64,000 nucleotides of DNA from Lytechinus pictus (taxonomy: Eukaryota), in NCBI RefSeq assembly GCF_037042905.1, contig NC_087245.1, positions 18,168,001-18,232,000 on the forward strand, read 5' to 3'. The notes beneath the pieces are model-generated. The model searched no databases, had not been told where the DNA came from, and worked only from the letters and a program-made list of their open reading frames with translations. Of the stretch, positions 1 through 64,000 are shown one piece after another. Positions within the stretch are counted from its first letter, which is position 1. Each line of letters starts with the position of its first letter. Made by a program: the position numbers and the translations under genes.

Positions 1-582
1 TTTATTCTGTCATTATTTTTTATTCAAATTATTTTTTTTTTTGAGGGGGGAGGTGGTTAAAAAAATATCCCTTGAAAGGGCTGCTGTTTTCTAAAATTGC
101 TCATCAATCACTTTAAAGATAGAGAGGATGACAGACCTCTATTATGTTACCAATTACACCAGCATCATATAATTAGAAGGATGAGATCTTATTATTTTCT
201 TTTTAACCAATTATGATTGTTATGGATGTGTGCTTGAATAATGCCAGTCACTATTCTTGATTTGGCTACTGTTTAAAGTTCTTGAGCATGTGGCTTTCCT
301 TTTCGTTTTTTCAAATATTCTCACATCATGATTGGCAGTTTTCATGATTTGCAGTTACTGGATGGGGTGGGGGCTTTGATGGGTGTCAAAGACTTATATT
401 TCTAATATTCACCTTCTCCATACAGTGTACCTGTATTTATGAACAAAATGTACTGCATGGGCACTTAAAATTGTGGAGGTAGGCTTTACATCTTAATATA
501 AACTGCATCACTCAGTGTTGTGCACATGTACGAGTATAATTCATGTTAGTTGATAACACTGCTAATTGATTGATCTAATTAG

Positions 583-710
583 GTGGTGAGGACGACAGTG
601 AATAGCCTCAATAACCGCTTTCTGCCTTATGATGAGATCGAGACTGAAGCCATCTTGTCCCTGGATGATGATGCTCATCTGAGACATGACGAGATTCTCT
701 TTGGTTTCAG
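583..710 (+). CDS. EXTL3: EXTL3 internal exon (VVRTT...ILFGFR)
   Basis: AG at 581-582, GTAAC at 711; 128 nt; missed by the ORF track. Confidence 0.93.
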
Positions 711-3700
711 GTAACAAGAGTTACTCTGAATTATTGAAGTTAGGTATCTAGTTGTCTCAATGGCACTAACAAAGATTTGAAATGAGGACCATTGTTGCAT
801 ATTGCTCAACATAGCCACCAACCTGGATTGTTATTTGAAATTTGCAATTCATCTCAAATCATTGTGCTATGCGCTCTTGTGTTATCACTTTGATATCATT
901 AGGGACTTTTCAATCCATGGTGCAATGATGTACTCATTAATGTATCATTTAAATTAATGTTTATGATATTATCAATATATGAAGACCTTGTGCATCATGT
1001 CAAACAAGGAAGACATGTAAAGTTGACCTGCATGTCCATTTTGTTTTCTTCTGGATAACATTCATTATTTGAAGTGGGTTGTCCTTCGGGTATTGCATGT
1101 GTTAGCTGTTCTTGCTGTACTTGCTCAACTGCCTCATAGGCAACTCCACCAAAATGTTACACAGAGTTCACTATAAGGTAGTTGATCAAACATAAGCAAA
1201 GTGAAGACGACTGGAGAAATCATAAAGCTCTTTATTTGTTGCTGTGGGCCTAGAAGTTTTTTTTTTTAATTTAGAAAAGGATTGAATAATCATGTATGAT
1301 ATACATATATAAGAGGTTTCTTTCAGTATAATATGATAGTGACAAGAGCAATCTTCTAACTTTGTTATTCTATATGCTGGTGTATTTCAGGGGCCGTGGT
1401 ACGGTTCTTAAAGTGGGGGGGGGGGGGGCTGAGCCAAAAGTGGGGCGGGGGGCTGACCATGCAAAAAATCACAATCATATGGTCTTATTTACGTTTTTGT
1501 ACACGGTTTTGGAAAAAAGTGCCCCCCCCCCCCCCCCCCGCTTCCGCGGCCCCTGTATTGACCCATGGTTATGGCATAACAAGTTCATTTTAACTTATTT
1601 AGAATCATCATCTGGTCCAAAACATTTAAAAGTACTGATGAAGATTTCATATTGTCTGCTGAATAGCATAATAAAAGTTTAAAATTGGAAAGATGAGGCC
1701 TATAGATAATGAATTCTTTTATCACTGTTATTCTTATATTTCAAGAAAGAAGTGTGAATGATAGGAAAGGCCTAATCACTTGCTATTTGCTTTGTAAATC
1801 TTTCAGAGTGTGGCGAGAGTCTCGTGACCGGGTAGTAGGTTTCCCAGGTCGCTATCATGCTTGGGATCTCAACTATAAGAATGGATTCCTCTACAGTGCC
1901 AACTATTCCTGTGAACTCTCCATGGTTTTGACAGGTGCTGCCTTCTTCCATAAAGTAAGTATCTCCTTGTCATTAAAGGTATACTGAAGTGCGTCAATAT
2001 GGAACTTGCATTCAACAGTCAGGTCACAGGTCCCCGTGCTAATGAGAAATGGGCAAGATTCATTCAAATTCTCTCAGATCATGATTATATCCCCTTCCCT
2101 ATAAAAGCTTGTGAATTTCAAGACGATAATGTGACATTGGAGAAAGATTTAGAGCAGCAATGGCCAAATTAAGAGGTATTTTGATCCACACCCAGCTATT
2201 TCATTATGCAGAAATTCTTATGTCATGCTTATCAATTGGATGAAAGAAGCGAATTTTGAAGGATTTGCCCAGTGACTGTCGAGTGATGTGCGCTTGTTTG
2301 TAAACTTAACTGCTTCTTTTTCTTTAGAATTTTCAGCATTTTACCTTCTATCCTTCCTTCATGTTTTTTCTTTCTTTTGTTCTTTATATTTATCTGTTCT
2401 CTTGTTCTTTATTCACAACTTTAGCAAAGTCATATATTTGGGGGAGGCTATATAATGTAACATGATATCGTGATGACTCTAACTTTGAATTAGGAGTAGA
2501 AACTTTGCCAAGGAATAAAAAAATGAACTTTCACAGGGATAAAATCATTCAATACCCACTAACTGTCACATGAGAATGTAATACCTTTGTTTATATCCCT
2601 CTTTTCATTTTTTCCTCAGTATTACACCTATTTATACTCCTACATGATGCCCCAGCCCATCCGAGACAAGGTAGATGAATACATGAACTGTGAGGACATC
2701 GCAATGAACTTCCTCGTCTCACATGTGACTCGCAAACCACCTGTCAAGGTAGAGTATCTCAAACAAGCAAATTGTGATGCAAAGCTAGTTAATTACATAT
2801 GCAGCATGATGCAACATTTCAATGGCTAGGAGAAATATTAACCCAGCTTTAGTCCATCGAGTATTATCATTGGGTAATCTTGTGTCCCTTGAAATTTGGT
2901 CTCAAGAGGTGTGTCAGTCATTGATGCTGTTAGCTTTAGCCTTTAGCATTCACTGTACATACCTGCCAACCATTCCGATTTTGGCGGAATTATACCGATT
3001 TTTATACCTCCATTCCGAATTCCGAATTTTAAAACCCAAATTCCGATTTTTGGGTTAATCAATATAGTGTTGAAATTATTGAAACGGCTGTATGATGCGA
3101 CTAACGCATGCACGGCTCATATCAAAATGCGACTAACGCATTAACGACTGGAGCGCACGGCTACGCAAATGCGCTAGTTTTGCACAGAGAGCGACGTTAA
3201 ACGGCGCGCAAACACTGCTAAGTGCGCAGTTCCATTGCAAATGCATGTGAAAATGACGAGCGTACACGCTACGGCCGCACGTAGCGTTGACTTCCGGAAA
3301 AAAATGGCGGCTGACATCGGCTCGCGAAAGTGCCAGTTTTTAGTGAGGACATGTTTTCATAATCCACGAACATCGGAAAAACCGTGAAAAATACACTTTT
3401 TTAGACCCCTTGTTTCCTAACTACGATGTTAAAAATTAGCGGTGGTGATATTTTTGACTCGAAATATGGTGATTTAGGTAAGAAAATTTCACCTTTTATT
3501 TGAGGTTTTGCCCATGTCGCCAGAAGATTTTGTAGTGAGGGAGTGAGTTAGTGAATGTGCAGTGTATGTCTAGTGTGTTTGGTGATTTCAGTGGTATATT
3601 TCTGAGCTTCTGCGCTGCCTGCATGCATGCTGCAGCTGCCGAACGGCTGCACACCATACCCCCGCGCCGCCCGGCCAGCCGCGCACCGACGCTACTCTAA

Positions 3701-6700
3701 GTTAGATCTATCCCAACGCAATTTTAACATTGATCTGTACTTTATTTTTTGAATAGTTGTCAAATTTTTGAGGAAGAAAAGAGATTATCAAATTTCGATC
3801 TCAAGTTGAGCCTTCGGAGCCAAACGCCAAATCTACTTGCTTCGCTTGCCTAAGCTCCCGGCGCCCGCCGAGTTGCTGCGCCTCAGCCTCCCCGTCTTAG
3901 CTCACCAGCGCACCGCAAGTGCGCAGTGCGGGTCGGGCGCATGCAGCTGTTTAGTTTCGACTCCGTTTTTGTCATGGCTGAAAATCTGCTCTCTTATACC
4001 AACAAGCACTTATCCAATTTAGGTCTTGTCCTCAGTCAGTAACCCCTGTGCGGTGAAATAACATGAATATGATTGTCAATGTTTGGCTTATTTTCTCATG
4101 ATATAGGCTGGATAAATGTTTGATTTTTTGGCACGTCAGTTTTTCATACAGTAAGTTAGGCCCAACTTAGATCTAAATTCATCATAAAAATAGGCCTATG
4201 CCTTGGCCCATAACTCAATTGAATTATTGAAATTAATTTTTTCTAATTAAAAAGAGAATCTGTGGAGATGAAGATCTGCATCCATCTCACTTTCCACCAA
4301 TAGAGGGCTCTCAAAAATATATTCAAAATTAAAGTTTTTGAGAGCTCTGGTGAACAAGAAAAAATCATAGATTTAAATGAAAACAAATCACACCTGCATG
4401 AAACTGGGTGTTTTTTTGTCACAAAAGTGATATTTAAAGACCTTCTTTTAATTGACAAATGATATTTAATTACATAAAGGTAGATTATGAGGGTATATTT
4501 GCTTTAAAAAGTGTTGGGAAATGCGCTACTCTTACATGCTGAAAATGCAAAGAGCCCCTAGGCCTACCGTTAAAACGGGCCGGACACCCACTCGGTGCCC
4601 TCGTAGTATTGATACTGATTTTTTATTATCAAAGGTTGGCAGGTATGTTCACATATTGTAGTTCAAATAAGTTTGATAAAGAAGCAAAAACATAGATAAA
4701 AATGATATTACATTATTTTGCATCATCTTTTTTTATCTTATGCACAAATTAATGAGCTACATGTACATGTATTAAGCATGCATGTGGGTTTTGTGGCAAG
4801 ATTATTCTCCCTTTTTTTGAAATAATAATATGTGCCTCCACCTGCCATTTCTTTTTAATCATATAAAAAGTGAATTGATGAAAATCCATATTTTATTGTG
4901 TTAAATAGACATCAGAAATGAAATACTCCGAACATTTTGTTTTGCCCAATTGATCGTGGGCCCGGCAGCCGTACGTGCAACGCCAGATCGACGAGGCTCT
5001 ATCCCTTTAATTGTTGAACACCAAACAGGGTAGCAGCAACTCCCACCTTTTAACGTCTTTTGGTCTGACGCGGCCGGGGTTTGAACTCCCGACCTCCCGG
5101 TTGTGAGACGGATGCTCTATCAACTAAGCCAACAATTTGCTAAAGCTTCCTTTTACCTAGGCCATGAAAGTGATAAATGATGTTGATACATCCTAGCAAG
5201 GATAACCCTAATGCAGAAGTAGCAAACCTGTTTTAATCATTTATATTCTTATGTGCCACTCTCATGAACCCAAATTCTCATTTAAATAGCTAATATAAGA
5301 ATGAGAGAGGTCCTCCTTTCTGTAGGAAATTGTAAAGTATCCTTAGGGCATTTAATAAAAATACCAACTATGTTCCCAGTTGGTGAATAAATTTGCTGTT
5401 TCAGATGGAATGTTTTTTGGTATTCCTGATCATGTATTTTTAAATGTGAATACTAACATGCTCATTTTTACAAGTCTTTTCCTAAAACCATTTCTTCTCT
5501 CATTTCAACAAAACTTGAGCCTGTTTTCTTTGGTTATTGAGCAAGTGGCAAGATTTATAGCTTCATGATTTATGCAAGCTTTCCATTGATACTAAATCTT
5601 CATCATCTGATTAGAAAATCCATACAATAGTGAAAAGAAAAGGAATCAACTTTTGACCTGTCCCTGGAGTCTTTTATAAAAGGTCTCCTTTCACATAGGT
5701 GCTATGATTCATAGCTCCTAACAATGAACTTGAACCTGTGTATTGTTGATGAGGAAGGTTTTATCCATTCTCCCCTTCTCTCTTTCAGTTCACTTCTCGT
5801 GTATTGTGGGTATGGATATATCTCATGGTGTATTGATTTTTTTTTATTTATTTACATGTACTTGTAAAGAAGATACATGGAACAAATTTATCCCATTTTA
5901 TTGTATCTATAAAGGCATCTCCTTGGTGGGTCCTAAATGAGATGAATTGTAAAGCGGATACATGGAACAAAAATTATCCCATCCCATGTAATGGTGCAAA
6001 GTAAATGCACAAAGAGTATACCGTAAGTAACGGTGTATTAACCGCACCTTTTTCTCGGCGGGTCAGAATCAAAAGTCGGGGGTGCGGTTTATACACGGTG
6101 ACAGGTCTGAGCCAAGCCAATCTCAGCCCGATACCACTACCAGTTTTCAACTCGCGTCGGGTGGCCGAGCGTAGCCGCTTGGGGCAATCCCGTTTAGAGG
6201 GGTATGAGCCGCGGGTATAAAAGGGAAGCAACTATGACTACCGGTATCTGCCGTAAATGTCCCTCAAAGTTATATCACGGTAACAAACGCACCTACCTTC
6301 ATGAAACTGACTTTTTTTAATGGTGTGACTCTGTCTTTGTTGTCATTTTTTAGTCATCGCGGCAAAGTTCAGACGCCAATCGATCGCACAGCGCGGTGCA
6401 GCTAGCCGAATAAGACATGCATGTGTAATGTTTATCGCAACGTCAACGTAAGCTGGCGCTTTACCTTTCCGTGGAAGTTATTTTGTTTGAAAAATTATTG
6501 GTATTATTTGACAATTAATTTCTTTCATTTGCCTTTCCTTCATTTCTCTCTATCATCCATCATCTCAAAATCAATCTTCAATCCCCATCTTCACTCCTTC
6601 CGACTTTTTACTTTTAATTATTATTCACTTTATTCCCGCCCAGAGCTCCCATTGAAAATACGGTATACCGGTACTAGCATTTTTTTTCCTATTTTGCTGT

Positions 6701-9268
6701 CTGTAAGATACCGCCACACACGTACTGAGAACTACCGGTAGTGGTTCAAAGCAGACAAGAAAAACACCTGAACAAAATCGCAAATTTCTCGTATCTTGAA
6801 CCTTCCCGTATTCCCTTGTCTAAAATTCATGTCAAGACATTGAATGCTAGACAGAATTCTGAAAGCAAAAGTGGGGCTGTGATGCAGGAAATATGATATG
6901 AACGATCTTCTCGTATGGGTGAGCCCCCATGTTGATGCTGGTATCGGTACTTGCAATGAACACCGGTACCATATGTGTGTGTGTGAGGTGACTCGGAGTG
7001 TGGAAGTGGCCAATAATATCGGCAACTTGCAAATAAGTGACGAAGCGCTGATTTCCCATCATTTTTTACCAGTAATTCTTCGATATTTTTTGGTTCTTGA
7101 CTCTTTCTTAAATACGCATATTAGAGATAGAAAGTAAGTTTGATTAAATTTTTTTTTTTTTGATTTTTTTTTTTTAAATGATTCTTTTTAATTTTTTTTT
7201 TCCATCCGAAAATGGGGGGTGCGGTTAATACTAGGGTGTCTGAAGCCACACTGAAAAGTGTCAGCATAAAACAGGCTAATTTAGGGGAAAATATGGCACA
7301 TTTTTTCGGGGAAGTTCAGGCTACTAGAAAAATGTGATCTGAATTGATTATTAACTTGTGTTTGGCATGTATGGAAAGAGAAAATTCAGGGGCTTCTTTT
7401 GACAGTAAGGACAAGTTTATATGACCATTTTAAATAAGGATTTAGAGATAAATTGCAAACCCTTATTTTTGTGTGTGTTGAGATTGCCATTTCTCCATGC
7501 GTTTTCTATGGGAAAATGAAATTTCTGTTTTGCACAATTTTTTTCACTTTGTCGCAATTTTTCATTGTGATCTGGTTTCCAAATCTTTATAAAAATCATG
7601 CCATCAGATAGAGCATAAAAAATCCTATTGGACTCTTTATGGACAAGTTTTTGGCATTAATAATAAATTTATAACAGCTCTCGGAAGCTAAAAATTTGGA
7701 TTTGTGTGTGTCCATTTCTTAACTACACAGTCTATGGCAGAGAAATGCTGAAAATTTACCTAATTTCATTCTTCTTTTTTGCAGCCAATAATTTGATTTT
7801 TTTCAAAAATGTTACATTTCTGTCAGTCTGAAGGTCATTTCTCTTCAAATTCACAAAGAAAATGTGATATTTTCTTGAAATAAGAAAAATATTTTTTTTT
7901 CTCCAGACACCCTATTAATACACGGGTGCGGTTAATACACCGTTACTTACGGTAAGTGCGACGGGGGAAATGAAGTTTATGTTCCCTTACTAATTGACTA
8001 TGCCCAAGATAACTTGTGCTAGGGTTTATTGAAATCACCACTTTTACAATTGGCCATTATTTGCATGCTATCTGTGCATGAACAAATAACACTGAACCAT
8101 TAAAATTAAAACCTATTGCAAACATTCAAACAGCTGTTCAATTGGATAACTTGTCTGTGTAAGCTGATGGTGGGCCTCAATGAAATATGCACATAAATTT
8201 GAAATCGACTAACATTTTATTGTGGACTCATATATTTTATGATACCAAGTGGAGTGTATTCTTAAAAGCAATTCATGAGACACCTCTGTCACTTCTGGAT
8301 TGTGTATTCTATAAAGTGCTTCTATGGACACATTCATGCATGTATATTTTGGTGTTTATATAGTGCCTTTCCATTACAAAATGCCCAAAGTGCTTTGCTA
8401 TATATAAAGTATGAAATGAAACAAAATTAAATTCTGATCTCCAAGTCCATGCAATATTTGTAAAAGGGATGAGAGAAAAAAACACAGCTCTTGTGAAACT
8501 TATGCTCTTTGGGCCTTTCTTTGCAAACAAAGAGGGTCTGTTGTTAAATGCAATGAATACCAGGATTTTTGGAATGTAAAAGTGGAGTCAGTTTATTTAT
8601 AGACATCAGGGTTCCTAGCCCATCAGGGAAATCAGGGAATTTGATAAAAAATACCTCATATCAGGGGAAAATGCCTCAAATGAGGGAAAAATCAGGAAAC
8701 GTTGATCGGCCCAAAAGTCGAAAGCACGGTAGTCGGTCAGACTCTGTTATATTTTTTTGCATATCAAAACAACATCCATTGAATGACTGGTCATGGTGGT
8801 TTTTTAGTGTAGCCTCTTTGACTGCAGTACAGTTTTTATACTGAAAATACATGTAATTCACTGCAACATCTTAGAAAACATGCGAAACTGGGAATGGGTT
8901 TAAATAATTATCAGGGAATTTTTAAACTTCATCAGGGAAAAATCAGGGAATTTATTTTCTTGAAAAGCTGGGAACCCCGAGACATGTAATTTGATATTTG
9001 GGGTATTTGAGGCATGACTACCATCAACTGATATTCTTGATCTTGTTCTCCTTCCTAGGTGACATCACGTTGGACATTCCGGTGTGCAGGATGCCCTGAA
9101 GCACTGTCTATGGATGACTCTCACTTCCAGGAGAGGCACAAGTGCATTCAATTCTTCACCAAGGTGTATGGTTATACACCGCTCCTCTTCACACAGTACA
9201 GGGTGGACTCGGTGTTATTCAAGACCCGTATTCCTCATGACAAGCAAAAGTGTTTTAAATTCATCTAA
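583..9268 (+). CDS. EXTL3: Exostosin-like 3 glycosyltransferase, 3' part; join(583..710,1807..1954,2620..2748,9059..9268); 5' exons lie before the window
   Basis: Four GT-AG exons splice in frame to [63 protein letters not shown]...[11 protein letters not shown]...VTSRWTFRC...KCFKFI*, recognisable as the EXTL3 C-terminal GT64 domain with DDD (DxD) motif. Confidence 0.96.
1388..1555. mobile_element. Short MITE, CAGGGGCCG TIRs, poly-G/poly-C arms
   Basis: CAGGGGCCGTGG ... CCGCGGCCCCTG; flanks TATTT/TATTG; inverted copy at 15608..15770. Confidence 0.8.
1807..1954 (+). CDS. EXTL3: EXTL3 internal exon (VWRESRD...AAFFHK)
   Basis: TTTCAG acceptor, GTAAGT donor; phase matches neighbours. Confidence 0.95.
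2620..2748 (+). CDS. EXTL3: EXTL3 internal exon (YYTYLY...RKPPVK)
   Basis: Polypyrimidine CAG acceptor, GTAGAG donor; NCEDIAMNF motif. Confidence 0.95.
2958..4647. mobile_element. Non-autonomous DNA transposon (about 1.7 kb) in EXTL3 last intron
   Basis: 14-bp perfect TIR CATACCTGCCAACC / GGTTGGCAGGTATG; GC/CpG-rich interior; no clear TSD. Confidence 0.75.
4950..5133 (-). mobile_element. tRNA-derived SINE fragment
   Basis: Minus strand reads TGGCTTAGTTGA (A box) ... GAGTTCAAACC (B box) then non-tRNA body; left end approximate. Confidence 0.7.
6021..7952. mobile_element. Tc1/mariner (pogo/Tigger-like) non-autonomous element
   Basis: 28-bp perfect TIR CCGTAAGTAACGGTGTATTAACCGCACC, TA on both sides, subterminal GGTGCGGTT repeats. 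Confidence 0.85.
7232..7914. mobile_element. Nested hAT-like element
   Basis: TIR TAGGGTGTCTG / CAGACACCCTA; 7-bp TSD TTAATAC. Confidence 0.85.
8607..8979. mobile_element. MITE with CAGGGTTCC termini
   Basis: CAGGGTTCCTAGC / GCTGGGAACCCCG; 6-bp TSD AGACAT; repeated TCAGGGAA subterminal motifs. Confidence 0.8.
9059..9268 (+). CDS. EXTL3: EXTL3 terminal coding exon (VTSRWTFRC...CFKFI*)
   Basis: CCTAG acceptor, TAA stop; typical EXTL3 C-terminus. Confidence 0.96.
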
Positions 9269-9759
9269 TAGCGGTCGGTTTTTAATGGGAACAGCAGCTA
9301 CGCACCACTTCTAGATATACAATGTGTCACAGGAAAAGGAATTAATTTTCAGATAGAATCTTAACTATTTTCATCAATTTTCTTGGCTATTTTCAATCTT
9401 TTTTTTAATTATTTTCTTTCATGACAGTATCAATGAGTTACATGTAGGTTAGAAATATAATTCTTTGTCTTTTCCAGCTCTATTATTATTTTGTATAAAT
9501 TTAGGTAAAATATTTTGTTTGGAGTTAAGAAATCCACTTTACTTCACACATGAACTTCAGCTGATAGTTACAACTCAGATTTTTTTTTTTGGCAACTCAC
9601 ATTGTTGTATTATAAATTAAAAGGTTATCATAAGTCATGTTTCTTTTTAAATAAATGGTTGTAAGAGAGAGATTTGGGGTGAATATACTGCAGTCAGAGT
9701 TAGACTTTAGATTGAAAATTCTATGCATGGACTTTATTTGCTGAGCCTCGTCACACAAA

Positions 9760-10163
9760 AGCCCAAATTCACAAAGGTGGTTTTTCAAACCATTTAACCC
9801 ATGGTTTATGTAGATTTCCTGTATAAATTACACTTATTTACTGCATATATGTAAAAATGTCCAATGCTGATGCGCACTTTTGTCACAGTACGCCAAATTG
9901 ATGCCTGTTGCCGTGGTTATCCACTTTATTTTATTCATGAGTCCACTGTTTTAAATTAATGAGTTCACTCTTCAAACAGTGAACTCATGAATGAAGTAGC
10001 ATGGATAACCATGGTAACAGGCACTGCGCACTGTGACAAAAGCATGCATCAGCATTTGACATTTTTTAATACACGTGGTAAATAAGCGTAATTTATACAG
10101 GAAATCTGCATAAACGATGGGTTCAACCGATGGTTTTAAAAACCACCTTTGTGAATTTGGGCC
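9760..10163. mobile_element. Fold-back MITE (PIF/Harbinger-like termini)
   Basis: GCCCAAATTCACAAAGGTGGTTTT / AAAACCACCTTTGTGAATTTGGGC, self-complementary almost to the centre. Confidence 0.85.
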
Positions 10164-13100
10164 AAAGAGTTTTAATCAAACATATCTCAAAACACAATTA
10201 AGTGCAAGTTGATTTTCAACCGATCAGAAATGAGTATAATTTGAATAAACTTTCAAGTTGCATTTAAAAGCAATTTAATCTGAGACAGGTCTTCAGTCTT
10301 GCTTTGGTTTTAATAGAAGAAATAATGTGGGACAATCAATAAATTTAAAATTCAATCTATCCTTTAATTCGAATGGGTCTGTGTAAAAAAATGTGAGAGA
10401 TTAGAATAATATCAAAGGGTTTTATTAAGACAAATTCTAATGTATTATAGTATCAATTGTAAAAATAATGTTTCTCTTCACTCTTTGTGAAGTCACTAAA
10501 ATTACCTTGTGAAGCACCCTTCAGAATTGATTATGTAATATGATATATCTTTATAATAATCGTATTTGTATTTTTAATATTAAGGTTTATAATCAGTACT
10601 AATAGCATTCAAATTGCCGGTTGTAAAGGTTTTCATATGTGATGTTCATCATATGCATGTAGGTGATGGTATTTTTATTTTTCTTCATTATTTGGGAATC
10701 GTTCTGGACATAACATTTTTTCTTGGTACATGAAGTCATGGGATTCAATTTCCTCTCAATCATGTTCTTGTGAGTGTCCAGACAGGTACATGTATACATA
10801 AATGGACTGGTTAGTATTAAACTAGATGTAATTCCAATCTAATTTTTATGGTATTTACCGACTGTTCTAGGCCCCCCCCCAAAAAAAAAAGAGGAAAATT
10901 TCTCATACAAATACACATATTTGTAGTGAAAACAAGCAACCTGTTTTCATAATAATTACTTTGGGGGTTCAATAGACTATCGATACTAATTTTTCCCTAT
11001 TTATTGTAACAGTTAAGCTTGTGATTAAAACACCCTGTCTGGAGGAAATTGATGTTGATTTCATTTGTATTTAAAACCCTTCTCTGACTCACTGGGGCAA
11101 TTTCATTGATTTGAAATGCAAAACACCCTTTCACGTAGATATTGTTCGCTACCATAATTAAATGCTGTTTTGTGACATGTGAAATAAGTAAAATCTTCAT
11201 CCCGTCACATTATTTCAAAATTTGCATGTACTTGTATTTATCTATGGGGGCATTGCAATAAACTTTTAATTGAATGCAAGTCAATCTTATTTCAGGTCCC
11301 AAAGTCAGTCATATGATTTGCAATTGATCATTGTTGGTCTGGTTCTCATGACAGAAAGTATGAATTTGATTGCCCTTGTTCAAAATCGATCTATTATTTG
11401 TAAAGTCGCAGTTTGTAATATTTTCAACCAATTACATAAAATTTTACTTCCACACCTCCTAAATGTTGTATGGTTTTGATGATGACAATGATTGCATAAT
11501 CAAACATAACTTCTTTTCAGTGGTTTGTGAAAAAAAAAGTAAATAATGATTTAATGTGATTTGGTCTCTGTCACAAAATAGAAATTAGTATACACAGTCA
11601 GTATCTACAATTGATTATTACATTGTGTACATGGCTTGCAATTGATTTGGAGTTATTTTTGATTCTCCAATTAATTGTATTTTTCATATCACAGGGCTCG
11701 GGTAGTGCCTCGTTTCTTTGTTCATTCTGCAAATGGACATACACCCCAAAATCTGTTTGTGTATTTTAATCAATGATCATAATGTAATATTATTTATTAC
11801 ATGCAGTTTGTTTTTATTATTATTTTTCTGTGATAAATCATACTTCAGCATTCGGCTATTAAGATTATCAAATCAACAATTTTACAGATTCTTGAACGAT
11901 ATTTGTAATTATGTTATTGTAAGTATCTTTAGTTTAGCTTTTAAAAAAGTTGATAAGGGGAATGCATTGCCGTTGAGATTTCTGTATAACTGTTATCATG
12001 CAGTAGTCACAATTTGAAAATGCATGAATACAAGTAAATTCTGCAATTGTTCTGGTTTTTGAAGATTTGTAGGCTGAAATATATATGATTCTTTTCTTTT
12101 CTCATTTTTTCCAATCAAGTCATTGCAAAAGTTATTACACAAAAAAGTATTATTGATTGGTACTTCAAAAGTACAGTGAAATTTAAAATAGAATCATTTT
12201 GAGATGTTGATTAAGAAATGCAAATGTATTTATTTCTGCTAAAGCATTGTATTGGCTGAAATTGAAGAAGAAAAAAAAACAGTCAAGAAATAAGTAGCAG
12301 TACAGATGTATGTTGAATCATGTTTATTTTATTTTCTTTTTGCTCATAGCTAACTGTTATACCAAAGCATTTGTTGTTTTATATGAATATATTTTGTTTT
12401 GAGAAGTTGTATTAAATCTTGAAATGTTTAAAACCACAGGAATATGATGCATCTATGGCTTTTTGCAAAAAAAAAGTATGTCCTGAATTCTTATCTGCAT
12501 GAGAAGAAAGAAACACAACTGTGTTCTTGAATGGTACATGTATGGTGGTTGCCAGTTGCGAAGTAATTATCCAGACTCTGAGAGCCCTGTTTAATATTTG
12601 AACGTTTATTTTCATTTTGTGGAAAAAATATACATTAAAAAGCTCATTTAGCAAGAGATGGGGGCATTATTCATATGAAATATACTGTCATGTTTCTTAT
12701 CCCTCTATACATTCTCTTTCTTAGGAGAAAGTTTTAAAATAGACAACATATCACATATGAGAATTGACGCATTAAAAGTTTGCTCTATCAGCTGTGTTCT
12801 TTACAAGAAAACTGTCACACTGAAGTCAGCTGCCGGGTGTAGCTGTTAGTTGATGTATGATGTTTCTACAGCAAGAGTGTATTGAGAATTAAAGCCTAAT
12901 TTTATTAGACCCTTTTCTGATACAAAAATGATCAGTTATTATAATTTAGCAAATAATGAGAGGGGTCGTACATGGTAGAGAAAGGCGAGATTGGGTATAC
13001 ATTCACAAAAAAAATCAATTACAAAGTGGGAAAAGCCACTATAGGCCTATTGAGAAGGGGTACTAACACTGATAAAATGGAAGACCTGGGACCAAAGAGA

Positions 13101-13307
13101 TAAATACATTTCATAATATACGATTTGAATGAGAAAGGAAGAGGGAAATATTTGAAATAAGGACAAGCCTCCTTCAAAGCAACCAATGTTATCATCCTTG
13201 GATGTATCTCACTTATTACCTTTCATAACTGTTTTTTTTTTTGTCACCATGCATAATATCTGTAGGTTGTTTAATGTTATGTCTTATTTGTAATTGAACA
13301 CCTTTAA

Positions 13308-13986
13308 CCCTAAAAGGACTGGGCTATTTGAGACATATTGAGGAGGGGGGGGGGGCATGATGCCCCCTCCCCCTTCTGATCTCGGCCGCCATTCGCGCGA
13401 TCGTGCCAAAATTTGGCACGCACATTCTTCACCACATAAACTACAAGCTAGTATATAAAAAAATCTGAAAATAATTATTTTTTAATTATTATGAATAAAT
13501 TATGCAAATTTATTCATGAAAAATATTATTTGCATATTTAACACCCTATTTCACTTCAAATTTTCTTCTTTTTTTTTGCAGATGTCATCTTTGTAATCTA
13601 ATTTAAAGGTTTCCACAAAGAAAAATGGCGAAAGCCAATTTTTTCCTTATGTATTTCTTTGTTTTTAGAATTTTTGTTTCAGTGGAAATTATTACAGACC
13701 ATTTAACAACTAAATTAAACCCTAAATTAATTAAGCAGACCAATTAGAACGAAAAATAATCACCCTATTATGAAATTCATCTCCCATAGACTTTGTACAC
13801 AAAGTATAAAATGAGCCATTTTCGGCATGACATTGCCTCGTAAAAAGTCACGTGACGTCGCGATGGTATACCCGTAAGTCGCGAATTTGTTCTCAAATGT
13901 TGCGCGAGACTTTAAAGAAAAAAATCCTAATATTTTGCGGCGCTATCTTTTTGCGTTTCGGAAAAATCACGCGAAGGGTTTTAGGG
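13308..13986. mobile_element. piggyBac-like non-autonomous element
   Basis: TTAA-CCCTAAAA ... TTTTAGGG-TTAA. Confidence 0.7.
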
Positions 13987-14349
13987 TTAATGAATGACCC
14001 TTTACTTTGAAATGTGTCATTTTTCTGATGAATCTGTTTGGTATCCTCTTGTTTACCAAAAATAATACCCCCCCCCCTTCTTTTCATACATTAAAAAAAA
14101 ATATTGATATGGTGGTCCACTTTAAAGGCACCCATTTTCAAGCACGATTCTGTCACCGAAAAATTTTCATCATGAGAGGTCCTATTCCCCTGCCCTTTAA
14201 TTTGACAAGGGAACCATTCTCTCTCTTCCTCTCCTCGCTCTGGTTTATTATCAAATATGTGCGTTTTGTGTGATAAGCTGTCCTCTTTATTTCCTTTCAG
14301 TACGAATTTCTCCCCCGAATTTCAGTTGTGATAATTTCATTCCTCAATC

Positions 14350-15155
14350 ATCCAGCATTAGTCATAAAATGTTGTGTTGGAAAGGAGAAAAATAAAAATA
14401 GAATGGTGAATGTTTGAAAGAAATCGGACAAGCAATAAGAAAGTTATGGCTGTTTTAAACTTGGGATCCCTAAGAGTGTAGATTTCAAATTGGTAACTGG
14501 GTAAGTAAATTGTGACAAGGTGCAAGGACAATTTCCCAGAGGTAGAGAACTTGGTTATCAGGGATTTGTGCACTCTACAAAATTTTGGGTAAAGTGCTCC
14601 ATGAGAGGGTAATTATGTGTCCAACCAACATTGGGCATTTTTATTTATCAAGTGTGATGAATATTTTACCCATTCTAAAGTAATTGCTGCTTACTTGTTA
14701 ACCTTACTGGACAATATGCTTCCCGCATTGGGTAAAATACTGCCCCAAATTGGTTGAACACAATTACCCTCGTAGTGGTAAAAATTTTACCCAATGTTTT
14801 TTACAGTGTGGTTTTTGCTTTAGTACCCATTTCCCTGGGGCAGTAATCTAAATATAACACATGAAGTATATTATTTTATGTCATCATGGAACAAAGATAG
14901 AATTTGAAGTAAATCTTTTGAAGAAAAAAAACATTTTAGCTATTTTATGTATCGGAGTACATGGAAGAGTAGTCCTTTGACTTACATCACTATGACATCA
15001 CACATGCGACCAATTTGAAGTCTCCATGGGTATAGTGATTACCAAGTTTTACAACTTCTAAATATTCATAACTTTCTTATTATTTGTCCGAACTTGTCTG
15101 ATTTTTCTTTTTTCTCTAAAAAAACATGTTTTTATTTGGATTGGATTCCCCCTCA
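14350..15155. mobile_element. Diverged copy of the TTAA-target MITE at 44164..44758, with nested insertion
   Basis: Colinear similarity to 44164..44758; ends approximate. Confidence 0.75.
14571..14808. mobile_element. Nested CACT...AGTG (EnSpm/CACTA-like) MITE
   Basis: Absent from sister copy near 44390; 2-bp TG duplication; inverted TTGGGTAAA arms. Confidence 0.75.
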
Positions 15156-15607
15156 AGGTGAAGTCTACCCCAAACATATAATGAAATATTTATCATAATT
15201 GGATGTAAAAATAAGAAATTTGTGTGATTGCTTTGCAAAATAATGAAGTGAAACAGTTTGATACCTCCCTGAACTTGTGATGGATGTGGCATTCATGCTG
15301 TATCCTATTGGGATTCAATGGAGAGTTTTCTGTAAAAATATATTCTCTTCCACTGGAATTATATCACTGTGCTGTGCACATACATGTCAGTGAAAATTTG
15401 TAATGACGTGATACAATTGTCTTACTTTACATCCGATTTTAAAGAATATGGCTATTATGCTTTTCATATAGTCATTGAAAAGAGGCGGCATAATGATATA
15501 TTAATAGGAAGCAAGACGACACAAAGTCATATTTTTTCTCTCACTTGTTCTCACTTGAATGATAGCATTACACTATCCATATTTCCTACTCTTTCTCTCC
15601 ACCCCCA

Positions 15608-15770
15608 CAGGGGCCGGGGGGGGGGGCTGGGGGCCCCACTTTTTTCCAAAACTGTACAAAAAGTAAAAATGACCATAATTATGATTGTGATTTTTAGCAT
15701 GATCAGCCCCCCACTTTTGGCTCAGCCCCCCCCCCCCCCCCCCACTTTGAAAACTGTTCCGCGGCCTCTG
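15608..15770. mobile_element. Inverted copy of the 1388..1555 MITE
   Basis: Same core sequence on the opposite strand; 5-bp TSD CCCCA. Confidence 0.8.
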
Positions 15771-15819
15771 CCCCATGACCTAAACCACTTACGTCACACC
15801 TCCCCGCCAAGCTCGCTGA

Positions 15820-17160
15820 ACAGGGGCGGATCGGTGATTTCTAAAAGCTGGTCCTGATTTACCTTAACGTCACTCAACAATAGTGGGGTATAGTTGATTT
15901 TTTTTTAATTGATGGTCAAAAGCTTAAAACAGAAGAAAAATAGTATTTCCAAATAAACGATTATTACAAACATTTATCACTTAAAAAAGGGAATTAGGTT
16001 CTTCTCTTAAACAGGGAGGGAAGTGCCAATTTCGGACTCAATAGAAGGGATCTCTTTTCCATGTTCCCCTGGAAATCCGCACCTTTCACGGAATCTAAGT
16101 GAAGGGGTAAGCAGTAGCGTATACGCAGGATTTTTGAAGAGGGGTTCGAGTAGAATGAAAATTTGACAAGCAAAAAAAAAGAGAGAGAAGGGTTTCCACC
16201 CGATGACAATTTTACAAGCAACAAAAGAAAAAAGTTTTCAAAAAATCTGAGTAGGGGTTTGACACCTGTTACCTCCCCCTGCGTACGCGTCTCAAGGGGT
16301 AAGAATCATCCTCCAAGAATTCTCTTCCATATCTTTTAGAATTCCATCAACCTAAAGGAATTAGTCGTTTCCTTTTTTCATCGAAAATTTTGGAGGTAGA
16401 TACAATAAAGATTTTGTACACGAATCCTTTCCTCGCATTCTTTTACAGAATAGAAAAAAAATCATACTGTAAGATAAAAACATACTAGAAGCTTCATGTC
16501 TATCAATGTTTGACATTTTTGTGAAAACGTTACATTTTTGTAAATAATCTAGTACTTTGTACCGTGGGCGGGGCAAGAACTTTTAAAGAAGTTTCTAGAT
16601 CAGGGGCGGATCCAGGATTTTTGAAGGGGTGTGTCACATTATCCCGAGGAAAAATTTGATACATTTCGAAAATTTGACAAGCAAAAAAAAAAAGGTCCTC
16701 ACTTTCAAAAGGGAAGGAATATATTCCCCCTAAAAAAAAATGTTGAATCTAGAACACTGGCGGATCCACGGGAGGAGGGGGGCCGGGGCACAGCCGGCCC
16801 GTGCCTCCCTCATTTTGAGAGGCACAATTTCTATTCTCTCCTCTTCCGATTTTCTCAGTTATTCACCGCAAATAGGGGGCCGCAGTCGTCTTATCATTGT
16901 CCTTCATAATCTAGTCATTTTTGTATCGTGGGCGGGGCAAGATTTTCCAAAGGGGGGGGGGGCACATTTTCATGAGGCTGTTCTAATTCAAGGTTTATGT
17001 ATTGGATGTAGAAAGCACTTACATCAATTCTCATTTTGTCAACCCTTCCTTTTTTTATTCTTTCTTCCTTTATTTTATTTTCCTTTTCCATTTCCATGTT
17101 CTTCTCCTTCCCCCTTCGGCCCGTCATTGATTCATCATGCCTCTCTCGGCCTATAGTCAG
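15820..17160. repeat. Cluster of degenerate CAGGGGCGGATCC / CAGTAGCGTA-type MITE fragments
   Basis: Repeated GGCGGATCCAGG and AAATTTGACAAGCAAAAAAA motifs, also seen at 62672..63200; boundaries approximate. Confidence 0.55.
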
Positions 17161-18813
17161 GTTATATCCTTTTCAAGTGACTGACTCATTTTCAGGAAAA
17201 TGGCTTTCGTTTTCAGATTTATTAGCTCGATCCGAGTTTCTTTAGCTTATATATTATATCTAAAGCAGAACAATTCAAAATTCACTATTTTCAGAATTCT
17301 TTCAGTCTGGAGTACCCATTTAACTTTTAAATGTTCCACGAGCAAAATTTTAGATCACGTTGCACATTTGCAGGAATACTTCTATTTCGTATTAAAAAAT
17401 ACAAAAGGAAAAGGGCCTAGTAAATATTAAGGGGCATATATACAGGCCATGCTGATACGCATAATTCGATTTGATGGAATCATCGGTGATATGCTTCTTG
17501 ATAGTTCATAAGTTCATGAAATTTATTTCCACATTTAATACAAATATGTCAAAGGCACCATTACAGAGGAAAATGACATAACGTCAGAATACAAAAGAAT
17601 AAAAAGCAAAGTTAACAATATACCCCCAATACAATACAGAAAAAAAAATATATTATATGTCTAGAATGTCGGGGAGCAACAAAGGTCAAAGATCTATCGA
17701 GGTTGCTCCCATGTGGTTAAGAAAGATAGATATTAAAAAAAAATCATACATTTGAATCATTTTTGTTGGGTTTTTATTTGAAATTTCAGGAGATACTGCA
17801 CTGTACACATCCAGAGCCAAAAAAGGTAAAAATTAAAGAAATTTCCTTTTTGAAGATCGAGGGCCAGGCTGGTATGTACTTTCCGGTCAAATTTAAGCTA
17901 AATAAAGGAGGAATTTGGTAGAGTATGGTTCGGGAACGAAGTTCATGATTTTTCTTCCAGTGAACAATATGAATATAAATGACTATGAATACTTGAATAC
18001 TATTTAGTCAGTTTAGTGTGCAGTCCAATTGATGTCTTTTGTTTACTCTTGTGGATGATTGGTTCACTGAGTATTTGTACCATAGTAGCTACCATGATCT
18101 TCTGAAAATCTCAGTAATTGAAGTTTTGATCGGTAACTTCAATCGTGGGAGTGTATAATTGCCGTGATCGAGTTCTTCTTATTTCCAGTGAGTAAATTCA
18201 TTAATAAATCGCACTTTCTTTTTATTTTCACGTTGTGTGTAGTGAATATAAGCAACCCACATACCTGGTCTATTACAAAAGTCCATACACTAATGTCAAT
18301 CTCAGCGGTGAACACAGGGAATTTAATGACAAAATATGGAAGTTACTATTTTGCGTCTTTTTTTTATAGTCTGCTCTGTCACCTCTGAGTCTGACTGACT
18401 CGACTCTGTCTGACTCAGTTTGAGTCGTTTGCATCGATCCTAATGTCTTAATGACAATGTGAATGTTACACAATGGGTGATTTCAAGTACGGTGTTGAAA
18501 TCTGGTGTTGGTGTTGTGACAACACCATGCACCAGCCACAACACCGTACTTGAAATCAGGCTGGTGTTGGGTCTGGGATTGACCTCGGAAAATATGACGT
18601 ATTTCTGGCAGTTCGTGTTGAATGCTGCCTTGGTGTTGAATTAGCCTGGAGGCGTCTGGGGAGTGAAAGTACCGTAAGGATACTAGTATTCAACCCGTTT
18701 GGAGAGTTTCTTCAAATAAATAACAGAAATATGGAATTTACCTGAATTTCATACCTTGGCTTTGGCTTTGTTATTTCCATTTCCAGGGTAGGTTGTCGGT
18801 ATTTTTTTAAAGA

Positions 18814-18978
18814 CCAGGGGAGCGTTTCATGAAAGGACCTGTCAGACGTTTTATCCGACAAGTCCTATTTTATCCGACAGTTACTATAGTAATAGTGCTT
18901 CTCAACCAATCAGAATCCAGGAAAGTTGTCAGATCTGACAACTTGTCGGACGAAAATATTGATGAAACGCCCCCCTGG
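18814..18978. mobile_element. Palindromic MITE (GGGGCGTTTCAT-type termini)
   Basis: CCAGGGGAGCGTTTCAT / ATGAAACGCCCCCCTGG. Confidence 0.75.
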
Positions 18979-18993
18979 TCCTGGATGGGATGA

Positions 18994-19558
18994 GGGTTGA
19001 TTCGTGACCTTGAACTTGGCAACTTTTAGAAAAAATCCAACTTTGAGGGCGCCCTACAAGAAATCGACGCGCATGGTAGGGCCAATTTTTTGTAGGTCTG
19101 TTGAGCAAGTCATACTCTTCAAATATGCATAATATTGGGTTCTAAGCTAATTGGATTTGGAAGTTATGAGCCTCCAAACATGCACCCAAAAACATTGACT
19201 TGGACACTTAACACCATTTTCGGCGACCTTGTGCGCAATAACGGCTGGTCAGATCCACGTCATATTATATTGTGTGTATTAAGACTATAAAGTTCTTCCA
19301 ATTTACAGAGAACACTGCGTCATCAAACTTGGCTCCAGCAGTCAATCAAAAATAGCTAATTTTATTTAAACTTTATTGTTTGGCCACGCATTGGTTGCTA
19401 AGGGAGGCCATATCTCAGCAACTGTTTGACCTTGGGGCAAAATATTTCAGTTTTTTCCGTCAGACACTTGGGGAACATTTGGTGAGAGTTTAAAGAAAAT
19501 CGAAGGGGGTCGGGTGACAAATTGTCTAAAAATTTGTTGATTTGACGTGGATTGACCC
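18994..19558. mobile_element. Probable MITE with GGGT...ACCC ends
   Basis: Imperfect TIR GGGTTGATTC / GGATTGACCC. Confidence 0.45.
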
Positions 19559-19969
19559 AAATAACAACACTTTCGAAATAAAAGCAAATAACAATCATCA
19601 ATTTGCTTTTATTTTATAAGTCACAATTAGCTTAGGCGAGCGAAAAATTGCTCAACCTGAAAGGGATTAAGGTGAATGGTAGCGAGTGATTGCTCTCGCT
19701 CCCCTTAAAATTGAGTCCCTGAAGGCACACCTGACTTTTTCTGTTTTTTTAAATAAGGGAAAAGGTGTGTCCTATACACCAGAAATACAGTTGAAATCTG
19801 TATCGACCATCTTTGTTGACCACGTTTTCAAAACAACCTTTGTGATTTTGGTTTAATGTGTTTAATTGTATTTTTTTTCCTCTCAATTATTTTTAAAGGA
19901 AATGATTCTTCTTCGATTGAAGACATGGAGATGAATTGTCCCTGAACTTGTGAAATTTCTTTTACCATC

Positions 19970-20565
19970 ATGAGTATTGCTGACTACACTCAAACCCCTG
20001 AGGACCATCAGGCTTTTCTTGTGACAGTGAAACCAGTGGGAGCAGTCAAAGTCCAGGCATTTTCCAGGATCATCAACCGCATCACCAGTGTTTCGTATGT
20101 GCGGGTGCCCGACAACAAACGTGGCATCTGGCTCAGATACAAGCGTCTTGTCCACTTAGAAAACAATGAGTGGGGCGACTTCCAGGTCCATCGACGTGTC
20201 GCCGGCCTCATCTGCTTGGGAAAGGCATCGTCGGAGATTGAACTCGCCACCGTGTATGCAAACTTTGACACAATGAAGGAAACTTTTCGGAGCACGCTAT
20301 TTGACTCTAGGTGTTTTGTTTTTGGGATGTCAGAGGAGACGGTGCAGGAGAGTGCGTCTGGAGTCAGACCTGATGCTGTGTATTACAAGAGTATGGAAGA
20401 CTGTGATCAATTGGAGGATGATGTCAAAGAATTTGCTTCAGCGCTGTTCTGGGTGTTGGAATCCAAGCGTCTTGATAAAACAAATACCAGCAGAAATGAC
20501 AAGCTCCCTCTCTTAATGGCACCATTCGAGCGGAAGGATATTGTTGGCATTGATACGGAGACAAG
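19970..20565 (+). CDS. TRAPPC9: TRAPPC9 coding exon 1
   Basis: ATG in ATCATGA; donor AG|GTAAT at 20566. Confidence 0.95.
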
Positions 20566-23500
20566 GTAATGATGCTTGTACTTCTACATTTTCTGTATTT
20601 TCCTTGTGAACATATTCCGATAGCACATGATGAAAAATTTCCACAGACCAAATCGGACATTATTTGGCCCATGATGGCTCAAGCTCATGCAGCTTGAATG
20701 CCTATTTAGCCCTATTGAACGCCCTGTATAATAAATTTTTGGAACCTGGGTCTAGCCATTTCATAACGCTGTTCATATCTTAATAGAGCATTATGGTCCT
20801 CCCTTGGCAAATTGACACTGATTTCAATTGGGCTAAAGAAGGTATTCGTGTGGCAACATATCAGGGCCTACATGAACCGCTTTCCACCAAATTTGGACTG
20901 TTACTATTTTTCATCATGCTCTAATGAGATATGGTTTCCAAAATGCTGAAGTGCAAGAAATTTATTTTTATGAAATTATTGCTTGTACATGTACTCTAAT
21001 CTGAGCTATTGAAAAAAATAGACATACATGTAGGCTGTAATCTTGACAACTTCTTCTTAACCACAATTTTTGTCTCACCTGCATAGCAGAGTGAGACTAT
21101 AGGCGCCGCTTTTCCGACGGCGGCGGCGACGGCGGCGGCGGCGGCGGCGACGGCGACGGCGGCGTCAACACCAAATCTTAACCTGAGGTTAAGTTTTTGA
21201 AATGACAGCATAACTTAGAAAGTATATGGACCTAGTTCATGAAACTTGGCCATAAGGTTAATCAAGTATTACTAAACATCCTGCCTGAGTTTCATGTCAC
21301 ATGACCAAGGTCAAAGGTCATTTAGGGTCAATGAACTTAGACCATGTTGGGGGAATCAACATCAAAATCTTAACCTAAGGTTAAGTTTTTGAAATGTCAT
21401 CATAACTTAGAAAATATATGGACCTAGTTCATGAAACTTATACATAAGGTTAATCAAGTATCACTGAACATCCTGCATGAGTTTCACATCACATGACCGA
21501 GGTCAAAGGTCATTTAGGGTCAATGAACTTTGGCCGAATTGGGGGTATCTGTTGAATTACCATCATAACTTTGAAAGTTTATGGATCTGATTCATGAAAC
21601 TTGGACATAATAGTAATCAAGTATTACTGAACATCCTGTGCAAGTTTCAGGTCACATGATCAAGGTCAAAGGTCATTTAGGGTCAATGAACTTTGGCCAA
21701 ATTGGGGTATTTGTTGAATTACAGCCATAAATTTGAAAGTGTGTTGGTCTAGTTCATAAAACTTGTACATAATAGTAATCAAGTATCACTGAACATCCTG
21801 TGCGAGTTTCAGGTCACATGATCAAGGTCAAAGGTCATGTAAGGTCAAAGAACTTTGGCCACGTTGGGGGTATTTGTTGAATTGCCATCATATCTCTATA
21901 AGTGTATTGGTCTAGTTCATAAAACGTGGAAATAAGAGTAACCAAGTATCACTGAACATCTTGTGCGAGTTATAGTAGTTTTCAAAATCAGCACTGCTGC
22001 TATATTGAATCGCGTGATGCAGGTGAGACGGCCAGAGGCATTCCACTTGTTATTCTTTTTATTTTATCAGGACATTTTGATGGCGTGTATAGGGTAGAAA
22101 GCTTTTAGAAGCATATCAGTTATCTATTAAAGTTTAAGGTCTCTAGATATTATGGCTGGAAATAATTTTGCGACTAAACTTGACTCTTCTTTGATTCCTT
22201 TATTCATCAGGACCTTTCGGCGGCGTGTGCAGGGTAGAATGCGTAAGCATATTGGTGATCTTAGCCTGATGGCTGGTATGACTCAAGATGCATTTGTTCA
22301 TTATCAGACGGCCTATGAGATCTTAAAAGGAGCCAATGATTGGCTGTGGATGGCAGGTATGTAGCTTTTTGGAAACCTATCAGAGAATGACGCTGTCTTA
22401 AGAAATACAGGAATCTGGGAATCTTTAGGAAGATGTAATATTGCATATCTTGAGAAATGGATTGCAGTTTTGTAGCACTACCATTAGAATAAAAAGTACA
22501 GAATGCCTTAGAATTACCTCTCATTATATTATCCTATATTAAAACTGTATAAATGATATTTAAACATAGGATTTGTTTTAAAATCATGTATAATATTAAA
22601 GGAATTTGAATAATGAAGGATGCCGATCTTTTCAGAGATGAAATTTTGTCATACTTGTTTCGATGTTTTTTGTACATGAAGTGTGTATTCCCTTAGACAC
22701 TCAAGTAACTAAAACCTTACTTTGGAAATGTTACAGCTTGCCTTGAAGGCATGTGTGCAGCTTCTGTAATCCAGCTATATCCTACAGAACCCCCAAACAA
22801 AGGGATTCCTAGAAATGCTTCCTTCAGTGGGGAATCTTTATTAAAGCCTCCGGAAGAGAAACTTCATCGTACAGGTGAGTTGTTATTGTTTTTTTTTTAG
22901 GCTTCGTGATCATATCCTATGCTTCCCTGAAAAAATGATCTTGTGATTTTTTAGCCCATTGCTTACATGTACTGGTACTATTAATAAAACGAAATTGTCC
23001 CTGTGTAAATCAACACAGAATTCAGTAGTCAAATGGTAGACTGGTGTAAAAAAAATAACATGATATTACTATACATGTATCGTACATTTAAGTTTGTTGT
23101 CATCCAAATTTTTTGTTAATTTGATTATTGCATATATATTCCCCATGGATTGTCAATTAACAGGGAGCTATGAGACCATGAATGGAGTAGATGAAAAGTA
23201 CGAAGATGAAGACCTACCAAAGAACTGCCTTCCTCCTGATGATATCATTGAGAAATACAGGGATGCTATTGTGCATTACGCAAAGGTGAGTTTTACCACA
23301 ATAAGGCAATGACGTCAGTAAATTTTAGTTTTCTGTCAGTGTGTAGGATACCATGTCTTGATGCGCGTAGCCAGGGGGGGCGGTGGGGGCGGTCGCCCCC
23401 CCAAAACGTCTCCAAAAAGAAAAAAAGAAGGGAAAAAAGAGAGGAGAAAAGGAAAAGCGAAGGGAGGAAAGGGAAGAAAGGTAGCTTTGAGAGTTTTTCT

Positions 23501-26500
23501 TTTTATTCTTTATTTTTTTTCTCAAACGAGAAACTCCTTCACTCTTGCTCTAAATTTATATATATGAATTTCGCTTCCGCGCTGTGCGGGGTTAAATGAC
23601 ACTATTGCAGTTCTCCTTTGTTTCCCTCACCCTTTCTCTAACCCTGTTTTTCCACCTTAGCTATATGTGTTTCTTGCCAGTTAAAGTTCAAATGTATACA
23701 TTGGAATTAGAGTAAGGTTAGGCCGAAGTATATGAAGTTATCTTCTTATTTTTCAAATTGATCGCGCAACTTCTGGTCGGGTCGACTCCGGGCGGGTAAA
23801 ATCAATTTCTGCCGTCACCTCCATATAAGCAACTTCTCCCGCTTTTCAGCTCATTACTAAACAACCATAATTTGAGGGCAAACGGGTTCCTAATTTAAAA
23901 AGAGGAAGGTATAAAATTCATGTCGTATTAAATAAAAAAAGTACAATATTTTTTAAACAAATTCTTTTAAACTTCATGTAATTTCTGCACATTCATCTCC
24001 TGTCCTGTTTTGCGCCCTCGGTTTGAAATTTTGAATGACACTTAAGTTTTTTATCATTTAAAATGAAGCGCTTCAGGATAAGTCAAAGAAATTATACATC
24101 ATTCTTTTTTATATAATTTCAATGAATCACTGAAGTTTCAACTTTTTGCGCGCTAATTTCCTTGTAATAAAGTTCAATAATCTTAGAAAATCAATTGAAT
24201 TAGAGCCGATGGGGTATAGAGATATCTGCATTTGATGAAACCTCCGCCCTTTGAAATGTCAGAGTTTCATTGCTCTGTGCGGGGAGGAATATCTTCCTCC
24301 CGGCTTATACCCTTCTTCTCCTCTGTTTTGCGAGTTAAAGATATGCACTGTGTGATCACTAAATTATTTGTAATAAAATCTGATCTTTTCAAGGAAAGCA
24401 TTCAATATAACTCAGGACCCTTTTCTTTGGAAAAAAAAAGATAAAACGCTTTAGCTTCTGCGCTTGGCGCGGGGTAATTATTTTAATTTCCTCCATTTAT
24501 CCCTTTTCACAATCACTTTTGAAAACAAGGTTCAAGATCACAATATAGTTAACTGAATTGGAGCTGATATAGGTACTAGAGGCAAGAGAGACGGCTCCTT
24601 TTCATTTTAATTTATGAAACACCAAAAGCTTCGCGCGGGAGGGGGAAACTCCCCCTACCTGCACCCACCCCCTAGGGAGCGCGCTCTGTAAGTGTTGGCA
24701 CGCTTCGCGTGCATTTACCGCCCCCTCCAAAATGAAATCCTGGCTACGCGGTTGTTGATGAAGAGCGAGTAAAAAAATATCCATGGCCCAAATTTGATGT
24801 GGATCAGATCATGATGACCCAAGGTATGGTCTCATGAATGTCTAGGTATGTAGTCCCACCGAAATCATTGAAGATTTGCTTGCTTCATAATTGTGTGGAA
24901 TGCAGCCAATTTACAATTACAATGTTTCAATTCAGGTTATTGCAATTATATTCCATATTAAATTTCAAGTATTGAATCAAGTATAAAATAATTATAATGG
25001 ATGTAAATTTCTTGCTTATAAATAGTTTTACTGCATTGAAGTATTGAATTATGTATTGGCTGTATCACATACTTGTATTTTTTATGTTTATTTCTTGGAA
25101 ATTTTTTGTACTTATTTCCTACTGGTCAGTTGTAATTTTTCTTCTTTGAATTCTTGACCCGATAAACCAAACTCTATACAGTTTACATGATGAAGTTTGG
25201 CTTTACAAACAGTTCTTATCAAAGTTTTTTTCTCAGTTACCATAAACTCCTTCTTTCTATGAAGAGAAAAAATTGAAAGAGTCGCTTTTAATCTCTCAGC
25301 TCATTTCGATCAAAGAGTATTCTTTTTAAAAGGAAATTGTGTAATAATAGGCTGTTTCATCATGTTTTTGAGATTTTTTTATAATTTCACTGGACTTAAA
25401 TGAAAATAATAGTCTCTGATGATATCCGTGCATTGAAATCATCCACTCCACTTTAAAGATGACAGAATTGTCTGATCATTACCTTCTTACTTTTTCCAGT
25501 ATACGAATGCTGCAATCATAGAGATGGAGGCATGCATTAAAGCTACAGAAGTCCTCATCAAGCAAAGGGTATGTACAAACCATAGAGATAGATTTAGATT
25601 GGACACAAGGTACATAGGAGAGGTTAGACAAATGAAGTTGGGTTCCTTTCATATTGTGCCATTTCACTTTATTCAAAACATGATCAGCATATGTGATAGT
25701 TTGTATTGTCAATAGGGAAACATTAGTGCTCATGAACCACCCCATCATTTCATATAATGGAGGGACATCTTTTTCAAAATTTTCTACATTTGGGCGATTC
25801 CATGCAAGAAAAATCAGCTATTTTCGCAATATTTTTCAACCTATTGTCCAAACAAACGAAGAACTTAAATTTGTTTTGTGGTAATTATAAAGTACTACTG
25901 TACTAGTAGTCATGTGAAAAACTGATTACCAACAAAAAATATTTGATTATGGCTGAATTAAGGGCGAAAATGTTGTGTGTCGTATGGGACTCAGAAATGT
26001 CCCGTACGACACGCAACATTTTCATCTCTAGTTCACCCATGGACAGCATATTTTTGTTGGTTGTCATTTTTTCATATGTCTACCCACTATAACTTTATTA
26101 TTAACCAAAAATAATTTTTCATTGCTCAAGCAATCAGCTGAGAGACTAGAAATTGTTGACAAAATGTCCCGTACGACACCTATGGAATCGCCCATATGTG
26201 GTCACTTAGTCATGGTAAAGTAAGGTTCTTTACCCAAAGTCTGAGTCAAGTCCTTCACTCAGGAATCCCTCAACCATGAAATTCATCTTTGACAAAACAC
26301 TGGAGAAATGCTGCTGTGAAAGATACATGTATCACCACTGAATCCCACTACAAAGGTGTTACGCATTTTTTCAATGGCTTTCCTGCATTATCCATTGTCT
26401 TTGTTTGTCTGAGATGAATGTGAAGGTTAGCAATTAAAAGAGGCTTGTTGGATTCTGGTCTGAAATACACAGCTCTTACTTGGTGTAAGGTGCCTGAACC

Positions 26501-29500
26501 AAGTACTAATTTGTATTGTTGCACAGACAAACATGAAAAGTTACTCTTTGCATTGAAAAAAAAATAATGGAAACATTCAGATATGTGTAAATGGTTGACA
26601 ACTGGGTGAATTAAATTCTGAAAGTGACCAAAATTATATTTGAATTCCGTTTGTATGGACACTATGTGCTTGTCTAGTAGTGTGTCATATATTATAATCA
26701 AAGCAAATTATATATTCCCCATATATTATTGAAACATAAGTGCAGAAACAGTAAGCACTCATTGTCCATCATTCTATTTTGTCACCTCTAAAAAATAATA
26801 CATGTAGTCGGAGCAAATGGCCTTTATTTACAGTATAGTTACATGTATATGTTGTTTAATTTTTCGTCTGAATGATAGTGAAGATTTTACGAAAGACGTC
26901 TGTTACCTTTAAAAATCATAGTTGTAACAATTGACCTTAAATCATCAATAATATGTTCTTCATTTATTTTATAGTTAAACATTGTTTTTCACCCATTGAA
27001 TGAAATTGGACATTATAAGTGCATATTATATTCTCATTCAATTCCTATAATATTCAATGTAATTCAGGAGCAAGGGGAAATGCTCACAAATAAGGTACAT
27101 GTACTTAGTATTTTAGATTAGATAGCACGATTTGTGGCGCATGGTGTTATTTGTATGCATGATTTTGTTATAAATTTATAAGATCCTTGTATGTGTCCAG
27201 TATGTGACAATATAAGGATGTTTTTATTTTCTGAAAAGCAGTCAAAGCAAATATCATTTTCAGATTCTATGGATATATTTGTGGTTTATGCTGATGTTCA
27301 GGTTCTTAAAATCAATTAAATATTTTTTGGATAAGTTGTTGATAGTAGCAGAGGACACTAGTCATAACTTTTCATTAATTGCAATGAATTGTGCTCTGAA
27401 TTCTTGTGTTTTTACTTTTTGATATTACATATTGATTGCTGTTGTACAGACCTTCATTAGTTATTGGTTGTCTTTTCTTCTCTTTACACATTTTCATCAA
27501 TTTGATATTTCTAGTGTGTTTGAGTAAAGTTTTATTTTTTCACAGTTTTCTTAAATTCAGTTTTCGTTTGGCGTTTTTTAATTTTCCTCCTTATAAAATA
27601 ATGTTTTAAGTTTTTGCATGATGTGTAATATTTATTTATTTATATAGCTGTAGATGTAGATATTCCAATTGATGTATGTGCATTTTCTACCATGTGAAGT
27701 CACAATGAGAGGAATAGCTATTTCATGCAACAAATTTTTCCATTTTACTTTTTTCTTAGATTTTAATTTTTAGTAGTACTAGTAGCTATTACTTTAATAT
27801 TATATGTACATGCACGAGTTGAGTTGAGCACTTAGTTTGCATTTAAATTGCAACATTACATTTTATCTTATGCAATCGAAAATTGCTTCTTTTGAAGAGA
27901 TTAAGAAAACTGTAAACAGATTTTTGAAATGTAACAGGAAAAAGAAGAAAGACTAACATGACATTGAAGTAAAATCTTCCTTAGTAATCCTATTTTATGT
28001 GAAAAAAAACAATTGGTATGGTATGATGTGAAAGACTAACATGACATTGAAGTAAAATCTTCCTTAGTAATCCTATTTTATGTGAAAAAAAACAATTGGT
28101 ATGGTATGATGTATGTATGATGTACAATAAAGTATTTATAATGATCAAAGAGTTCTATTACTTTCAATTACAGAGCATTATGTTGAGTTTTAATTTTTTT
28201 TCAATTTTAATTCTTAATTATGATAGTACTAGGCCTAAACATATAATTGGTTTAGTTAGAATTTACTCTTACAGGAAAGCTTTTCAGGATTTTTTCATAA
28301 ATTCCCATTTTTTCTTCATGTATGCTTTTTAGCCTTTACATGTAATAGAGTCTCTACATGATGTCTTTACATGTAGTATTACAGACTTGAAATCTATAAA
28401 ACATTTCCTCTCATGGGTAAAGCTACAACTGTAACTACAAAGCTCTACTAATTCTAGGAAGAATTCTGAATTCTTTCATCAGAAAACAATGGATGCTGCA
28501 GACTTTCTTCAGAATGTAATCTACATCAACCTCAATCTCCCGGAGCACGAGAAGGTTCAGCGTTACAGTGCCCTCTCCAGGTTGTTCTCAAAGATTGGCT
28601 TTCATCGGAAGGCTGCGTTCTTCAAGCGGGTAGCTGCAATGCAATGTGTTAGTCCCACCAATCCAAATTCCAGCTGGGCTATGGTTAGTCATTGTCTTAT
28701 ATCATGTGTGCAATCTAAATTCTGTCTTGAGATTGTAAAACAAAAAAGTCTTATCAAGTCATCATGCTCATCTAGACCTTTTAAAATGTGATCATTGAAC
28801 TTAACCATCCAATCATTCTGAGTACTGTTTTTATTTGCATCCCAGCACTTCTCAGAACTTCCCTCTTCCTACTGTTATCACTTATATACCGAGCATTGAA
28901 AAAATCTACCAATAAATAAGTCATTAGAATTTAAAACATAATGCCTTTCATGAATTAATACTTCTGTTAAATTCTTTAATGTTTATTCATAGACAGAAGA
29001 GGATATTAGATTGTTGCTGTGGGAGGTTTGAAATTTAATATGAAAAAAGGATAATGCTGTAAGCCTACTTTAATTTTGTTTAGGCTAGAATCTATACAAA
29101 TTAAATTAGAATGAAAATAAACAATTATTATATTACATCTTTCAACACTATAATTTCTTTTTATATCAGAAATTAGCAGGTCAATTTGATATTTGTTAAA
29201 ATGTCGAATACAAATTTGTGCATGTATGACAGAATATTGAAAAAAAACACATAATTTTTTGCCAGTTGTGTACACAGTGCACAATACCCGAAACTTGGCC
29301 CCCTTAAAAAGTTATTGCTTCATTACTTACTGTTACATACATGTACTGTTACTATTACATATCTCCATTTAAAGAAAATCAAGATGACTCTGAGTAGGGC
29401 AGTTTTTATTATCTTCACCTTTTGTAACTGCATGTTTTTGTTTAAAAGTGAGCAGAATTATGGTGAAGAATCATTTATTTTAATATTCTTTGAGACTTCT

Positions 29501-32500
29501 AAAAAAGAGCAAGAAGATGTATTTAATCATTTTCATATCTTTCTTCCTTTTTTTATCAGTGTCACAGTTTACTCTTGGAAGCCATGGATGGGTACAAGCT
29601 GTCTCTAAATGCCAAGGATTATAGACGAGGTAAATATGTTTTAGAAAATTAGAATGAATTAAATTAATGAATGAAATGACGAATCAAATAAATAGATGAA
29701 CAAATGTGTGAATGCATGCTTGAATGGATTTAATTAATGTTATGAAGACAAGACCAAGATGATTGGGGTAGATTCTAATCATTGATAAGATCTCAGGATC
29801 TGAACTAAAGGAGTTGTGTAAATGACAAAATTTAGCAGAAAAATTGTATTTTCATTTGTACTATATATATCTCTGGATGTTTGTATGATATCATAGGTAT
29901 TATGTATGTGAAATATGTACTCTGTCATCAATAGTGATATCAATATCATCAAACAGTATCAGGTGGGTGTTTCATAAAGCTGTTCGTAAGTTAAGAATGA
30001 CTTTAAGAACGACTGGTGATCCTTTCTTGTGGTATGGTAAATTCATTGGCGATGGTTAAGTGCGTAATAAAGGTTCACCAGTCGTTCTTAAAGTCGCTCT
30101 TAACTTACGAGCAGCTTTATGAAACGCCCCCCAGAAATCCTGGTTTGCCATTTTCACCTCTGCTCAACTCACAATGGCTTATTTTTCCAAAGATTTCTTA
30201 AAAGCATGAGGAAAATTCATATTCCCTATATTTGTCATGTTTAATGAACAAATTAGTACGATGCTATCTTTGAATTTCTGTTGAAGTATTCTGCAGTTAG
30301 ACTATTGTTTACAGTTTGCATTTATTTTTAAATATCAAGCTATCAAACAAGGAACATGAAAAGGAAACATCTTAAAGAATTCATTTGAACTTGAGTCACA
30401 GGATAGATCATTGATAGGCTGTTTATTCAAAATTAGATGGCTAGAGCTTATAAAGAGAGATATTTGGAGAAAGAAAGGGAAAAATTAAAATTTGACAGCG
30501 AGATGTGAAGAAATGGCTAACTTTAAAGTCAATTCAAAACCATGTACAAAACTTCAAGGATGTCTCTTTCTGTTACATCGTCCTTATTTGATAGATGTCC
30601 CTCATGGATGGCTGATGTTGCAGATCAAGCTTCTTAATGAGATGATATTAACAGCAAGACGGATGGGTGACCATAGATTAGCTGTGAGGTAGGCTTGCTT
30701 GTTAAATACATTAAATGGAGGTAGAACTAATCCTTGTATGACTGAAGCATTGTTGGAATATACTAATTTCACATTATTGTCTATTTTACAGCTTTTCAAA
30801 ACTTCAACCAAGATTTTTCCACTGGACATTTATTGCTATTTTTGGGAGAGAATTTAGCCTTAGAAAAAGAAGACATGGCATCATTATTGTTCAGACATGT
30901 ATTATAGTCTTTGTTCTGCTCTGAAGCGCCTTGAGCATCTAATCAAGATGGAAAGTGCGCTATACAAATCTCATGTATTATTATTATTATTAAAGGACAA
31001 GTCCACCCCAACAAAAAGTTGATTCGAATAAAAAGAGAAAAATCCAACGAGCATAACACTGAAAATTTCATAAAAATCGGATGTAAAATAAAAAAAGTTG
31101 TGACATTTCAAAGTTTCGCTTAATTTCACAAAACAGTTATATTCACATCCTTGTCAGTATGCAAATGAGGAGACTGATGACATCACTCACTCACTATATA
31201 TTTTGTATTTTATTATATGAAACATGAAATATTCCAATTTTCTCCATGTTGTCAAGTGAAACAACAATTAATTCCTCCCTGAACATGTGCAATTAGCATT
31301 GTTTAATACTACATTGTTCAATCAAGTTGGTCCTTATTTTCAAATCTGTAAAAAATGAAATATTGTATAATTCAAACAATAAAAAACAAAAGAAATAGTG
31401 AGTGATGGACATCATGGACTGTCTCATTTGCATGTCACTGAGTTGTGCATATCACTGTTTTGTGACAAATAAGCGAAACTTTAAAATGTCATAACTTTCT
31501 TATTTCACATCCGATTTTGATGAAATTTTCAGCACAATGCTTGTTTGATTTTTCTCTATATATTCAAATCAACATTTTTGTGGGGTGGCCTTGACCTTTA
31601 AGTGTATTGTGAATCAGCACCATTTCTTTTACATGTTTATCTGTGTTGTCTATGAGGGTTGACCACACTACATGTATATCACACACCATACATTATTAAG
31701 GAAATGCATTCCTGGGCCTGTTGCATATAAGTTACCATTCTGGTAACTGCCATGCAATGGTAATTTGCATCAAATCCTTGATTATGATTGGCTGTTAAGT
31801 ATCTTTACCACAGTAGTTACCATTGGATGGCAAACTTATCATAATAGTAACTTTTATGCAAAGGGGCTCTGCACAATTTGTTGCAAAAATTGATATTGTT
31901 TTGAAATAAACATTGCCTATTAATCCATCATAACTTTTATCTTAATGCATTAAAATTACAATAATTGTGTTAAGATGTAAATTCTGATTAGCCTGTAAAT
32001 TTCCACGTAGTTGATTTTGAACTACATTGCTTCCATATCCTGCCACTTTATTTACATGAATGGGTGCCATTCCTAGGCAACCCGACAAACAAGGTTGAAC
32101 TGTACAGATATAAGCACTTACAGAATATCACTACACACCTTGGTGATTATATCAAGCCAGTGTTGCCCATAAACATTGTATGCAGTTTTTCTGATCACTG
32201 GGGGGATTTAAAGGATCCCATTTATCCTTCAGAGCCCTGATTGATTGTCCCCTAGGTATCTCTTATTCTTGCTCTATGCATTGGATGAACATTCTCCACT
32301 TCACGGGGAGTGATAGTACCCAATTATATTAAAGGTTCCTGATTGACAACTCTTCATTGATTGCCCTCCTCTGGGTATCTTTCATTCTTGCTTCATAAAT
32401 TGTAAGCACATTCTCCACTCCCCAGGGGATTTATTTGAATCCAATTATATTACAGGGTCCTGATTGACATCACTATTTGAATTGTCCCTCCACTATGTAG

Positions 32501-35500
32501 CTCCCATCAGGAAAACGAATCATTCTTTATTTTCGGGGTTACTTTTTGCAACTTGTCCTAAATCTGCATAAGCTTTAACATTGCAATGAATGGGGATACT
32601 CCAGGGCCCCTTATTGAGTTTCCAGTGCTCTTTTTAGGCATTTTGGAGGCAAAATGGCCCCAAGCCCATGTGTAAAATTTTCCCTGTCTCTCTTTCTTGC
32701 TCTATACATTGTATGAACATTCTCCACTTCATGGGGAGTGATGGTATCCAACTACATTAAAGGTTCCTGATTGACAACTCTCTACCGATTTTCCTTGTCT
32801 AGGTATCTTTCATTCTTGCTCCATGCATTCCATCCTAAGATGTCTGTCAATGAAAAGAGGGAGGTGGCAGCTCAACTTGAGACCTTAACCAGTAAGACTC
32901 CAGGAGTACCCCTTCCTCTCTCAGTTGATAATGGCTTGATTGTACCAGCGGTTCCCTTCACTTCGTTCCCTGTAGTCAAGTAAGTTCAGTGGCGTATTTT
33001 TTTTTGCCATTTATTAGGCAATAGTTCCTCATAGTTAAGTAAGTTTAAAATAACAAATTAGATATTGGGGGAAAAAGGCATTTTGAATAAAGTTGATTAC
33101 AATTACATGTAAATATTTATCAGACAATGTTTCAAACTGTCAAACTAGCAAGTATTGAGGGATGTACATTTGTAAATGAGAATGTTAAGTGTTTAGTAGG
33201 AATATACATCTTTTCTGCATCTTTATTTATAATTTTTGACTACCCCATCGATATTCATAAAATCATTTGCATTTATAGATGTAATTTCATTATTTTTATC
33301 TTAATATAATGGCCCATATTCTGAAGTCAGGTTTAACTTAGACCATGGTCTAACTCTGTGCTAAAATTATGGTAAGCCAAAAGTGTCAAAATTCTTATTA
33401 AGTTGTATGTTTCTTATGTTTACTGTGCTCTTTCCTGATTCATCGATGGTGCAGACAATAATATATTTATACTTCCTACACAATTATGAATGATTTGAGA
33501 GCGAAATGAGGTGAAATATTATATCTCTATTGTTAGTGATTTATGTAACAATTGGATATCTATACTTAAACCACAACTTTATACCTGAGTTTAACTTAAA
33601 CCCGACTTTGGATTTTAATTTTGTTTTCTCCATGTGAATTATATTTAGAATGGTTTTAAAACTTCCCTTATAGTGCAACATTGTTCCTTTTATTATAATT
33701 ATCTTCTCTATAGCATCACAGTAAAAATTAATTGTTTATGGTTGATAATTTTGTTTTTAATGAAATAATGCCATGACAGTATATATCTTAATAATTTAGC
33801 TTTGTCATGTGTAATATGTATGGTAATATGTGTTCGGCTTTGTCATATATAAATGATATCTTAACATTATGTATATGTGTTTGTCTTACGTATGATACTA
33901 TGATTTTTCAATCTCTTTCACTTAATTTGCCAAGTGTAATATCTTTTCATTTTATCTTTGTGCATTTTTCAGATCTTTTCAGCTTATCCGTCTATCTAAC
34001 CAGTTACTTCCCCATAGAACAGCTCCTAGTATCACCCTCAAAGATGGGCTCAACTCTGTCAATTCCAGTCCTTTCATCTACACTCCACTTAGCTCAAGAA
34101 ATAATACAATACAAAGAGATAGATCCAAAGTTGGTGAGTCAAATGCCTTACACTTGCAAGGATGATGTATTTTTTAATTGTGGCTGCTCTTCAGTGATAT
34201 ATCAGGAAATATATTCCATGGTATATGACTTATGCATACATTGTACTCAGCATGCAAATATTGCTCATATCCTTGATGAATGCAGTATTCATATTACATG
34301 TAGCTTAAATTAATGAACTATAATGATAATTTAATTGTTGTATTTAACAAAAATTAACAGCATATGTCGTTCTTGGCCCAACAGTAGAATAAAACAATAA
34401 GATTGGCAAGAAGCATGCTCAAAATGTGCCCAACAGTACTCACATTCATTCAAAATTAATTATTCTAGTAAATGTCACTTTGTTTACGGGGAAACGTCAG
34501 TAGATCATCCACTAGCACAGTATTTTCATGATATAGTATTTTTTTTTTCCTCTTTATGAAACTCAATTCAATGTTTTTATTATTTTTTCAGATTTCAAGT
34601 GGGTATCAAATGAGGCTTGTGAGGTCTGTCTACAAGTCTACAATCCTTTACCCTTTGAGCTTAGAGTTAGCAATCTAGTAAGTCCAACAGATGTATCAGT
34701 GTCATTTCTTGTTAGTTCTATTTAAAAACCAAATTTATTTTGAGCAGTTTACATACAGTTGATGCTGTCCAGTTAGATTGAATACAATGTTCTGTTGCTG
34801 AAATATGCTTGAGTATATACCTTGTACAAACACTAAATAATAATTAGAATGATGTGATCATGATATTTCTGATCTTGAAAACAGTTATTGTTTGACCCAG
34901 AAAATTTACGATCAGGACAATCGCCTGTATTTATAAACAAAAAATCTTACTGCATTCTAAGTTATAACTTACTGATATCAAAGAAATTATACAGTTTTTA
35001 ACTATTATTCTAAATATTTGTGACTATGATGTTTTAAAGGGGGGGAGGGGGTCAAAACTTCTCTCCTTCCTTTCCTCAAATAACCTCCAATTCATCATAA
35101 CATTCTCAATCCATTCATATTAATCACAGGGTTTCCTGGTGGAAGGCTTGAAGTTTGATCCAATCCCTGCCACCATCACCCTCCCTCCCCAGTCGGGTCC
35201 CCACGTGGTTTCCCTGATGGGCAAACCCAAGGGCTCCGGCCTCCTCACCATCACGGGCTACACCACCATCGTCCTGGGTGTAGAGAGTCACTGCCGTCTG
35301 GCTCACGTCCCTGACGTAACCGAGCCCTTCTACCAAGTCAAGGTGGCGCCGGCGCTGCCCCTCCTTAAGATTTCGACCTCCTTGCCCAAGGCGGCCAGTA
35401 GATTGAGCTTAGATCCCTCTGAGAAGCAGGCAAGCACGAGTGCGGCGGTTAGTCTCCTGACGGGAGAAAGGTACATCATCTAGTATATTTCACCTGATTA

Positions 35501-38500
35501 CATCACTGGAGTGCCAGTAAACATCAAAATCACAAAATAGAAGTAGAAATATAATAAAATAGTAAAAGAAATCATAAAAAAAAGTTCACATATCACTATA
35601 TCCAAAGGGAAAATTCCCCAAAATTATGTGGAGTAGTGGCTTCATTTGTTGAGATAGAAGAGGATTGAAAAAAACATTATTAATTTTATAGGAATATTAG
35701 TTCCGATGGACCATATTAAAACTGAATGCAGTAATGTGCCAAATTATTTGCTTTACTGATTGTCTCCTAATTCTGATGATTGTCATCCATTCTTTTGAAT
35801 GTATATTCACCATTGTAACTTATGATTTGGCTGAAAATTTTTTGTTGTTCCCTTAACTGCATTTGTTTTCCATTGCCATAAAATATGTGATACAATTTAC
35901 ATTCATTTATTTTTTGTCACCTTTATTATTCTCCATTTTCTCCTGTACAGCTGTGAATGTGAAGTTAGGATAACTAATTGCAGTAAAGATGTAGCTGTAG
36001 ATACACTGGATATAGTATTAGATTGTGATCTTGGTGAGTATAAGTCCAGAAAACTTACAGATGATGCAGACAGAAAAATTCTGCTAGAAATTACTTATGA
36101 TATTCAGTGTGCTATGAAGTGGATCTTTTGATAAATCTAAGAGGTATCATGGTTCACTGACATGGATTTTTGATGATCCAAAGAGAATCAATTACTAGTA
36201 CTCAGGATAAGTGATGATAATGTTAGATTTTAAACCTTTACATGCTGCTGATTTTAACTCTTCATAGAGATTGAGTTTTTTCTTAATTCTGTAAATGTTA
36301 AAAGTACAGATGTCATTGATAATTTATTTTTTTATTGTAATATCCAATGTAGTCTGTATTAAAATTAAGAAAAGCATGACTATTTGATACTACTGAAATC
36401 AATCTTCTGCTTTTATGTTTGTATGTTGTGCAGTTTATTTGAATATGTAAATAGTTTTATATCTCTTAAATCTTTACCTTTTAATTTAACTTGTATAGAT
36501 GATGTATTTACATGGAGTGAAGAGAATGTTCAAACGCAGCTTCCATTACAGCCAACCTGTCAACTCACCCTAACTCTGTATATCAAAGCAAAGGGCCCTT
36601 TCTGTGTGCAGTCGGGTAATACAAAACCAAGTAAGTTCCAATGAACCACATTAATCTTTGTACAATGTTTTCATACCATAAAAAATAACATTCCAGTCCT
36701 AATTCTCGCTGGACTTTTGTTTGCAAACTGTTGCAAAAGCTGACATCAGGTTGTAAAAATAAATCCCATGCATATGTAATTAATTATTTGAATTGTATAA
36801 TTTGAGATTGTTGTCCTTTCTTTCTAGTGAATGTTCCTCCAACTCCTACAGTGAACAGAACAGATAGGATACCTGGTCTATCCTCCCACCCATCAAGATC
36901 ACCTTCAACATCAATGATAGAACAGCAAGCATTGGCACCACATGAAATAGATCTTACCAGATTACAACAGGTAGAATTCATCCTTACCACCTCTGAAAGT
37001 GTATCTGCATGAAAGCTTTTATTACTTTTAGTAAATCGGTATGGATCATTTTCAAAGTCTGAATTCTATTTCAGACGAATATTTTTTTATAAAGGGAAAG
37101 TTTCTGTCTTAGTTTCATACATTAACAGTATGGACATGCTATCTTACTCCATTATCCAGAAGAATCTCTGAAGAAAGATTAGAAAATAAAACCGACTGAC
37201 AATCTATTTTGATATGTATTGAGGCATAATTCAATGCAGTATATGTGTACTATAATATGCCCTATAAAATACTGGAAAAGAATATTCTTTAGCCATTCAT
37301 TCCAGGCACTTTTCCAAATATATACATGTATGTGTAGTCACATGTGCTTATTGAAATCCAAATTTAAAAGAAAAGAGTCTCTTACGACTAGATTATTATC
37401 ATTACCACTAACCTATGAAATACCTTGACTTCACTTGAGGCATCATATTTTCACTTTTTTGTTTGTTCGCAGATAATTGAAGGTACTCTGAACATGCAGT
37501 ACTCTGGTGGAGAAGGAGTAGATGAGTACTTTAGGCAGACTTCTTTAGTTCTTAACGTAGAGGTCCAACCATCTATAGTCTTTACAAAGTGGACCACCAT
37601 ACCAGCCACTGAGTAAGTCACCCGTCATCACTAATGAAGACCCCCCCCCCTGATTATGTAATTGATGATCATGTGGCTCTAGCAACAATCAATTGAAACA
37701 GCTATTGTAATAATAAGTTTTAGATACTACAATCACATAGACACCTTTTATTACACATCCTTTCCCCCCCCAAAAAAAAAAACCAAATAAAAAAACAAAC
37801 AAACTAACTGTTTAAAGATGTTGGAAATGGTTCTTTTCACAACCTTGAAAACAAAAATGATTTGTATGATGCATTTTTATTCCTGAATTGTGATACTGTA
37901 ACTTTCTACATGCTCTCTCAACAACCTCTTTTTCTATCTCTATCTCACTCATTCTCTCAACCATTCTCTGACCGCCCATCTCAGCATTTTTTTGGGGTAT
38001 TATTTGTCAATTTCTGTTTTTGATTTGCAGTCCGAGACATTTCCATTTGGTGCTTGATGCCATGAATGCTACTCTTCAAGATTTAAAAGTGCAATATGGA
38101 GAGGAGAACTGTGAGGTAGCATTAGAGAGCCAGAAGACAAAGAGGTAACTTTATTCATTTTTGTCCTTTGTAAGACACCTTAATAAAAAAATTCTGTGCT
38201 GCGTCTTTTACCGGGAATCCAGCTCATCTGCCGCAGCGGCTTTCATTTTCCTCTATTGTCTTGTCTAATAGGAAATGGTGGAATTAGCAAGGAAAAGACA
38301 CCAAGGATTCCTGTAGAATTCCTGGTTTTAAGGTTCCTAAGATGAAAGCTAAAAGAATTTTGGTTAATGTTTCTCAATTATGATCATGATGAAAGGTGAG
38401 AGGTAGTAAATTCACTGTGAAACTTAAATGGTTTCATTGGTTTGTAGGATGGCAGTACGAGTGGATCGGTTTGAGCTGGATACTCAAGCCGTGAACGAGA

Positions 38501-41500
38501 GTTCTGAGTTCTCCTACGTGATGGAGGATCCACAGCTTCATATGTTTTCAGTACAGCTAGCAACCATGGTGGACATCAGGTGGCAATGTATATCCTTTTG
38601 AACAAATGCAATTCATTTTTGAGCGTTTATAGTTATTGCTTTTTTTCCTTGATTGCATCCCCCTAAAAAATGTGTCGACCGACCCTAATTTTCATTGTTT
38701 TGCTTACTTCTTTTCTTGATTGCATCCCCCTAAAAAAATGTGTCGACCGACCCTAATTTTAATTGTTTTGCCTACTTCTTTTCTTGATTGCATCCCCCTA
38801 AAAAATGTGTCGACCGACCCTAATTTTCATTGTTTTGCCTACTTCTTTTCTTGATTGCATCCCCCTAAAAAATGTGTCGACCGACCCTAATTTTCATTGT
38901 TTTGCCTACTTCTTTTCTTGATTGCATCCCCCTAAAAAATGTGTCGACCGACCCTAATTTTCATTGTTTTGCCTACTTCTTTTCTTGATTGCATCCCCCT
39001 AAAAAATGTGTCGACCGACCCTAATTTTAATTGTTTTGCCTACTTCTTTTCTTAATTGCATCCCCCTAAAAAAATGTGTCGACCGACCCTAATTTTCATT
39101 GTTTTGCCTACTCCTTTTCTTGATAGCATCCCCCTAAAAAATGTGTCGACCGACCCTAATTTTCATTGTTTTGCCTACTTTTTTTTTCTTGTTTACTGAT
39201 GAATGGCGCAGTAGAATATCACCTATGACATGGGAAGGTACATGTAGGGGGCAAGATCTATTGACCCATTTTTTTTAACCTCCATTACAGCAAACAATTT
39301 TTTTTTTTAGGCCTGAATGTCCCCCTTCTCTTTGATTTACTTTTGTGACTTTTCAGATCCAATCATCTCTTTGACTAAAGTTGTTGCTTTTTCCGAGTTT
39401 GTTTCTGAGTTTCATTGCACCATGTCTGAGTTAGCCTTTGTGAACTTAGAATCATGCATGTAATCTATCAGATCAAATAATAACTGATGAAGTCAAGTGT
39501 TCCCTGCAAAAGTCTGCTTGAAATTGACATACAAATTTCTTGGGACCACAAGAATCTATTCGGCAAAAGAGAATTTGAATTATTGAAGCCTGACTTATGC
39601 AATATTAATAAATATTTTTTAATATTTGTTTATGTCCTTGCCATAAGGTATTTTTTAATCTACATTCACCTTGAATATATGGGAAGGAGCAGATGCTGCT
39701 ATTTCATATTGGCCTTTAATTTTAGATGTAATCTTAGCTCAAATAATTATCCATGGAGTTCTAAATGTTATTGTTATAACTTTGATGACTGCTTTTTACA
39801 AAGTATTCTCCTTGACAATCTTGCCTCACCCCATCAATGGCAAACATGGGGACGCATCTGTGGAGGGTCTGAGGTTATCTCAAGAGGAATTAGACAACAT
39901 TGTTCCGTTCCCTGTTTGGTGGGATGTTCAGATCAACGGCGAGGCTCACATGGTAGGAGAACCGGTCACTGCCAACCAGGGGGAACCTCTAAACATAGCT
40001 GTCTCGGTCACAAGTAAAACAGGTAAGTGCCATTCCATTTAAAGAAATATTCAAGAAACTTTGTTCTGTCATGGACTGTTCGAAATATTTACCATACCCT
40101 TGCTCATTCAGTGAATGAAACTGCTGTCCAACCCATGTGAGAAATTCCTTTACCCTCAGAACATTTCAAGTGCGATTTCAAGAGTTTTTTAACGGAGGAA
40201 TTTTTAAAAACGAAACACCACTTCAGAAATTCAGTATTTTTCTTGAATAAATTATTGAATTATGCCTGCATTTTGCTTTCCAGCGGAGTTATGATGAAGC
40301 CCATCAGAAGCAGAACTAGAAAATTGAAGTGCTTACGTGGAATTTTGACAACCCATGAGAGTCCTTTTGAAATCCATTATCCTGCAAGTGATATGTACAT
40401 TTTGTGGTAGTTTTATACTACTCTGGTGCAAACACTACCATCCATGTTTTTTTTAATTAGTATTAAATGTGAAGGTGTGTGGGAATATTTTGAATTTTGT
40501 TGTACAACTTTTTGGGTATTTCTGAATACCCTAAATAAACCTTTCCCCCATTTTGTTCAAATGTTTATTTGTAGATGTATGTGTTGGCCCAGTTGAGCTG
40601 AGTACATTTGTCTACTTGGATCATGAGAATGAAAAGAAGGAGATAAATCCAGCTGATAAAGTAACTTGTTTAGGAACTACCTCAAGAGTCATTAAACAGG
40701 TAAGAATCGTAGAATGATTTTTAAGGTGTCTAACAGATCGTGCAGGATCCATTCAGTGACAATGCTATTTTAACAGCAGATTTTATCCTAAATAAATGCA
40801 ATAATGATTTTTTTTTTTAATGACCCTTAGCTTGTTTTTTCCTTCCAATTAGTATTCTGCATACACTTTCGTGTCCAGATTCAGGCATGCCAGGCACACT
40901 TTGCAGAATGGCAATGTCTGCATTACGGTTCTTAGAAATTAGCAAATTGTAGATGGAATGATACCTTATTTGAGGAACAGTTACTTTTATGTTCATGTAT
41001 CATGGTTTGGACAGTATTACTCCTCATAAACAGGTCCTTCAGAGAGGATGTAAAGCTCTTAGTTATTTAATTGCATATTTTTGCAAGCATTCATTCTTTC
41101 CTAGCAGTGAAGTGAATTATACCACCAACCACAAAATCACCATCATGTTGTGTGATTAATGTAAATTATGCAACATACGGCATAGTTTTGGTGTATGGGT
41201 ATTGAAACAATAACATTGTCTGTGTTCAGGGATATTTCGATGCCATATATGTATACTTATCCAGAAATACCGGTTAGTGATGTCCACCTCACATTGTAGA
41301 AAGAATTTTATTACAAACAATTACTATGTATAAATGTACTGCATGTAATTCATACATTGCCTGATATGGTAAAGACATCATCTAGGTCTTCATGGCCGAA
41401 AGTGTATGAAGCTGAGGTGAAGAATGTCTTTCAATGGGACAGCGAGTTAGCTGGCTCCACTCAATAATTGAAATATTTCTGTTGAGTTCTTTTCACCTTT

Positions 41501-41917
41501 CCAAATCAAATCTTAAAAGATTAATGCACTTTCCATATTGGAGATAATAAACCTTTTATACCTCTGAACATGTCTATCTCAAAATTATGATTTAAGAGCC
41601 TCTGGATTACTGCTTTTTACTTTAAATGGTTGGCAGCTCTGTTGTAACATTTGCTGACTTTGGCATGTTAAAAATCATCTTCATTGATATTTCAACTTTG
41701 TTTACTTTGTCTCCTCTAGTTTGACAGCAACCAGTCTGCAAGTCACGAATGTACCTTCATATTCCTCTATCACGGCATCTACAAGGTAGGAATCACATTC
41801 AAAGAGTTAAATCACCAGTCTGAACCTATCTCATCTAACACACAGCACAGCATAGTATTAGAGAGGGAGGAGAGAGTGTGGAAGTACAGGCCACCGGTCG
41901 AGGTGCAGGTACAGTGA
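19970..41917 (+). CDS. TRAPPC9: Trafficking protein particle complex subunit 9 (NIBP/Trs120), complete CDS in 21 exons, 1156 aa
   Basis: Exons join in frame (3471 nt): MSIADY...[12 protein letters not shown]...LESKRLD...[11 protein letters not shown]...[18 protein letters not shown]...SPFIYTP...[11 protein letters not shown]...YSGG...DASVEGL...FLYHGIY...PPVEVQVQ*; motifs recognisable as metazoan TRAPPC9. Confidence 0.95.
21067..22051 (+). mobile_element. Helentron-associated (HINE/DINE-1/Tsp-like) non-autonomous element
   Basis: T-run 5' end, subterminal IR GTCTCACCTGCAT (21072) / ATGCAGGTGAGAC (22017), (GGC)n microsatellite, internal 160-190 bp tandem repeats, CTTGTT end. Confidence 0.75.
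22211..22356 (+). CDS. TRAPPC9: TRAPPC9 coding exon 2 ([17 protein letters not shown]...WLWMA)
   Basis: CAG / GTATGT boundaries, phases 2 and 1. Confidence 0.93.
22737..22874 (+). CDS. TRAPPC9: TRAPPC9 coding exon 3 ([11 protein letters not shown]...LHRT)
   Basis: CAG / GTGAGT boundaries. Confidence 0.9.
23164..23285 (+). CDS. TRAPPC9: TRAPPC9 coding exon 4 (...[21 protein letters not shown])
   Basis: CAG / GTGAGT boundaries. Confidence 0.9.
23360..24754. mobile_element. Non-autonomous DNA transposon
   Basis: TIR core CGCGTAGCCAGG / CCTGGCTACGCG. Confidence 0.75.
25500..25568 (+). CDS. TRAPPC9: TRAPPC9 coding exon 5 ([23 protein letters not shown])
   Basis: CAG / GTATGT boundaries, phase 0-0. 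Confidence 0.9.
25792..26193. mobile_element. MITE
   Basis: TIR GGGCGATTCCA / TGGAATCGCCC; internal GTCCCGTACGACAC repeats. Confidence 0.75.
27948..28112. repeat. Two-copy perfect tandem duplication of about 83 bp
   Basis: AAAGACTAACATGACATTGAAG...GGTATGGTATGATGT repeated back to back. Confidence 0.9.
28483..28683 (+). CDS. TRAPPC9: TRAPPC9 coding exon 6 ([11 protein letters not shown]...SSWAM)
   Basis: CAG / GTTAGT boundaries; [18 protein letters not shown] motif. Confidence 0.93.
29560..29629 (+). CDS. TRAPPC9: TRAPPC9 coding exon 7 ([23 protein letters not shown])
   Basis: CAG / GTAAAT boundaries. Confidence 0.88.
29962..30132. mobile_element. Palindromic MITE
   Basis: GTTTCATAAAGCTGTTCGTAAGTTAAGA / TCTTAACTTACGAGCAGCTTTATGAAAC. 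Confidence 0.8.
30595..30688 (+). CDS. TRAPPC9: TRAPPC9 coding exon 8 (VPHGWLMLQ...[10 protein letters not shown])
   Basis: TAG / GTAGGC boundaries. Confidence 0.9.
30994..31597. mobile_element. About 600-bp fold-back MITE with TTAA target (Kolobok-like AGG...CCT ends)
   Basis: TTAA-AGGACAAGTCCACCCC ... GGGGTGGCCTTGACCT-TTAA; same family at 48578 and 60748. Confidence 0.85.
32236..32830 (+). repeat. Degenerate about 120-bp repeat spanning the TRAPPC9 exon 9 acceptor
   Basis: CCTGATTGA...GGTATCT.TCATTCTTGCT...CATTCTCCACT units starting near 32236, 32338, 32459 and 32766. Confidence 0.8.
32803..32979 (+). CDS. TRAPPC9: TRAPPC9 coding exon 9 (YLSFLLH...VPFTSFPVV)
   Basis: TAG / GTAAGT boundaries. 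Confidence 0.92.
33973..34133 (+). CDS. TRAPPC9: TRAPPC9 coding exon 10 (SFQLIRL...SPFIYTPL...SKV)
   Basis: CAG / GTGAGT boundaries. Confidence 0.9.
34592..34677 (+). CDS. TRAPPC9: TRAPPC9 coding exon 11 ([28 protein letters not shown])
   Basis: CAG / GTAAGT boundaries. Confidence 0.93.
35130..35470 (+). CDS. TRAPPC9: TRAPPC9 coding exon 12 (GFLVEGLKF...SLLTGE)
   Basis: CAG / GTACAT boundaries; [13 protein letters not shown] motif. Confidence 0.93.
35951..36033 (+). CDS. TRAPPC9: TRAPPC9 coding exon 13 (CECEVRITN...LDCDL)
   Basis: CAG / GTGAGT boundaries, phases fit. Confidence 0.85.
36499..36630 (+). CDS. TRAPPC9: TRAPPC9 coding exon 14 ([18 protein letters not shown]...)
   Basis: TAG / GTAAGT boundaries (alternative donor possible at 36616). 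Confidence 0.87.
36828..36970 (+). CDS. TRAPPC9: TRAPPC9 coding exon 15 (Ser/Pro-rich linker NVPPTPT...RLQQ)
   Basis: TAG / GTAGAA boundaries; needed to keep frame between exons 14 and 16. Confidence 0.8.
37473..37612 (+). CDS. TRAPPC9: TRAPPC9 coding exon 16 ([13 protein letters not shown]...IPAT)
   Basis: CAG / GTAAGT boundaries. Confidence 0.92.
38031..38144 (+). CDS. TRAPPC9: TRAPPC9 coding exon 17 ([14 protein letters not shown]...KTK)
   Basis: CAG / GTAACT boundaries. Confidence 0.9.
38448..38589 (+). CDS. TRAPPC9: TRAPPC9 coding exon 18 (MAVRVDRF...DIRWQC), ends at U12 donor
   Basis: TAG acceptor; followed by ATATCCTTTT. Confidence 0.88.
38590..39829 (+). other. U12-type (minor spliceosome) AT-AC intron, TRAPPC9 intron 18, 1240 nt
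   Basis: 5' ATATCCTTT; branch site TCCTTGAC at 39809-39816; 3' end CAC at 39827-39829; phase-0 join gives [18 protein letters not shown]. Confidence 0.9.
38643..39190. repeat. Minisatellite, 8 copies of a 67-68 bp unit
   Basis: TTGATTGCATCCCCCTAAAAAATGTGTCGACCGACCCTAATTTTCATTGTTTTGCCTACTTCTTTTC repeated with few differences. Confidence 0.95.
39830..40022 (+). CDS. TRAPPC9: TRAPPC9 coding exon 19 ([14 protein letters not shown]...WDVQING...TSKT)
   Basis: AC acceptor; GTAAGT donor. Confidence 0.88.
40575..40699 (+). CDS. TRAPPC9: TRAPPC9 coding exon 20 (VCVGPVEL...DHEN...VIKQ)
   Basis: TAG / GTAAGA boundaries. Confidence 0.88.
41720..41917 (+). CDS. TRAPPC9: TRAPPC9 terminal coding exon 21 ([21 protein letters not shown]...VQVQ*)
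   Basis: TAG acceptor, TGA stop, AATAAA about 95 nt downstream. Confidence 0.88.
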   Translation, partial: FDSNQSASHECTFIFLYHGIYKVGITFKELNHQSEPISSNTQHSIVLEREERVWKYRPPVEVQVQ

Positions 41918-42012
41918 AGGTGCATTCACATGTGGAGAAATATTGCACAGTTACATTTTTTTTACATGGTGTAAATGACTGAAATTATGTGCTCTATGTT
42001 ATGATATTAATT

Positions 42013-42018
42013 AATAAA
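42013..42018 (+). terminator. Candidate polyadenylation signal of TRAPPC9
   Basis: First AATAAA after the stop codon; a second one follows near 42054. Confidence 0.4.
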
Positions 42019-43006
42019 AATTGCTGCACTATGTCATTCCCCCCCCCAAAAAAAATAAAAAAATCCATATCTGCCAATACGTTTGATTCCAACTCATGAA
42101 TTTTGTGAAATCTTGGAAATTTTTTCAGTATTTTTTTCTAATTATTGGATGAGTTCATAATACTTATGGCCATTATAACTCATGTGAACAGCATTACTTT
42201 TAAATGTATTTTCACCGGTAGTTTTTCCATAATGTGGATATTTCTAAGGCCCATCTCAAATAGTTTATTGCAGAAATTTTGCCCATGTCTCTTTCATGCT
42301 ACATTGTACGGAATGAATAAAATCAAATTAAGTTAAATAAACCAGACCCCACTCCCCCTACACTCATATACACTAAACAAACAATGAAACCAACACCAAC
42401 ATCAAAACAAACCAACAACATGCAAGAAAGAGAACAACAAGCAAAATAAAACAAAACAAGCAAAAAATATACAACACAAAGTCTACACCGGCACAGCAGA
42501 CAGGTAAACTCTTTAAGCGTTCACATTCTCGGCAGCATCCTCCCCCGTTCTGTTTTTAAAAGGATGGTCTGTCACTCAGTGGCACTGAAAGTGTGGGGAG
42601 GAATAAGCTGCTAGAGTGTAACCTGCCGCTAGATAGTAAGTCCTGTCTTAGTGACTGAAAAGTAGTACGTTAGAACCGGCACTTGCTTTTTTCACAAAAT
42701 GAGTCTAAATATGCTCAGCAGTTTATGAATTATACGTAATTTTTGTGTATTACTCTTGATGCATACAGGGAACAATATCTGAGAGTATGAGGGAAAATCA
42801 AACTCATTTTTAATCGCAAATTGTCAAAAACCCTCCCTCGATCCACTTGCAATCGTAATGCAACTTCACGAATTAGACATTTGAACAGTGCATGTTTACT
42901 TCTAGCTACAACTTCTGTAGCAGACTGGGCCCGCTACACAAACGCAGTGTAAGGCTTTGACCTGCAGTTGTCGCTGAAACACGTTCTGTATGATAGGCCC
43001 TACATA

Positions 43007-43765
43007 CAGTCCGACCTCTCTTAACCGGACACGTTGGGACAGCACCAATCCGGATAAGGGATTTATCCGGATCTGGGAGACCCAATATTAAATACACGCA
43101 GCTGCTGCCTCAGCTCCCCATACGGCGGTAGCTACACGTTATTTATTGTAGCGGGCGCGTGTACAGACAGTAATCATTGCAGTGTCAGTGCAAATTATAG
43201 GCGGTATTTTTACGGAAATGAAATCGATCGATGGCCAAAACTGTTGGATAATTTACCTGCTAAAATGGTTGAGGTATACATCGAGCATACCTCTAAAGAA
43301 AAAAAATGACTCGAAACAAAGTTTTACAATTAGATCATCGCGGCGGGTATCGCAGCTTCGCAATGTCAGCCATTGTTATACTGACTGTAGGCTCAAACAT
43401 GATAGATGGCGCTGTCTGTATTGAGGCCTAGTGTTAGCTAGCGAGACATGTGCTGTTTTTCTTGGGAAACAAAAAGAGAACGTGATGAAATGTTTGCGCT
43501 GTGCCCTGATTTACTGGAAAATTGTCCTGCCTAAGTTCTTCCGGTGATTTGGGTGAGATATTTTCATGAAAAATAATGTTGTTGTATGTAGACTATATTG
43601 AAAAATATGTAATAAAAGTGAGTTTGCGTATAGGAATGAGTTTAGATTGAAATCTCATTTCCTCACACATTACATTGAATTGAAAGAAAAAAAATCTCGG
43701 CAAGTGTGCGTCCGGATAATAGAGAGCTCCGGGTAAGGGGAGGCCGGATAAGAGAGGTCGGACTG
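43007..43765. mobile_element. Tc1/mariner (Tigger-like) non-autonomous element
   Basis: TA-CAGTCCGACCTCTCTTA.CCGG ... CCGG.TAAGAGAGGTCGGACTG-TA. Confidence 0.85.
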
Positions 43766-44163
43766 TATAAGTTTTAAAGATATTAATATCTTGACTTTCA
43801 TCGATTTGCCTCTGAAAACAAAGGCAACTACTGTTTGACCACATGACCACATTCTTGAATTGAATTGCCTTTTTAAACTTGAAATTAAATTTGTAATTAT
43901 TGAATAATTCATTATTGATACAAAGGTTGCCATGGAACAGGGATGGGGAGGACACTTGACATTAATGTATATGGTGGTATCTATACATATATGTATACAC
44001 AAATGTTGCTTGTTCAAAACCTTCAACAAAATTGGGTCTACAGTGTACATTTACGTGTACATTTATGACATAGGATTGAATTGAATAAATCCTACATGAT
44101 ATTGTTGGTTAATTGACTGATTACTGATTTTGAGCAAGGAATTGAAAGGTCACTTCACCTTAA

Positions 44164-44758
44164 AGGGAAATCCAGCCTTGGCCATAAAATGTTGTGTTGG
44201 GAAGGAGAAAAATAAATTAAACAGAATGGTGAAAGTTTGAAAGAAATTGGTCAAGCAATAACAAAGTTATAGCTGCTTTAAAATGGAGATCACTAATACT
44301 ATGTAGATTTCAAATTGGCAACTGGGTAAGTAAATTATGACAAGGGGCGAGGACAACTTTCCCATAGGCCATGTACTTTATTATCAGGGATTTGTGGTTT
44401 TCTCCTAAGTACCCATTCCCCTGGGGCAGTAATCTAAATATAACCCAGGTAGTATATTGTTTTATGTTCTCATGAAAGAAAAATATAATTTGAAATAACA
44501 TTTTTGGGAAAAATGACATTTTAGCCATAATATGTATTGGAGTACATGGAAGAGTAGTCCTTGCCTTATATCACTATAACATCCCATATGTGGCCAATTT
44601 GAAGTCTCCATGGGTATAGTGATTACCAATATTTACAACTTTTAACATTTCATAACTTTCTTGTTGTTTGTCCAATATTGTTCAAACTTTTACCTATCAA
44701 TTTGTCTGATTTTTCTTTTCCTTATAAAAACAAGTTTTTATTTGGGTTGGATTCCCCT
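44164..44758. mobile_element. TTAA-target MITE (Kolobok-like)
   Basis: TTAA-AGGGAAATCCAGCC ... GGTTGGATTCCCCT-TTAA. Confidence 0.8.
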
Positions 44759-47700
44759 TTAAGTTCCAATTAGCAGTCGTTGAGATACACAATTGTTCCC
44801 ACCCATGACAAGATACATGAGTTTGTATGCGTGGGACTAAGCAAACATTCTTTCTAAGGTCAGATAAAAATTCTATTCACAGTCAGAGCCAGCACACCTG
44901 ATTTAAATCAGAATAATATATTGCCTGAATTAATGATTCATAACAATTCTGAGCCATGGTTATTGAAATGGAAAACATGGAAGAACAGATTTTCACTCAC
45001 ACAGCAGTGCCATGTGCCACAATATCTATAGGAAGAAGCATACAATACAGAGTGTGATAGATATGATTTTCATGAAAAACATGCATATAAAGTTAAAAGT
45101 GCTAAAAGCATTTACTAAAATTCTGTCCCTCTGATACTAAAAATCGTACTGTAATAAAGACTTTCAACTAAAATAGCTTTACGAATACGATTGAATCGTG
45201 CTAGTTGGCATGTATGATAATGTATAGTTGTTTGGGCTTCTGATATGGTCTTTAAGACTTTATTTAGAGTTGAAGAATATTTTGTCCCTATTCATCACAC
45301 TCCATACTAAATCCAGTTTGAATATTGTCAGTTTGATTAGATATCACCATCACAAATCAAGTTGGGACATGTTAAGCTGTAACTGACGTAGGAATACACC
45401 TTTTCGATATTCTTCCGCTCATTCTCCTTCCCTCCAACTTAAATCCATTTGAACAGGGTTATTTCAGCTATCTGATGATACATGGACTATAATGCTGGTC
45501 ATTATCAGTGTGTACTGTCAGGTAATGAATTAATTAGTGTCACCAACATAATTTTGATGGATGTGTCTGACTTGTGTTTTCCATAAAAAATGTTTAATGC
45601 ATGTAGCTCATTGAGCGGATGGGAGTAATTTTTTTCTTTAAGTTAGCCTAGAAAATTAAGTTCTCAGTGAAGAATCCATATAACTCTCCTCTAGTTTCCT
45701 GCAGTTTAATGTTTGCAAGAATATGAAATCTATTTTCACACACATGCAAACATTTCCTAATAGAAGTGACAGGAAACCTCACATAGAGAGAGAGGTAGAA
45801 ATAAAACCTTACATAGAGAGAGAGAGATGATATTTATAGAGGGAAAGATAAAATCCTTGGTAGCATAGGAAAAAGATAGATGGAATTATCAAGGGCAGAA
45901 GTAAGGGATGAGTGTATCCAGGAAAAAGATGAGGAGGATTAGACAGATTAAGACAGGTTAAAAGGCAAATGATAGATTTTACATGATAGGCAAATCGTTC
46001 ATCAACATTTAATCTCTCTACATGTGTATCTTAACTATACTATGTACATGTACTTGTCATGTTACAAGTCTTGTCTGCATCTATGTGAACTGTGATTGTG
46101 CTATGCACCTGATGCAGAGTTATGGACTATTTCACCCTCAGCATAGCCAAATCGACTCCCTATCATGTACATGTACATGTAACTTCCTAAAAACCCCAAG
46201 GTAGCCATTTTTCAGACTGTCCCCAAAATCTACCACAAAAAGCATTCACAAGATTTATGTACTACGTGTATGTACAACAGAATATCAGCATTCTTTTAGT
46301 CTCAAACTCATTAACTTTCTAAGAATGAACAAAAGCACATGTAAAACTAGTGTTTTTTAGAATATTTGGACAATGTAATGTTGGGGAAAGGAGTTGAGGT
46401 AGTCAGCGTTACATGTACTATACTTGCATATGTATCAGTTAATAGGCACATTATGGAGGGTCATACTGTTGTGTGACAAACTGAGCTACGATCACAGTCA
46501 CTTTTTATGCATTGGAAGTCCAAAATCTGAATGAAAGTTTTCAGCTAGTATTTAAAGCAATTTGAGTAATTGTTATGACTACCTTGAATTTTAAACAAAA
46601 AAAAGTGTTTAAATTTGTTATGTTATAGCAGCTTGGTCACTTTTATCAGCATTAACAACCGGTAAATGGGAGATAGATACATTGGATGATTTGTAATGCT
46701 GTATGCTGGCTTGATTACTTGCTATTTATTATAGCTATGTAATACTTTGTTAAGTGTTTCTTGTAGATTTTAATTTGCAATAGGAGAATGGTAAAAATTT
46801 GAAGAATCGTATAGTGAAGATACACAGAGCCTTTGGTGCTCGAATGCATGTGTTGTTCAGATGCATACAGTATATTTGATCATGTGATACATTTACATAT
46901 TTTATATGATTTTTCTACTTTACAGCTGAAATATTCATTTTTTTTTTCATTGTACAAGATGTGTATATATCATTTTATAAAGAATATTTGACGAAATTTG
47001 AAAGATAGTGGCATGTGACTTTCTATGTGAGTGGTTCAATATTGAAAGGCTTACATTCTTTGATGATAAGGGACAAATTATGTTTTATTTGATGATAGTG
47101 AGTCTTTAACGGAAAACATTCTGATTCCTGATTTAACAGTAAGTTGAATATTATTTTCTTCTACACACTTTTTTGTGTGAATGACTTATGATGTGTCCAT
47201 TTCAAAGAGTAAAATATTTTATACATTGAATTAAATGCATATCACCAAAGAAAACCTTACACATTTTAATTTGGGACAATTTACAAAGATAATTATCACA
47301 TTTATGTGTGCAGATTCCTCCCCCCCCCCCCCAAGTTCTATTATGATAAGGAAGGGAAAAGAAGGAGAGAAAAAAAGAAAGAAAATATTTTAATGTTGTC
47401 ATTTTCTAGATATTATGTTAATATCTACCATAAAAGTCTACCATAAAATTAGATTTCCAATTTAAAAAGCTCAAAATTCTGCTTGCTTGCTTTGTTCACT
47501 CATGACTTTAGAAATTATGCTACACACACCATGATTGCCCCCCCTCAAAATGTTTGGCTCATTATGCCACTGCATTATCTTAATCTAGGAAACCTGATTT
47601 CTGATAATTATTAGAGTTTGGAAAGGATGTTGAAATTATTGAAGAAAGAAATTAACAAAGACAAGTTTAGTGCCATATGCCTATGATAAATCAGGCATGA

Positions 47701-47765
47701 TAATTCCCCTCAGAAAAATAAGTCTTAAAGAAAGCTTCTGCGCTCAGTTGGCAGGATAACGCTGT

Positions 47766-48120
47766 GGAAGCGCTGTGGTGTAGCGGTTCTGACTCTCGCC
47801 TTGTAATCAGAGGGTCGTGTGGTCGAATCCCACCATGGTCTAGCGTCCTTTGGCAAGGCGTCTATCCACAATTTGCCACTCTCCACCCAGGTGTTAAATG
47901 GGTACCCGGTAGGATGCGAAAGCCTATGTAGTATGCCTAGCAATTGAGTCTTGGAACTCTTGTTGGAATGCTCCCCAGGGAGTGGAGAAGGTGCATATTG
48001 TATGCGGGCATGCAAGGATCCGATGACCGGGGTAATAATATATCTGTAAAGCGCTTAGAGACATCGTTCCGATGTGTTAAGCGCTATATAAATGCGGAAT
48101 ATTATTATTATTATTATTAT
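47766..48120 (+). mobile_element. tRNA-derived SINE, full length
   Basis: A box TGGTGTAGCGG, B box GGTCGAATCC, CCACCCAGGTG..AAATGGGTACC core, (TAT)n tail. Confidence 0.85.
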
Positions 48121-48459
48121 AACAAGAAAAGGTGAGATGGAAGGTCAAATGGCCAATAACCATTTTGGCTCTTTGCTTAACAAGAAAATGAATCACAAGG
48201 CCTCAAAATATAATAAATTAATAAAACTTAATAATTTCTAGGTGTAATGAATTTTATAAGAAGTCATCCCACATATCAGTGCCCTTTATTTGATAGTTTG
48301 GGTGTGGCACTGTTTTTATTTTCTGTAAGTCAAAATGAATAGAAAAATACCAAAAATAGAATTAAAAAAAAAGAAAAATTCTGTCCAGCAAGCAGTTGAC
48401 ATCTCTATTATTGAGTCCAGTAGAAATTCTCAATTATAATTGGGAATTGCTACTGGAAA

Positions 48460-49715
48460 GGAGGGGATTATCATTCATTTACCAGATTTATGAAGAGTAT
48501 GCCTTTGCTATCTTAATTAGCATGCATTAAGATTTTGATTTAAAACAGGAACTGAACAGCGGAATAGTTACAATTAAAGGACAAGTCCACCCCAACAAAA
48601 ATTGATTTGAATAAAAAGAGAAAAATCCAACAAGCATAACACTGAAAATTTCATCAAAATCGGATGTAAAATAAGAAAGTTATAACATTTTCAAATTTCG
48701 CTTAATTTCACAAAACAGTTATATGCACATCCTGGTTGGTATGCAAATGAGGAGACTGATGACGTCATCCACTCACTATTTCTTTTGTATTTCATTATAT
48801 GAAATATGAAATATTCTAATTGTTTTTTTCCTCATTGTCAAGTGAAACAGTGATTAATTCCTCCCTGAACATGTGGAATTAGCATTGTTTAATACTATAT
48901 GATTCAGTCAAGTCGGTCCCTATGGTCAAATCTGTAAAAAATGAAAAATTGTATAATTTAAACAATAAAAAACAAAAGAAATAGTGAGTGATGGACATCA
49001 TCGACTGACTCATTTGCATGTCACTGATTTGTGCATATCACTGTTTTGTGAAAAATAAGCGTAACTTTAAAATGCCATAACTTTCCTAACTTACATCCGA
49101 TTTTGTTGAAATTTTCAGTGTTATGTTTGTTGGATTTTTCTCTATTTATTCAAATCAACATTTTGCTGGGGTGGACTTGACCTTTAAAAAAATTACAGAC
49201 AACAAGAGGATTACCATTCAATTATCAGATTTATGGGGAATATGCATTTCCTATCTTAACTAACATGCATTGAGAGTTTGGTTTTAAATAGGAACTGAAC
49301 AGCGGAATAGTTACAATTAAAAAAAATTACAGACAACAAGAGGATTACCATTCAATTATCGAATTTATGGGGAATATGCATTTCCTATCTTAACTAACAT
49401 GCATTGAGAGTTTGGTTTTAAATAGGAACTGAACAGCGGAATAGTTACAATTAAAAAAAATTACAGACAACAAGAGGATTACCATTCAATTATCGAATTT
49501 ATGGGGAATATGCATTTCCTATCTTAACTAGCATGCATTGAGAGTTCGGTTTTAAAAAGAACTGAACAGCGGAATAGTTACAATTAAAAACAAATTACAG
49601 ACAAGAGGATTAGCATTCAATTATCAGATTTATGGGGAATATGCATTTCCTATCTTAACTAGCATGCATTGAGAGTTTGGTTTTAAATAGGAACTGAACA
49701 GCTGAATAGTTAAAA
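48460..49715. repeat. About 134-bp tandem repeat, 4-5 copies, first unit interrupted by a MITE
   Basis: GAACTGAACAGC at 48549, 49292, 49426, 49559, 49691. Confidence 0.9.
48578..49183. mobile_element. Fold-back TTAA-target MITE (same family as 30994..31597)
   Basis: TTAA-AGGACAAGTCCACCCC ... GGGGTGGACTTGACCT-TTAA. Confidence 0.88.
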
Positions 49716-50372
49716 AAAGTTTATACACACTTTTACCAAATCTTTGCAATATTCTCTCATAAAAGTATGCCTATTAAAATGTTTTTTCTTCCAATTACCA
49801 AAATGGCTATTTGTGGATTAAATTCACAATCCAGATTAGATTAATTACTAGTATCTTCTTACAATTTATAATTGAACACAAATGAAAAATTCTAGTTTTA
49901 TTTATTTGCTTTCAATGATAGTGCAACATCAAACATAATTCTTATTACTTTAATTTTGTAGAAAATGGGGAACAACTAAAAAAATAGCCAAACAAAGAAA
50001 GGTAAAATTTTCCATGAAAAATATGATTCTTTTGGTACAACCATAATGCAACCATAAACCCCAATTCATTTTAAGTTTAAAGCCTTTCTGTTGGCCGCTC
50101 TTTGAATTATCTTCTTGGTTTCAATCCAATTTCCTAAAATGTATATCCTTACCACATTTATGTGAAAGCTTTTTATAATTTGATTATATGACATCTTCAG
50201 TATTCATTTCCTTGACTCAATCTTTCAAGCATTTTCTCCTCCTTTTTCATTTCCATTTCCACTTCCATTCTGTTGTAAATCATCAGAATATTTAAAATTG
50301 TAATTATACAAACTTAAAAAATACCTGATTAGTAAGATTGAATGCGATGTTTCTAAATTTTCATAGTTGTAT

Positions 50373-50750
50373 GGAAATGCTGTGGTGTAGCGGTTTTGTC
50401 TCTTGCCTTGCAATCAGAGGGTTATGTGTTTGAATCCCACCGTGGCCTAGCATCCTTTGACAAGGCATCAATCCACAATTTGCCGCTCTCCACCCAGGTC
50501 CAGAAGTGCTAAATGGGTACCTGGGAGGCTGCAAAAGCCTATGTAGTATGCCTAGCAATTGAGTCTTGGAACTCTTGCTGGAATGATCCCCAGGGAATGG
50601 AGAAAGTGCATACATTGTGTGCGGGCATGCCAGGATCCGATAACTTGGAGAATAATAAGTAGGCCTACATGTATGATGTTAAGTGCGTAGAAACAAAATT
50701 TGTTAAGCACTATATAAATGTTACAATTATTATTTTATTTATTATTATGT
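50373..50750 (+). mobile_element. tRNA-derived SINE (copy of 47766 family)
   Basis: Colinear similarity incl. A/B boxes and AT-rich tail. Confidence 0.82.
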
Positions 50751-53220
50751 TGAATCAGTTATTTTTATACCCATAATCTACAAACACAATGTTGGCTCTT
50801 ATTGTGCAATCCTTTTTCATTCAATTGGTCTTATTTGCATATATATATTAGTCCATATACCACATTTATTTTCATTACAAGCATGGTACCTGTGCATGTT
50901 TACATTTGAAACAACATTTTGACCTACACATGATCAAGTCATTAATTGTTAATATATTACTTACTTAGTCTATAATTTTCTGAAATCATGCTATTTGTTT
51001 GGCTCAGAACAATTTGTAGTACAAATTGTAAAATACCCTTAAGAAAAGACGTTTTTCCTATAGCTCTTGTCTGAGTGCAACATAAAAGATGAAAACAATT
51101 CCTAATCAGTGAAGAATGCGGCAAAACTATCAAATGGTAAAAAATTAATCAAGAGTCATATTTGGCTATCAAAAGATAATGATCAGTCTTTTGTGTAGTT
51201 CCAGATATTTTCAATGAAACTTGCATTGTTTGTTACATTTTTCCATCAAATGTCTGGGGGGTTTTTTTACTACATTTTTAAAATTTTACTTTACATTGAT
51301 TGAAACTGAATGCATATAAAGCATACAGTCTGCTCTAAATTGCTATGACAAGACAAATTCAATTTCATATCTTGTAAGAGCCAAGATATCAATTTTGTGA
51401 GGATAGATACAAGTACTTACATTTGCTTATTACCAACCATTTACTGAGTAATTGATTATTATTTACTTAACTCAGGTTATAAACTTTCTATTGTTTTCTT
51501 TGAAGTATTTTATATTATAAGTATCGAAAAGCATTGGTGCTTCAAATTGTATTGTTTTAGAGGCTGATTCAAAGTCACTTATCAAGATAACTAGGAATAG
51601 GATCGATGCATATCCTAAAAAACTCTACCTACAGTAAGTATCCTGTTGGGGAAAATATGTATTAGATAAGGATGTGCATGCATGTACATGTATATCTTAA
51701 TGAAGTATTGATAATGGGGTAATGTACCTACCCTTATACAATATGATCACATGACTTATGATATAATGACATCATTGAGTTTGGATGATTGATGAGTGAT
51801 TATGCAAATTACTGCTGAAGAAACTCTTAAAATGATGTGAATGGCAAGTGAGTTGTATTTTATTGTTTTGTAAGTTGCACTCATTATAGGACGTGTGTTT
51901 TAGTCTTGTAATTCAGACTGTACCAAAGATGAACAAAAGACCCTGGCTTGAACTGGAATGTAATATAACATTTATATAATCAACCACTGACTTAGGCATC
52001 TGGGTGTCATAGTTTTCATATTTTATTGCCCTTTCATCGACGAGCAAGCAAAATTTGGGTCCTTTTAAAATGGAAATCATGCTTGTGATAGTGAGTTTGA
52101 TTTTTCTTGTAGAATTAACATGAGAATGGATTAAATCACCAAGCACAATCGAGTATGCAATGCAAGTTTATTGTGATGTCGTGCCAGCCGTTGCTGGAGC
52201 AGCATATGATCAACCACAAGATCATTTACATTGAATGAAAATCTTGAGGATATGGTCAGTCATTGTAATAATAAATTCAACACCTTAGTAGAAACAGGTA
52301 TACACTTTCTCATGATGTGACATCCCATCTCAGATCATATTTGAAAAAAAAAAGTTGCGCAGTCAAAATAGGTTTATTACTTCAAGAGCAAGTGGAGAAT
52401 ATGGAATACAACAAACGTTTTGTGCTTTATGTTGGTAATAATGCTAGTATGGATTATCCTAATGAAATTTAAGCTTCTTCCATATTCAAGACGTTTCCAC
52501 TAGAATTCTTCATCTAGAATGATAATCTGCAATAATGTTTGCTCTAGATGTCTAGGGTTTGTTGATATATTGAAGTGGACTGACATTTTTTTTTTTTTTG
52601 GGGGGGGGGGGTAACAAATTAATAACCCTCATGGGATCATGAAAACTTGTTCATATAAAAACTGTAGTATCCTTCTAAATACCAGTGCATATTGATTTAT
52701 CTCATAAGATTGCTCTGATTGCTCTTGATTTGAAGTTTAGGTTTGACATAGAAAAAAAAAAAAAAACAAGTTCACTGCATTTCCTGTCTAATTTCCTGTG
52801 CTTTTGCAGAAATTAGTAGATTTTAAGCATATTAGTTTTATCAGTTGGTACCACAAGGGTAATATACCTGTGTAGCTTATACAATGAGCCTGATGAACTG
52901 TTATTTATTAATGGTGTAATTTCTTTTATTAAGACTGCAATGATATGTGTAATTGTAACTTTTGTAAGCTGAATTGTAATGTGCAATTTTGAGCCATATG
53001 TTGTATGAATCGTATTTCATTCATTTTTTTTTTCTTATAGTTATTGACAGGTATGGTTGATCATTCTCTTTCACTTACTTTTAAAGGAAGTTGTGATTTT
53101 CCAAAAAAAAAAATTAAATGTTTAAGTTTTAAATGACATATTGTTTGAAATCTAGGAAAGTAAGACTAATGACATTGTGGTATGTGATACTGCTTTGAAA
53201 GCATTCTTTTCTATGTCAGA

Positions 53221-53440
53221 CAGTGGTGCTCAAAGTTAGTGAACCCCACCAAAATGAACATGTTTTAGAGTGTTCAAATTCTGCCATGTTTTAGATATTT
53301 AATTATGATGTCAGGTGATACATTCAATAAAGTTTGTTTCTTTCTGGGCTTACTTAACACTGTAACTGTTTTGTACATTCAACACTTGATATGAAAGAGT
53401 GCAGTTTGTGGTGAGGTTCACTAACTTTTGAGCACAACTG
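53221..53440. mobile_element. Tc1-like MITE
   Basis: CAGTGGTGCTCAAAGTTAGTGAACC / GGTTCACTAACTTTTGAGCACAACTG. Confidence 0.75.
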
Positions 53441-53444
53441 TATA

Positions 53445-53682
53445 CACTGCAAAAACACCGGTGTTGATTTAACACCAGCCCGGAATCTATATATGTCCAC
53501 ACCAGAGAAGTGTTAAACTACACCAGTTTCATTTCGGTCTAACACGAGATAGGTGTTTATACAACACCAATTAGAATTAAAACAGCATGGATTTGATTCC
53601 AAACTGGTGTTGTTTCAATACTTCTCTGTTGTGGACATAGATTCCCGGCTGGTGTTAAATCAACACCGGAGTTTTTGCAGTG
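53445..53682. mobile_element. CACTG...CAGTG (EnSpm/CACTA-like) palindromic MITE
   Basis: CACTGCAAAAAC.CCGGTGTTGATT / AATCAACACCGG.GTTTTTGCAGTG; TA duplicated. Confidence 0.85.
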
Positions 53683-54317
53683 TATGGTGTCTCCTCAAGT
53701 TTACCTCTTTATGCCAACCTTTGAAATTGTCACCTCAATTTCTCAGGTTATATAATTCTTTCATTATTGTTTCTTAGTTATTCACTGAATCAGAAAACGA
53801 AAATATTTGAAGTGCTCAAGTTTTGCCATGTTTAAGATATTTGATTGTGAAATCAGTTGATAAAACATTTTTTTATTCAATAAAGTTTGTTTTTCTGGGC
53901 TTACTTAACACTGTTGTAGTGTTGTTGTGTACATTCAACACTTGATATGAAGGAGCACATTTTGTGGTGAGGTTCACTAACTTTTGAGCACAACTGTATA
54001 TGGTCTCTCCTCAAATTTACCTTTTTATACCAACCTTTGAAATTGTCATCTCAATTTCTCAGGTTGTATTTAATCCTTTCATTAGTGTTTCTTAGTTATT
54101 CACTGAATCATGAACAGGTACTTGGTGTATTTTCAATCCCAGCAGCAATTTTGATAGGGAAACGTAAGCATATCACCCAAATAGTTTCCACTATTAATTC
54201 AGAGTGGCATAACTGTTAAATGAAAAGGGTTTGAACAAAATAGTAATTCTCATGCTTATATCAGAAATATGATAGTGCCAAACAGTAATTACTTGTGGAT
54301 ATATATCTCATTTTGTG

Positions 54318-54690
54318 GAAGTGTTGTGGTGAAGTGGTTCTGTCACCAGGCTCTTAGACCAAGGGTCAAGTGTTTGAATCCCACCTAGTGCTAATGTCCT
54401 TTGGCAAGGCACTTATTCATGTTTTTATTTTAACTCTCCACTTGGGTGTCAAATTGGTACGTGGTAGGATGTCAGTGTGATTAGATTGGCATGTGTGCAC
54501 CAACAAAATTTAAAAAATGGTTGCTTGGCCAGGATACTCCCCATGGAGTGGAGATGTTACACTTTTTGTGTAGAACAGTGTTGGATTCTATCACTGGGGT
54601 AATAATAATTACAATGTAAAGCATTTAGAAACATGGCACTTCAAACAAAGTATGAAGCGCTATATGAATGTAACAATTGTTTATTATATT
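54318..54690 (+). mobile_element. Diverged tRNA-derived SINE
   Basis: TGTGGTGAAGTGG ... TTTGAATCCCACC ... CCTTTGGCAAGGCA, same layout as 47766 copy. Confidence 0.7.
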
Positions 54691-55609
54691 CACTCAATCA
54701 AAAGATGTGTCTTCAAAGTGTATTAAATCACTTCATGCACAATTTTACTGCTCAGTCAAAAATCCCAAACTCTTGCCTCGCTACCAAATAGCACAGTTCT
54801 GAATAACAAATGAAAATATGTCATGGAACAATGGAGTCTTATGCAAGATGCATAAACACAGCATAACTTTTGAGATAAAATGTTTTTAAAGGTTGCGTTC
54901 TTCCATATCATGATCTTACTCAAAGTATTATTTGTGCTATTTGATATTGGATCTTGTAGTTAAGCTTTGTTTTGAAAATCTGTTATAATTTTAGTATCTA
55001 CTGTATTATTTTATTGCTACTCTTACAATTTGGTAAATCTATCTATCTATAATATATATATATATATATGTATCATGGTATGATAAGGTGTGACATATGA
55101 TACTGATATGTATATAAATACGACTGTATGTTAATTATGATAAGAATCTCATTATGACTGAAGAAATATATATTGTAAATAAAATGCATATGATACAAAC
55201 TCGACTTTCATCTCTTTCTGTCAAGAATTTCTTTTTTGTATTTAATAATATGATTTTCCTTCTGAGCAGAGTAGAAAAATGAAAAAAATTGTGTATGTTT
55301 CTGTTGGAGAGGAGAGAATGCAATATGTGTAGAGTGAAACGGGGTGTTATGAAATGTTTTATGGGGGACATAGATGATGAGAGATGCCATTTACATAAAA
55401 AAATATATACAATTGAGAAATAATTATATTTGAAAATTGCGTTCATAAAAAAAACTTGGAATGAGGGTGAGAGAATAAAAAATGGGGAAATCGACTGCTA
55501 ATATCATGCAAAAAGTACATGAGGCATGCATTTTAACTTATTTCCCACTGGAACCCGCTGGTCCCTGTACAAAGCCTATTGGAATTACAGAATTCAGTAG
55601 TCAGCTTAA

Positions 55610-56184
55610 AGGGATGGTCCGGGCTGGAAGTATTTATAGCTTAATAAATAGAGTATAATTCACTGAGCAAAATACAGAGAATTTCATCAAAATCGGATAA
55701 CAAATAACAAAATTATTGAATTTTAAAGTAATATTTTGTGAAAACAGTCGTCATGAATATTCATTAGATGGGCTGATGATGTCACATCCCCACTTGTTCT
55801 TTTGTATTTTATTATATGAAATTAGGTTTATTCAATTTTTTTCCTCCAAGAACTAGAAAAATTGGATGGACAACTGATTTAGTGCATTATATATTTATTG
55901 CTGCAACTTATTTCATTATAAGGTAGACATATTATTCACACAAGTATGAAATAATGGAAAAATATGATTTTATGTAATAACATAAGAAAACGGAAAGTGG
56001 AGATGTGACATCATCAGCCCACCTAATGAATATTCATGACGACTGTTTTCACAAAATATTGCTAAACTTTAAACTTAATAACTTTGTTATTTGTTATCCG
56101 ATTTTGATGAAATTTTCGGCATTTTGCTCAGTAAATTCTACTCTATGTATTAAGATATAAATATTTTCAGCCCGGACCATCCCT
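55610..56184. mobile_element. Fold-back TTAA-target MITE, related subfamily
   Basis: TTAA-AGGGATGGTCCGGGCTG ... CAGCCCGGACCATCCCT-TTAA. Confidence 0.88.
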
Positions 56185-56465
56185 TTAAGACGGACAGCGC
56201 ACACTTATTTTTAAGAGGGAAAGTGGTTGCAATGAAATAAAGTGTTAATGAATGTGTGTGTGTGTGGGGGGGGGTCACAATACAGTACACTGTGAAAAAG
56301 TGTGTGCGTTGGTGGAAGGGGAAGTGTGTATTGTGTAGGTCTATGTATTTGTGTAGAGGTGATGTGACCAACCTGACTAACGCCAATGGTGCTGAAAGTC
56401 CGGGGTTTGATCCTCGAAATTTCACCATTTCATCTACGTTTTTATTTTATTTACAAAATCTTTTT

Positions 56466-56504
56466 GCCTCCGACGAAGATTCTGCTAGGATCGAAAGCTT
56501 AGGC
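56466..56504 (+). ncRNA. Candidate minimal type I hammerhead ribozyme (Penelope-like element end)
   Basis: GCCT-CCGACGA-A-GATTCT-GCT-AGGATC-GAAA-GC-TT-AGGC: stem I GCCT/AGGC, core with U4>C, stem II, GAAA, palindromic AGCT stem III. Confidence 0.55.
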
Positions 56505-57226
56505 CCCTCTTTGACTTTATAAAATATCAAACCTGATAGATTACTTATACCAACATTTGCATTTATTTTTGATATTTTAAACCATATTAGGGTGTGAGTT
56601 TGGATGTGTGCATATCAGTATACTTTTGTTTTTCCAGTTGCAAGCTTTACCATTCTGTCCAACCTCTTAGTAATGCAAATATGTATCATGTGTTAGCTAG
56701 GCAATGCATGTTGGATATTCTGTATCCATATTTTTCTATGCGATGTTATTGCTTTTGTAAGAGCGATACTTTGGAGATGTGTTGTTATAGAATTAGTATC
56801 AGTAGCAGTCATTACATTAGAACCAAGTATGATAGGAATAGTATAGGTAGTACTATTTCCATATTTGACCTGGAAGAAGTTTAAGCAGCCTTAATAACTA
56901 TTGTCACTCATAATAAAAGAACTTTACGAGTTTTGATTCTATGCTACAATGTTTATCACTGTAATACGGATATGTTTATTGTTTTTTACTTTCAACAAAT
57001 GAATGAACGAAATAACATCGTTCTTACAATTTCACAGATAGATATTCGATAAGAGTACAAGTTGGACAGGCTAGCAAAACCCCAACAAATCAAATAGTAA
57101 AATAAGATGCTTGGTAATCATGAAACACGATGAGTTATATAAAATATTGTAACAATTATGATGTATTATAGCAAATAGATTAAGGACTTATGTTTACCAG
57201 AATATTATGAAGAGTATGTTTGCCAA

Positions 57227-57436
57227 AGGGGTTAGATCCACTTCAAACCATTTTCGAGAAAATCATTTTTTTATTCTCCCACATTGCAATATTCTTTTGC
57301 GAAACTAAATTTTTACGATATACTACCCTACCAACTGACCAAGTGAACATAAAATTGGGTCTAAAAAGAAATCTACCTGTCTTCATATTTTTCAAATATT
57401 TTTTTTCAAAAAAGTACCATAGTGGATCTAGCCCCT
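57227..57436. mobile_element. Short MITE
   Basis: AGGGGTTAGATCCACT / AGTGGATCTAGCCCCT. Confidence 0.7.
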
Positions 57437-58301
57437 ATTGCAAAATAGATCTGAAATAGATCCAACTCCTTCTGAATAAAAAAGTGGATTTTCTTTGCCA
57501 TTTTTATTTTTGTTTTAATGGGAGTTTTATTTTTTCTTTGGTATCATCAGAGTGACTAAAAATCTATACATTGAGACCAAGAAAAAAACCAAATCGATGA
57601 AAAATGTCTAACCCTTTTGCAATTGAGCTCTTCATATTACCTATAAAAAAAACTCTGAAACAACAGACTAATGACAAAATCATTGAGCGTAATAACATTG
57701 ATTGACATATCTATTTGTCGAAGCATTAGCCGATGTTGTAACGAAAACTACGATCAATATGTCATTGACTGTCTTTGTGTATACTATATAGAGGTAAATA
57801 TATCTAATACTCCGTTCAATCTTTTGCATCCATTTTTATTCAATGATAATGAGCTCGGGTGGCGCCACCCAGTGATTAGATTGACTTAGTAAAAACGTTC
57901 GTCTATAAAATAGCCACTATGGTGCTGTTAAAAATGGCAGGGTCATGTATGGTAATGTATATTAATTTTGTTTGACCGACGTAACATTTTTCTATAAATA
58001 TTAACCTTGAACAACGCTGAGCCTTTGTGGTATGCATGATGAGGTGTACAATACGATTCATGAAATGTCAGACGGCAGATTGAAATGAAGGACCGTTTAA
58101 TTACTTTTCACTGAATGTCCGGTTGCATCCACTATTACGTGTGTTTTTTGGTTGATGCTTTTCAATCTGCGAAAGTTAACGTTAAAAACAATCGGCCTAT
58201 ACTATGATATACATGTGAAGTACACAGCAGGGAGTCATAGAAAAATAGCAGACTTGCCAATTTGTTGTAGGTTGCATTCAGATTCCACCCTTTCCTTACA
58301 G

Positions 58302-58998
58302 CTTTTGTACTGTAAGCATGGAAACATTTGACATTATAACACTGATAGGAGCTATTCTGTCGACTGTCTGTTGCATTGGAACAGTCACAACGTATTCCAG
58401 TTTTGGGGATTTGCGGAATATCTCCGGGTTATGTCTTATCAACGTTTCGCTGGCACTGTTAACTCTAGCTATCATTTTCACTGCCACCTATTTTCTTGTG
58501 ATCAGTGGAACATCATGTGTTACCATTGCAATCCTCCAACAGATTTGCTGGCTCGGCTCCTTCACTTGGATGTCACTTCAGGCCGTCCACATGGTCCGCA
58601 CGTTTGTCCTCACCAATTGGCAAATGCCTTTGGGACATCCGCAGAACCGGCAGCAATGGATCAAGATCAGCATGGCACACGCCCTCATGGGCTGGGGCCT
58701 TCCAATGATCTATTCAGTGGTTCTTTTGTATTTTCATTTATGTCGCGATTGCTTGCCGGGTGGAGTCGAGTTTCGGTTAGGAAAAGACTCGAATTCTACC
58801 ATAAAATACTGTTGGCCGGGAAGCACATATCTTGGAAACCACCTCACAATCGATCCGATGCTCGTTCTTCTTGCTTTCAACATTGTGGCCCTCCTCATTG
58901 TCATGATAGCAATTATCAAAAAACGAATGATGACGAGAAAGGTAGCCGGACGGGATCTTAAAAAAGAGATTGCTGTAAATCTTCTTATCTTGGCTAAG
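58302..58998 (+). CDS. Family-B / adhesion (secretin-like, 7tm_2) GPCR exon encoding TM1-TM5 and the start of TM6
   Basis: Five hydrophobic helices with class-B signatures (LRNISGLCLINVSLAL, C..IA...WL.SFTWM, GWGLP, CW, FNIV); CAG acceptor at 58299-58301, AAG|GTAAAT donor at 58999. Confidence 0.85.
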
Positions 58999-59683
58999 GT
59001 AAATCAGTAGCTGAATCGAAAGGATAATATCCCCTTTCAAAGTAAAGTGTATTGACTAGAACTCCCCTATTCTATGAAATATCATTTTTATAACATGAAA
59101 TTACCTAATTTGTATTACCTCCACTTTATTATCTGGATTAACAGTCACTAGGTGCTTCTACTTTATCATAAATCCAGCATTTGTCCTCAATTTGTGGGAA
59201 GTCACAACTTATAAACCATTGTCATTAATGGAAAAGCTTCAACTAATCATTTTTCATAATTTTTTTGCAATAATATTGAGTTAGCCTTTTAAGTTAGGTA
59301 ATTGATAAAGAAATAATGAAAGGCAAGAATATGTAAAATATAGCATCATAGGAATAGGGTGAGGTCCTGAAAACAAATGCCAACCAGACAAAGATGAAAT
59401 GGGATGACTGCTCGAAAGAGGTATTGAGGTGAGGAAAGGCGTTCCGGTGCGGCAATTAGACTATCTGCCACGGTGTCACTTTTTACTCTTCCTTTCCCAC
59501 TCAAGACGTAAGCTTATTGTTGAGGACTAGATGAACAGGACATATCTTATACGATATAATATCTGAAACGTTTGCTCCTGTAGCATTACATGTATTCATA
59601 ACTCCATTCAACATGCTCAATACGATCACAGCGATGATATGATTTTTTTTTCATTTTGCTTCTTTCGCCTTTCGATTTAATAG

Positions 59684-59722
59684 CTTTCCATCTCCCTAGG
59701 AGCCACGTGGTTGCCTGTCTAG
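59684..59722 (+). CDS. Next GPCR exon (TM6: LSISLGATWLPV*), ending in an in-frame TAG
   Basis: Polypyrimidine TAG acceptor in phase 0; K|LSISLGATWL fits the class-B TM6 L.G.TW motif. Confidence 0.6.
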   Translation, partial: LSISLGATWLPV

Positions 59723-60747
59723 TCTAGTTCTAGACGATTTTAAACGAATCTATTTGCACCACGATATAATACGTTCTATTCCGTGCGTACGCCAAGCCGA
59801 GTGTGCGCGCAAAACCGAGAACCTGTACTCCGAGGAAAAATCGTCTAGACCAGTTGCTCTGCGGTGACGTCACTCCCTCAGATTTTTGAGGGAAAGTCGT
59901 TAAAAGTGGACACGCCTCCCGTTCAGCCGCTAGTCTTTGTTAACAGCAGGGAAGATTACTCGGTTGAGAAATATGGTGTGATCTACCGATAAAATTAATA
60001 TCAATTACCTAAGAAAGGACTTTTTGTTATAAATAATTGATAAAAGAAATCAAATTAAACACACAAAAACATCAGAAATGAATCGTATCGTGTATGTTTC
60101 CCCTGATACCTACAATAGGGTTTATAAGCGTAGACTATCGTATATGGATTACAGAATCAATCGGATCGCACAAAGCAGCACAACATAAGCCATAGATTTG
60201 TGTACTGTATCGTGCTGTTGTATCAGGGAGACTCCCTGGTTGTATTGTGTATTGTATACTGCGCGCGGTTTCCAAATTCAGTTTCTTGCTTGTTTACCAA
60301 ATCAGCTAGTGTGCATATACAGGTCTTGATCACTTATCTTCGTTTTTTTTATATGGTGTGATGGCGACGGAAAATGAACGCATAACAGAGATTCCATCCT
60401 GCATAGGCCTATGTCCAAACAGTTGGGAACAACGACTTTGAAGATCCAACAGAACAAAGTTTTCTCGAATTAAAAAGTTTCCTCCGAGGCCACGATGTCT
60501 TCTTGAGTGTTCCTACTGGGAGGGTAGCAACTTTTTATCCTTCAAAATTGACCATCCCCCTTGATTTGGGTTAATTATGTAAGCTCTTCATGATGCCAGT
60601 TTAATTGAAGTCACATGGCCCCAAGTTTCTATAAAAAAACAAGAAATTCTATATTTCCACATGTAAAATGACAATGACAATTTTACTCATTTCCTCATAA
60701 ACTTGTTCCACAGAGTTGCTTCCTTTGTTCACATGGCAGTAATATGG

Positions 60748-61331
60748 CAAAGAAAAAATTGATTTTAATAAATAGAGAAAAATCAAACATGAATAATGCT
60801 GAAAATTTCATCAAAATCGGACGTAAAATAGGAAAGTTATGACATTTTAAAGTTTTGCTTATTTTTCACAAAACAGTTCTATACTCAACTCAGTGATTTG
60901 CAAATGAGAGAGTCGATGATGTCACTCACTCACTATTTCTTGTGTTTTTTATTGTTTGAATAATACAATATTTCAATTTTTACGAATTCGACAATTAGTA
61001 CCCCTTTGCTCGAACCACAAAATGTGAGAATAATGGAATTACATGTGTTCAGGGAGGAATGAAACTTTGTTTCACAGACAATGACGAGAAAATCAAAATA
61101 TTTCATATTTCATAAAATAAAATACAAAAGAAATAGTGAGTGAATGATGTCATCGGTCCCTTCATTTGCATACTGACTAAGATGTGCATATAACTGTTTT
61201 GAAAAATTAAGCGAAAATTAAAAATGTTATAACTTTCTTATTTTACATCCGATTTTGATGAAATTTTCAGAGTTATGTTTGTTTGATTTTTCTTTATTCA
61301 AGTCAGCTTTTTGTTGAGGTGGACTTGTCCT
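60748..61331. mobile_element. Fold-back TTAA-target MITE, left end truncated
   Basis: Body matches 30994/48578 family; right end GTGGACTTGTCCT-TTAA intact. Confidence 0.8.
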
Positions 61332-61590
61332 TTAACTGGCAAGTTTGATCTGAAATGTACAGTTTTTTCATAGTATGGCTGACCAAACAATAATTGCCAT
61401 TTGCAGTAGAACAAGAATACAGTAATTGTCTCCATTTTGCATATGTTGAAGTGGACTGAGTAAACTCTCTCTGGAACAAAAAAAATCATAAAGAACCATG
61501 ACCTGAATGCGGTAAAACAAAACTCGAAACAAGTCGGTCATATTTGTACGTACAGTATATCACTTTAATCACTTTAATCTCGGTCAGTTT

Positions 61591-62670
61591 ATGTATAACT
61601 ATAACAACAACAACCTCCCAAATGTATTTAATTCAATGTTTCCAAAAAATCAATCCATTCACAACTATCCAACAAGGCGATTGGGTGAATTTCATTTACC
61701 ACTTTTAAGAACGTTGCGGGCTCAGAACACATTTATATATGATGGACCGAAGTTATGGAACTCACTTCATAATGATATAACAAATGCAAAATCTTTGAAC
61801 TCTTTTAAGACTAAATTCAAATTATCTCTATTAAAACCTTATAATATACTCCCAAATTAAGTTTAATTCATCATCTCTGTCAAGTCATCATTATTACTTT
61901 AAACTACAATTAAAACATAAAATAATTATTATCCTTTTTTTATTAAAAAAAAAAAATCTGACACAAGTCCTTCTCAGATGTGCTCATTATTGTGTATATC
62001 CTCTCCTCTATTTTCTCATCTCCTGTCCGCTTATCCGCCTTCCTACCGGTTATTTGTTTACGGCATCAATCATATTTTTTGTGCATTATATTCTTTCCAG
62101 GTTATTTTATATATTTTTTCTCCTTTTATACACATCATTGAATCCAGTTTGCTTGAGGCATGTGTTCTATCTACGTACAGCAGCACCCATCCATCTTCTC
62201 AGGGCATTCTCCCCTTTTTTCTTCTCTTTTTCGGGGGGGGGGGGGGTGGGGAAGGGTAGATATTGAGGACGGGTTGTTTTGTCCTTTATCAAACTATATA
62301 TTTTTGATAACTTTGTATTTATTTTGTGAGTGTTTCCCTCTCATTTATTCATTTTTTCTCATTTGATTATCTGTATTTATACGTTGTTATTTTGTTATTT
62401 GTTGTGTTATCTATTTCTTGAGGGGCCCACATTGTACAAGCATTGCTTTTTAGTGGGTCCCTCCATTTCCATCTTAATTTAATTTCTATTGAAAAATAGT
62501 ATACATATTTAAAACCTTCAATGTGTTGCCCAAATTGTCTAAGTGTTTTTTTCACAACAGATGTATCATTAATTTTGTTTACAACGGATACAAAAATTTA
62601 TGTTTATATATGGTACACAATTTGTTTTTGTTTGATGGAAGTAAAATAAATAAATTTGAATTGAATTGAA
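61591..62670 (+). mobile_element. 5'-truncated LINE (CR1/L2/Crack-like): end of ORF2, 3' UTR and tail
   Basis: ORF 61591..61860 HNYPTR...LPLLRT...FIYDGPKLWNSL...SLNSFKTKFK resembles the ORF2 C-terminus of these clades; 3' UTR hairpin 62420..62463; AATAAA plus (TTGAA)3 tail. Confidence 0.8.
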
Positions 62671-62671
62671 A

Positions 62672-62962
62672 CAGTGGCGTACCTAGAATTTTCCACAGGG
62701 GGGGTGCAAAAAAAAAAAAAAAGTATTCAATCACCGTGAAATAAAGAACTTCGTACCTGAAAAAAAAAATTGACAAGCAAAAAAAAAAGGGTCTTCAAGC
62801 TCAAGCTCGTCAGGGGGGGGGGGGCAATAAAGGTCTTCAAGCTCGTCAGGGGGGGGGGCAAAAAAGGCCTTTCAATCTCGTCAGGGGGCCAGGATACGTC
62901 CTTTGCATGGGTTGTGGCTCGTCAGGGGGGCAGACTGCCCCCCCCCCTTAGATACGCTATAG
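62672..62962. mobile_element. CAGTGGCGTA-type MITE
   Basis: CAGTGGCGTACCTAG ... TAGATACGCTATAG; internal CTCGTCAGGGGG repeats. Confidence 0.6.
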
Positions 62963-63319
62963 TGACTTTAAGATATTTACTTCTTAATACTACAGCTTCT
63001 AAATAAAAAAAATCACAAACCAGTGGCGGATCCAGGGGGATGGCGCAGGGGGCGCGCTCCCCCCCCCCTAAAAAAATAAAAGAAAAGTAAAAGAAAGAAA
63101 AGGCGCTGCTTGAAAAAATAAAAATAAAGGAAAGAAAAGAAAAGGCGCCGCTTAAAAAAAATATACACTGATATAATATTAGCGACAGTAAAGGAAATAC
63201 TATCCCCCAGCAAAGCACAATAATGTCATATCATCTTCCTTATCTTTTCTTTTAACTACCCTTTTCCCAACAACTTCGCCGGTAAAAAATTATCAGCTGT
63301 GCGCTGCCAGCATATAACT

Positions 63320-64000
63320 GGCACCAATCAAGAATAATCAGCGCTACCTAAATCTAAATCGGCGCCGGACAAGAATAATCACCGCCATTTGGTTATAAAT
63401 CGGCGCCAAGAAAAATCGACGCTACCTGTGTTCTTAACCGGCGCCAATCAATGATAATCAGCGCCACCTAAATCTAAATCAGGGCCGGACAAGAATAATC
63501 AGCTCCACCTAAATCTAAATCGGGGCCGGGCAAGAATAATCGGCGCCATCTGGTTATAAATCGGCGCTGGTAAAGAAAAATCGGCGCTGCCTGAGTTCTT
63601 AACCGGCGCCGATCAAGGATAATCAGCGCCATTCTAAATCGGGGCTGGTCAAGAATAATCAGCGCCATCTGATTATAAATCGGCGCTGCCTGAGTCTTAA
63701 CCGGCGCCGATCAAGAATAATCAGCTCCACCTAAATCTAAATCGGCGCCGGACAAGAATAATCGGCGCCTCCTGGTTCTAAATCGGCGCCAGTCGATCAT
63801 TTGCCGCTGCCTGAATCTTACGTGACGTCTGGACGTCGGTAAAAATAATCAGCACTACTTGTTCTAAATCGGCGCCGGTCAAGACAAATCGGCGCTGCCT
63901 TTGTCTTAACCGGCGCCACCTAAATTTAAATCGGCGCCGGTCAAGAATAATCAGCGTCCCCTGGTTCCAATAATTAGGCGCCGGTAGAATAATGAAGAAG
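63320..64000. repeat. Degenerate GC-rich tandem repeat/satellite running off the window
   Basis: Recurring AATCGGCGCC, CAAGAATAATC and CCTAAATCTAAATC modules. Confidence 0.85.

Follow-up and report, generated by a model that had tools for sequence, protein, structure and literature searches.

TRAPPC9 is linked to human intellectual disability. The human gene is listed as a minor-intron gene in the tables of PMC6717393, with an intron of 24,177 nt (chr8:139885970-139910146; supplement files 1 and 8 of that paper and Supplementary Data 4 of PMC4667643). The PMC6717393 supplement gives its 5′ splice site as ATC/ATATCCTTT, where the slash marks the exon end, and a branch point sequence (BPS) that includes TCCTTGAC. 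In the data of PMC4667643, two RNU4ATAC patients showed 21.2% and 13.3% retention of this intron, against 0, NA and 0 for three controls, an average of 17% versus 0% (two patients, two controls with data). The numbers are small, but as reported they are direct evidence that the human orthologue depends on the minor spliceosome. In mouse and rat, Trappc9 (Nibp) has an intron recorded as U12-type with CT-AC ends (U12DB; PMC2831892, section 17), and the same paper ascribes consensus termini to the orthologous vertebrate introns. The zebrafish TRAPPC9 intron may be listed in the supplement of PMC9501576. The sequence-only reading of the urchin locus had proposed checking whether the vertebrate intron is U12-type, and the human, mouse and rat entries in these sources say that it is.

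The corresponding machinery is published for one sea urchin. The tables of PMC11347168 (S4 and S7) report 274 minor introns in Strongylocentrotus purpuratus, and the same source reports high-confidence genes for U11 (4), U12 (3), U4atac (3) and U6atac (13). Minor intron density in non-tunicate deuterostomes is described in PMC10639083 as vertebrate-like. Intron 18 of TRAPPC9 in Lytechinus pictus is the urchin copy of the catalogued minor intron and is already modelled by RefSeq; it is not a discovery. The most probable reading, at roughly 96%, is that animal TRAPPC9 had this U12-type AT-AC intron ancestrally, and that L. pictus still carries it and removes it with the minor spliceosome.

Intron 18 of the Lytechinus pictus TRAPPC9 gene

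The window (the whole 64-kb stretch of DNA that was analysed) holds TRAPPC9 of L. pictus. An exact spliced walk through 21 coding exons reproduced RefSeq XP_054752936.2 letter for letter, and a query with exon 19 returned one protein at 100% identity, L. pictus TRAPPC9. By its PF08626 match (E 4.4e-47; 160.7 bits against a cut-off of 24.7) and its full-length likeness to annotated TRAPPC9 proteins, among them that of guinea pig (43% identity across the length), the gene is a member of the TRAPPC9/Trs120 family. Nineteen of the 20 introns have GT-AG termini; intron 18 is the remaining one and has AT-AC. Two boundaries for this intron fit XP_054752936.2, and a recognised terminal pair occurs only at 38590-39829. 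The features are as follows.

19970-41917, + strand: TRAPPC9 coding region; 21 exons, 1,156 aa, 19 GT-AG introns and one AT-AC intron
38448-38589, + strand: coding exon 18, from the spliced walk
38590-39829, + strand: intron 18, U12-type AT-AC, phase 0, 1,240 nt, from the fit to XP_054752936.2
38590-38598, + strand: U12-type 5′ splice site ATATCCTTT, the same letters as PMC6717393 lists for the intronic portion of the minor 5′ splice site in human TRAPPC9
38599-38601, + strand: in-frame TGA, three codons into intron 18; the open frame 38428-38601 ends DIRWQCISF
38639-39185, + strand: tandem array in intron 18, 67 bp × 8.1, 96% matches, 44% of the intron length
39809-39816, + strand: U12-type branch point core TCCTTGAC, an 8-mer also present in the human TRAPPC9 BPS
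39828-39829, + strand: terminal AC, 3′ splice site, from the spliced walk and motif scan
39830-40022, + strand: coding exon 19, from the spliced walk; 100% identical to L. pictus TRAPPC9

U12-type introns are a class defined by extended donor and branch sequences, as set out in PMC3584512. The donor stretch ATATCCTTTT begins at 38590, directly after the last codon of exon 18 (TGT, 38587-38589). Its ATATCCTTT agrees with the extended donor consensus RTATCCTTT, and TCCTTGAC agrees with the branch point consensus TCCTTRAC. The presumed branch A is 39815. Twelve nucleotides lie between this A and the AC, 13 lie between the end of the motif and the exon, and counting on from the A through the final C of the intron, that C included, gives 14, the figure reported earlier. 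The optimum branch-to-3′ splice site distance is given as 11-13 nt in a passage of PMC3584512 that states no counting convention. The stretch from the branch motif to exon 19 contains no AG; the closest one upstream ends at 39803, 5′ of the motif. The short branch-to-acceptor distance, the absence of a clear polypyrimidine tract and the AT-AC termini at true exon ends (U12-type introns have AT-AC or GT-AG) are all features of the U12-type class. The AT-AC U12-type intron proposed by the sequence-only reading at 38590-39829 is thus borne out in its signals and placement, as well as in its frame and colinearity with orthologues: the phase 0 join gives an exact match to XP_054752936.2 and a gapless alignment with orthologues.

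Counts of the motifs in the window were rejected as evidence, as they are at chance rates: ATATCCTTT occurs twice (1.68 expected), TCCTTRAC twice (3.60 expected) and TCCTTRAC-N8-16-AC once (1.80 expected). The evidential weight lies in the position of the motifs at exon ends fixed by homology. For donor, branch core and terminal dinucleotide to fall together at one of 20 introns, a dinucleotide model gives P of about 4e-8. A second donor-like and branch-like pair, separated by 66 nt, at 50143-50216 and an isolated perfect donor motif at 17164-17172 were set aside as apparently due to chance, since they lie outside the TRAPPC9 coding region and no + strand open frame of at least 95 aa ends there; the branch-like motif at 50209, in addition, has no AC 8-16 nt downstream. 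A role for these motifs in a UTR or non-coding transcript is conceivable.

Several other features were seen. The 67-bp array starts 49 nt past the U12 donor, and its high match level suggests recent expansion. Further tandem arrays lie at 21165-21971 (163/192-bp units), 49186-49712 (134-bp) and 63328-63790 (41-bp). An open frame of 253 codons at 58249-59010 (+) matches Pfam 7tm_2, the transmembrane region of secretin/adhesion-type GPCRs (E 7.8e-11). Two related short frames, 47725-48054 and 50361-50678 (-), have a peptide in common and seem to be copies of a single interspersed repeat; the frame at 50361-50678 (-) had no Pfam match. A 27-nt alternative micro-exon (27068-27094, +; nine residues, AG/GT ends) is present in isoform X1 and absent from X2 in the RefSeq entries of both Lytechinus species, and the TRAPPC9 isoform pairs of Anneissia and Apostichopus differ by 9 and 8 residues, respectively. 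The exon numbers 18 and 19 in the sequence-only reading are correct for the isoform of 21 coding exons, and become 19 and 20 once the micro-exon is counted. Solved structures were uninformative on the junction; only yeast Trs120 was matched, far upstream of it.

The exon 18-19 junction and its rival readings

The AT-AC join was compared with every in-frame, stop-free GT-AG, GC-AG or AT-AC join that could be made from donors at 38500-38599 and acceptors at 39650-39919 (n = 67). Joins were scored against a profile of 16 non-Lytechinus orthologues, picked as apparently spliced through and mostly predictions themselves. The AT-AC join came top of the 67, at 76.3 bits and with no length change, and the best GT-AG join reached 62.9 bits. 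Alignment across the junction is gapless for Diadema, Apostichopus, Anneissia and mammals. The urchin W-Q-C/P aligns with W-x-I/P in mammals, and mammals and birds read W-x-I/PSLKRxGEASVEG at this point. The human exon-final codon, ATC, fits the Ile that precedes PSLKR in mammalian proteins, and from this one exon codon and the non-human mammalian proteins we infer that the urchin and human introns occupy the same alignment column in the same phase. The urchin intron thereby shares codon position and phase with the vertebrate orthologous group, as read from proteins rather than vertebrate DNA. All five Lytechinus RefSeq models (predictions from L. pictus and L. variegatus, forming one cluster) carry the AT-AC join, and the junction is therefore already in public annotation.

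During assembly of the minor spliceosome, U4atac/U6atac.U5 joins after U11/U12. At this locus, U11 would bind the donor at 38590 and U12 would pair with the branch sequence, leaving A39815 bulged out; once U4atac/U6atac.U5 has joined, the AC at a short fixed distance downstream would serve as acceptor without a polypyrimidine tract, and exon 18 would be joined in frame to exon 19. Donor recognition by U11, pairing of U12 that excludes the branch A, and an acceptor set by distance with no polypyrimidine tract are all described in PMC3584512. Were the intron retained, the protein would end I-S-F-stop, the stop lying three codons in, and would lack the 171 C-terminal residues of the spliced form; transcripts of this kind would encode a truncated protein and probably decay. 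Splicing of intron 18 in L. pictus is predicted from the DNA, and the spliceosome that would act on it and the likely fate of retained transcripts are drawn from the human orthologue and from what is already established. We consider it very likely that L. pictus keeps a minor spliceosome, for which S. purpuratus is the published precedent. The 64-kb window gave no Rfam hits to minor snRNA genes, and none were expected.

A weak U2-type GT-AG intron could in principle take the place of the AT-AC intron, the U12-like motifs then being relics or chance. Its likeliest form, 38588-39803, starts at the GT that the sequence-only reading gave as its refuting example. It is in frame and stop-free, adds eight residues and, at 62.9 bits, scores highest of the GT-AG joins; ahead of exon 19 the reading frame is open from 39659 onward. 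However, it falls 13 bits under the AT-AC join, its eight residues are absent from the 16 profile orthologues and none of the five Lytechinus models uses it. On matrices trained on the 19 GT-AG introns of TRAPPC9 itself, a small training set, the 38588 donor scores 1.4 (leave-one-out range of the 19 real sites, 2.0 to 13.2) and the 39803 acceptor -3.5 (-2.7 to 13.8). The pair is possible in principle yet poorly supported by these comparisons, and we regard it as very improbable. Still less probable is that the AT-AC ends are correct and the intron is taken out by the major spliceosome. A divergent AT-AC subclass that needs the major snRNAs does exist (PMC3584512), but here the extended donor and the branch are letter for letter those of both the U12 consensus and the human intron, the intron 18 sites score -10.0 and -4.8 on the U2 matrices of the gene, and the human orthologue responds to U4atac mutation in the data of PMC4667643.

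The intron might also act as a regulated switch in the urchin, with slow splicing or competition from cryptic GT-AG sites setting TRAPPC9 output through the early stop. This would be an addition to the U12-type reading, not an alternative. Minor introns in general have been suggested to be rate-limiting (PMC3584512), and retention does bring an in-frame stop after three codons. Against this, retention was 0 in the human controls with data (n = 2; PMC4667643), and a large survey attributes much of minor intron evolution to neutral processes (PMC10639083). We consider such a switch unlikely, though less so than either of the other two readings.

Read-through protein models and the age of the intron

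Of 195 stored proteins, 102 matched a profile built on the part upstream of the junction. The conserved Trp was located in 80 of these, and the other 22 were set aside. Among the 80 models, 13 have I-S-F or I-S-L directly after the junction column, as in the in-frame translation of ATATCCTTN; V-S-F/L was seen in none of the 80, and the background for I-S-F/L is 0.0008 per position. These 13 rows are not independent, and come from nine species, which comprise a sea cucumber, two fish, the goat, a tick, spiders and a mite.

Deuterostomes with read-through models: Apostichopus japonicus, Anabas testudineus, Sinocyclocheilus rhinocerous, Capra hircus
Arthropods with read-through models: Ixodes scapularis, Argiope bruennichi, Trichonephila clavipes, Araneus ventricosus, Leptotrombidium deliense

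The goat and the two fish models thus read I-S-F/L from the junction column, as does the L. deliense model (P0054, I-S-F). A Gordionus model among the rows set aside (P0091) has the same I-S-F at the junction. Apostichopus, I. scapularis and Gordionus each also have a RefSeq model that is colinear, as are five Logan proteins in the Ixodes cluster. The evidence for read-through consists of protein models, and I-S-F can arise from other codons. Spliced models are silent on the presence and type of an intron, so that losses and conversions to GT-AG are invisible to this approach. Two further models differ at the junction. RefSeq P0193 of Argiope bruennichi reads I-Y-Y-I after it, with about four extra residues and a poor fit, and isoform X2 of Ixodes (P0174) has one residue missing there, perhaps through use of another acceptor 3 nt downstream.

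The expectation that predictors limited to GT-AG would mis-model this gene was right elsewhere, in that 13 of the 80 models continue into intron sequence, and wrong here, where all five Lytechinus models are correct. At this point, many TRAPPC9/brunelleschi proteins in the databases break off or include residues that stem from the intron, and they should not be taken for short isoforms that occur naturally.

The distribution of the tail suggests that an AT-type donor was present at this codon in the bilaterian ancestor and predates the protostome-deuterostome split. Taken further, the protein models make it probable that the AT-AC intron is at least as old as the bilaterian ancestor and is AT-type in vertebrates, echinoderms, spiders, ticks, Leptotrombidium and Gordionus, with a minor spliceosome in Nematomorpha and with the I-S-F/L tail as a marker readable from protein alone. 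If this is true, the DNA of those species should have ATATCCTT at the same phase and TCCTTRAC near the far end of the intron, and an I-S-F/L tail at a conserved column could be used to find mis-annotated phase-0 AT-AC introns in public databases. The I-S-F of Gordionus and Leptotrombidium hints that a nematomorph and a chigger mite, respectively, have an AT-AC minor intron; Leptotrombidium belongs to a group described as minor-intron poor. Neither name appears in the main text of PMC10639083, and Nematomorpha were not mentioned among the literature matches listed.

Comparison with described minor introns

In the literature searched, the L. pictus intron was not named, although the species tables of PMC10639083 on FigShare may list Lytechinus. 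The species was not mentioned among the literature matches listed, and searches for TRAPPC9 together with the minor spliceosome, and for gene-prediction misannotation of AT-AC U12 introns, returned no literature. The supplements of PMC10639083, PMC2831892, PMC3291851 and PMC11347168 have no TRAPPC9 or Lytechinus rows. The L. pictus embryo offers a system for following an ancient minor intron of a disease-linked gene.

S. purpuratus is likewise a sea urchin with minor introns and minor snRNAs (as tabulated in PMC11347168) but belongs to another genus. Rodent Trappc9 (Nibp) has a U12-type intron in the same gene, with CT-AC ends in the U12DB entries where the urchin has AT-AC. Also among the closest counterparts is the human TRAPPC9 minor intron, which shares with the urchin copy an AT start, the donor ATATCCTTT and the branch core TCCTTGAC; this likeness covers the 5′ AT, donor and branch, the human 3′ terminal dinucleotide lying outside the rows compared. 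The two differ in length (24,177 nt in human, 1,240 nt in the urchin), and the urchin copy contains the 67-bp tandem array and is preceded by Cys rather than Ile.
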